A stretch of 58,614 nucleotides of DNA, the filler included, from Sphacelaria rigidula (taxonomy: Eukaryota), in the NCBI GenBank assembly GCA_964200075.2. It is 5 parts of 5 records of this genome, joined end to end, with 100 filler letters (N's around TTAATTAATTAA, not from the genome) between each part and the next. Parts side by side here need not be neighbours in the genome. Positions count along the whole stretch, not along the records: positions 46,973 to 58,614 come from CAXNAA020004674.1; 4 more parts are not named here. One strand, written 5' to 3'. Positions within the stretch are counted from its first letter, which is position 1; each line of letters opens with the position of its first letter. The notes under the pieces were generated by a model, which had not been told where the DNA came from, made no database searches, and saw nothing but the letters and a program-made list of their open reading frames with translations. The position numbers and the translations under genes were made by a program. Shown one piece after another: positions 1 to 58,614 of the stretch.

Positions 1-16
1 GGGTGAACAAGGGTGG

Positions 17-61
17 AACGACTAAGGCAAGCAACAAATGAGTACGCCCCCCCCCCCCCCC
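17..61 (+). mobile_element. 3' tail of poly(C)-tailed non-LTR retroelement (family A), short copy
   Basis: AACGACTAAGGCAAGCAACAAATGAGTACG followed by C15 (47-61). Matches the ends of the copies at 19302-19898, 23488-23558, 32375-32468 and 58341-58614. Confidence 0.8.
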
Positions 62-827
62 TTGGGTAGACTAACGACCACTCTTCCGCCAGCAGGGTGT
101 ATGGGTGACCTGGGTAGTCCTGTACTGTGCTCTTACTGATCCCCGGCATGCGCGTGTTTATCTTAGTGTGGTGCATGGAAGGGCTAGACACAATTGCAGC
201 ATTCTGCCACACGGAGGATATAGATACCGACATGCGTGATAAGTAAGCAATTGTAACATGCCACTGCCCGTGGGGGACGTTTGCCCAACGGCGATGAGAT
301 GCAGACACTCTGTGATTTTCCTGTTCCCATCCTTGCTCGAGTTACGTCAGAGCTCATGATTCAACCCACCTAGTTCTTCCACTGGGCTTAACACTAACGC
401 CCAGCCTGTACATCGTCCCACCCGTCTTTCCCCGCGAATCGTCTTTCCCGCGCAGCTTCGTCTATCGACGGGCGCAGACTACATGTGCTGTATGTCGACT
501 TACATGGGCTACAGATGTCAATCTATACTTGAAAGATTCCTTCTCATAGATTACAGGGTAATACGAGTAGCAAAATGAATGAGAAACCACATCGCAGAGT
601 CGTGGGAGATATAGGAAGTTGGATTCCTTTGCCTGTTGAAATGCTTCGTCAGTTTTCTTCTACCGAAAACGACCCCACCAATCAACAAACATTCCTCGAC
701 CAGAAAAAGTTTATCGTGGGTGCTGTCATGTTTGCAGTGTATCCTTTCACGATTTCTGCTGCCGCTTTCAAAGCGTTTCGCCGTGTCCTTGTTCACCCTG
801 CTGCTCAATTTGCTGCTGCACACCCAG

Positions 828-968
828 ATTGCCATCGCGACTCTCAAAAATGCCGTGGAGTTGCTCGAGGGAGACGGCTCGGTGCCAGCATCGTGGCCTA
901 TAGAGATGGGCGAAGTTGCGTTCCATGCATCCCCGGCAACACACGACGTTGATGGAGATGGGATCCTG
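828..968 (+). CDS. DEX1-like FG-GAP repeat protein, first visible exon (gene 5'-partial)
   Basis: CAG acceptor at 825-827 and GTAAGA donor at 969, phase 0/0. Encodes IAIATLKNAVELLEGDGSVPASWPIEMGEVAFHASPATHDVDGDGIL, resembling the plant DEX1 pattern LEVLEG..GWP..HSSP..DIDKDG (recognised from memory). Confidence 0.85.
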
Positions 969-1629
969 GTAAGAGGACTGGCAGGTGTCAGAGTGTAGTC
1001 CCGAGTATGAGGTATGTTCGCGGTGGAATCCTTTCAAAGGAGAACGCAGTAGTGCACTTGCGGCCATGTATTCCAGTGCGTATCTCTGTACGACGATTTT
1101 CATGTACGAATACGACTACATTAAAGGATCTCTGACCTCACGGTGGTTTATAGAAAATGAACCAAGTTTCGCTTGGGACGTACGTACACTGTCTTGGCCC
1201 ACTAGCGTTACTTTATTTTTCGTCAGCTTTTGGTGGATACTCAGATGCCAACTGCGACGCGTAGCTGCATGGCTCGCTCTCACTCGGCAGACATGACGAC
1301 ATGCACATCTAAAAATGATGCCACAAAGCTGACGCCTGAGACGTGTAGATTGGTGTGCATCGCGTAGGTTTGTGAGATTCTCATTCACCTTTTTGACCAC
1401 GTGCTGGGGAGTCTTCCGTTTCGCTGACTCTTGAGCGTCGACAACTATCCTGCAGTAGGCGATAGAGTATGATACCCCCGGTGGATTAAATTGATGAGCC
1501 TCGGTCTCCTTGAAAATCAATGCCCCCGTACGCGGGGGATATCCAAATATCGTGGAAGATCTCCATACGTCGGACGAGCACGAGTGTGACTCGTAGCACT
1601 CGCACTCGTTGGTCTGCTCGTTGGCCGTA

Positions 1630-1797
1630 AAAATGAATAGGGCGAGCATTCGAGTCATTGCTCGTTGGGCAAACAAATGAATAGGGCGAGCACTTGAGTC
1701 ATTGCTCGTTGTGGAAACAAATGAATAGGGCGAGCACTCGAGTCATTGCTCGTCGTGGAAACAAATGAATAGGGCGAGCACTCGAGTCATTGCTCGT
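1630..1797. repeat. ~44-bp tandem repeat, about 4 copies
   Basis: Unit AAATGAATAGGGCGAGCACTCGAGTCATTGCTCGTTGTGGAAAC. Confidence 0.9.
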
Positions 1798-2577
1798 GAT
1801 GAACGACTTCAGTGGAGGAGTCAGCAATCCGACGAGCGAATAATTGTGATGAGTTCTTTGACGATCTTGAACCAAGAATCTTTAAGGTCAAATGCATATC
1901 TGCACATGTACAAGTGTCAACCGCAAACACAGGTGTTCATGTACTTGCCTGCGCGACTGGCGGAACTCGACGACTTGGATGTATCCATCGTCGCGGGAGC
2001 CGAGGACGAGAGAAATGTAGTTCCGTGGCGGATACCCCAGGGGCCCGGGCGGGGGTAGAAGAAGCTAAGATGTAGACACCTTGACAGATGTCCCTTGGTG
2101 GTTATTTTACTGAATGGTTTTGTGGTGGACGGAGCCACGGTTGTCTCGTCCAGGTAGGTCTCTGCGCCCCCATTTTTCTTGCAGAGCAATGATCGATTTG
2201 AAAAGGGGCACGTATTCCGCTTGAAACCCATTTCCCCACGATCGTGTGTTTGCGGTAGGTGTCCATTTGTGCTATTTTTTCGTAAAAATGATATTGCAGG
2301 GGCCTCATTGATCATTTCACTTGAAAATAACACAAAGGGACACCTGCCGCAAACACACGATGGTGGTGAAGAGTGCCACAAGCAAACCATCCAGAGGGGG
2401 TAGTACGATTTGTAGTGGTCACAATATTACCAAATCCTACCGTTGGTTCACTGGGCTTTCACCATGTTTCGCACCACACTCGTCCATCACTTCAGTCATT
2501 GATGATTGGTCCTTGGGTTGTCCAGAAAAGACCCAAGCAAGTGAGTTATACCACGTGAAAAATTAAATTACTCGAGC

Positions 2578-2862
2578 ACGAGCACTCGAGTCATTGCTCG
2601 TTGTGGAAAAAATTAATAGGGCGAGCACTCGAGTCATTGCTCGTTGGGGGGAAAAAATAATAGGGCAAGCACTCGAATCATTGGTTGTTGGGGAAACAAA
2701 TGAATAGGGCGAGCGCTCGAGCCATTGCTCGTTGGGGAAACAATTAATAGGGCGAGCACTTGAGTCATTGCTCGTTGTGGAAAAAAATAATAGGGCGAGC
2801 ACTTGAGTCATTGCTCGTTGTAAAAAAAGTAATGACTCGAGCACACGAGTCATGCTCGTTGT
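2578..2862. repeat. ~44-bp tandem repeat, about 6-7 copies (same unit as 1630-1797)
   Basis: Repeated AATAGGGCGAGCACTCGAGTCATTGCTCGTTG in the same orientation as the left array. Confidence 0.9.
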
Positions 2863-3251
2863 GTTTTGGAAAAACACCCACGAGTGCACTCGTCTAAACG
2901 AGTAATGACTCGTCCGACCTGTGAAGATCTCAACAAGATGCTACGAAACGTGTTTACTTCTAACAGCCCGGCCGCCGGTTGTCGAGACTATCGACGTTGA
3001 AGAAGGACTGATCTACCTCATAACTGGGGATGGTTATCCCAAATCAGGAACTGACACCATTCAGTTGCGGTCTGAGACTACAGAAAACATTTTTTTTCAG
3101 GTAGTCTGTCTCTTCCTGTGCTGTACTTCGCTGCTTCGCAAATCGCCGACCCGTGCTGGCAGCATGTGTGATCTGCTGCACTGAGCCGTACTGGCCATGT
3201 CCCCGCTGCTGTTTCTTCCCGCGCCTGCCTTTGTTGCGCCTTTGAGCGCAG

Positions 3252-3370
3252 GACATTTGCGTGGCAGGCACTGATGGAAGGATCGTGTGGCTGTCTCCGG
3301 GAGATCGAGGGCCATTCTTGAAGGAATTCAGCACCGGCCGACATCAAGACTTCAGCGTTAGGCCTCGCAA
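3252..3370 (+). CDS. DEX1-like protein, exon
   Basis: CAG acceptor at 3249-3251 and GTACGT donor at 3371 (phase 2). Encodes DICVAGTDGRIVWLSPGDRGPFLKEFSTGRHQDFSVRPR and completes the FG-GAP motif DVDGDGIL|DICV. Confidence 0.85.
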
Positions 3371-3879
3371 GTACGTACGGTGCATAGTGTAGTGCTAGGT
3401 GTGCCCTGCCGTATCTTGCCGTGTGCTTTGTTCTGCCGCGTACAGTAGCTGCTTTTTGTTGTGCGTCGGCACGGGCGTGATTGTTCATGCGCAGTAGCCT
3501 TTGCTTCGTGGTGTGTCTCTACGAACGTGTAGTCTTGCTGTGTGTGTGTGTGTGTGTATGATGTGCGCACGTGCTGCTGACTCTGCCGCGCTTTGGAGGT
3601 TTTCGGATATTCCAGTGTGCTGCAAGGGTGGGTTGAGCACTCACGTTGACTAATTTCCGGAGGATTGTATCCTTTTTTCCCCTCGGCCTCGAATGAATCG
3701 ATCACTGCTAAATTATCTATGTATATGAATGAGAAACAAATTACGTGGCTTCAAGTAGAGACAACACCAACTGCCCTCGGCGGCTACGTTATTGTACGGC
3801 ATGGCTTAACTCTCCAGTTTATCTGAATGAAGAAAGTGAGAGCTGATTCTAACACATCGACCCACCTTCACAGCATGCC

Positions 3880-4245
3880 GGTCACCCCGGTGGCTCAGTT
3901 GGTAACCTCGAAACCTTCCGACGGTTGGGACGTGGGTTCAAATCTCGGAGCGATCTGGGATTTTTTCTCATACCATGCCCAACAGTGGAGAGCGACTAAA
4001 ATACACCGTGGGTACACAAAATTTGACTTAACGGTCGACAAGGGAAAGAGAGTGCTGAACCCCTCTCGCGATAAAAATAAAGGCAAACACCGCAGGAGGA
4101 AGGTGGTGTACTGAAAACAAACAAAATAGAAAAAACTCCTGTATTGACCTTCCTCCTGTGTGACCCCGGCTGGTGCGTCCACATATACGGAAAGGTGTAG
4201 ACCGGCGTCCAGAATAGATGGGACAACACAGCCAAAAACGTCACG
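3880..4245 (+). mobile_element. tRNA-derived SINE-like element (family 1)
   Basis: Pol III box A TGGCTCAGTTGG (3891-3902) and box B GGTTCAAATCT (3935-3945). The body (CTCATACCATGCCCAACA..., GTGACCCCGGCTG...CACATATACGG) is shared with 45971-46573. Confidence 0.75.
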
Positions 4246-4537
4246 TAAAATCCAACCTGAATCATTTCTGTGGGTGGGAGCAGGGTGGAAGAAGAAGTCG
4301 TAACAAGGGTTTGGAGAGCCCTTACCTCGGATGCGTTCGATCTGACCAGAATCGAACAGGACTGGCGGGTTGCAACAGCTCATGTTGGTGTTGAAATTGT
4401 GGAAGAGTACCATGTTTTGCCTCGAGAATTGGAAAAGGACGGCCACTGCAGAAAGCAGGAAATACTTTCGTAACCAGCACACGGATTGAACGTAACCACA
4501 ACCGCCATCTCGACCACTTGTTTTTCGTACAAATCAG

Positions 4538-4826
4538 GGTGGAGAAAAACTGGTTTGAAGGGTTGGATGACCCTAACGTGGAAGCGTACGTTTTGGAAGA
4601 AGACAATGATGAAGAGTCGGGAGCAAAAGGAAAACAGGCTCCACAAAACAACGCCAGGCGGAAACTTTCAGAGGTCGAGCAACAGGAAGCACCGGGTGAA
4701 TTTCCTGCCTCAAAAGAAGCCACACTCAATTCTAAAGGTTTTGAAGGCGGGATGTTCGGGGAGGGGATGCAAGAACGCCATCCCCGTGGCGCGCAAGGCA
4801 GGCGTTCGCTTAATGCCGTAAATGAG
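4538..4826 (+). CDS. DEX1-like protein, exon
   Basis: Pyrimidine tract plus CAG at 4535-4537. The phase-2 join gives PRK|VEKNWFEGLDDPNVEAY (DEX1-like PRRKVxKNWxxGL). GTGAGA donor at 4827. Confidence 0.85.
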
Positions 4827-5641
4827 GTGAGATCCCGAAGACGTTGGGATGTACAGGAGGGCTGCGCAGATATTCTTCAAACGCGGTATAACGCGACAGT
4901 CAACTGACTCTGCCGCTATAAATGGAAAATGACAAATGTGACTAGCACGTGTAGTAAGGTGGTGAGTACGGGCATTTTGAGGCGGGAACTCAGAACTGAA
5001 CACCTTGCATTTTTTCACAATATATCGGAGGTAAACGGAAGTGCTCAGGTGGTTTTCGGCAGTCCATGCCGCAGGACCTCCAGAATCCTTGGAGGTTCTG
5101 CCAGCAGTTGATGTGGTGGATACCCTTGGATGCTGACTGTTCACCATAACTCACCGTATACTACAGGGGTGTGATCAATCAGTCGACATATCTCGTGGTG
5201 TTCTGAAAGGACCGGTCCCAACGATGGAGGCGTTATGTCGTCAGCCGCATCAATTGTTGTCGAGACAACCGCGCGTCGAAACACGCACGTTCGCGGGGTT
5301 GGTGCCTTCGTGGTGGCTCCTTTGCAAACAATTACGACAGTCGTTCACTGCAGCATCGCGTTGGCTCCGCGCGTCCCTGAAAAAAACCTTCATGTGCAGG
5401 AACTCTCTCGAAAACCAAGTCTCTTCGAAGGTCGATCGTCTCTAGTTTGTGTTGCTTGTGCTGCTTGTGCTGGATATCATCAAGATTATAAACACAGGAG
5501 TTTTTGTATTTCTTTCGCAAATGCGCACGCTCAGCAGGACTCCGGCCCCGAAAATCCGGTAAAAAAATCCGGATACCTGTGTGTAGACGGTAAGTTACGA
5601 GTACCCCCAATACCCCTACTCAGTAGCACTTTTTACGGCAC

Positions 5642-5710
5642 TTTTAACCCCTCCCCTTGGTCGGGGGACGAGCCCGCAGTCTCACGGTATGACCCCATTT
5701 TACCCCGCCC
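5642..5710 (-). repeat. Fragment related to the SINE family 2 body
   Basis: The reverse complement (GGGGTCATACCGTGAGACTGCGGGCTCGTCCCCGACCAAGGGGAGGGGTT) resembles 20870-20918. Confidence 0.45.
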
Positions 5711-6526
5711 CTCCCTAGTATGTACATGCTTGACATATTGACATCGCGGATTGGATCATGGCCATTGGCACTCCTGCACCGGCTGACTTCCGTCAAATTT
5801 TGTTTCTCTTTTCTAAGATCCTCACGTTCCCAACGACAGCGATAGGGCGTTTCTGAGAAAATACAAAACAAAGGGAAACAGAAAAAAACAAAATGTATGG
5901 AAGTGTATCCGCGGGGAAGCCACCCCCCGACTCCGCCACTTCTCGTTCGAAAGGTGTACAGTACTTTTTTTTTGTTCGTATACGTCCTTTTTTATTTGCG
6001 AGCCGTGTTACAGCGGCCAGCCTTCGCTAGTTTCGCCCTTGTTTTTGTTTTTCAGCTTCCTCCCTGTATTTGCTCTTTCTTTTTTTTAATCCCCGACCTT
6101 CATTTTCTTTCCGCGAGTGTTTCTATTTTGTTTAACTTGGGCGCGTCCTATCTCTTGGATAATGACCACAACTGGGTCTCTCTTGTGTGTCTCGGGTACC
6201 ACTTAATGTGCCAGAATCAATCGAATCCATCAAGCACCAGTTTCGGCCGCCGGGGTGTAATCATAGGAAGGAACGACCGCCCAGCTAGACGTCCAAGACG
6301 TAAGCGCGCAGCACGATAGGGCGATAAGGATACTTGGAAGCTAACTCGTTATCCTACATGAGCCAGATGTTGACATTGCGGAATGCTCTTCCATGAATTA
6401 TGAATATGCACATATGTCTTCATGATGGAAGGAAATCCCCGTTGGCACCCTTCGGTCGACGGCGCTGCAACTCAAATGCGCACGTTGTTCACCCGCGTTC
6501 TGCATTTTGGTCACACCTTGTATCAG

Positions 6527-6736
6527 GAGAGGAATGGCGCGGGTGACGCGGGTGAGGAGAGAGGGCATGATGCTGCTGATGCTAATGCTAACGCTGATGC
6601 CGCTGATGCCGCTGATGCCGATGCCGATGCCGATGCCGATGCTTTGCCGTCTGAGCTGAACGCGTTGAACTTTGATGTAGATGATGTAATTATGAGTGGA
6701 TACTATGGGGCAGGACCTGACGACTCCTGGGACTGG
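6527..6736 (+). CDS. DEX1-like protein, low-complexity (Asp-Ala rich) exon
   Basis: TATCAG acceptor and GTAAGG donor at 6737, phase 0/0. Open frame ERNGAGDAGEE...DADADADA...DDSWDW. Confidence 0.75.
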
Positions 6737-7434
6737 GTAAGGCACCGTATCCCTAGTATCCTTGGTCGCAACCATTGCGTTACTTTGGAATCGTAGTGCT
6801 CGAGTCGTCCTGTACTTGGAGGCGATCTCATCATCACCATTGGATCGTGTTGAATATATTGGATGTTTTTGTGTGTGTATTGAAACGTCTCGCTGTGGCT
6901 GTGGCTGTGGCTGTGGATCAAACCGTGCGATGTTTCTTGATGTTTTTACTCAACATTGGCCCATGCTGGTGGTATCGCATGTTGTCACGGCTATTGAATC
7001 GTTCGGCAATCGATACTCCAGGTACTCTCGAGTGCTGAGTACTGTGTACTGAGTACTGAAGATACCCTGGACATACCGAGTATCGTATTTTGTCCTGACT
7101 GTCTTTGACATTTTCTATCGAGATTTTTGGCTTAACGGCTTAACATTCGCCAGATATGTGTGGAAGAAGGCGTAAAACACAATTCTCACCGGCAGATGAC
7201 GAGAAGCGTAACCCCTAAAGAACCTCTTCTCGTCACAAAAAACGCACGAATGGGCCCATAAAAGGAGACAGTGATGCGAATAGTGCACTTCCCCGTAGAC
7301 GAGATAGATAATGGAAAGTATCTATCGAGGACTCATCACCTTTAAAAAAATGAATGTACCTTTTTAATGAATGTACCTTATCGTGGAAAATCATCGCATG
7401 ACCTACCTCCATCTGTCCAATCCTGCAAACGCAG

Positions 7435-7598
7435 GGTCAAGCACGTTACTGGGACCTGTATGGGCAGGACACACATGAGGACGAGGGGCATGTCATGGTC
7501 GATGCGCATGTACTTGCGGCGCCCGTTTTTGCTGACGTGGATGGCGACGGATACAAGGAGATGATCGTACCCGTCAGCTACTTTTTTGACCGGCATAA
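7435..7598 (+). CDS. DEX1-like protein, exon
   Basis: GCAG acceptor and GTGAGT donor at 7599 (phase 2). Encodes [54 protein letters not shown], matching the DEX1 motif DAHILxTPVIADIDxDGxxEMIVAVSYFFD. Confidence 0.9.
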
Positions 7599-10016
7599 GT
7601 GAGTTTCCGTCGACATTTGTGCGCCAACCGATTGCAGATGATAAACCGGTTGGTAGGCAGCCACGGCTCGGCCAATGGAATCCCACTTTTTTCGGCCATG
7701 GGTCTGATAAAAAAAAGCTGATGTGATGGTGCAACAACAAAGAATAATCTCGGGTGTGCACGGTGTGTGCTCACATTTTATAGACTTTTTCAACACGATA
7801 CTGTATTATGTCTCGTCCTCCACCATTTTTGTGGCCACTTGACCTTTTGTAGGTTTGTGACATCCGCTCGGAGGGGGGTTTTGTTCAGGCAGCTTCTTAT
7901 GGGGTTCGAGAAAAACCTCTCCAATAGTGCTTATTTTGATGATTGATTGATTCAGTGCCGATTTATGCCGGGATACTGGCTTGGCCGATCATGCAGCCTC
8001 GGAAAGACTTGCTTTACGCCCTGAAACGATTCTGGCGTACTGTTGCAGTCTTTCATACGCCCACTATGGCTTTTGGCCAGGTAAAGGGTTTCTCAGACAA
8101 TCCAATCTCCCCCCCCGTGGTTCTGACATTACGTTGCAATCCTCCCGGAGAGTGAAGCAAGTCTTTCCGACGTGACACAATCGGCCAAGCCCCGCGTTCC
8201 GGCGAAAGTCGGCACTGAATCGCCAAAATAGGCATCTTTTGGAGAGTTTTTTCTTTTCAGAGCCAGAAAAAGCTGCCTCGCAGTTACTTGACATTGTGTA
8301 AAATTAAAAACCTGCCAAAATTATTTCATTACGTTCAGTGGCCGTACTTATTGCATATAAGGGTACTAAATGCCTTGGGTCTATTTTTTTGATGGCGATG
8401 CTACATGCTTCGGGTTTTTGTCCCGGCTCTCGGATATTCTGACTGTTGTAGTTGATCAAGCGTCGTTGTGATAGTTGCGGTGTACTATTTGTCTCCAACG
8501 AAAACGTTGCCTTTTGAGTTCGTTTGATTGGTGGATTGTCGCACATTTAGCGATCCCAGAGGGAGCCGGCCGTGATCGGTCATTATCCACAAGATAGACA
8601 TGCCCAAGGTCACAAAACCGAAACACCCGCTAAAAACAAGGAAGAATAGAACCCCCGCCCAAATGATGGAAAAAAAGATGGAACAAACGAAGTCAACTGA
8701 AGAATACGGAAACAAGAGTCAAAACAGAGGCAAACACGGCAGGAAAGGAAAGGAAAAGAGAAGAAAGAAAAGGAAAGAAAAGGAAAGGAAGAGGAAAGGA
8801 AGAGGAAAAGAAAAACTGAAAAATAAGAAAACAAGAGTCAAAACAGAGGCAAATAAGGCAGGAAAGAAGAGAAAACGGAAGGAAAAGAAACGGAGACGAA
8901 AGTACTCGTCACTGTTGCGCCAGAAGAAAGGAAAAAGTCAAATGTATGCCGATTTTCGCATACAAGCGTCATTGTATAAAGTATCAGCTGGGATCATCCG
9001 CAAAGTAGATGTAGTCCACACGAGCGAGGTGCCCCAGAGTGAGGACCTACGGCTCAACAAGCGTCATATCTGAAAAGCTATGTTTAAGGCTGGATCTTCG
9101 GTACAGGTTTCAGGCTGACAACGTGATTATGTCTAGCGGTCGGTGGTGTGCATGATGTTGCACGGTACGGGTGCCTTGCGGGCCCCATGATACGCCGATA
9201 AGTGGCGACCACGCTTCGCATTCCAGCGCATCACCACGCCTAGAGCGTAGTGTATGGAGCGTGCAATCCGCCCGAAAAAGCAGCATCTCAGTTGCTTTCG
9301 AAAAAAACGAGAGCGACACGATCGTTTACATCCATGTCTGGCGGCGCAGCTGATGGCTTTGAAATTTGAAAACCCCGTCATGCGACCATTACAAAGTGCA
9401 GTATAATACGCTGATGCAATGTACGGTTTACAGACAGTACTCGTACCGTAATACTGCGTAACTGCATCTGATATGCGGCGTGACCAGGGCGTAACCGCAT
9501 CTCATGTTTGTTTGGATACTTTCCTACGGTAAACTCCAAATTTCCAGTGCAACTTTGCTTGTGGATTTCTCGCCTGCGACTGCGCGTTCCATCATGAAAC
9601 GTTGCACACTAGTTGGACACAATATAGACAGCATATGCGCGAAGCATCCGCGCGATTTGGCCCCAGACTTTCCCACAACTTGGCCACAAGCGATTTCGGG
9701 GGATGCCATCCATGCGCCCTCAAATCGGCTATACAGCAGTCCAGACTTCGCGCACTACAGGCGAATGCATATACGCACGCGCAGATGCACAAAGTTAGAC
9801 ATGCTGAGCGGCTGGACGGCTCATGTGGTCGCAAATTGAAACCGGTCTGTACTGCGACCCTTGCTGGATCATGACCATTTGTAGTGTACCGATCGGCATA
9901 CAATCTGTAGAGCTGCGCAGTTCATGACGCACGGCCCTACGTGCGCTGTAGCCGCTGCGAGGCGCTGAAAATTCGCTCATATGCTGTGCGAACCACAATC
10001 AACAGTCCCATGCCGC

Positions 10017-10115
10017 TATATCTGGTGCTGTGCGCTGCAGCAGTGCGCACTAAAGAAAAAATCGGTCAGATTTTCCCTTCAGCGCGCACTGCTGCAGCGC
10101 ACAGCACCAGATATA
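10017..10115. repeat. ~100-bp hairpin/inverted repeat in DEX1-like intron
   Basis: Perfect 32-bp arms at 10017-10048 and 10084-10115, extendable inward with mismatches. Confidence 0.9.
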
Positions 10116-10874
10116 TCGGTCAGATTTCGTTCCGAAAAAAGTGTGCGTGTGTGTTTTTGAATTTTTATCTTGGCGCAACATTGAAGTACACTTATTTTCT
10201 GCTCGGGAGAAAAAAACTGCACTGTAGACTACCAAGTGCTAGGTATGGGGGAAATATACGACTGTTCGCTTTCGAAACCCATCGACGATTTTTGTTTTTG
10301 TGAATCTGCATTATTTTCAGTCATTTTCGAGTCAAAATGACGCCAATTCACTAAAACAGAAATTGTCAATGGGTTCTCAAATGGTTGACAATCGATCGAA
10401 AAAACATGGCAATGTTGTTATTGTTGTTGTCTTCGTTGTTCGTGTGGTATTGAACGACTCCCGACACATGAAATATAAATATATATTGGAGAAGCTCGTG
10501 GGTGAAACGCCTTGCTCAAGTATGATAGCGTGGTCCCCAATTAGCTGAGCCGGCACCTGCTCCCGTGGCCTTGTTCGTTTTTGCTTCTGTCATGCTTTGT
10601 TTTCGTATGGCCTCCTTGCCGGAAGCCATGCAGCAGGGGCCTGTTGTGTTTTTCACACGTTCTGAGTCTGCTTCTCAATCTACACTTGCTGGTTCTCTCC
10701 TGTCTTTGTTTCCCATGTTGTCCATTTTCATTGAATTTACTTCAGAGGATGTTTCCGTCACACTCACCTTGTGGACGTATATCTCCTGATTAAAGGGGCT
10801 CATTTCACAGCGGATGACTTCATGTTAATGCGCGACAATCTACCGATCAATGCACTTCAACAACACATGCGCAG

Positions 10875-10989
10875 GTACGCCACGACGGCAGCACCGACAC
10901 AGTTCAGGCCCGAGAAGTATGTCTCCGCTGGTCTGGCGTGCTGGAATTTCAGGCGTACCAACTGGATGTGGACGACATACATGGCTAAG
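10875..10989 (+). CDS. DEX1-like protein, last visible exon (gene 3'-partial)
   Basis: GCAG acceptor. The phase-2 join gives K|YATTAAPTQFRPEKYVSAGLACWNFRRTNWMWTTYMAK. GTACAC donor at 10990. Confidence 0.8.
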
Positions 10990-11644
10990 GTACACGCCAT
11001 AAAGCTGAGGTGCTTTCACCCATAGTACCAGGGATCATCCTTGTTTTTCATCGTACAAGTACGTACCCACCTGCATTTCACCGACACTCTTACTCGACTT
11101 GAGTCCGTGGTTTCGGAGGATCAATCCATCTCTCCTCGGGTACAGTACATGCCTTGCACTTTTGATATAGAGCTTTGGATCATGATCAATTTCGTAGCCT
11201 GTCGAGTTGTATCGAATTTCAGTGTCCTCAGCATCGCACTTTTCCTCAAAATTTCCCCTTTCTCGGGTTTCCGTTGGCGAGTGTTACCGTATTGTTGACC
11301 TTGAGTTCATCCGCCTCGTGACCATGGTTGAATTTCCTCTGGAATGGATCAGTTGACGCGCGGCAATCAGTGAATGAATGGTGATCATGTCGATGCATAA
11401 AAAAATGGTGCAGGTGCCGTACAATATCAGGTCTGACTCCAACCTTGTGTGTAGTTTCCGGGTTCGTTGAGCCCATGTTGTATCCTGCATGTCAATATCG
11501 GTGTCCGGCGAATTTCGGTGCCTGCTACGAGATCCCTCGTGTTCACCTATCCCCCCCCCCCCCCCCCCTGTTTCTTATGTGCCGGGTTGCGTTTTTGGTG
11601 CCGTGGAACCCCCCCTGTAGGGCCGTCCCGTGACGCGGAGTGGC

Positions 11645-11744
11645 NNNNNNNNNNNNNNNNNNNNNNNNNNNNNNNNNNNNNNNNNNNNTTAATTAATTAA
11701 NNNNNNNNNNNNNNNNNNNNNNNNNNNNNNNNNNNNNNNNNNNN
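11645..11744. other. Artificial contig spacer
   Basis: 44N + TTAATTAATTAA (stop codons in all six frames) + 44N. Confidence 0.98.
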
Positions 11745-11822
11745 GCTCCGTCCCGGCATTGTAGGGATGCGAGGTCAATGATCTTATGACTATGGCATGC
11801 ATGATCATGAGTACACCCTCCC
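11745..11822 (+). mobile_element. 3' tail of related retroelement (family B)
   Basis: GGGATGCGAGGTCAATGATCTTATGACTATGGCATGCATGATCATGAGTACACCCTCCC aligns with the family A tail and with 46973-47041. Confidence 0.65.
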
Positions 11823-11829
11823 GTCGCTG

Positions 11830-12480
11830 CTGTTTCGGCTAAAGATGGCGGCGGCGGAAGAGAGCGCAGCGGCGCCTCCCACGTGACTTCGCGAGTTTCG
11901 ATTATGTACCCTTCCCGCGTCAACGTGCAGCAAGAGTCCCGTGGACGTTCGCGTGAAGGCCCGAGATAGGAACAGCTTTCGGCCTCGGGTAGAAGCTGTG
12001 ACAGCTGCTTCCATCTGCAGCATGCCGGCTGGAGAAAGGGGTGTGGCCTGATCGGCACAGCCGTTCCGGACCATATCACGTTCCGTGATGTGCTATCGGG
12101 GTTGGAGGCCGGAGCAGTGCAATTGAGTTGTTCAGATGCCCAATGCATCACCTTGGCCCGTAGCTACTCGGTCTTCGGAAGCTGAACGTGGCCGAACATC
12201 ACCTTCGCTTGAATTCTAGCCGCCATTGCCGTTGCCTCGATGATACCTAGCCCACGCCCTGCAACGTCGTTACATTGGGGGCTATGGGCGGGGGTAATTT
12301 CCTTCTTGATCAACAGGTCATCACATACTGATCTAAATTTATCCCCAAAAAAGTCTTGCCCGTTGATAGATCACACAATGTGTGCTACCGAAGTAAAATC
12401 GTCAGCTCGCACACTGGCGAGGAAACGATGAAAGCCATGTATGAGTCAGGCTTTCGTGTCAAGGAATACGGCAAGGATCT
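11830..12480 (-). mobile_element. Degenerate Ty1/Copia integrase and SH3-like fragment
   Basis: Minus-strand translation includes MHWASEQLNCTA..NP and CSYLGPSRERPRDSCCTLTREGYIIETREVTWE, typical of the Copia integrase C-terminal region. Stops and frameshifts are present; boundaries are approximate. Confidence 0.7.
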
Positions 12481-12513
12481 CCGGCTGTAATCATCCTTGA
12501 TCATCACTGGGTC

Positions 12514-13077
12514 GTGTTTTCGTCGACAAAAGCCCCTGCGTGGAAGAATAGTCTCTCAATGTACGGTAGACAGTGTGGTCTGTTCGAGGCACACAACACA
12601 ACTCATGATGTACCGATTACAGAGATTGAAGTTGATCCGTCTGACATGGAAGAACAAGGTTATACCGCCACCCAGTTACAATCAGCCGAAAATTCCCGGC
12701 GGCATCTTCTCGAGTGTATGATCAGTAGCGATGTCCGAACCATAGCAACCGATACCGCATCTCCCAGTGAGGCGTGGCGCGCGTTGAACAACCACTTCTT
12801 CCCTCTGACCGATGCCCAAATCAACCTATATGAGCACATTTTTTTTAATTTAAGGTTGAACTCAGGAGAGGACCCGTACCTTTTCTTTGCTGCAGTAACG
12901 CGGACTGTTCGAGTACTGCACATGTTGGGCGTAAAGAAAGAGGGAAGACAGATATGTCCTGTGATGCTTGACGGGCTTCTGCCTGAGTACGATATTCTGT
13001 GCCAAAATCTGAGACTCCAGAATTCACGTCACAATGAACCGATAGAGCAACACGTGACAGTTGACCACAAAGGGTAA
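12514..13077 (+). mobile_element. Ty1/Copia gag-like fragment
   Basis: SPSEAWRALNNHF...FNLRLNSGEDPYLFFA...MLDGLLPEYD, a pattern typical of Copia gag (UBN2-type). Confidence 0.7.
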
Positions 13078-13865
13078 GGTTGGGAAACATGAAACTATCC
13101 AAGCTGAAGTAGCCAGGTCTGGTGATGAAGTAAAGAAGAGCCAACGTCGAAAACTTTAGAAATCCTTTCCTCCACCAAGACAGGAGAAAGATGGTAAATA
13201 GACACCGGAATGTTTTCGTGACTGCCAAGCTCGGGTAATCAGGGCTCTATTTCAGGAATCTGATGGGGCGTCCAAGAGAGACAGTTGTGAGCTTGCTAGT
13301 TTCAAAGCATTGGCAACCCGTATTCCTAAGCACTTTCGTGAAGAGTGATACGGCGATACCGGTGCCGTCATCATTTGACGGGTTCATTGCGACGCATGAA
13401 AGATCCTACACCGGTTAATGTTGGTGTTGTCGGAATAGGGGGCGTGGCGTGTAATGTCTCACTGAAGGGCCAGTCAAGAGCTGTTGTCGTAACAGGAGCG
13501 GACGAGTATGTATAGCAAATTTGCGATACGTATACTGTACGCCCCTGATTTTGGATACAATCTGTTTCCACCCACGGAAATTAACCGAGAGACTGAGGGT
13601 CGCCTTGGAGACCCAAACCGCATCGTGACGGCATTTTGACGGACGTGACATTTGTAAACCAATATGGCATGTTAGTGGCCATAGCATATCGATCAGGAGA
13701 GCAATTTAATGCGTTTTTGTCGCCAGCTCTCATACCCTCAAATCTCCTACTCATTCTCAAGAATGGATATCAACACGTACCACTGTATTTATTCCCATGC
13801 TACTGAACAGATTTCGAGACATTCTCACTTTTTTCGCATACGATCAGAACAGCACGCACACGCAC

Positions 13866-14330
13866 CTCAGATGTCCACGAAGAGTCACCAGTAAACATGT
13901 CGACGATGCGATCTCCATTTGCGCCAAGCTTGATATCGTCACCAGCGGCCGGTGAGTCGTTGGCCCGCGTGTCTGAAATCGGACGCCGCTGGCCGTCGGC
14001 GGCGAAGGCGACGGTGGATACCTTTGGTGACAACTCTCTCGTGACACCACCATCAGCTTTTTTAGAGAGCGATGATAACGGGAGACATACTAGTATACAC
14101 ACAACAGCAGCAGTAATGCAGCTGACAGGAACGCCACAGCCCAATAAGCGGATAGAGCCAATCCTGCTTCCGAGCCTCGTGGAAGATCTCGAGGAGCATC
14201 TTGGCCCCAGGGACGAAGATCTTGCATTGCGAGAAGACCGTCGCGGTAGCTCGTCGCGGTAGCCCGCCTGTCGTAGATCTGAGCTTTTACCACAGCTGCC
14301 ATCGGCTGCTGCAGCCTCGGAGCAGAGCAT
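13866..14330 (-). CDS. Candidate first exon of an unknown protein with one hydrophobic segment
   Basis: ATG at 14330, 155 open codons, hydrophobic stretch ITAAVVCILVCLPL, and a phase-0 donor GAG|GTGCGT at 13865. No homology recognised and no next exon found. Confidence 0.35.
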
Positions 14331-15071
14331 GGGAAATTTAGTGCCGCTACGCTTTGGCTTGTGCAGGTTCAGCTTTGCTGTGTCGTTTCGGATGAGTGAC
14401 AGGACCTCGCGGCACAGAACGAAGAACCGCGGAACTTTTTCAGCGGCGAAACTACGAAACTACTTGTTGTATCAAGAGCGGGGAAGATACTTTCGGTCGG
14501 TCACCACTGCGCCGTGGCCCGACTACACCTTTTCTACGCACGATCTCGACACCTGCGAAAACCTTGTAGTCGAAATCAGTGCAAGTACCAAATCATCCGG
14601 CGTGATAGCCCAACCGCCATCGTATTCAACGGGGAATATGAGCACAGATAGCTGACTTCAGTGATCACACTCCCTCTGTCGTATCCAAAATATATTTGCT
14701 TTTCCTCGCGTCGCAGACCCGCAATCGCAACCGTTTCTTTGCCTGAGGCCGTGTCCCGATTCCTGCCAAAAAAACGAGGTTTCGAGTGACTTGAAACAGA
14801 AGAGAAAGAATGACTGACCGCTGATTAGTGGGTCAAGAAAATTTTTCTTCATGAGTTATCATTTTTTTGCCAGTCTTTTTTTGCGAGTAATTCCATGAAG
14901 GGTCTGAAAAAGTGAATCGGCGGGTGGACGGGAACATGGACATCTCGGGGGACCTGGTGCGAGTCCGAAAGCGCGAAAAGGGAGATTTCCGACAGGAGTG
15001 TGCGGTAGCATGGGGCGAGCCAGATATGACCTCAGCAATCGCGACGGGACAATATGCCAAACTTAACTAAA

Positions 15072-15252
15072 ATGCCAAAATGGGAGGGGGGGAGAGAGAG
15101 AGGGAGGGTATGGTGCCCAAACTGAGAAATGGCACCCCTCGTGGATCCCTATGCCACTTACCCAAAAGGCCAAAATGGGAGGGAGGGAGGGAGGGAGGGA
15201 GGGAGGGAGGGCATGGTGCCGAAACTGAGACATGGCACCCCTCGTTGGATCC
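15072..15252. repeat. ~95-bp imperfect direct duplication with (GGGA)n
   Basis: Two copies of GCCAAAATGGGAGG...ATGGTGCC.AAACTGAGA.ATGGCACCCCTCGT.GGATCC. Confidence 0.85.
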
Positions 15253-16794
15253 AGTAAAATCCGAAAGGGCGCTGATGATGCTTTCAGTAGCCATGGCCCG
15301 GTCAAAACATCGCAAACGGTGCCAATTACGCCCATTTCCATCATGGACCTCGAGAATCGTCGTGTTTGCCATCGACTGCTGGAACGATTTCCGTAAACTA
15401 AAGCTTTGTTCAGGTATATTCGAGACAGGATCATTTGATCGCATGCGCCTGTGCTTGGGTGCTCTCAAATGATGAGCAAGAGAGGCTGTGCATCGAGGAG
15501 CCTCTACATGTTCATGAGCTTCTGGACGTCATAGAAATGATTGACATGTGACGTGACGTCGGTCTTGTTGTGGTACTTGATCCTCGCTAGATCAAGGTGC
15601 CGTTCGTTCGTTCGGCCATCTTAATTCATGGACCTAGATCTACCCGAGACGAAACACGGAACCAAAAATAATTGTTGCAAAAGATGAGACGAGACTAGGA
15701 AATATCGTTGTGGTGCAAGATGTCACACGCCAAAACCCAGTCACAAGAATCAATACAGCCAACAACGTGCACAACCGAACGAGAGCATCTTTGTAGAAGC
15801 TTCTGGCCTCGGCACACAGACATGCAGAATCCACCGTCTGGCAACTTACAGTCAACAACGTGTAAGCACAGGCCACCAGGATCTCTAGACTCTCCAGTAG
15901 CCACCCTGACACGACTGGTCAGTTCCTCACACAGAATCCACTGTATTGAGTCCAGGCTCAACTGACGCTCCTTGTCAGTTGTACCGTACGAGTCAAGGTC
16001 ATAGGCACGTATACAAGAAATTACTGCATCTTGTAGCAAAGCAAGTGTATATGTTTTGAGATATCATGTACTCATATTAATTGCACATTGCTCAAACAAG
16101 ACTATGGTATCAAACACCGATATAACAGTGACATACACTGTACACTCGAGTTGATTTCACCTTGGGCGTGTGGAGGAGAGACTGGATGCCCAGACGACTT
16201 GATGACAAAAAGACAAGTTGATGACTGACTACGATGGGGGCGTAGCCCAAAGCCTGGAACACAACGGTCAAGATGTAGGTCATATCCAACTTATCCGTTA
16301 CCCGCTATATCATCAAAGCTCCGAATCTGCACTGCAGGTACATGGACATATATATACTGTATATATATGCAGAACATTTGTACTGGATTTAGGAAATGTT
16401 TACCGATCTAGGAATCAACTATTCAACGAACAACTACCACGCCCTTGAGCTGTTATAGCTACTTATAATCTCTCGACCAAATCATTAGCTTGGAACCCCG
16501 TATCCAAAGCCGTGCAGAATAAAGTCTGTTGAATCAACATACAGACTCCGTCAAGCCACATCACAACCATAGACAAGGCCTGGACTTTTGAAGGGAGAGT
16601 AAATCACCGTCCTTGGACTTAATTATCAAGACATGGTCCTCGTACCTTGTCATGTGTACTTGTACAAAGGTTGGCACCGCTGGACCGTACCATTCATCAG
16701 AAAATACGATAATTTTCCACGCGATCAATCTCCGTTGACCTTCTCTGCCAGGCAACAAGGAAGTCAACGGGGATATAGGAGTCCGCGGCAAACC

Positions 16795-17108
16795 CTTTTT
16801 TTGTTCTTTGGCGCACTTCTACTCCACCCCCTTCCCGAGACGGGTCCGTGGTCTCACGGGACTAACTCACCTCTCCCACGGTACACGGCACTTTGGTATC
16901 TCAGATTAGATCATGATCATCCCTGCCGCATCGCGTCGACTCTCGCCAAATGAACTCTTTTTTTACTCACCTTCTCATTTTTTCAACGACGGAAACCAAA
17001 TACTCTCCAGACATACTTTTTAGAACAAACAAGGAACGCCCCCGCCGGGATTCGAACCCACATATTTCGACCTCATGGTATAAGTTGCACTATTAGACCA
17101 CCGCGGCA
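16795..17108 (-). mobile_element. tRNA-derived SINE-like element (family 2)
   Basis: Minus-strand head GCCGCGGTGGTCTAATAG...GGTTCGAATCC (box B at 17048-17058). The body TTTGGCGAGAG...GAGACCACGGAC.CGTC is shared with 20625-20942. Confidence 0.7.
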
Positions 17109-19301
17109 CGGCGGCACACTAGATCATGCTGGACCTTACTCCCCAGGTGACACACAACATCACGTGTGTATTTCGTGTTTTCCAAATGCGTACAACATAT
17201 AAATAAATCCCACCGAACGTCAACACCCATTCGGAGGTGTCAATTTGAGAAAATTATCTACATTGATTCGAACGTGTTGTTCGCCAGACACCGCCGTAGC
17301 ACGAAGTGTCGGAACAAAACACGCCTATTTCTGAATGTATATACACCCTATGTACATACGCCCCATACCCTAATGTACTGTTCTACGCACAAAAAGAGTC
17401 GTACCACGGCGTAGTGTGGTCCTACACATTGCACCACTGTGCACCCACATCCCCGACTTTCAAGATGACTGCCGCCGCTCGATCCCAACCCCGCCGTAAT
17501 ACTGGGAGCAAAAAGTAATCAAACACGGAACCAGAAACTTAAAAGAGTCTCCCTCCGGTCAAACTAAATCGAAGTCGCCACAAAATGGACTAAACCTATG
17601 GAAGCACACAACTGATGAAGTACAGAGCAAATCTTCGTTCCGAAAAAAATTGCCACCACAGCTCCAGTCGAAGTACAAAACAAGAAACAACAGCACATGA
17701 CACTCGAAGATAACAGCTACTACTGCACGCGCAAATAGGCCGACCAAGAGCGAGCAACAACTTTCGGCCTACTGAGTTGTTTGATCACGCACACCTTGCC
17801 GTCGTCTACAGCCGCAACGAGCCAAACGTTCGTGCCTCTCCGATCGGCAAGAGGTACAAACTCCACCTGGCCCGGGGGGCCTCGGAAACACGCCTCTTCG
17901 AGCATGAGTTCTACGGACTGTTCCAGGGAAAGGAGCTCGAAGCCGCCTATCACGCCCTGCACGATAGATCAGTGTACACGGCGATTGCAAAACGTTTGAT
18001 GCTTAGTCCAACAGCGCAACCGACGAAGAAGTAAACTTCTGTATCTTGATTGTGACGACAAGGGGTGGTTGGTATACATCTCAGTCCAGGCACCCCCTCC
18101 CACCCCCTTGGCCTTGTGGAAACACTTGACACATTGACCGGGAGTCACTACAAAAGTAGTATTTCGTATGAAGGCCTCTGTAAGCCGCTGCATTAGCTGC
18201 AGGAGTGGTCCGAGGTGAATAGAAGGCAGTAGAGCTGGAAAGTGAAACAAGACAAAAAGCTCGTGGAATGAAGAGCTGGACGTGATGTGCCCCGCATTGA
18301 TCGTTTTCCCAAAACAAAAACAGCAGGGAGTAAGTAAGCACCAAAGGTATAGCTTCGAAAACGAACGACGTGCGAGTAAAGGAAACCGTGAGAAAAGCCG
18401 TCGCATCCACGAAAGAGAGCGTCGTTTAGATGTTAGCTGTCGCGTGTAGAGTGACATGTCTTTGCCGTTGTGCTGTTGCCGTACCGACTACTCTGTACCG
18501 CGAGATATGCCAGTCCCGGCCAGTCAGTGGACACTGTATGTATAGTACAAAAAATACCGTCTCTGTACGGCGCCGATCGACACGAGCCATCCAAAACAAC
18601 AGCACGATCGAAAGCTGCAGTACCGCTGCTGAACAAAAAAAAAGAAACCAAGTTTAGTACCGCCACAATTCTTCCCCAGGATTATGTTGGTCCAGGCGGC
18701 ATGGCATTACACACAACGACGGATATAGACGATGTATCCGGTGCTTTATCTAAAGTTGTATGGTCTGTACAACAGGGCAGCGGCAAGCCAAGCCCAAATA
18801 ACGACTGCAGCTCCAACTTTGACCAGAATCCCACGGTGAGCAGCGACGTTCAAAGCGAGCATTAAGTACACCACCCTGCACGCGAATAGACAGAACATCC
18901 GGGCGTATATCGTTGTTGTCCTGGATATCATGCCGCTCCAGCACACCAAAATATTAAAAAACAATTTCCTGCCAGTACCACGCATTGTATAACATGGCGA
19001 GACAGTCTGATCTGAAATGTAGATCAAATTTCTTCAAAATCGTCTGTACCATATATTATATTCTGTACGTATGAATGCACCGCCAAGGGAGTTCTTTAAC
19101 TCGACCGCGTCACTGGTGTTTTTTCAGTCACCACATCAGCTTGGTCTTTCTGACTCGGGGTCAACTCGTACCAATGTCTCGGAGACGATGTCCATCTTTG
19201 ATCCGAGTCCAGAAACCTTACTTCCACACGTGAAACATTTTAATTTTCAGACCACGTTTGGCATTCTACTCGCTTGGTTTTTAATACCCCCCTTCCACAA
19301 A

Positions 19302-19898
19302 AAAGGGTACAAGACGAAAGTAAGAGATGTGATAGAAATAAGGCGAAAAAAAACGCTGAGACGCAGAGTAGACGAGGAAGAGCACCTAAGGATATACGGG
19401 GGGTTGACGGAGGGGACTCCGCGAAAATTTTGAAACTGCGATTTCGGGTGGGGGACCTGGACCTGGCTGAAAAAAGACAGATATATACCAATAGTCGAGT
19501 GCAGGAGGAAGTGGATGCGCAGAATGGCCCCTGTGGCAAAGCAATAGAGAGTAGAGCTCATAGAGTGGAAACATATGAACTATACAAGGAGGAACGGGAC
19601 GTGCTAGAGGGGGGAATGCGGGAAGTGAACGAAGATGGCATGAAATCACTTGATGCATTAGACAGTAGGGAGACAACGACGGCTATACTAGGAGATGGAT
19701 GGTGGCCATAGACGGCGAAGCACGACGGCGAGACGATGTGTATAAGGTTGTAGAGTAATGTATGGAAGAAACGTGATGGGCGCCCAAATGTTTGAGGTAT
19801 CTCTATTAGGAGCAGGAACGGTGCTCCGTCTCGAAAGGGATGCGTGGTCAATGGTCAAACGACTAAGGCAAGCAATACATGAGCACGCCCCTCCCCCA
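19302..19898 (+). mobile_element. 5'-truncated non-LTR retroelement (family A): degenerate ORF C-terminus plus C-rich tail
   Basis: Encodes LKLRFRVGDLDL...PCGKAIESRAH (decayed CCHC-like motif)...ILGDGWWP...RSRNGAPSRKGCVVNGQTTKASNT*, then GCACG and a C tract. Flanked by CCCCCCTTCCACAAA (19287-19301) and CCCCCCTCCCGCAAA (19899-19913), 13/15 identical. Confidence 0.8.
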
Positions 19899-20624
19899 CC
19901 CCCCTCCCGCAAATTTGGGCTTAAAGAAATTGATTAGGGTGCGGTGCCTAAACTGGGTGATGTTCCACCCCTTGGTAGCCACCATATTCGATGGTGAAGA
20001 CCTCGAATCCGCACATGACAACTGTCTAGCTTGCAAGTTTGATGTGGTTGCATTATACCTTTTACTATGTTATATTCGTGAAACACAGTATCATACCTCC
20101 GATCGCAGCCACGCAGACCGAGCCTGGCCGTCAAATAGGATAAATGAAGCCCTAGCCTCGTCGGGGAAAACCACCCCCGTTCTTTGCTCCGCATTGTACG
20201 CTTCAGCAAGCGTCGCTCCGGGGTTGAACACGCTGTCAGGGGACCGAGCAAATCTCCGTAGATCCTGTGGCAACGCACATGCCACAGATACCGCGGAAAA
20301 TGTGCGAGTGCCAACACGAACGAATGGAGTGGAAGAGGCGAGGGAGGGAGGGTGGAACGAAGAAAACACAACCAAATCAGAGTCGCCATCTGATAGAGTC
20401 GAATCAGAATTGCCGGTTTTAAACCCCCTGTGCCACGGTAAGTAGAGTAGTACTTTGTTCGAGCTCCCGTCATTTAAGGTTTCGTTTCGGCGTGCTTGCC
20501 CTCGTTGACACGCCTGACACTGCTGTGGACTTTAGGGACGTCGAACCAGGCGGATGTTGTGGAGCACCAGAAACGATGAAGCGCCTCGCACGGAAACACA
20601 ATCACTATGGCCAACAATACTTCT

Positions 20625-20942
20625 GCCGAGCCCCGGTGGTGTAAATTAAAATTGCCCGACTGTCACCATCAGGGTGGAGAGAACGTGGGTTCGATTCCGC
20701 CGGATGCGCCGGGTTTCTTCTTCGTATCTGATTTCGATAGTCGAAAGCGGGGGCATGCATGAGTAAACAAAAGGTGGTTGACTGAGTTTGTTTGGCGAGA
20801 GGTGACGCGGTGCGGGGGTGCTGACCCAAGCCGCGAAATCAAACTGCGAGGCGAGTACCGGGGAGAGATGGGTTGATCCCATGAGACCACGGACTCGTCC
20901 CAAGGAAGGGGAGGGGTTCGAAGTGTGGCAACAAGAAAAAAA
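20625..20942 (+). mobile_element. tRNA-derived SINE-like element (family 2)
   Basis: Head CCCCGGTGGTGTAA...GGTTCGATTCC (box B at 20688-20698). The body is homologous to 16795-17108. Confidence 0.7.
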
Positions 20943-21406
20943 TGTTGATTTTTTTTCAGCTAATCGCCAATTTCTTGACTACAGTCAACATGCTGTTGAC
21001 CATCACATGATCGGAATAGGCGTATGCGATACTTCGAGATTGGTACACAAGTATTCGTTACTCAACCCAAATGGTGCTTCGAATGGCGATTCATAATACA
21101 CTGACACAACGGCTCGAGTGAGGGACGCAGTTCACTCCGGTGATCGATCACTCCCACCGACACCCTGCACGGTAGTTCTACAAGGTTTTCGCATGACCAG
21201 CGTTACACTTGTCTCTTTCACGTGTCTATACTTCAGAAATAGGACAAGGATGATCACGCGAGACTTTCAATCACGGCGTCAGGTTCAAACTTGGCCACTA
21301 ACGATGTGTAGTAGGTTTGGGAATCGATATCATGTATTACTCCATATCACGATCGATATCATGAAGACATGACAATATCAACATACACCTATATCGCCGA
21401 TCTCTA

Positions 21407-22603
21407 CGAGCTGGGCCAGCCTAGAAACGGGTTCAAGCTCTCGAAGCAATATCTCATCGACACAGACGAGTTGGGCCGTGATCCGCATATCGTGCCAATC
21501 GTCTAGTCAAGGGGATGGTGCCCATCTGCTCAAAAGCCTGGGGGTAATATTTTTTCGTTGATTAAACCCCATGTCTAGTCATTCCTATACCGTACGGAGA
21601 TCGCGTCCATACCAAAATCTACATGAAACCCCGAACGATACATTCAGCGGATGACGACGATTTTTGGTGTGGACATTCCCTGAAGCACGGGGAGACGATA
21701 GATACCCCCACCTTCACTTCGTTCGTCATCTATCTCGAGATATGGCGCACATAGGGTTCCATACTAAAATCACTATATTACGAGCAGAGGCACTAGATGC
21801 CCTATACCTGGATATCGCATCTCAGTTTTTGAGAGTTGTGCTATGAAATGTCGTATGGAGAACACCTAGTACATAATAAAATTTAAAATGGCTTTTTAAT
21901 TTTTTTAGTTCTTTCATTTCTTTTCGTTTTCTACGAAAGTTTTGTTGAGAAATAAACATTGCTCTTGGGCTTCATCCCATTTTTTCGCTCAATTTTTGGA
22001 ATTGTGATTTGAAACTTAGCATGGAGAATTACAGAGGTATGCTGAATAAAAAAAAATGAGCCTTCAATTTATTCATTGATTGTGAAAGGTTTGGGCTTTC
22101 TCGTATAAAAATGGTCGTGACCACACCAAAACGCCCTAAACCAATAAAAAGAACATATAAATACCAACCTGACCCACTTTTTGGGGCTCATGATGCCCTA
22201 CCGAGGTCCCACACAAAATTTCAGTACACACACTGAACGTGGGCCGGCAAGTGACCTGCAAAATGCTGTTCCGATTTTCTACCGTCCCGATTCCTGAACA
22301 GCCCATTCGCCGACCAATCATCGGAGTTGGACCCCAGAATTTTGTATGGACCATGACTAGGGCATAAGACAAAAATTAACTCTGCACACAAAGAGTTTTT
22401 TTTCATGAGTAAAAGGCAATAATCAGTTTTCAGCTATCAGTGAAATGCCGTTCACTTACGATGAAAAAATCTCTGTATGCACGGGTAGTATTTTTTATTA
22501 TGCCCTACTCGTTGTCCATACCAAAATTTAGGATCCAACTATAAACAGTGGCCGGAGAATGGGCCTGCAAACTACAAATTTGCCCCTAGGTTGGCCCAGC
22601 TCG
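21407..22603. mobile_element. Tc1/mariner-type MITE
   Basis: TA|CGAGCTGGGCCAGCCTAG ... CTAGGTTGGCCCAGCTCG|TA: 18-bp TIR with 1 mismatch and a TA duplication. Contains an internal imperfect inverted repeat at about 22300-22565. Confidence 0.8.
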
Positions 22604-23387
22604 TAGGTAAGGCCGAAAAACGTTTGGCAAAGGACTTGACCCTTTTAGCGCCGGGCTTCCTTTCGATTCAGTATTTTCAGCTAACAGTCCCGCCGAACAA
22701 GTTCAGATCATGTTGTTGTGATGCAACATTCGGAACATCGTACAGGACAGTACTTTCAGTACAGAGTGTAAGCGACTGATTGCACACGGCATAGCGGTCC
22801 GTCATTGTTTTTCTCTGCCGATGGGGCATGGGCATAGCACTGTCAACAAGCACTCGCACACAAGCCCGCACCTGCAGTGGCACCGGGCAGGGAAGGTTGC
22901 GGAAATGTGATATTAGACGTACGTTATGAAATTTCTCTCGATTCGGCGTATCCTACGGGGGTGTCCATTTGGCCCACTCAAACAGCAAGTGAACACCAAT
23001 CCATCATTATAGGTTGGTATTGGCGTACTTCTATATCACCCACTCACTCCCAATGAGCCCCCCTCAGCTCGCGCGCTACGGCGTTTTCAATGTGGACAAA
23101 GCTGCAGTTCTTCACTTTCTTCAGGTGCCCATGTATGATTCATCCCCCTAAGGGGCTCGGCGGCAAAAATGGTGAAAGATGGGTTGGCCGTGTAAGGGAA
23201 AGGTACTCGAAGCCAAGTTGACCTTAGAAGGAGCCACATGTTACACATTTCACAGTAGGGGAAGAGAAACCATCCATTGACCTTGCCGATTTTTTGCGCG
23301 CGCGGGTGGGGCGGGGGGGGGGGGGGGGGCCCCCCCAAAAAAACGGCGGGAGCCAAAGAAGATTCCCCCAGGGGTTTTTTGGGGCGG

Positions 23388-23487
23388 NNNNNNNNNNNNN
23401 NNNNNNNNNNNNNNNNNNNNNNNNNNNNNNNTTAATTAATTAANNNNNNNNNNNNNNNNNNNNNNNNNNNNNNNNNNNNNNNNNNNN
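23388..23487. other. Artificial contig spacer
   Basis: 44N-TTAATTAATTAA-44N. Confidence 0.98.
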
Positions 23488-23558
23488 TCGAAAGGGATGC
23501 GTGGTCAATGGTCAAATGACTAAGGCAAGCAACAAATGAGTACGCCCCCCCCCCCCCC
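23488..23558 (+). mobile_element. 3' tail of family A retroelement
   Basis: TCGAAAGGGATGCGTGGTCAATGGTCAAATGACTAAGGCAAGCAACAAATGAGTACG followed by C14. Confidence 0.85.
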
Positions 23559-23776
23559 GGGCCGGTGAGGGGGCCCCGCCGGAGGCAAGAAAATTACGCC
23601 ATTTGTCTTCACATCTCTTCAAAATCGCGGTAAATTCTAGTAGCTTCGCGCCAGCAATGCGAGCACGAAATTGGTGCACACTAGTACATACAGAAGTCAG
23701 CATCACAAGTCTGCGGGATTCGTAATTTCTTACTTACTTGTAGATATTTGAAATTTCTTCTCCTTGTCACCACTAA

Positions 23777-24356
23777 GGCCGTTTTTTCCGGTTTGTATTT
23801 TGTTTGGCTTGTATCTTCTCCTTTTAGGACGTTGGACAAGGTTTTTGATCCCCAAACAGGGAGAATCGCCACCACACGTCTGGGACACTTTGTATCACCC
23901 CACCGAGAGGAGCCTAGCCCACTTTTCCGATTCGCTTGGGTCAGAGATTTCGAGAGCGGCCTCTGGACGAGAAATACGAGGAAAACATATATTGCACACA
24001 GTCTGTGGGTATGAAAAAATCATCACAGACTGTGCAATATATGTTTTTCTCGTATTTTTGTCCAGAGGTCGCTTTCGAAATCTCTGACCCAAGCGAATCG
24101 GAAAAGTGGGCTAGGCTTTTCAATCACCACAGACTGTGCAATATATGTTTTCCTCGTATTTTTGTCCAGAGGCCGCTTTCGAAATCTCTGACCTAAGCAA
24201 ATCGGAAAAGTGGGCTAGGCTCCTCTCGGTGGGGTGATACAAAGTGTCCAAGACGTGTGGTGGCGATTCTCCCTGTTTGGGGGTCAAAAACCTTGTCAAA
24301 CGTCCCAAAAGGAGAGAAAACAAGCCAAAAAAAAAATCGAACCGAAAGAACCGGCC
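23777..24356. mobile_element. Foldback MITE, PIF/Harbinger (Tourist)-like
   Basis: TAA|GGCCG ... CGGCC|TAA (3-bp TAA duplication). Inverted arms of about 230 bp, with a ~100-bp tandem duplication in the right arm (about 24021-24118 and 24125-24222). Confidence 0.8.
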
Positions 24357-24418
24357 TAATTACAGTGAATGCTGGATGCAAAAAAATAGGGATCTGGAGA
24401 TATTATAATCCTCGTGTC

Positions 24419-25249
24419 AGACCCACTTTTGTGGCAAACGAACCTCGATTTTTTGGGACCCCGATTTTGAAAAATCGGGGGACTCCAATTCATGAACTCA
24501 AAATCGGGGGCACCGTTTTATGGCACAGACGGTACAGTATCACATATTTGTGAAATGGTTCCGTACACAGACGGTCATTTTTGCATGAGTGTGGTACTGC
24601 GTACTACTGCATGAAGCCGAAGAGCAGGCAGGCGGTAAACAATCCTTCGAGTACAGTGGCGTACCTTGATACCCTAGCATAATACAGTTTAGGACACTTC
24701 ATCAGTAAAGTACATGATAATGCCTTGTGGTAGTCCATGATGGCACAGTCGGTATTGCGAGAACAGGGAACAAACAGTGCGCGAGCAGAGAGCTCAATAG
24801 TTCAGTGCCGCACATCACCCCTCAAGTACAGCGACAACAGCTACGAGAGTACAATACCGTTCGTTATAGTGATACATATGGTAGCGCAGTGCAGTATAAA
24901 ATATTACGATCGCCGTAGGGTATGGCGTCAGCACTTGTTATCCGCTTGTCAAACCTCGTGCGAATTTGCTTCAGCAGCTGGGGGCGGCAGTACGCACGCC
25001 CTGTGCTGTCACGAGACTGTCTTCTGCTGCCGTTGCAAAAATATCTTAACGCGTGGTACTCTAGCAATGTACGTCAATGCACGCACGTGACCTAAAAAAA
25101 TCGGGGGAAGTCACGATCTCAGAACATTTCCCCCAGATTTTTTCGCCCTCGATCTGGTCTAAATCCGTGTCCATGAAGTGCGTTCCCCGAGTTTTTGTCC
25201 CCCCGATTCTGAAGAAATCGAGATTCGTGCCTGCTATAAAAGTGGGTCT
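24419..25249. repeat. Segment bounded by degenerate inverted repeats (probable non-autonomous DNA transposon)
   Basis: AGACCCACTTTT at 24419-24430 and AAAAGTGGGTCT at 25238-25249, with imperfect similarity continuing inward. No clear TSD. Confidence 0.5.
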
Positions 25250-26843
25250 CAAATATCGAAACAAGTAGATCTGCGATCAATATTGAGTTACTTACGGGCT
25301 TGACCGATCTTTGGAGGTCCTGCGAAAGTGCAACTCCAGGTTTGAGCTTTTCGGTATTTTCGGTACTGTAGACCGACTCGATCCCGATCACATACGAGAT
25401 GTATGCGCAAAAATCGTTATTTTTAAATTCCACCTATTCACCGCGCTAGAGCCGGGAAACCGTGTTTCTCGGACAATTCACGGTCAATAACACCCTCCTG
25501 ATAAAAGGAGCGTTTACTCCGTATCGCCCCCACAATACCAACTTGGATATTGTGGTTCGAGCACGATCTGTTTATTTCGCCAAAACGATCAACGCTAGCA
25601 CTTTCGAGTGCTCATGAAGAATAGTATGCAAAAAAACCCGAAAAGAAAACATTGACGGAAAATGCTGGACTGAGGTCTGTGCAGTCCAGGGGGGAAAGAC
25701 GATCTCGATCGTTATTATAAAGTACCCTAATTTGTCCGACAAGGGATTAGGCATCCCTAACAAAAACTACCACATTTGTTTTGTACCCCATGATGTCTTA
25801 TGTTGTCCCTCGTGTACTCCCTATTTGACCGCTATCGACCTTCCACAGCCGCCGTTCAACCACCCCACGGGACGAAATCGAATTGCCGAAAGACAATTCC
25901 GACGCTTCTTTTCACCTCCTTTTACGGCCTCGAAACTCAAGACCCCGCCGTCGGTGATTTCCACCCCAAACAAACGAGACCCCTGCGGGAGCAATTGAAA
26001 CGCCTCACGACCGTTTGCCCCCCGCTCGCGCAAACAGCACAACAACTTGCGAAATACGGAGCAAGTTCATGTGCCGTCAACAGTGTGTTGCGTGTTTCGC
26101 GAGTTTTTGTGCCGTTTGCGTCGTGTTCTGCTCGTTCTCATGGCTGCTGCGGGGAACACACGACTCGTGAGGGTGCATGTCGCTCTCTGTTCAGAGGGTT
26201 CTCCACGTGCGATGTTCGAGCAGATTGTGTAAGTGTCGATCAAGATGCAGGGACCGGATTTCCATGTCCCTGAGCGCACTGCATCTTTGTTTGCTACAAA
26301 ACTTGTTCGAAATTGCATCGACGTGCCTCTCTGTGGTGGAGCTCCCTGGTCTTCTGGGGCAAGGCTTGGTCTCGGTGTGAAAGAACTCAGCGCGGGTGGT
26401 GATATTCACGCACCTATCATTTCGCAAGTTATATCCCCCTCTCTACTCCGTTCCGCTTTCCGAGGAAATGTCAACCGGTGGTATTGTTCCGAAACTCGTT
26501 GTCGCGCCGAAGAAGTCAAGCCACCTGCCCACTGTAGGCGTTTCGGATAAGGAATTGCGTCGACCGAGTCACATGCATCGCTGAAATAGTTCCAAACTTT
26601 TTGTTGGCACCTGTGTGGAAAAGCCGAGCAGTCTCGCCATGACACTGTTTCGAGGTCCGATTATGGGCCGTAGAACGTCGGAGACGAGGAGTTCCAAATG
26701 ACCCCGCACTCTCTTCGAGCTCTCGAAGAATGCTTGGTCTAAAGCGTTTCAATGGTTGAGGCAGGCGAAGCATGAAAAACAAGCAGTCCTTGACATCGAA
26801 TGACTGCCTTTGGTTGTACGCTATTTTCCCGTAGGATTGAGTT

Positions 26844-26896
<53 letters not shown>

Positions 26897-26953
26897 ATAC
26901 TCACACTCACTCACGCGCGCACGCACACGCACACGCGCACACACACACACACA
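26844..26953. repeat. (CA)n microsatellite, compound
   Basis: Direct inspection. Confidence 0.95.
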
Positions 26954-27014
26954 CCTGTCCATCGCCGCCCCATCCCCTCCTTTCCCTGAACGCCTCGATA
27001 CATACAGCAAACAG

Positions 27015-27277
27015 CGCCGTTCACGGAGGTAATGCGCAGCCAGAACCCAAGGCGATACATCGGAGAGGATGCGGGGATGGGGGATGAGACGGGCGTTGGG
27101 GGCCCGAGAGGGGACGGGCGCGGCCGGCCGTGGACTCTCAATTTGTGCTCGAAGAGACTGTCGCTGCTGAACAGAAAGCTGCGGCAGGTCAAGGATTTGA
27201 TGGTGAAGCAGGCCAGGGACCCGGATTCGTTGGACCCCGCCCAAGTGCAGAAAATTGGCCGGAAAATGGATCTTGAG
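27015..27277 (+). CDS. Exon of unknown protein with a basic helical-hairpin/coiled-coil motif
   Basis: KRLSLLNRKLRQVKDLMVKQARDPDSLDPAQVQKIGRKMDLE followed by a GTTCGT donor at 27278. Resembles the KKLRQIxxL..LxxxQxxK hairpin seen in PYM/eIF2A-like C-termini. The acceptor is uncertain (27008 or 27015). Confidence 0.6.
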
Positions 27278-27733
27278 GTTCGTGTGCGACCCGTCGTGTC
27301 TTGCGCGTTGTCGAGAGGCGTGTGTGGTGGAGGCCACGATTTCGTTCTTGCTCGCCATTTTGAGTGTTTGTTTCTGTAATGGTGTGTCCTTGATCGGTCT
27401 TCCCTTTCCGTGTTTAGGAGACTTGCTATTCAATTTCGCGTGAAAGTGAAGGTGTTGTCATTACTGACGTCCGCCGTCGGGCGTGAGGTGATTCGCGCGT
27501 GGAACGTATTCGGTATGATCGCCATGTTCCTCGCCATATCATGGCAGATTTCGACCGGTGTGTTTTCGCGAGCTCCTCGACCCCCCCACCCCGTCCATTC
27601 CCATCCTCAAAACACCATTCGCAACAAGGGCTCACTGCGCATAGCTCGCTATGAAAGTGCCCTCCCCATAGTCGTGATAGCATTCACGCACCGGAGTCTG
27701 CTTCGCCGACCCCCTTGCTCAAATTACACATAG

Positions 27734-27908
27734 CTGGAGATTGCGGAGCTGGAGGCGCTTCGGAGAGACCTCGTTGCAAATGAAGATGCTGGGGGGAAAG
27801 GAGGGGGTAGATACGATCCGGCAACCGGAGAGCGAACCGTGCAAAAGGCGGAAAGAGGGAGTAAGACGAAGCTGCCCCCGGGACCCTTTGCAGATTCACA
27901 ACGAGAAG
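27734..27908 (+). CDS. Next exon of the same unknown protein
   Basis: TAG acceptor at 27731-27733. The phase-0 join gives MDLE|LEIAELEALRRDL, continuing the helix. The 3' boundary is uncertain (GT at 27909 or 27911). Confidence 0.55.
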
Positions 27909-27966
27909 GTGTGAGGAATGTCATCAGAAACCCCCACGAGTCAAGTCGCACGGTTTGTCGGCGGTA

Positions 27967-28553
27967 CGAGCTGGGCCAGCAGTGAAAAATCCCGCATTCG
28001 CTTTCCACACCACAACTTCGCAAGTTTTCCAAATCAGCGCGACTTGAGCATATCGATGTGAAGTGCAGACCAACCTGGTAACACACGGCACTGCCGCTGA
28101 ATGAAAAAAAATAATGAAAAACAAGTTCTGCATAATATGTGACCTTAACGGCGGACGAAAAAACGAGAGAATCTGTCGGGATTCGAACTCACGACCTCCA
28201 CAAGTACAGTCCCCTGGATCACTTGAATTAGATGGGCGCAGCCGTGTCACACGAAAAGTGCGACGCAGAGCCCAATTCGAGGTATTTTTGGCCGAACCTT
28301 TACCAGGATTTCGTTGACGTGAGTGCCCGTATGTGTTGGAGCGTTGTCGTTTTCATCCATTTTTAAGAAAGTTGTACTGGAGCATTTTTCCTGTTTTTGC
28401 CGAAACTTCAACTCGCCATGACTTATTTTATTTTATTTCCTCTGCACTACTACTAGGGTTGCGCGGGTTGATGATCGAAATGCCGTGTCGAAATTTCAGC
28501 GCCCAACTCTTCGAATTACCAATGAATTCTCCACTCTTCGCTGGCCCAGCTCG
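27967..28553. mobile_element. Tc1/mariner-type MITE (same TIR as 21407-22603)
   Basis: TA|CGAGCTGGGCCAGC ... GCTGGCCCAGCTCG|TA. Confidence 0.8.
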
Positions 28554-29073
28554 TAGTGAGAAATAGAGCGGGACTTGAAATTGGCGGTGGCATTGTGTTA
28601 AATTGCCAACGCCATATTTTCTGTCGGTCTCCGTTCTAAGCACGGGTTTACAACACTGCGGTGTGATCGCGCTGCGTCACACTACTTCGAAGCATTGTAT
28701 CGCCTGTTGAGACATGAAATCAAGCGGCTCAAAGCTCCGGATGGATAAAAGCGGGTGCTCCCATTACAGAACGAGGGGTGGGTCCGAGGGTAGTGGAACG
28801 AACTTGGATGAGGGGAGGGCGGCACTGTTCTGCCTGGTGTAGTGTCACGTTTCTCACCACCCCTCCTCAAATAAGATAATGTGGAGGCAGCAGACTCGAT
28901 GAAGCAAATATTCGCGATCATACCGGTATAGACCTTTGAATCACGTCCATACTGTTTTTCCTGGCCAACCCACCCACCATTGGTGGCACCCGTGGGCAAT
29001 GGGTATTTCGGAAAAAAGCAGGCACAAGAGCAACAGGGCTCGTACAAATACGATGTTCGTCCTTCATTCTGGC

Positions 29074-29076
<3 letters not shown>

Positions 29077-29148
<72 letters not shown>
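29077..29148. repeat. (AC)n microsatellite
   Basis: Perfect dinucleotide run. Confidence 0.97.
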
Positions 29149-29151
<3 letters not shown>

Positions 29152-30509
29152 GGGTACTTCAGCAGCCATCGTTGAAGCCCAGGGTTGTGCTCTTCGTCTC
29201 ACATAATTGCTTGCTTTTTGCTCCTCCTGGTTTCGTCCTCATCATGGCGTTCTCATTCGCAGTGTATCACGTCGGGACTTGGTGCCCTAGCTAGAAGGCT
29301 TTGCGGCTTGCCTGTCTATCGCAGTTACGTCGACTCTGTGCCTGGTATTTGAGCAAGAATGATGTGGTCAACGAGATCACTCGAAACATCATAGTAAGCA
29401 CGGCGATTGCGCCGCTCATGGCCCTTGCTGGCGAATTGAAGCTCTCTGGACCTCCCGTTGTGCTCCATATCTTGCACGTGAGACAGTCATTACATCATTG
29501 ATGTCCTTGTTTGGAATTCGAATGCTGTCAATCGATCAGCCTTCTCTTTTTTTATTAAGTTCAGAACAACAAGCACTGACTGTGCAGTCAGTGTTAGATA
29601 CGGGCTGTCCACTAGAGCCGAGTCAAGCATACTTCGACGTCTGGATATGTATACGGCTGTCCGACTCATGTCGCGTTGTTTCATTTATAGCATAACTGTG
29701 ACGTCTAAATACTCCGAGCACACACACACTGGTTCAAGCAGCACCGGCTGCCTAGCCAGAAAGGAAAAAGCAGCTCGCACAACTCCAGTTGTCGAGATGG
29801 AAGTCAATCAAACGAAGACATGTAGATATGGTTGTTATCACGTTGGACACCACTAACATACGTGAGAAGAAAACTCACACACTGATCTCAGAGGGGCGGG
29901 GGGGTGCGGACGTACACCTCCATCAGCTCCTCCGTAAACTATGACAAATGTCCCTTATTTCTTCCAATCGAGAACGCACAGCACACCTCAAGACAACTCT
30001 GCTTTTGTTCCTTTCCACTTTGAGAAGGAACATGAGATGAACACCGTTCTGAAGATCAATCCGTACGGTATCGTTTCGCATCGGGTAATCCGCCGCATTT
30101 TCTACCAACGGCCTCGGAATAGTATAGTGGATCTTACGCTGTTGCATCTCACGCTGTTCTCCATGAGTCGTATTACCACATGATTGACACCCTCCCCAAT
30201 TTTGCACATCGTAAACTCGAACACATATGAGAAAAAATACACTCAAACATGGCTCACAGAAATTAGTGAAACACTTCAAACTTGAAACCCCCACAACAAT
30301 GTTCCCTGCGAGCACAAGTCGCATCCAAGTTTCAACCGAAATATAGCCTAGAATCGACGATGACACGGATTTCATGAGAATGCACTTGACCTCTACTGCA
30401 ACGCACTGAGTTAAACCTCGCGGCGGCATTTCAATCAAAACGTTCATAGCTTGAGATATAACCCGTTCAAGGTCCGAGATTCATACCTCAGTCGACAAAG
30501 TTGCCCAAG

Positions 30510-33500
30510 TTACTTGATGTTCATCAAGACATTCCTGTGGTACCGGGAACTATCCTCAGGTAACGGTTTCGTCAGCACATCAGCGTGCTGTTGAGCGGTC
30601 GGGACAAACTCCACTCGAATGACCTGCTCAGACACCAACTCTCTCAAACGGTGATTGCGTATATCTATATGCTTACTGTTGTGGGAGGTTCGCGTAATAT
30701 TCGCGAGCTAAATAGCTCCCTGGTTGTCCTCATGTACTGTCACCGGAATGGAAAACTTCTTCCTCTGCGGTTGCATAAATCTCACTACCTCCTTCACAAA
30801 AACAGCATCTTTCACCACATCCCCTATCGCTACATACTCAGCCTGAGTCGCGGACAACGTTGAATTTGAGTCCGACAGAAAAATCCGACCACAGCCTCAC
30901 AGAAACATATTGCCCCTCCCGACACTGAACCCCGATCGACGAATTTTGCGTAGTCAGCATCCGCATACGCTACCAACTAGTCGGTTCCTGACATACATAA
31001 TGCCTAGATCTGCCGTAGTCCTCAGGCATTTAAAAATCCTCAACACTTTGCGCTAGTCTTCTGCTGACGGGTTCTCGTTGTGCCTCGACGCAGCTCTCAC
31101 GACATAGGCGATGTCCGGGCAAGTATTGCCGTATATCCACATCAGCGTATACCCCCTCGCGATACCTCCCTCTCCCTCATCGACCTTGGAAGAAGGGGAA
31201 ACATTCGCGGGGGTAGCTGCGGCTCTAGTGATGAGAAAACCTCTCTCGAATCCGTTGGATATGTGTAGTGTGTGAAAACTTCAGAGCACCCTCCTCGAGG
31301 TCGTGCCTGTATTAGCACCCCTCATACACGACCAGTTCTCCAAGATATTTCGTCGGAAAGTGACAGTTGAGATCTATAGCCAATCTGTTGCACACAGCCT
31401 CATCACCCACCACGAACATGTCATCGACATGAACCATAATCAAAACCTCCTCCCCGCCCATTAACCTGTACATGCACGGATCAACCCAGCTCTGGTCGAA
31501 GCCCAGACTTTTCAGAGCCCAGAGTGTTCTCCATCTTCTCAAATAATTATCTAGCCGCTTGTCGAATCCCATACAAACTTTTCCTCAGGTGTACGACAGT
31601 ACCTGACCGTTCAGCTAGACCTGGTGACAATCGCATGTACACTTCATTATTCAGCTCAAATTGTACAAGAGCTTGCTCACCTTTGAAGTGAAAAATGTTC
31701 TTTCCATCGGCGCAAGCTACCCCGAGGTTGTTGAGGACCGGGTCGGTGGAAACGTTGCAATATCGCCAATCCCTTGACGATCACCCCTAAAATTCGGTGA
31801 AGCTTTTGCCTTCATCACATAACCATGCTCATCAGTCTTCCACTGAAAAACCCACTTAGAATCTATTGCTTTCTCTTCTACTGGCGGCGAGTCTCTCAAT
31901 CCCACCAAGAGTAAGATGTGGAATAACCTCCAACTCAGACTACCCTGATTGTTTTGGGTCGTCCGTGTCGCCCAGGAAAGCCAGTATCCTGTCCGCGCCC
32001 CACAAATCCACCCTCGACACCCACAACGCACTGTGATCGCCTTCTTGATGTTGTAGGTCAGAAACGTATTGATATAGTCGATGTTATTTGCGTTGTTGCT
32101 GTGGCAGTTGTGTCTGTTGCCTGGTCCGACCTAGCGTCGGCTCAACCGAACCTTGTTGGTTCGCGGCATCTCCGCCACCGACAGACGATGTCTCCCACGA
32201 ATCACGATCGGAAGATGGTGCACACGATGTAGACGACGTAGGCGACGCAGGCGGCTGCTCCACTGTGTTCTCGCCATCGTCGTTGTGTGGTCCCTGGTCA
32301 GGTTCCGACCGCTCATTGCCATCTCGTTCACACTCCTCGGACACCGCACCATCTGCGAATCCCCCACTCCGAGGAAGGTGGCTCTATTAGGAGTAGGAAC
32401 GGTGCTTCGTCTCGAAAGGGATGCGTGGTCAATGGTCAAACGACTAAGGCAAGCAGCAAATGAGTACCCCCCCACTCCGAGGTCCGACTCCCCTGAATCA
32501 AAGTCCTCGGCATCACCCTCCCCGCTCTTTACATCCTGCGAAATTTCCCCAACCCGCGTAGAAAACGGAAGCGCCGTCTGCCAGCTTGAAGGGGGGTAAA
32601 CGGCACCAAGTGACATTGCGGGTGGTGATGACATATCTACCCTTCGTGTGCGTCCTCATGAAGTCGCGAGGGTAGTTGTGACCAGGTCCTGAGTAAAAAT
32701 ACTCCTGTGCTTTGGGCATACACTTCGATGTCCTTTTCTACTCGACGTATCCTGGCTTGAAGAAAGGTAGAAGCTTAACCCGGGTTACTTCACCATCGTA
32801 TAGTTCATCTGGAGACTTCTCACCAGGGTTAGCCGTTGTAGCAGAGCGGTTTATCGTGTCTGGTACCCAACGATACGATTCAGCCCTCATCCCGTCGGAA
32901 CATCAACACCGTACAGTACCTTCGCCTGGAGACGTGCAGCCATAGCGGCCTGCTCAACCATTGCTATCGCACGCTCAGCCACACCGTTATACTCAGGACT
33001 GTCTGGTGGAGTATATTACTGTCTAAGACCGCGTGTACTACACAGGTCGCTGAAAGACCCAGCAAACTCTTCACCACCGTCCGACCTCACAGTCTCCACC
33101 ACCGAGGGAATGAATGCACTGTGCTCCTATAGCTGCGAGGTACTGCTCGAATGCTCTCGTGGTGTCAGACTTGTGTTGACCGAAAAAATCCAGATTTTCC
33201 GCGAAAAACCATCCCGGAATTAGAAACGAATAGTTGGTACCACCCGTACTCTAGAAAAACTCCGGTCCGGACACATCCATGAACACTCGCTCAAACGGCT
33301 TTTCTGCTCTAGTGTTGGTTAAAGTCGGAATGGGCTCCGGCAGCCCCTTCGTCATAGAGCACCCCTTGCACTCCTCCAACTTTCCCACCAGAGTCGTCCC
33401 CTGCTGTTTCGCTGTTTCCCGCAACAAGCCTTCATGCAGGTGGCAATGAGACCGATGAAAGAGTTGATGCCCACCAGATCCAGGTTGATTTATATTATTC

Positions 33501-33940
33501 CAGGGGCGAGAACAGCACTGGCAGACTCATCGCGGTAAACTTTGCTGTCCGTTGAGGTGGTTGATTATCAAGATCGAGTGAAAACCATGATATATCATTC
33601 CTTCCTTCTTGAAAAACATTTCCCTTACATCAGGCGAAGTCATCACAGTCCCTCTCTTCGTCATAATATCGGCAAATCATGTTCCACGGCCACACTCTGC
33701 AGGGAAAACAAATTTACGTTTTACTCTGGGACATGTGCCACCCTGTTGATACTGAAAGTTGGTTGAATCATCATCACCAACCGTTGATACCAACAACCCT
33801 CTGAAACCTGCTATCGTATTTTATGGCTGTTTGCTGCAGTGTCCGATACACCCGTGCAAGGCTCGTAATCACACATTCTCTCCTTCGATATTCGATAGAG
33901 TCATGTGACGCTCCGCTATCCGCTATTCAAACCTCCTTGC
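30510..33940 (-). mobile_element. Degenerate Ty1/Copia pol (protease - integrase - RT - RNase H)
   Basis: Copia domain order on the minus strand: IADSGASH (about 33925), LVGKLEECKGC, PPDSPEYNGVAERAI, YFYSGPGHNYP, AIDSKWVFQWKTDEHG, DPCMY...VHVDDM, VAYADADYA, ADVLTKPL. Many stops and frameshifts; no LTRs identified. Confidence 0.9.
32375..32468 (+). mobile_element. 94-bp family A retroelement tail nested in the Copia element
   Basis: Perfect 14-bp TSD CCCCCACTCCGAGG at 32361-32374 and 32469-32482. Confidence 0.9.
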
Positions 33941-35130
33941 CCCCCTCATCTAGAATTGGGCGGTCATCTTGTGTACCGTATGCTGAGGATGCGTGTTCAC
34001 CAGTCTTGGTATTCATTTCAACATGCCCAAAATCTGCGGAATCCTTGATAATGACTGATGTACACATCGCGACCATTTTATGAAACCCCTTGGAGTGTCC
34101 CTTGCCTCCACATTCCTCACAAATACGTTAGGGGCATTCCGATTCAAAATGACCGGTCTTACCCCACTCGAGACACGGTAGATTCTTCCTTCCAATTTTC
34201 TGTTTTTGTTGGACGACTGCCGTCAGTATTTCCAGTCGTACCTTGCTAGTACAACGTGCTGTCGCTGATTTTCGCGACCTACAAGCTTGTTCAGATTGAA
34301 TGCCAAAAATTTGTTCCCCGACTAATGACGAGCGCAATATCCAGCCAATATGCACAAATATGGCATCATACTGACCGCAATGAACACACGAAAAGGGTGA
34401 CATAGCCGGGTTTTTGTTCAAGGCTATAGAGGTGGCGCTATGGACAAAAATGTGTCTCGACCAATCAGCGCCTTTCAAATTGTTCCGAAATTGAAAACAT
34501 GAATTTCAAGCCCAATTTCCACCGAATCTCAATATGGTTCAAATCGTAGTAACCGTCATCAGCTTGGGAATCAAACGGGAGAAACAGAGTTGAAAATGGT
34601 CCCAACGGGGTCGAGTTTTGCCCAAAACCGTAATGTTTCGGTGATAGGGAGCTTTGGGGTTGTTTGGGGTTGTCGAATTTCCACTCATGATACCTACGAA
34701 AGACCCATGGAGCCTCGAGACGATTTCCCTTTTTTCTGTTGGAGAAACGCTTAGATCATCCTCAAATTTGGCAGTTTCGTGAGTATTGGTGCTTCAAATG
34801 GAAAAATTATATTCTTGGCAACATTTCTAAGTTTCTCCGTTCGCTACCGGCTTCCTGGGGTCCCAGCTTACAGACTTCCGGAAACTGGTACAGTATGCAA
34901 AACTGAATCGCTGGGTCTTTTACCGTGAAAGCAACCCCCACAAAAGCGCTTATGTACTTTAATCAAGTATTTACAGACTTTTTTATACTTCAGCGCACGT
35001 TTTGGCATTTCCTCACGCCGTTTTTTCGAGTTAGACCACGAAAATTTGCACATATGTTCTGGAGGGCACTATCTAAAACTCAAAAACTTTTTTTTTTTCT
35101 GTGACTTTTTATCCAAGGTCGCGGTTGACC

Positions 35131-35230
35131 NNNNNNNNNNNNNNNNNNNNNNNNNNNNNNNNNNNNNNNNNNNNTTAATTAATTAANNNNNNNNNNNNNN
35201 NNNNNNNNNNNNNNNNNNNNNNNNNNNNNN
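35131..35230. other. Artificial contig spacer
   Basis: 44N-TTAATTAATTAA-44N. Confidence 0.98.
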
Positions 35231-37033
35231 AGTAGTAGTAGTAGAGTAGTAGTAATGGTAGTAGCAGCAGCAGCAATAATACTAATAACTGGTGGTGAGC
35301 CACGGCTGACGCACGTGGCAGCAGCGCCGCAGGTACCAACCAACGCCACGGGTCTCGCACGCGTGATGGCTTTGAACAAAGTTGTGAAAAAAAAAAGAAG
35401 TAATGTTGACCAAGTATAATAAAGTCCAAGTAAATAAGGACTTCCCGTCGTTATGTGGCCACGGCTGGATCTCTGTGGGGTCAGTTAGCGTGCGACAATC
35501 ATAAAAAACAAAAGTCCCACGGCTAATCTTACCGTTAACCTTACCGTTAGGGGTCCTGAATAGGAGGGGGGGGGGGTGCTAGCCTCCGAAAAGTGTCCGG
35601 GCTGTTCGACGACCTTTGCTGCAAATTGCCCACTTTTCTTCGTTTCTTCGAATACACTTTGATGTTAGACGGTATCCTTGACATGGAGAAATCGTCCGTT
35701 AAGGTGACACCCTCCTTATTCAGACGCCACATACACCTCTACACCACTGACACATTCCGGGGTTGAACCTTTTTTTCGAGTGCCTTTCAAGCTTACCCTC
35801 GAAACCTGCAGAAATGGGTCATTTTCCGATTTTTTCCGCTGAGAGCGGGACGTGCCCCGGCAAAGTTTTTAACCCGGTGGGTGCGTTTGGGTTCGAAGCA
35901 CACAACGCAAAAAATAGCGGTCATGATCCGGCCTTGTAGTGGGTGTGAAAATTATTTCAAGAGTCGTTCAGTTTTTAAATTGTTTTTCTTCAAGGAGAGT
36001 ATTTGCGTCAGTATTATCTTGTGTGCGTTTATCGAGCAGGAGCCATGGTCTTCTCTCCACTGCATGATCTCTTGGCTTTGCCGCTAGCGATGGTTCGTCT
36101 GTGTATGTGTGCGTGTGAGCTGTGGTGTTGGAGGTGTGCGTGCCGTGGCGTGCGCTATCTGCCGGCTCTGTTACGTGCGGGTGGATTCAAAAGTGGTGTT
36201 GGGTGGACCGGCGGGTCTGCATAAATGTCCTGTGGAACTGGTTCTACTCTGCCGGCAGGTTCTGTTGCTCTTCGCCCATCGGTGCAAAGTGTTCGCTTGT
36301 AAAATTGTGCGTTGCAAAAATCTCATTTTGACAAAAGCGCATTCTGCGCAAGCTTGTAGCGCAGCCCCCATTGAAGTTCCATATATCATTGTTCACACTG
36401 AAACGAAGTCGGGACAACTTCACCCCACCAAGTGGTGAACTCGACTGTAACGAAGAACCACAAAAACGGCTTTCTGGGGAGAGCGGTGATTCTTTCTGTA
36501 CACTGGATGTAGTTGTACACAGGCCTGGAAATCTCAATGGGCGTGACTGAAACACATGACTGAATCACGTTACACCGTCACAACTCAAGCCGACCAACCA
36601 CGCACAGACATCCACGGGACAAGCGCAGCACGCCTGGCGCTAGCTATTGCATTTCTATACACCGTGCTCTTTGTTTCACGGCAATCTGTGTGGTGTTGGA
36701 TGAGGGTCGGCCGTGCCCTGTGCAACAAAACTTGCTGAAGAGGGAGTCGTTCACCGCTTCACGTGGGAACATTTTTTGTTCCCGAAATGATGGGTGATAA
36801 ATACCAAGCGAAGAAAAAAAAATCAAACATAGAAACAAACAACACCCGATGTCTGCTCAACGCCACCCTTGACAGCAAAGAAAATCGCTCATCTTGGGAC
36901 GGTGCGGCGCAAGCTGCGAGGAGTCGGTGGCCGTTGTGTGCGGTGGAAACAATTGGCCAGGACTTTCAAAGTACTGGATTGACGGCCTGCTGTACCCTGT
37001 AACTATATGTACGATCGTGCCCTGCAGGGTGTG

Positions 37034-38220
37034 ATATTGTTCCGCAATTTGAGTTTTGAATACTTCAAGGGCTTTCGAGTGAAAAGTACAGTTTTCCTCC
37101 GCAATGACGTACAATTTCCCGTTCTTTCTGTGTGCTTCGAAGCTGGGTTGCCCTGTAATTCTGTGCTCGGCATAGCTGTACAGTGCAGGCTGTCGCGGTC
37201 ACGGAAGCTGGACTCTGTTGTCGTTGAAAAAGTGGTGCTATATACGTTATGTGAAACGGTTTGGAGCGAACAGCATTTGTCGATGTTGTTTTCGATTCAG
37301 TCGTGTATGCCAAACTGTGGGTGGGACATTGTTCCGCAATTTGAGTTTTGAATATTTCAAATGCTTCCAAATGAACGGCACAGTTTTCCTTGGCAATGAA
37401 GCACACTTTCCCGTTCTTTCTGTGTGCTTCGAAGCTGGCGTGTCCTTCAACTTTGTGTGTTCGACATAGCTGTACAGTGCAGGCTGTCACGGTCATGTAA
37501 GCTGGACCCTGTTGGATGGCAGTACTTGTCAGCGCTTTCAAACCAAAAGAACGGCGGTGCTGCCCTGTATTCTATGTACGACATACAGTTGAAGGCTGTC
37601 GCGGGCATGGCCCACGGAGCACCATGTCGACGAGAAGGTGGTGCTGTTTACGAAGTATATGTTATGTGAAACCAGTCGTGTATCAGAACTGTGGGTGGGA
37701 CATTGTTCCGCAATTTGAGTTTTGGTCGCTTTGAATAGCTTCCAAATGAACGGTACCGTTGTCCTAGGCAATGAAGCACACTTTCCCGTGTTTTCTGTGT
37801 GCTTCGAAGCTGGACTGCCCTGTATTTCCGTTGTACGGTGCAGGCTGTCGCGGTCATGGAAGCTGGACTCTGTTGGATAGTAGTGCTTGTCAGCGCTTGC
37901 AAAGCAAAATAACGGCGGTACTGCCCTCTATCCCATGTACGACATTACGGTACACTGCAGGCTGTCGCGGACATGGCCTTACGGAGCGCAATGTCGATGT
38001 TTTTCTGGATGAAGTCGTGTATTTCCCTGCCGCGTATTGACGAACATGGCATCCGGCAGTTGGAATACAGTGCTTGTTGCCCTATGTTCACTGTACGACG
38101 GTCCGTAGCTGTACAGTGCAGGCTGTCGCAAGCATGGCCTGTGGAGCACCATGTCGATAAGAAAGTGGTGCTAAATAGGGCGTCGGACACAAGAGTGTGT
38201 ATTGTACAAATTGTTCCGAG
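37034..38220. repeat. Degenerate tandem repeat, 3-4 units of about 290-500 bp
   Basis: ATTGTTCCGCAATTTGAGTTTTG recurs at about 37036, 37328 and 37702. GTGCTTCGAAGCTGG and GTGCAGGCTGTC also recur. Confidence 0.8.
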
Positions 38221-38419
38221 AATTATCGTTTTTACTTGGATTGATTATGGATTTGGACGTCAGCGTTATACTGATCTATATACGGAACGAAGAGTCCCTT
38301 ACGCTATTTATGGAGAGCAGAATTGTTTCGAGAATGGTCATTTTCCATTTGGATTGAGTACACATTTGGACGTCAGCGTTATACTGATCTATGTATGGAG
38401 CAGAGAGACATTTACGCTA

Positions 38420-38529
38420 TTAATAATTAAGATTATAATTTTATTATTTTTTATTTATACTATTATTATCATCATTACTATCATTATTATTGTCATCATT
38501 ATCATAATCGTTATTATCAACATCATCAC
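38420..38529. repeat. (ATT/ATC)n low-complexity tract
   Basis: Direct inspection. Confidence 0.9.
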
Positions 38530-39214
38530 CGGCAGTCTTCCGTCAAAAAAAAAATCGGAACAGAATCCGAAATATTTTCGCCCCAATACGCACGCACACA
38601 CTGCGCGACCCCAGATTCAGCAAGATGAGGTTGTTGTCTACTGTCTACATGACATGTGGTCGAAGTTTCAGCGAGTGAAAGCACTGACAGCGCTTGCACG
38701 GCCGTGCCTCCTGAGGTGAGCACCTCTTCAGGCGATAACAAGATGGGTACCACGTAGAATGACATCATCCAGAGTGTGCCCAATACGGATCGATGCTTGT
38801 TTGCCGGGGCAGGAGCCACCCAGCAGGTCATGACGTGGAAGTGAGCGCATTCGCGTGTCAACATGTGCATCCACTGACGTCTCACGCTGTCTGGGCCGAG
38901 GGGAATCCGTTTTGAGGGCGTATCGATGGCATTGCCCAAATCCGTATTCGCTTCGTGCGTCTGGCGCACCATGTAAAACGTGCCACCGATTCGGGAGTAT
39001 GCTGTCTGTGCTGTGGTCTACCTCTGTGCCGAGTTTCAGGCCGGTTCGTTCAGACAGCGGAGAAATCCACAAGCAAAGTAACACTTGACTTGTACTGAAA
39101 ATACAGTACTAAACCGTCGAAAGATACATGAGGTGCGTATGATTCTTGTATGCGGGAATCTTGGCATTTGAGTTGCATTTTTTTTTCTTGGTGTAAGACT
39201 GTCATGCTTTGTTT

Positions 39215-39435
39215 TTACCGTGAGAGCGGACCGTGAGATTGAGAGTGATTCTGGCGGTTTTGAAATTTTTTGGCTATTTTTCGTCCTTTCGATTGGTGGA
39301 CAACTGATGGGCAACTGAATTGAACGGAAGAAAACAACCATCACGAAAAACGCTATTTAGAATCACTCTCACTCTAACGGGGCGTTCTCACTTTTCTTGT
39401 TTGGCCGAAACAGGCCCTCAACATCAATATCACCG

Positions 39436-39468
<33 letters not shown>

Positions 39469-39982
39469 GGCCCCATTCTAACGAGACAAGAAGGTGAGAA
39501 CGCGCCGTGAGAGTGATCTCGATTCCGGCAGTTTTGGTGATTTTGTTTTTGTCCCTCTGATCGGTCGAGAGCTCATGTTCAACCTGTTGGAAGGACAAAA
39601 AACGCAAATCACGAAAAACGCCAGACTCACGGCGCGTTCTCACTTGCCTTGCTTGGTCAAAACAAGCCCTCATCATCATCAGCATCATCAGGGCCCGTTT
39701 TAACGAGACAAGAAAAATGAGAACGCGCAGTGAGAATGAGATTGATTTCGGCGATTTCGGTGATTTTTTTTCGTCTTTCCGATCGGTTGAGAGCTGAGCA
39801 ACCAGTGGAAAAGACAAGAGGAAAAATATACGGAAAAATATAAGGAAAAAAAAAAAAAACGCCAGAATCATCCTCACTCTCACGGCGCGTTCTCACTATA
39901 CTTGCTTGGTTAAAACAGACCCTCGTCATCCTCATCACTATCATCATTATTATCGTTATCAGCATCGTCGCTATCATCGTCA
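39215..39982. repeat. Degenerate ~250-bp tandem repeat with (ATC)n tracts, about 3 units
   Basis: GCGTTCTCACT at about 39382, 39634 and 39887, with recurring TAACGAGACAAGAA..TGAGAACGCGC. Confidence 0.8.
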
Positions 39983-40660
39983 TGGAAAAGGAACAACACT
40001 GGCCCGAACCGTGCGTCCGTACGAGTACGAAGTGTGCGGGAAAAGTAATTTGGCACGGATTCGGAACAATTTGCGGTAATGCCGTCCGCAAAAGCAGCGC
40101 CCTCATCTCACACAGTACCTACCACATTTGCCAGAAAGGCTCGAACTTGCAAGCTTTAACGAGGATACTAGAACGCAATCTCCGGGAAAGAAGATCCACG
40201 GAGGCTGTTACTTTTTATGTCCCCTACAACAACCATACTAGTGCACAGCTGCCAGCAACCTCCATAGACCTTTCAAAATTCAAAATTGGCGACGCCTGTA
40301 GCACTGTGGGTGTTTCATTTGAATTGGGTCATACGGTGTTTGACTGCTATTTAGCCTTGCACCTTTGCATTGAGCTGTTCGGGCTTGTGGATCGAGTAGA
40401 AAACCACCAGCCTCGACCATAGCGATCTTCTCGGCGCAGCCTCCATAGTCGCCATCGCATCATGTAACCAGTGGAGCAAGCCAGCCAGCACGTCGCCGCG
40501 TAAGGAACGACATGTTTGCACTGCTTTATTTTTGTTTACATCATCACATATACCATATACTCCGACCCGTGGTAAAAATAGATATCACCTGCCGTCCGCT
40601 GAACTCCGAGCCACTGAACTGTAAGCCTACTACCAGTAGCGCTTCAATTGCCTACGCTTG

Positions 40661-40961
40661 ATGCACGCCTTCCTGTTACGCCGCAGCACATCTAAACCAT
40701 CCGTTGCTCGCTCTTCCCTGCTCCACCTCAGCAACAACCATAACAACAGCAACAATCTCAACGTAGCCACAATGCATTCTACTGCAAACAATGCCAGCGG
40801 CGAGGGTTCAGTTGCCGCTGGTCAAGTGCGGACCGAGTCCGATGCGTTCGGGAAGATCGAGGTGAATGCATCGAGGTATTGGGGCGCGCAGACACAACGC
40901 AGCCTGCAAAACTTCCCCATTGGTGGAAGGGAATCTCGTATGCCTATCGAGGTCATCAAAG
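40661..40961 (+). CDS. fumC: Class II fumarate hydratase (fumarase), exon 1
   Basis: [44 protein letters not shown] is the conserved FumC/FH N-terminus, preceded by an R/S/L-rich extension. AG|GTATGC donor at 40962. Later exons were not found in this contig. Confidence 0.9.
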
Positions 40962-41973
40962 GTATGCCTTCAGCGATTGTAGTCCGCTCTCTAATGGGCT
41001 ATCCAGTCGGCTACATGTACCGGAAGTGACGAAACATAACACCCCCTGTCGCGTTCAACGTCGACTTTCTCGACAAGTGAGGCCCAGCACCCCCCCGAAG
41101 GTCCCCGAAAAGAAGGATGCCGATGGGGACGTTCGGTGATAGGATTTTCTTCATCGACTATATGGTAGATTTCGAGTTACACGAGGTCAAACAGCCATGG
41201 CCTGGGAGTGTTACGCTGTACTGCATAGCCTGCGTTCCAAGAGAGCCAGTGCGGAGCACAGTAGTCGCGTGCCCTTTTTACCCTGCCGTCCATGGTTTCA
41301 AAACGTGTGCAAGGAGGTGCCGTTTAGCCCCTATTGTGCTAAGCGTTGAATGATGATGATGCGTTGCGTTGTGTCTGTGCCGTTGTTTTTCAGTGTCTCT
41401 TTTTGTGTACACCAGGCAGAAGCAGGATCCTGTCTTGTTTGTTGAACGTCAGTCACGGCAGCACTGTACTGCTGTTGCGTCCCGCTGAAATTTGACGGGA
41501 TAACCTGGCCGTATCCAGTGTACGCCGTCGGTTCAGCGACTGGGAACGTGCGGTTCGTTGATGTTCAGATGTCTCGATCAACTCGCTTTACTGTACGGAA
41601 AACGTACAACATACCGGGCGAATGGCGTTCCAGCCTATGCAATGCTCCTGTCGCCTCGCAGTTGTATCAGCTCAACTTATCGTGGCATAGCACTCATCCA
41701 CGGGTAGATGACGGATAGCATCAACCTGCACGTGAGGTGTTCGACGCGCAGAATTTTACCTTGTGTTGCTTATGATACCTGCATGCGGTTATATGGGAGA
41801 TGATGGATCTAGATCCATTGGTCAGCTGGGGCTATATTAACGCTCCCAGCAGGGAACGGGAACGAATCGTAGAGAAGGAGGATAATTCTGGAGTTGTTGC
41901 TATTGTTGTGGAGTGGGGGGGTGGTAAGTCCTACCGGTTGGCGCGTGATGAGTGTTGGGCGCCGGGAAAATGT

Positions 41974-42420
41974 CAGGGGTATACACGTTACGCGTTCACG
42001 TTCATGTTACGTTCATCGCGTGAAAAACGTTAGCGTTCACGTTACGTTTCGTATGTCACGGTGAAAAAAAATGGTTCATTAACATTTTGATCGGAAATTT
42101 CACGTTACGTTGACGTGACGTTCATCACGCGAACCAAATAGCAAATGTAACGTTACGTTTCGTCACATGGAGCGTAATATGAAACGCTTCATGGACCGTG
42201 TAACGTCCAATATAACGTTTCTTTGACACGTGTAACGTTCGAATGTGACGTTTCATTCTGTGCATGTCGCGGCTCATTTACCAGCGTTTAAGGCGTTGTT
42301 ACGTATTGTGTAACGCGTGACCTTACCATGTACGTGACGCTGACAGTAGCCCGTTGTATGTTTCAGCGTAGGCGTATCATCTGAGTGTGTAACGTTACTT
42401 TCTCTACGGTGTATCGTTCA
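41974..42420. repeat. Probable hAT terminus and subterminal motif array
   Basis: Starts CAGGGGTATACACGTTACG, followed by dense CGTTAC/GTAACG/CACGT motifs. Lies downstream of the minus-strand transposase; a matching TIR/TSD was not resolved. Confidence 0.55.
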
Positions 42421-43184
42421 TTCGTTTTTGACCGTATTATTTTCATATCTCCCCTTTTCTTCTCATCTTTTTGTTTCCAATTTTCAGTTTTTAAATGCTT
42501 GGTCATTCGCATGACAGCACATACTGTACACACAACAGTCCGTGGACATGATTGAACGCCGGCTTGAGTCGCCCTCGCATTCCGCAGACAAAACGAAGTT
42601 GGGTACCCTCGGTTCTCTCTCTATATATACATGTATTCATGGACAAATAAGCTAGTTCATCACGGCCGGCACAGGCAGGCGTACGTATATATGCACAAAT
42701 GCATGGCAGGTTTACACCGCGGTCCAGGCAGTCAATGCATTTATCTAGCTTGACGTTTTACTGTATACAGACTGATTGATTTTTCCATTTTTTCCCATCA
42801 GGTAGACCAGCTACGAAACCTGCCGTGGTCGCAGGACAAATATACCCAACGTAGAAAAACTGCAACGCTCGCTACTTCGACAAACAAAAACTCAACCCAA
42901 TAGTGAAGATAAAAACAATCAAATCAACCAAACAACAAGTATAACGCTCGCTACTTCGACAAAAACAAATCTCAATGGAGTAGCAGTAAAAATGAAGATA
43001 AAACAAAAAAAAAACAGAAACGAAGAGAATCCTCCGCCACAGAAAACAACGTAACATACGGAGTACAATACAAAGAATGAACTCAATACAAGCATTCATG
43101 ACGCCCCCCGCCACTCTCTTCGACCACTACAGTACATCCACAATATCCTTTTCCCGTGCAAGATTAACGATCTCCCCTTCGCCT

Positions 43185-44360
43185 TCAGCCTGTGCAGCGA
43201 TGGCGTGTCACCGCGCCTCCTCCTGCCTTGCGTGGATATTGGCCATTCCCGCGTTGATGAATTCCACCTCCTTCACGTGGCCAGCGTTGAGACGCAGGAA
43301 CATCGTCTTGGACACGCAGTCGGGTCCCATTTGGCACCTCCGCTTGGTGAGGGTAGTCGGCAAAATGAAGGAGTCCCGCTCCGATTAGCAACGCGTGCTA
43401 TTCACGCTGACGTAGACTCGTGCCTGTGCAGACAAAAGTGCGAACTTCGGCCCCTCGATGATCGAGCCCCCCCCATCGAACACGGGGCTCCCCGCCGACC
43501 GCTAGTAGGCGATGACATCCAGGTGGGCGTCTGCAGACGGCGCACTGTGGTCGTAGGCTATCATCTGCTTCCCTAAGCGGGCGGAAATGGTCATGGACGA
43601 CCCCGCCGCCTGGACGCTGGCGGTCGCTTTCATGGCGACGGCGCGGCTAGCCTCACGCTTCTCAAACAGGCTCCGTGGGCGTTTCGGTGCGGGCTCCTCA
43701 ACGCTGCCCGCCACCCCATCAAGAGAAACAGCCGTCTCCCTGCTACCCAACTCAGTGTCCATCGCCTTGCCTAGCGCGACCCGCGCCTCCTTCGCCCTGT
43801 CGCGCAAAGTGTGGTAGTCCACCTCCGTTAAATCCCCGTTGCCACACACCGAGTCGCTCATTGTTTTGTATCGCGGGTCCAGGTAAAGGGCGAGGGTCTC
43901 CGAGGTGGTGGAAGCCACAATGACCTTGCGATCCTTGAGCTGCTCGATGCAGAAAGATACCACCTTTTGCATTGGAGCCTGGAGATCATCGACGCACTTG
44001 AGGTCGTGGATCGGCGGCTCCTCCCCCTTCTTGGTATCCCTCGCCTTCTTGAAGTCAACCATCTCCAACTTTGCGGAGGTACACAGGTGAATGATCCGGC
44101 CGAGGATGCTGTCCATGCTGCCCTGGATACCGATCGTCACTCGCTACGCGTACCCCAGCACGCAGCAGATCGCTGGAGTGTACACTCGCCGTCATGCACA
44201 AGTCGTACACGTTTGACATTATGTCTGTTCCGTTCTTCGACACGTATCTAATGAGGTGGCCGCACCGGTCTTCCCGTCGGCGTCAAGACTCGGCAGATGA
44301 CGCTTTTGCCGTTGGACGAGACAGGCGAGAATTGGGCCAGATATTCCACAGCGGTGACAG
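43185..44360 (-). pseudogene. Degenerate hAT transposase, C-terminal part
   Basis: TLALYLDPRYK motif and a dimerisation-like domain (SERDSFILPTTLTKRRCQMGPDCVSKTMFLRLN), interrupted by stops and frameshifts. Confidence 0.8.
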
Positions 44361-45970
44361 AGTACCCTGTCGATTTCGTGTCGCAACGTCCTCCGCTCGT
44401 TTTCGACAATCATCGTGTCGGCGACCGGGCAGGCGGCTCTCGCATCAGAGGCTGCAGCTGCAGGCAACGGCCAAGATTGGCTGGAGGCTGCGGCACCCCC
44501 TAGATAATAACCCGCCGACTCCCCCCCTGGATCCATGTCATGTACGGGTGCACGTGAACGTCACGTGGATATGTACGTTACACCCGGTCTCTCGATATGA
44601 ATGCGATCAAGATGGTTATGATGTTATGATGCTGTGCTGCAACGATAACTTGTAGGGTTAGCCGTGGTGCGGAGCGCGCGAACTTGATATAATAGTACAT
44701 CACCTGTACCATGTGTCTCTTGTAGTCCTTTCTCTACGTTTTGTTCTTCTATTTCTTCTTTTCTTCCATTTTTCTCCATTTCGTTTTTTTTTTTTCTGAT
44801 CACGAGCTGGAGTGTTGCAGTCAGCTACGTGATGCGAGATAATCATCTTGTTGTGATGTTTGTTTTTGTTGTTTTTGTTGTTTTTATTGTTTTTGTTGGC
44901 GATCGGTTGTGAGTTGATGCCACGTTCTCACTGCGCCCGAAATCACCATCACGGAAAGTAATCATCTGGGAATTCATTTTTGTGACAGCGGATGAACATT
45001 CGCATGATATTGCGAAGAGGAACGTGACATGGTTGCAACGCGTGGACTGTTCGCCTGAGCGCCTGTTGTACGGATCACAGGTGTCCAAGCAGGGGTGTGC
45101 TGCCGGGGCTGTCGGGAGGGCTGGTCTATGGTGTCTCTGTGGGGCGTTGAACGGAGTGATCCGCTCTCATTTGTACACGTAGTCATCATCACGAGCTATT
45201 GCCCCTGGATTTGGAACGGCGCGTGATTGCTCGTGATAATGCACTGTCACTCTCATGAAATGACTCTCTCTCTTTTCTCGTCTCGTGAAAACACCGCCTA
45301 GCAGTGGACTGTCGAGAAGAGCAAGAGAAAAGAGCACGGCCCATTCCTGACCACCATTTTTTTTTTTTTTTTGCGCCGCGCACACATGAGGTGGACAATT
45401 TTGCAGGTATACTGTACTCTGTTCGGGATCCAGGCCGAAAACCTCACATGCGCTTCTGATGAATAATCAAACAAACGAACTAAACGTGGTTGGATTATCG
45501 GTACGTACGTACGTTCAAGACATATGCTCTTGCGCGTTCGACGGAGGAAGTAGGCCTGCGTGCTTGTATAGTCTCATAGACAGCAGGCTTGGTCAACTTG
45601 AATGTGTCGGATATCACGTGATGCGAGAAGAATGTACACCCTGGATTATGACCATATATTCTATCGTGAAAATGTACTGCGTACAGTATTGAAACTATTG
45701 GCTGCTGTTGCATTAGGCGCAATAGTCTATGCTGTGTACACAGCACACCTTTTGACAGTGTATTCTATTGTCATCATCCAGGGTGTGGAAGAATGCATGC
45801 GATAGTAATAGCGGCAGACTCCCCGGTGTACTGCGTTCATCCGGTACCCAGGTTTTTGTAGTAGCGAGTAACGCACGTTTTGCTTTATCCGGTGTGTCTT
45901 GGACGTCGTACAGTGCGTGATGATGTGAACCTTGGGTACGTGTGTCGCACATTTAGCGTGCCTCACTCAC

Positions 45971-46573
45971 GGTCGCTCCGGGGGCTCTCTTGGTAACCTC
46001 GAAACCATACTGACGGATGGGTCGTGGGTTCCAATTTCGATGCAGTCACATGATCTGAGATATTGTCTCATACCATGCCCAACACTGGAGAGCGACGATG
46101 TCGTGGATACACAAAGTTCGACTTCACGGTCGACGACGGAAAGGGGGCGCTTAATTGTTCTCGTGATTCAAAAAGAAAACGAAAATAAAAACAAGCGCTG
46201 CAGAACGAAGGTGGAGTTGATTGATTGATTGGTTGTCGCACTTTAACCAACCCCACGAGGGATCCAGCCGTGGTCAGTATCCACATGATTGACGTACCCA
46301 AGAAAAAAAAAACTGAAAACACTCGCTGAAGAAAAAGAAGGAACAGAAAAAGTCGAACAGAACGACATAGTGGACTACGACGTAAAGAACAAAAAAAAGA
46401 GTGAGAATGCAAAATACAAATTATTGAAGAAAAAAAAAAAAATCCTGTGTTGACCTTCCTCCTCCTCCTGCGTGACCCCGGCTGATGCACACACATATAC
46501 GGTAAGGTGTACGACGTCGTAACGTCCAGGATGGATGGGAGGACAACACACAACACACACGAACACGAACACG
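45971..46573 (+). mobile_element. tRNA-derived SINE-like element (family 1), longer copy
   Basis: TTGGTAACCTCGAAACC...CGTGGGTTC and the downstream body match 3880-4245. Confidence 0.75.
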
Positions 46574-46575
46574 TA

Positions 46576-46872
46576 CGAGCTGGGCCAGCCAAGAGTAGGC
46601 GCGAACCTTCCTCAGGCGACGCACGTCGAGATATTACGAGTTGGACGCTGAAATTTTGACAGCAGCTTTTTATGATAAAATGCAGGAGATCACGTGGGCA
46701 GCAAATGAGAAAATAAAAAATGAGGAAGTTATGGGGATTCGAAATTTCAGAAGAAAAAAAAAACTAGATAATGCGAGAAGTCCAGGAAAAAAAGGAGAAT
46801 CTGCAGCTGGACTCGTGAAGTATCAGTTCCTTGGGTGCAGAAGGTCTTACTGAAATTTCAGCTCAAGACTCG
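46576..46872. mobile_element. Left end of Tc1/mariner-type MITE, cut by contig end
   Basis: TA|CGAGCTGGGCCAGC. Confidence 0.65.
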
Positions 46873-46972
46873 NNNNNNNNNNNNNNNNNNNNNNNNNNNN
46901 NNNNNNNNNNNNNNNNTTAATTAATTAANNNNNNNNNNNNNNNNNNNNNNNNNNNNNNNNNNNNNNNNNNNN
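46873..46972. other. Artificial contig spacer
   Basis: 44N-TTAATTAATTAA-44N. Confidence 0.98.
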
Positions 46973-47041
46973 GTCACTGGTCTTGTGACTATGGCATGCA
47001 TGACCATGAGTACACCCTCACCCCCCCCACCCCCCCACCCC
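46973..47041 (+). mobile_element. 3' tail of family B retroelement with C-rich tail
   Basis: GTCACTGGTCTTGTGACTATGGCATGCATGACCATGAGTACA followed by an interrupted C tract. Confidence 0.65.
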
Positions 47042-47697
47042 ATTATTGGCGTCCCTAACGGCGAGGCTTTCGTTCCTATTCATAGTACTTTTTACGGTTA
47101 GCCGTGCGGTCGGAATTCCTTATCTGCTCATCCTAATCAATTACGGTTAATGTCGGACTCCTTTTTTATTTTTCGCCATTACGTTCAAACTCCCACCCGT
47201 GCAAGACCCGTGGCGCTCATACGTTCGGCACTGCTGCCACGCGCGTCAGCCGTGGCTTACCACTAGTGTTTGTATTAATGCACACACACACAAGGCAAAC
47301 AATGACACGAGCGCATTGCACTGAACACCAAAACTAGCGTAACCAGCAGGCGGCTTTTCACATATCGTCGCCTTCACCTCTTGCGTGGTGTAAGTTGTGT
47401 CTATGGCCGTGAGTATTGAGATCTGTTGCACTGGGTCGAAATGATGCTACCACTAGCACGAACAGTGGTGCAGAACTAGTTGTAGTTGTGGACATTTTAG
47501 GAAGCCGTACAGCCGTAGCTCCGCAGCACGTCTACATGAGTCGAGGTTCGCAAGGTCTGCAGCGAGGGTGTTGCACTTGTGTCGAATTCCGTGATCATCG
47601 CCGTGCGAGACGCAGGCTTGGGTGCGTGGGTGTATTTTTGTGTGGGCATGTGTAGATCGGACTGTACTGTACTGTACTAAACTATACTGTACTGTTA

Positions 47698-49902
47698 TGG
47701 GCGCGCCTGACCCCCCATAGTGGCCCAAAAAAGTGTCACCGACCAAAATAACATAAAGACACGAACGGACTAACTTCTGGGGCTTATTCAGGCTCGTCGG
47801 GTAAAAGATGCCTGACGTCATCGGAAGAGAACGACATGGATCCAAAATTCATATAGAGAACCCTACCGTTACTTTCGTTGTTGTTCCTCACATATTGCAT
47901 GCCACTGCGTAGCTTTTCGTCCACGCTTGCGATACGCTGGAATGCCAGGAGGCTAGTTGGGTTGATCCAACCCAACGCACACCGAGAACCCTCGGGCAAG
48001 GGCGGTACATACACACTCTGAACAAAGTGAGGCCTTGGTAGACTCCAAATCTACGCCTGGGGCGCCGATTTCAACGAAAACACGTTCTGCTCACACGAGG
48101 AGCCCACGGAACTGTCAGTGCTACTTGAATTCCGATTCTCGTTCTACACACTCAAACCAAGTAATATCAGCCATGATTATTTGTAGCCCAACGCCTGAGA
48201 CGGGAACGCTGAACCATTTATTTTTGTAGAATCATATGCTCAATATGCGACAGGACCATATGTACTGATGAACTTCAACGAGGACGGCCCTTACGCAGAC
48301 GAGTGGAGTACAGTCACCGGGTGTGTCATGTAGGCCGGACGGATGTTGGTCGACTTCCTCGTTATATTTCGAGGAGCTTGATTTATCGGATCCCATCGTT
48401 CTACAATTTCAGCGGATGAATAACTCGCCCTGTGCAAGCGTATTTGTTGTTCCATGGGTATGCCTTTTCATTTCATGAACATGCATGATTTTCATCGGAC
48501 TCCTAGGATATCGTGTTCCAAGAAGAAATGAGAGCAAACCGTCGGTCGTCACCAACTACTGCCGATACAACGGACGCGTGTCTTGGGACTGGTTGGTGCA
48601 CTGAAAGACATGAATGGGACTTCGGTGCCATGTGGCTTCATCAAAAGTGGGCTGACGGCTTTCTGCTGTCTTCTGTGTCGTCTTTTCGCAGTATAGTCGA
48701 CCATTCGGGAGGGTAAGCTGATCCATCGTGGTTGTATTGTGAACACCGAAATCCGGATCTTTCCATGGAAGCTGTGCTTCTAGCGTGCTCCTAGCTTGCC
48801 CACAACGCGTTTTTGTCTGAATCAGGGCCTGGAGAAACGAGTTGAGGTCTGGCAACGCACACTTCGCTTGGTGAACACGTTGCACCCGCCTTGCTCGAGG
48901 ATTCTCGGTATGCCCTTGTTGTGGTTAGGGCTAAGTTTGTTGTTATACTTTGTTCGCTTCGCTGCTGCAAGATCGCAAAGACGATTCGTGCTTTCGTTCG
49001 TGCGACTCATGATCATTTCTGTAACGGCTGTTTGAGTGTGTTACCATTGCGGATACTGCTCTCTATTCTTGAACGCCAGCTTGCTCTGTGGCTTTCTTTT
49101 CTCCAGTTCAGAGTTTGTCCACACTTGCCGCCAGGTGCGATTAGATACAAAGCTACGCTATCGATGGTGGCATGGTGATGGCACCGGGTGCAGGAGAACG
49201 AGCGCTACTCTTGCCACTATCATAAGCGATACACAGATGGGGGTGAATATCCTCACACACGGAAGCCTCTAGGGGTTTGGTCGAAGGTTCAAACTCTACA
49301 CCTGCTGAACATTCCACACAAGCAATGTATCAACCATCTCCAGTATCAAGAGTCATCCATGGGTGTAATCTGTTCTCAGGCCCTTGGACAGGGGTGAGGT
49401 TTTCGTATGTCGTGGAAATCGGCGAGTGTTGGAGGCGCTGGTTTGCGCTCATAGCCCAAACGCTTGCTCCCATTACTCATCTCCAAGGCAATCGATTGGG
49501 ATGCGTTTTTTTGCATCATCTGCGCCGAGACGGCAGCTACAAATCCAGTGGTCGTTTTTTTTTTATCTCATCGGGATTCGAGTTTTATCAGAAATAAAGT
49601 TAACAAAATATGTTTTTTTTTGCGATTTTCTCGATCACCACAACTCCTTTGGTTCCACAATGGTATCAGATTGTAGCTTGGACAAATACACGCCGGTGAG
49701 TAGCCGAGGCACGTCGTGGTTCGTAGTCCGGGACGACGAAAATGGGAGATCGTCAAGTGAAAACCCCACTCAAATCACAAGTAAAATTGCTTTGGGGGAT
49801 TTCACGGCGTGCATAATGATGGGATGAACGAGATCTCAGGTGTGTTCGTGGTTTTGGTCAGTGACACTTTTTTTGCCCATTTTGGGGGGTCAGCCGCGCC
49901 CA
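47698..49902. mobile_element. 2.2-kb TIR DNA transposon, non-autonomous or decayed
   Basis: TA|TGGGCGCGCCTGACCCCCC..AAAAAAGTGTCACCGACCAAAA at the left and its imperfect reverse complement at 49852-49902|TA. TIRs are about 50 bp; no intact transposase. Confidence 0.75.
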
Positions 49903-50477
49903 TATCTGTACTGTCTAAGCACTGCTGCTGGGGTTGTGCGTGCGCGCGTTTTTGTGTCTGCGGGAGTTAGTGATGTTCGTTGTGCAGAAGGTAGCATGCA
50001 TTTCGATTTGAACCTCCTGTGTCCCGATGACGGCTCTCGTGTGTGCAATGTTTCTGGTTGATTTATGCATGGCAGCTCGATTTGGAAGATCAGAACTCGG
50101 GAGGTGTCCCGGACGAGAAAGATAGTTCTGGTTGGCTGAAAACCTCACTCTAGTTGTATTCTAGGAAAGTACCGTCGTCTCGGGGTGTCGAGTTTGTCCA
50201 GGTCAACATCGCCTCCCTATTCGCCATCCGTCACCTACGTGGCAGGTCCTGGGCTTACCCAGCGGCCACTGCGAAACCGAGGGGTACGGCAGTAACCTAC
50301 TGGAGGTAGTGTCAGGACGCTACGAATTTGGCAACATTGCCCTGAAATGTGGAGTACCTACGGTTTTATTTTGCACGAAACGTCAAAGTTTGTAGTGAAG
50401 CGGCGAAAACAATGTTGATAATATCGAAGCTTTTAACTCCGTGCTTTACGCAGAAGTTGCAGTTTCCTTGACCTGGA

Positions 50478-50525
50478 CGGTAGCTGAGGCCCACGGTAGC
50501 TGAGGCCCACGGTAGCTGAGGCCCA
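50478..50525. repeat. 16-bp tandem triplication
   Basis: (CGGTAGCTGAGGCCCA)x3. Confidence 0.9.
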
Positions 50526-53500
50526 GTGCAAAGTCTGCCCTTTCTGCTATTCCACAATCGAGAGTTGAATCATTCGGTCATTCATTGCAAGTGTACTCGC
50601 GTAGCCAGAATTATGCTCGTCATAGATGAAAACAGTGAAGACATTCATGGCGGGTTATTGATAGTCACACAGCTGGTGGACATCAGTTGATGGGTGACTT
50701 ACAGTATCATCTGGATCACAAGTTTGGTGTGGTCGTGTATCGTTCCAGTAAAGGTTACCGAATCGGCTATGGAAATAAGCACAATTGCGGAACACCCGTT
50801 GAATGGAATGGGAAAATGAGTAGTAAGGCGGTCTAGACGTACGCAATTGGGACTTCCCGAAGAAAACACGGGGAAATGCTCATTTAATGATAAGTACCCA
50901 GATGTGGCGGGACATGATTGCCGGATCACCCGTTCGAGCGAGAAAGAGTAAAATTTATTGTTTTTTGCTCATATATCGAGTGAGTTGAACCTTGTTCCGG
51001 TTCGATATTTGTACTGAGAAGAACTCAGAATTTGCATTCAATGTGTAGGATATTGAGCAGTGAGCTGAGGTGGATCACTTTTTTCTTGGCTTTGAACAGC
51101 TTGTGGCCACGTCCACCTCCGGCATTCTCCTTACTTCTCCGTCTTCATTTTTTCCTGCCCTTTCTCTCACATCTATGTGTGAGCTGTTTGTAATAGCCAA
51201 TAAGCACCACTTTCAAAACCAATCTGTCTTCGATTCGAGTGTTTTCGACAGCACGTTGTGCGCTCTCAGGACTTTTTCGAGTCCGTGCCACATGCTCTAA
51301 GCCTTTTCATTCGAGAGCGAGGTGCGGGCGAGTCAGGACATTATCTTCGCCTGTTGGGCAGTTGTGCTGGAATATTTAGAATGCAACCGAAACGACATAC
51401 TTCATGGCCCTCATGAGGTGTAGCCTGGCTGCCTACACGTGGCAGCCTACACGGCGCACCGTGAGCACCACATGGAACAAGGGCCGTCGCACTAATCTCC
51501 TGCTTCTTGGGTTTGTCATCACAAACAGTGGATTTTTAAATGTGCCTGTCAATAAAATGGTGCCAACTGGTATCTGAAATAGCAGCACCAGGTGACTACC
51601 TGTGCGAAGCGTTTTGGCACACTCATATGAGTTTGTGTTCTCGTAACGGTCTGTGGGGAATACCCATTTTTTTTTGTGGCAGCGGTGCCCGCCATTCGTC
51701 GTGGCTATTGGAATTCTTTACTAGAACTGCTTTTTCTGGGAACAAAAAGGTTGCACCGAATTCTTTCCGGTCACCTGTATTCAGATGCTCATTATCAATA
51801 TACTGTCTGTCGCACAAAAATTATCATCATGCACCGACAATCAACACACTCAAAAGCAATAAGAGCCACAACGACTGTTGTGTATGAAATGATGCAGAAG
51901 AGATTGTTGCGACTACGCCCTTGTTTGGAGCTGTTAGAAGAACCATGAGAGTCCGCCCGCCAGGCAAATGTTTCTTGCGCGACATGAAATCTGGTAGCTC
52001 TGCCGCAACAAACAGCACAGTGCAGTATTGACATTATGTTTGGAAACCTACAAATGGCCGTGGCAGCCAGAGGGCAGCTGTACCGTCAGAAGTAGCGTTG
52101 GCGAAGACACAGATTGCATTTGCTCCAGGAGTAGTGGATGCACTCCAGCTGAAACAAATCTTCACTGGTTACACGCGTTATTTATTCCCGCGGCCGAACA
52201 AAGCACCGCCTTTTTTTACGGGTCATCTGTTCCGTCCTTAGTGACAACAACTTCGTCCGGTGCTGTGACCCACTTGATATACCGCGTAAATATGCGAGAT
52301 TCATCAACTATTAGTAACTACGCGACGTGGCCCTTTCAAAAAGCAATCGAGTATTCACGATCATTTTGTTTTTTTTTCTGCCGTGCGGTGGTTATGTTTT
52401 GGGGTGTACACAACTGAACTGCCGAATGAAAAGGTGTCCCCCGGGCCCTTACGTGCATAATCGACAAATGATGCGCGCAGGTTGCCCCGTGGAAAACATA
52501 GTATGCGTGCAAAGCAGTTCGTTTGTGGTATTTTTCGTCAAGCACCAAGTGCGTCGCTTCGTCTCCTGTCACACCCGAACGGTCCCCAAGTAAATACTGT
52601 GCACACTCAGCAGCCGATGAAGAACCGAGGGCTGCCCTTAGAAAGGAACAGAAGTCGTCATATACGCCGTCGTGGTAGCATCATTCCGATGAATGTCCAA
52701 AAGATGAAAATATAGCACGCTGCACAAGCCATGTATGAGAGCCGCATCTTGCATCGTAATCGCAGCTTCACACTACCTCCAACTACCGACAGTCTTCGAG
52801 TAGTTGTAAGCCCTTGGTGTGTGAAAATAGAAATGACGGGCAAAAAGAGAAGTCGAACATTTTGATGTACATGTGTGCTCGTGGGTGTAAGGGGTCGGGG
52901 TTCCCCGCCAGACTACTCGAATTTGGTACTGCCCTCAACGCGGAATTCACCAGGTAAATGACCTCGTACCGAGAACGAGCAAGCAGATGCATCAACTTGC
53001 CTTTTGCTGTGTAAGGGGTCACGGTACAAAAAATTGAGCCTTGAGGACACGAGTACCTGCGGTGCTATCTTGGCTATCACCTTTCCCGGTCAAGAGGCGC
53101 TGGAATACCAACCTCGTGTGTGGAAAGATGAGTGACCACTGGTATTTGATGGTCAAGATCTGGTAAATCTCTCCGCGACACACTTTCGAATTTTGGGGAA
53201 TGTCGGCCCGCGGACGAAACATGAAAAAAACAAGATATATGGCGTGGAGGGACTGGAGGCAGGGTCAGATCTCCACCGGTTTGGTGTTGGTTCTTTACAA
53301 GAGTAGCTGGTGGCATGCTGTAAACAGTCGCCAAGTCTGAGCGGACAGACACGGACATGCAAACGAGTGAAACGATACAGGTAGTGGTATATTTCTCACT
53401 CACCCTGCGGGTATACAGTTTTTCTCACACCATTGAATGTGTGATGATATGCGAACGATGGGAAGCTAGATCTTCCATTCCTACAAGATCAACTCATGAC

Positions 53501-54653
53501 ATCGTGCTGATCTGAGTTTTCTCGAGGTGTTGACAATATAGAGCATCATGCACACTCAAGTCCTCTGGTTCTGCGCAGACGATCGTTGTTGCTCGAGACG
53601 GCATGCTATCTGGATCACAAAACTGGAAAATGATGAACATGTTATGATCGGTACCGTTAGTTACACTGCTTTACTCACTTATTGGTGATATTGATGCCGT
53701 ATGGAATAGCGGGCACAGCTTTCGAAGCTGCTCGGAAAGCAGGTCCGCTACCGTCTGCATGACATTTGGCATGGATGTTCATGATATGAGCATGTACTGG
53801 AGGCCACCCTCCGCTCGGTGGCTCAGCCAGTGTCACGTTCTTCTACACCAGGCACGGCGATCGGACAATACACCATACACCATCCCCACGTTCGTGAACG
53901 CTGCAGTGAATTGAGAGTGACCCAAACAATGTTGATGTCATTTCTCCGATCCCAGGTGTGCACGAATGAAAACATCGCAAGAGGGTATTCAGGTGACCTG
54001 CAGCATTGAGTTGTCGTCGTCACGTGCTGAACAATGGTGCGTACCTGCGGCACAATTTCGGCCGCCGACGGTTCCAAAGCTGCACGAACTAGCAGCGCTG
54101 AGGTCGGCATGGAGACGGCAGTAGGTGAGCAGGGGCTCAACGAGCGGTGGAGTGCGTGCATGCCATGAAGGATGAAACGCATGCAGTTGCCACTACTGTA
54201 CAAGGACTACATCTCAGCGCATTTTCGCATCCTCGAGCACGAACGCTTGCGCGCGAAATAGTTTCGTATGTTTGAATTTTTTCATCGACTGGTGTATTGA
54301 CACGCATTCCACATAAGGCAACTGCACATGTTCGATGGGCCACAGCTACCCCACACCACGAAATGAACGCTTAAAGTATACCTCACGTCTGAACCAATCT
54401 GCACTAACTTTAATTGATACAAATATCGCGTGTCACCGTTGGCAAGTTTGAAGTTGTCAACGATAATACGCCATCACTACCTTCCAGCCATGCACATGAC
54501 GGTGGAAACGGACGGAGGATCGGCCGTGATGTGTCCATTCTTGCAGCCTGCTTCTTCGTATTTGAATATAGTCCCATTCCTTCGTCGTGGGTGCAGCATG
54601 TGTCCTGGCCTAGTTTATGTCATCAACTTGCTTGATTTATTCGAGCTCAACTG

Positions 54654-56909
54654 GTGAAGTGCTCGTTACATGTTCTTGTCCCAGGCAGCGATCTTGGTCT
54701 GGAGGTTTTGACCACTGCCCTCAACCAGAGGTCCGCCGTGGGTGAGCCGTATTTGCCGACGAAGCAGCTACAGCTAGCTTCACTACAGCTCTGCATCGCC
54801 TGTCGCAGCTTAAGCACCCTGCGCGTGAAATGTGATCGGTTTACACCGCGCAGGCTATGGATGGACACCACCGATCAATTTACGACTGTGATAACTGGAA
54901 GTAGGAGCCGCACTGATGTAACTCGAGTGCCTCTGTTACGAGCACGCAGTGTGTTGTGGATGTCGTCTGCTGACGCGGCGTTCATGGCTCGCGAGACCCA
55001 CCTCTTGGCCAATGTGCAAAGCGTGTACTTCGACAACACATTCAATCGTAGTCTGGACTGTGTGGTGTGGCCGCCGCAACTAAGGAAGATTGTGTTTTGG
55101 AGGAGGGGCCTGGCGGGGTTCAACCAACCCATTCTGAACGTGGTTTGGCCTGTGTCGCTGCAGCAGCTGACGTTTGGAGATTCCTTTACCCAGCCGATCG
55201 AGGATGTGGCTTGGCCCCCCTCGTTGCATCTACTAACGTTCGGAGAAGACTTCAACCAGCCGATCGGGAGTGTGGCATGGCCTGCGTCACTGCAGCAGCT
55301 GACGTTCGGTGATTCCTTTAACCAGCCGATCGACAGCGTGGCTTGGCCTGCCTCGCTGCAACAGCTGGCGTTCGGATATTTCTTCAACCAGCCGCTCGGC
55401 GGTGTGTCATGGCCTGCATCACTTCAGCAGCTGACGTTCGAAACTTGCTTTGACCAGCCGATCGAGGGTGTGGCATGGCCTACGTCACTGCAGCAGCTGA
55501 CGTTGGTCGGTCACTTCAACCAGTCGATCGAGAATGTGGCATGGCCGACGTCGATGAAGCAGCTGATGTTGAGAGGTAACTTCAACCAGTCGATCGAGAA
55601 TGCGGCATGGCCGACGTCGCTGCAGCAACTGACCTTTGGATATAGCTTCAACCAGCCGATCGAGGGTGTGGTATGGCCTGCGTCGCTGCAGCGTCTGACG
55701 TTGGGATGTAACTTCAACCAGTCGATCGACGGTGTGTCATGGCCTGTGTCGCTGCAGCAGCTGTCTTTCGGTTATGCCTTCAACCAACTGATCGAGGGTG
55801 TGTCATGGCCTGCGTCACTGCAGCAACTAGTGCTCGGACATGACTTCAACCAGCCGATCGAGGGCATCGCATGGCCTGCGTCGCTGCAGCAACTAGAGTT
55901 TGGAGGTGACTTTAACCAACCGATCAAGGGCGTGGCATGGCCTGCGTCGCTGCAGCAACTGACGTTTGGAGTTGACTTCAACCAGCCGATCGAGGACGTG
56001 GCATGGCCTGCGTCGCTGCAGGAATTGGCATTGGGAAGTCGCTTCAACCAGCCGATCGAGGGTGTGTCATGGCCTTCGTACCTGCAGCAGCTGAGGCTCG
56101 GGAAAGGCTTCAACCAGCCGATCGAGAGTGTGGCATGGCCTGCGTCGCTGCAGCAGCTGACGTTAGAATTTTACTTCAACCAGCCGGTAGAAGGTGCGTC
56201 ATGGCCTGCGTCGCTGCAGCAACTGGCGTTCGGATATTGCTTCAACCAGCCGATCGAGGGTGTGGTATGGCCGGTGTCGCTGCAGAGGCTGACGATCGAA
56301 GGTTACTTCAACCAGCCGATCGAGGGTGTGGTGTGGCCTGCGTCGCTGCAGCAGCTGACGTTCGGACATAGCCTCAATCAGCCGATCGAGGGTGTGGCAT
56401 GGCCTGCGTCGCTGCAGCAGCTGACGTTCGGGCGAGATTTCGACCAGCCGATCGAGGGTGTGGCGTGGTCTGCGTCGCTTCAGCAGCTGACGTTCGGAGA
56501 TTACTTTAATCAGCCGATCGAGGGTGTTGCATGGTCTGCGTCGCTGCAGCAGCTGACGTTCGGAACTGGCTATGACCAGCCGATCAAGGGCGTGGCATGG
56601 CCTGCGTCGCTACAGCAGCTGACATTCGGTTATTCCTTCAACCAGCCGGTCAAGGGTGTGGCATGGCCTCCATCGCTGCATCAGTTAACTTTTGGAGGCT
56701 GTTTCAACCAGCCGATCGAGGGTGCGGCTTGGCCTACGTCGCTGCAGCAGCTGACGTTTGGATATAGCTTTAACCAGCCGATCACGGGTGTGTCATGGCC
56801 TGCGTCGCTGCAGCAGCTGACGCTCGGGAAATACTTCAAACGCCCCATCAAGGGTGTGACATGGCCTGCGTCGCTGAAGCGGCTGACGTTCGGATATCCC
56901 CGAAACTAG
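54654..56909 (+). CDS. FNIP/IP22-type leucine-rich repeat protein
   Basis: 751-codon open frame with 27 uninterrupted 22-aa repeats FNQPIEGVAWPASLQQLTFGxx (55119-56900), plus one degenerate N-terminal repeat. The true start is uncertain: first in-frame ATG at 54861, or an exon starting after CCCAG at 54685. Confidence 0.9.
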   Translation: MKCSLHVLVPGSDLGLEVLTTALNQRSAVGEPYLPTKQLQLASLQLCIACRSLSTLRVKCDRFTPRRLWMDTTDQFTTVITGSRSRTDVTRVPLLRARSVLWMSSADAAFMARETHLLANVQSVYFDNTFNRSLDCVVWPPQLRKIVFWRRGLAGFNQPILNVVWPVSLQQLTFGDSFTQPIEDVAWPPSLHLLTFGEDFNQPIGSVAWPASLQQLTFGDSFNQPIDSVAWPASLQQLAFGYFFNQPLGGVSWPASLQQLTFETCFDQPIEGVAWPTSLQQLTLVGHFNQSIENVAWPTSMKQLMLRGNFNQSIENAAWPTSLQQLTFGYSFNQPIEGVVWPASLQRLTLGCNFNQSIDGVSWPVSLQQLSFGYAFNQLIEGVSWPASLQQLVLGHDFNQPIEGIAWPASLQQLEFGGDFNQPIKGVAWPASLQQLTFGVDFNQPIEDVAWPASLQELALGSRFNQPIEGVSWPSYLQQLRLGKGFNQPIESVAWPASLQQLTLEFYFNQPVEGASWPASLQQLAFGYCFNQPIEGVVWPVSLQRLTIEGYFNQPIEGVVWPASLQQLTFGHSLNQPIEGVAWPASLQQLTFGRDFDQPIEGVAWSASLQQLTFGDYFNQPIEGVAWSASLQQLTFGTGYDQPIKGVAWPASLQQLTFGYSFNQPVKGVAWPPSLHQLTFGGCFNQPIEGAAWPTSLQQLTFGYSFNQPITGVSWPASLQQLTLGKYFKRPIKGVTWPASLKRLTFGYPRN
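55119..56900 (+). repeat. 27 x 66-bp coding tandem repeat
   Basis: Consensus TTCAACCAGCCGATCGAGGGTGTGGCATGGCCTGCGTCGCTGCAGCAGCTGACGTTCGGA-NNT-NNC. Confidence 0.97.
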
Positions 56910-57044
56910 CCGATTTAAGGAGTTATTTGGCCTGCGTACGTGGAGCGGGTGACGTTGGGATATAGCCTCAACCAGTCGATCGAAGTTGTGCCGCCACGTG
57001 TGTTTCTGGCTCGTCAGATCGAAAAAAGTAGCTTCTAGTAGCTG

Positions 57045-57111
57045 AGGGTTGGGGTTAGAGTTCCCTAACCCCTAACCCTAACCCTAACCCTAACCCTAAC
57101 CCTAACCCTAA
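57045..57111. repeat. Interstitial telomere-type repeat
   Basis: Eight CCCTAA units at 57063-57111, preceded by degenerate opposite-strand units AGGGTTGGGGTTAGAG. Confidence 0.9.
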
Positions 57112-58340
57112 GCGTGCGGCGTGGTGACCTGCTCGTGTGCAGCAGCTCACGTTCATGGCGCATTTTATTCGGTCAGTCGAGGCTAGAGCTTGGCTTGTGT
57201 TGATCTAGTACCTGACATTATGGCGGCGGGGTTTGATATCCAAACGATAGTCGTCGACGTGTACAGGCTAGTCTAGCCAGTCAGTGGAGTGTACTCCCGA
57301 CTCTCTATGGGTACTAATTACGTTCGTCCAGTACGTTGACTGTAAAACGTTGTACTCTTTGTACACCCAATTCGGACGGTAAGATAACCAAAACAGCTGC
57401 CTGAAGAATTAGCTGGCGAGCCGCGGGCGATATTCCAGCCAATCGTTGGGGAACAAGCTGCGTCGTTGTTGTCGGAGTTATTGTTCGTGTGTTGTTTCCC
57501 TGCTGGTGTATCTGATGCTGATCCCTCTCGTGGTCCCAAGGTATCAACCCAGAGTAGATTGTTGTTCAGTCCCCGGTGCGCAGGCTCTGTAGAGCACCTC
57601 TTTAAACAGCGCTCCAGACAGTAGGTATATTTTGGGACTGGTCTCTGTTCTCTGCGACAGTTTAGATTATCGGCTCAGTTGCTGTTACTACTCTGTATAC
57701 ACCAGTACGTGGCGAAGTAGTCGGGGAGGTCACACGTGGGGACGGATTCCAGTACAAGTAGGTCTCTGTAATTCAATCGGTCTCATACGGATCTTTCGTA
57801 GTGTAGGTGCCATTTTTTCGTTTAGATGTTTTGTTTCTTGCCTTCTTCTGTGGGCTGTTTGGGTTATGGGTATGGGTGGTATGCTCCATGCACTCTGTGG
57901 TGACACGGGTTCGAAAGATCGAGCTAATGTGACGGATATAATGATGAAGAATAATAAAGTTGTAACAGAAGTAGGAGGAGTCACAAATATCAACAGACAC
58001 GATGTTTTTTTTATTTATTCAATTCCATATAAAAATATTATTATTATTACTATTTATTAATATAATTCCTAGATATTCCTTAGTTATTTAAAAATAATCG
58101 ATTTTTAATTTGAAGAATTACTATTTTTTTTCTTGTTATTATAAATATAAAAGTGATTGAAGAAGAATGAAAAATAGTTACCCTAGAAGATCTGATGCGG
58201 CAGATGACCAGTAAGGGTGAATAAGAGGGGAGTCCACCGCCCACACTCAGTACGCGAAGCTAAGAAAAAGAAAAGGAAACTACCAACATGAGGTTACCCA
58301 GATGATCAAAGCTCCATGATTCTATCCCCCCCTACTGGCG

Positions 58341-58614
58341 GGGATGATGAAATTCTTTGATGCATTAGACAAAAGGGAGAACACGATGGCTTTACTGGGA
58401 GATGATTGGTGGCCAGAGACGGCGATACAGGACGGGGATAAGACGTGTTGAAGGTTTTTGTGTAATGTATGGAAAAAACGTAATGAGCTGGTGAAGAAAC
58501 GTGGTGAGCGTCAGAATGTAGGAGGTGTCTCTATCAGGAGTAGGAACAATGCTTCGTCTTGAAAGGGATGCGTGGTCAATGGTCAAACGACTAAGGCAAA
58601 CAACAAATGAGTAC
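58341..58614 (+). mobile_element. 5'-truncated family A retroelement running to the contig end
   Basis: Aligns with about 19632-19886 (TTGATGCATTAGAC...GGTGGCC...GAAAGGGATGCGTGGTCAATGGTCAAACGACTAAGGC...TGAGTAC). The left flank begins with C7 (58326-58332). Confidence 0.85.

Follow-up and report, generated by a model that had tools for sequence, protein, structure and literature searches.

Brown algae, dictyostelids, dinoflagellates and giant viruses have very large families of proteins with FGxxFN (FNIP) leucine-rich repeats (LRRs), none with a known function. Two FGxxFN LRR proteins of Cafeteria roenbergensis virus, CroV539 (7ZAL) and CroV588 (6NYR), are described in Huyton et al. 2022 (PMC9525666). 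At the protein level, it is already known from that work that the two xx residues are the most variable spot of the repeat, located on the rim of the concave face; the same paper defines a WP sub-class, in which FNQ is followed by a proline and a WP dipeptide stands towards the end of the repeat. For brown algae, 100 or more FNIP proteins are reported (PMC4421812, PMC9525666). The algal locus analyzed here is a clean single-gene case in which the xx rim has changed several times faster than silent sites and the scaffold is conserved.

The gene, its putative transcript and its predicted product

The window, that is, the whole stretch of 58,614 nucleotides (filler included) that was analyzed, comes from the assembly of Sphacelaria rigidula (GCA_964200075.2). 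The first-pass annotation had placed the array at 55119..56900; the 27 units in this interval stand, but the clean end at 56900 does not, because decayed units follow beyond the stop codon at 56907-56909. The following features, all on the plus strand, were delineated.

53953..54124, plus strand: upstream exon with the likely start codon ATG 54034 (contigs of runs X2 and X5; reading frame)
54125..54684, plus strand: intron of 560 nt, GT..AG (contig joint 54122->54683, cut +2)
54685..55118, plus strand: first part of the large exon, unique and N-terminal, with one or two degenerate FN/WP cap repeats at its end (Pfam, homologue search, model)
55119..56900, plus strand: 27 tandem 66-bp units of 22 aa each, FGxxFN/FNIP LRR, WP sub-class (repeat finding, Pfam, alignment)
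56901..57035, plus strand: decayed continuation of the array, units 28 and 29 (alignment to the consensus; contigs of four runs)
57063..57111, plus strand: interstitial telomere-like repeat, (CCCTAA) x 8, between array remnants (period 6, 8.0 copies, 97% matches)
57117..57220, plus strand: about 1.6 more decayed units on the far side of the telomere-like repeat (score 57 in a local alignment to the consensus unit)

The gene appears to be transcribed and spliced, because contigs of two runs join across the GT..AG intron as a spliced mRNA would. X2 and X5, which come from two studies, each have one contig with the joint 54122->54683, the shorter side being 170 letters; these contigs cover 53953-54122 and then continue from 54683 onwards. 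X1 and X8 lack the joint, and their contigs extend without a break through 52000-55169. As evidence of splicing we count the contig joint only and leave aside the holes in the coverage of X2 and X5 (52000-53767 and 54210-54651); that these two runs are RNA is a guess. In-frame stops lie just upstream of ATG 54034, inside the same exon. A CAG at 53953-53955, preceded by a pyrimidine tract, suggests that a splice acceptor lies at this point and that there is another 5' exon elsewhere; the contig of X2 continues past 53953 for 24 more letters. All 27 units reside within one exon. The surroundings are gene-poor DNA of eukaryotic, probably brown-algal, origin, and an Rfam search of the window produced no match.

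At the 3' side, unit 28 is identical to the consensus at 44 of 66 positions and contains two in-frame stops, the TAG at 56907-56909, which is the present stop and takes the place of a Gln codon in a repeat, and a TAA at 56916-56918. Unit 29 (36/66 identical) runs into a short non-repeat tail with two stops. The stops are present in the sequence as read, because the contigs of all four runs over 56798-57058/57059 carry no other letter. Judging from this arrangement, the original C-terminal end of the gene, including the C-terminal cap, appears to have been lost to decay, and because of this apparent loss, present function is not assured.

By its sequence, the gene is a member of the known FNIP/FGxxFN LRR family. 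The Pfam FNIP profile (PF05725) matches in 18 stretches with E=4.4e-126 and a score of 411.3 bits (cut-off, 21); across the whole ORF, nothing else exceeds the Pfam cut-off, including NB-ARC, NACHT, ROC-COR and TIR. The match to CroV588 (6NYR) is gap-free over 558 residues (E=2.1e-112), and CroV539 (7ZAL) is matched with E=3.1e-63. With a proline after FNQ (position 4, 23 of 27 units) and a WP dipeptide (W10 in 27/27, P11 in 25/27), the array falls into the CroV539 (WP) sub-class. The N-terminal head matched no Pfam family at E<=10 and none of 868 candidates, 407-1295 residues in length, proved homologous to it at E<=0.001.

The AlphaFold model (mean pLDDT 72.5; 70-94 across the array and <50 for model residues 1-107) places a strand every 22 residues, and thus a curved LRR solenoid with one short strand per repeat is predicted. 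The best Foldseek match of this predicted model is 6NYR_A (E=2.7e-30, TM 0.66/0.71). The proposal of an FNIP-type LRR solenoid, made from the DNA at first pass, is therefore borne out by the Pfam hit, the 6NYR alignment and the fold match. The accompanying term 'receptor', in the sense of a surface protein, is not supported by the predicted 771-aa product, which has no hydrophobic segment (highest 19-residue hydropathy, 0.94). In the gap-free alignment to CroV588, the variable residues map onto positions 8-9 of FGxxFN; their placement on the rim follows from the alignment to 6NYR together with PMC9525666.

Variation among and within the repeat units

Tandem Repeats Finder reports one array at 55146-56894 (period 66, 26.5 copies, 78% matches, 0% indels). 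Cut from 55119, it resolves into 27 in-frame units of exactly 66 bp each, in which the xx codons are the last six bases (codons 21 and 22; columns 61-66). The scaffold is well kept, with F1 in 25 units, N2 in 22, G20 in 22, and F19 in 18 (L in 8, I in 1). By contrast, 25 of the 27 xx hexamers are distinct, and the previously listed residue pairs (DS, ED, DS, YF ... KY, YP) agree exactly with this cut. Tyr accounts for 11 of the 54 xx residues, and G and T dominate base 1 of the xx codons (Asp/Gly against Tyr). The private variants noted earlier in units 7-8 and 21-22 are present, and the claim that neighbors share history is upheld by unit trees, which group u07+u08 and u20-u22 as recent duplicates; non-neighboring units, such as u15+u26, are grouped as well.

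Bases 1 and 2 of both xx codons take all four nucleotides, as the first-pass annotation stated: columns 61, 62, 64 and 65 each contain every base, and their entropies (1.86, 1.55, 1.85 and 1.67 bits) are the four highest among the 66 columns, followed by 1.51 and 1.20. The wobble counts reported there are also correct (column 63, T22/A4/C1; column 66, C25/T2), but these bases are not unusually fixed, given that the majority base at the other third positions occurs in 22.5 units on average (range 16-27). The argument that neutral drift would produce the opposite pattern is not supported: the xx wobble base behaves as any third position inherited from one founder unit. Of the two causes considered for the wobble bias, codon usage and repeat expansion from a founder, the former is discounted. 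Two-fold codons of the unique N-terminal part end in T and C in a 13:12 ratio, as opposed to 14 T to 0 C at codon 21 and 14 C to 2 T at codon 22; among four-fold codons, T is kept in 7/9 at codon 21 and C in 8/8 at codon 22. The sequence pattern is that of an ancestral wobble, derived from the founder unit, rather than a codon-usage effect. Gene conversion presumably could not homogenize column 63 alone, because it is flanked by variable bases. The third variable site proposed earlier, the residue that follows LQQL, does vary (T19, A3, and one each of M, S, V, E and R), without an excess of amino acid change (beta/alpha 0.2, no faster than silent sites).

The mean pairwise difference p is 0.689 at xx bases 1-2, compared to 0.285 at scaffold third positions (n=20), 0.286 at four-fold sites and 0.234 at the xx wobble bases. 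The corresponding Jukes-Cantor distances are 1.88 and 0.36 for xx bases 1-2 and silent sites, respectively, so that the excess amounts to 2.4-fold when expressed as p and to about 5-fold when corrected. For the 14 unit pairs that are closest to each other, the values of p are 0.75 (xx bases 1-2) and 0.139 (third positions). Fitch parsimony yields 14, 10, 13 and 14 changes at the xx columns against a mean of 3.75, counts that recombination among units would inflate, on trees that are built from 60-66 columns and poorly resolved. In a home-made FEL-like codon test with kappa fixed at 2, beta greatly exceeds alpha at codon 21 (p=8.5e-5 with the scaffold tree and 5.5e-4 with the all-column tree); at codon 22, omega is 7.8 on the scaffold tree (p=0.0099) and 3.5, not significant, on the all-column tree (p=0.093). 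No other codon shows a significant excess of beta over alpha, and codons 1, 3, 13, 16 and 17 are significantly conserved. The gamma site rates from IQ-TREE, which are limited to the top category (2.5), give no magnitude. Pairwise differences, parsimony and the codon test concur with the earlier claim of positive selection at the xx codons, which change faster than silent sites. These sequence comparisons support germline diversifying selection at xx, and we infer that selection, not local mutation bias, drives the rate contrast.

The same contrast recurs elsewhere. Of 17 further FNIP arrays taken from metagenome contigs, 16 vary more at xx bases 1-2 than at scaffold third positions (median ratio 2.46, compared to 2.42 here), and within 24 of 50 proteins with at least 8 units, xx are the two most variable positions. 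What differs is the wobble, which is accelerated in 16/17 of these arrays (median ratio to third positions 1.9) as opposed to 0.82 in the present one; the NNT-NNC pattern is shared by just 1 of the 17. Among 33 named brown-algal matches, the repeat consensus is the same as ours except at two of the 22 positions, one of which belongs to xx, and K/E/Q/M/W occupy 18.5% of xx residues as opposed to 3/54 here (P=0.006). The best identities to relatives are 46-60%, with no near-identical protein in the collection searched. Viral contigs contributed 15 loci with 28-41% identity, none with at least 6 units in strict 22-residue register.

Contigs of the sequencing runs provide a view of variation at the locus, in which low-level variation may be missed because contigs drop rare variants. 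The pieces at 55148-56071 and 56594-57059, from four runs and three studies, carry no other letter, except for one piece with 18, most simply a paralogue. Run X8 has an A>G variant at 55180, in the second base of unit 1's first xx codon (depth 22.6 of 37.1); this variant stands 31 letters from a contig end and could be an allele or a paralogue. X1, X2 and X5 have other letters in unit 16, at the first two bases of its first xx codon (56169/56170), 32-33 letters from contig ends. Joints inside the array, with skips of 861, 612, 732, 928 and 162, none a multiple of 66, were considered as rearrangements and rejected in favor of paralogue or short-contig effects: three of the five are also found in the intron-covering runs, the other two (X2 or X5 alone) have a shorter side of 21-23 letters, and in several the two sides are separated by unknown or foreign letters.

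Selection, import and mutation as possible sources of diversity

We are fairly confident in the following account as a whole. The locus would be a nuclear gene from a eukaryotic, most likely brown, alga and would encode a soluble 771-aa protein with a short unstructured head and 27 FGxxFN repeats, which the model suggests curl into a large ring or horseshoe similar to that of CroV588. The array would have grown by tandem duplication of one 66-bp unit with xx codons ending in T and C. The scaffold would then have been held by purifying selection, silent sites including both xx wobble bases would have drifted by about 0.29 per site, and xx bases 1-2 would have been replaced several times faster because selection favored new rim side chains (Tyr, Asp, Ser, Gly, Cys and His). 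Such diversification would proceed in the germline, mutation by mutation, without a dedicated mutator, and the rim would be expected to bind a ligand, in a role that may be immune, that of a viral-derived adaptor or another.

A different possibility, to which we assign a small but real chance, is that the xx diversity is old and was imported by short gene-conversion tracts that brought existing hexamers from paralogous FNIP arrays, in which case the rate contrast within the array would overstate new mutation. Similar repeats are indeed numerous: at 90% likeness, array bins collect a summed contig depth of up to 4028 in a run whose flanks have about 28, which implies many such repeats elsewhere in the read sets, in line with the 100 or more FNIP proteins reported for brown algae in the papers cited above, and the grouping of non-neighboring units such as u15+u26 is compatible with import. 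However, nearly all hexamers are distinct, and import would bring in the wobble diversity of the family, whereas K/E/Q/M/W are depleted here and the wobble is as uniform as the other third positions. Even if import did occur, the family-wide diversity at xx would still have to be explained. That xx are loop residues drifting under relaxed constraint, without positive selection, would be consistent with their variability in every FNIP family examined (the top two positions in 24/50 proteins; PMC9525666). Unconstrained sites, however, cannot outpace silent sites, as xx do by the 2.4-fold and about 5-fold margins given above and by 5-fold in p among the closest pairs, and the wobble bases within or directly after the xx codons, which share their history, stay at the silent-site level; we regard drift alone as improbable.

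Targeted mutation, DGR-like or otherwise position-specific, that rewrites bases 1-2 of both codons is close to refuted, and we give it hardly any credence. NNT-NNC is the expected product of adenine mutagenesis of AAT-AAC, and a wobble-blind process would explain why wobble changes are not accelerated here, unlike in 16/17 other arrays. Nevertheless, scaffold columns with an A majority are near-invariant (columns 5, 8 and 44 are A in 26, 26 and 27 of 27 units), and the spectrum is shaped by residues, not by mutation type. The window contains no template copy of the unit with AAY-AAY, the three pattern matches being the array's own units, and none of its 34 ORFs of at least 150 aa has a reverse-transcriptase domain; mobile-element matches among these ORFs amount to one copia-type gag fragment and two sub-threshold ones. 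The doubt voiced at first pass about a DGR, that neither reverse transcriptase nor template was visible, proved justified and extends to adenine specificity within the window. In addition, the gene has an apparently spliced GT..AG intron, and the contig pieces over parts of the array, from four runs, are free of other letters apart from the one piece with 18.

Germline diversifying selection thus remains our preferred reading, with one qualification. Selection for any new residue predicts accelerated wobble transversions of the amino-acid-changing kind, and such acceleration is absent here, so that a preference for particular residues must be assumed. Because other FNIP arrays combine fast xx bases with variable wobble, the pyrimidine wobble of this array is probably a local oddity that reflects such a preference (Tyr, Asp, Ser and Gly). 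NNY codons can never become stop codons. It is conceivable, although we consider it a very long shot, that the pyrimidine-locked wobble marks either position-targeted mutation in the germline or second-order selection that favors stop-proof, highly evolvable codons, in a repertoire of FGxxFN rings that would serve intracellular recognition in brown algae.

Relation to known repeat-based recognition systems

The outward form of NNY-type variable codons is all that the array has in common with DGRs; no reverse transcriptase, template repeat or adenine specificity is seen in the window, and the setting is eukaryotic and apparently spliced. Parallels exist with LRR recognition modules under diversifying selection, namely those of plant NLRs and RLPs, lamprey VLRs and the LRR-ROCO and NB-ARC-TPR candidates of brown algae (PMC3341825, PMC11378527). 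In these, as in the present array, variable residues are located on or beside the concave beta-sheet of an LRR solenoid, units arise by duplication, and amino acid change exceeds silent change at the variable sites. Unlike NLRs and LRR-ROCO proteins, the product described here has no NB-ARC, NACHT, ROC-COR, TIR or other signaling domain; exon-per-repeat shuffling is not involved, all units being in one exon; and in contrast to VLRs, the array is complete and in frame, with no sign of somatic assembly in the contigs of four runs.

[quoted passage not shown] CroV588 aligns without gaps over 25 repeats, is the best fold match and forms a closed ring of 25 repeats plus caps, compared to 27 repeats here. 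The differences are that the CroV genes are viral whereas the present gene is cellular, intron-bearing and algal, and that identity to CroV588 is about 37-39%, the head is unrelated and the C-terminal cap is apparently decayed. Brown-algal FNIP relatives have a consensus that is alike at 20/22 positions, with far fewer K/E/Q/M/W at xx in our array. Although the locus opens no new mechanism, its rate contrast supports the published guess that the rim is a binding edge and makes the family a candidate fast-evolving recognition repertoire in algae, organisms whose immune systems are poorly understood.

The repeat array and its gene

Of all open frames in the window, the longest contains the repeat array at 55119–56900 (+), which Tandem Repeats Finder reported as a single array (55146–56894, period 66, 26.5 copies) free of indels. 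When cut from 55119, it yields 27 in-frame units of 22 residues each, and the residue pairs that close the units agree exactly with those listed in the first-pass annotation. These residues are encoded by codons 21 and 22 (columns 61–66 of the unit; hereinafter xx), and the other 20 codons form the scaffold. The 27 retained units contain no stops and no frameshifts and, because several scaffold codons are under significant purifying selection, we conclude that the array was functional for most of its history. A stop codon, TAG at 56907, occupies the position of a Gln codon of the repeat, with TAA three codons further on, and is followed by a decayed tail:

After the stop, + strand: rest of unit 28 (44/66 identity to the consensus), then a partial unit 29
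57063–57111, + strand: eight copies of CCCTAA, an interstitial telomere-like repeat inside the decayed array tail
Beyond the CCCTAA repeat, + strand: a further 1.6 recognizable units, by likeness to the unit consensus

The array was formerly longer, and its original C-terminal end has been lost. The CCCTAA repeat points to a past event at the 3' end of the gene, be it breakage, healing or rearrangement.

The gene model comes from Logan contigs of four public sequencing runs (X1, X2, X5 and X8) that were compared over 52000–58614. Contigs of X1 and X8 cover this region without a break. In one contig each of X2 and X5, which come from two studies, position 54122 is joined to 54683, skipping 560 nt with GT..AG ends, with 170 letters on the shorter side of the joint. 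The simplest reading of this joint is a spliced mRNA, the RNA nature of X2 and X5 being a guessed label. Reading through the joint, an ATG at 54034, directly after in-frame stops, opens a predicted product of 771 residues. An additional 5' exon is likely because the X2 contig continues past 53953 with 24 more letters, and a pyrimidine tract with CAG resembles a splice acceptor at this point. Contigs of X2 and X5 also extend over 56798–57059 and 57121–57731 or 57795; the transcript therefore continues through the stop and past it. A small reading frame upstream of the gene's own could begin at an out-of-frame ATG at 53966, which precedes the likely start within the exon. No hydrophobic segment was found in the 771-residue product (highest 19-residue hydropathy, 0.94). 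Its N-terminal head has no Pfam match, no detectable homologue among 868 candidates (E<=0.001), and a pLDDT below 50 in the predicted model.

Outside this gene, the window consists of eukaryotic DNA with few genes, in which microsatellites, minisatellites and a gag fragment of a copia-type retrotransposon occur; besides the latter, no further Pfam family scored above the cut-off among the 34 ORFs of at least 150 aa. The gag fragment (12445–13074 (+); PF14223, E=2.5e-06, 27.5 bits vs a cut-off of 27) is located just downstream of an N run near 11.7 kb; the window contains 352 N in total. The minisatellites at 1615–1797 (period 44, 4.2 copies) and 2579–2863 (period 43, 6.6 copies) have a common core sequence, and CA/AC dinucleotide microsatellites occupy 26844–26954 (55.5 copies) and 29077–29148 (36 copies). 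A very high-copy element occupies 57525–58614: in X1 and X8, contig depths that sum to about 28 in the flanks reach values from 48,000 to 2.3 million here. The depth is very high in X2 and X5 as well, and many loose ends enter long C tracts. This element, with an ORF peptide related to one at 32131–32655 (-), probably represents a satellite or other dispersed repeat family.

Substitutions at the last two codons of the unit

Column counts across the 27 units reproduced the pattern in the first-pass annotation, namely, a nearly fixed wobble base in both xx codons (column 63, T22/A4/C1; column 66, C25/T2), with all four nucleotides present at bases 1 and 2 of each (columns 61, 62, 64 and 65, the top four of the 66 columns at 1.55–1.86 bits). 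However, the wobble base, which had been taken for a special signal, is ordinary, and it is bases 1 and 2 that are informative. The majority base occurs in 16–27 units (mean 22.5) at the 20 scaffold third positions, compared to 22 and 25 units at the xx wobble columns. Between pairs of units, the mean difference is 0.234 for the xx wobble, 0.285 for scaffold third positions and 0.286 for 11 four-fold sites. Accordingly, the xx wobble behaves as any silent site that descends from a single founder unit. Codon usage was rejected as its cause: two-fold pyrimidine-ending codons show T:C of 13:12 in the unique head, as opposed to 14:0 in favor of T at codon 21 (P=1e-4) and 14:2 in favor of C at codon 22 (P=0.001). 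Four-fold codons at xx retain T in 7 of 9 cases and C in 8 of 8.

At bases 1 and 2 of xx, the pairwise p of 0.689 translates into a Jukes-Cantor distance of 1.88, compared to 0.36 at silent sites. This excess is independent of scaffold distance and amounts to 0.75 vs 0.139 at third positions in the 14 closest pairs. Fitch counts, which are inflated by recombination and were obtained on two trees built from very short alignments, were 10–14 and 8–12 changes per xx column vs third-position means of 3.75 and 3.85. In a home-made FEL-like codon test, with a fixed tree and kappa of 2, beta greatly exceeded alpha at codon 21 on both the scaffold tree (p=8.5e-5) and the all-column tree (p=5.5e-4); for codon 22, the respective values were omega 7.8 (p=0.0099) and omega 3.5 (p=0.093). 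No other codon of the 22-codon unit showed a significant amino-acid excess in this test, including codon 18, the proposed third diversified site (omega 0.2). Homogenization of the scaffold by gene conversion cannot explain the contrast because column 63, between the variable bases, presumably shares their genealogy.

A diversity-generating retroelement (DGR) is at odds with the near invariance of scaffold columns with majority A and with the splicing of the gene (the GT..AG joint). No AAY-AAY copy of the unit was found within the window, and the remark that no DGR reverse transcriptase or template is visible held for the entire window, including the 34 ORFs; targeted mutagenesis is, for practical purposes, rejected. 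Somatic assembly is likewise unsupported: in contigs, which would miss rare within-sample variants, the listed pieces over parts of the array match letter for letter in four runs from three studies, except for one X1 piece with 18 differing letters that we read as a paralogue. An NLR or ROCO-type receptor is contradicted by the lack of a signalling domain in Pfam searches of the ORF and the head; exon shuffling is a topic of papers on brown-algal LRR-ROCO genes (PMC3341825, PMC11378527). The initial proposal is partly supported: we retain a modular recognition-type protein, with a putative immune role, but not targeted mutagenesis. After duplication of the units, germline diversifying selection probably acts on the rim (xx) residues.

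Generality across FNIP arrays

Among the proteins of 50 homologues with at least 8 in-register units, 24 have their two most variable residues at xx, and xx entropy is the highest in each of four taxon groups. For the DNA comparison, 77 metagenome loci yielded 17 arrays with at least 6 units in strict register, two of which (L011 and L016) are near-duplicates. Bases 1 and 2 of xx vary more than scaffold third positions in 16 of the 17 arrays, with a median ratio of 2.46 (2.42 in the window); the xx wobble varies more than other third positions in 16 of 17, with a median ratio of 1.9 (0.82 in the window). The window array is therefore typical in the speed of xx and unusual in its near-exclusive NNY codons. 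The only comparison array like it, L051, shows 0.29 at the xx wobble vs 0.31 at other third positions, and 12 of its 14 wobble sites carry a pyrimidine. A further metagenome contig, L007, contains two FNIP arrays, with 11 and 9 units, in different frames (0 and 1); their consensus is nearly the same, and they could be two genes or one frameshifted array.

K, E, Q, M and W, whose codons require a purine at the wobble base, account for 3 of the 54 xx residues in the window, whereas their share among brown-algal relatives is 18.5% (P=0.006). The most common xx residues of the window array are Tyr (11), Asp (8), Ser (7), Gly (7), Cys (4) and His (3). We read the pyrimidine-only wobble, the one feature that lacks a full explanation, as a local residue preference. 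In addition, several wobble transversions are unavailable (Tyr and Cys codons change to stops) or conservative (Asp to Glu). Such a wobble in about 1 of 20 arrays is not remarkable, considering families of at least 100 genes and the selection of the most striking case.

Family and fold

The array matches Pfam FNIP with 411 bits (cut-off 21). Searching PDB sequences with phmmer retrieved CroV588 (6NYR; E=2.1e-112, 558 residues gap-free, with FGxxFN in register) and CroV539 (7ZAL; E=3.1e-63). A single-sequence AlphaFold model (mean pLDDT 72.5, array mostly 70–94) predicts one strand per 22 residues, spanning Q16–F19 of the unit; with this model, Foldseek ranked 6NYR_A first (TM 0.66/0.71), followed by ring-shaped TLR ectodomains. 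The named relatives, from Symbiodiniaceae, brown algae and Cavenderia, are 34–60% identical; giant-virus contigs are more remote (28–41%). The window consensus agrees with that of 165 units from 33 brown-algal homologues at 20 of 22 positions. One of the runs containing the locus carries an algae-metagenome label, and the DNA probably comes from a brown alga or a near relative.

Huyton et al. 2022 (PMC9525666) already place the most variable pair of the repeat at xx, on the rim of the concave face. That face itself is described as having a single variable residue, residue 5, which corresponds to codon 18, and a concave-surface binding mode is therefore called probable; 104 FGxxFN sequences, mostly of the WP type, are reported there for a brown alga. 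The Saccharina genome is reported to encode 121 FNIP proteins (PMC4421812), and a 2026 preprint counts FNIP as one of the largest brown-algal orthogroups of putative viral origin. Within the literature searched, we found no analysis of selection on FNIP arrays at the level of codons. The repeat of the window also has the Pro and WP by which the CroV539 sub-class is defined. Taken together, the array is a new member of the known FNIP/FGxxFN family that displays a known property with unusual clarity.
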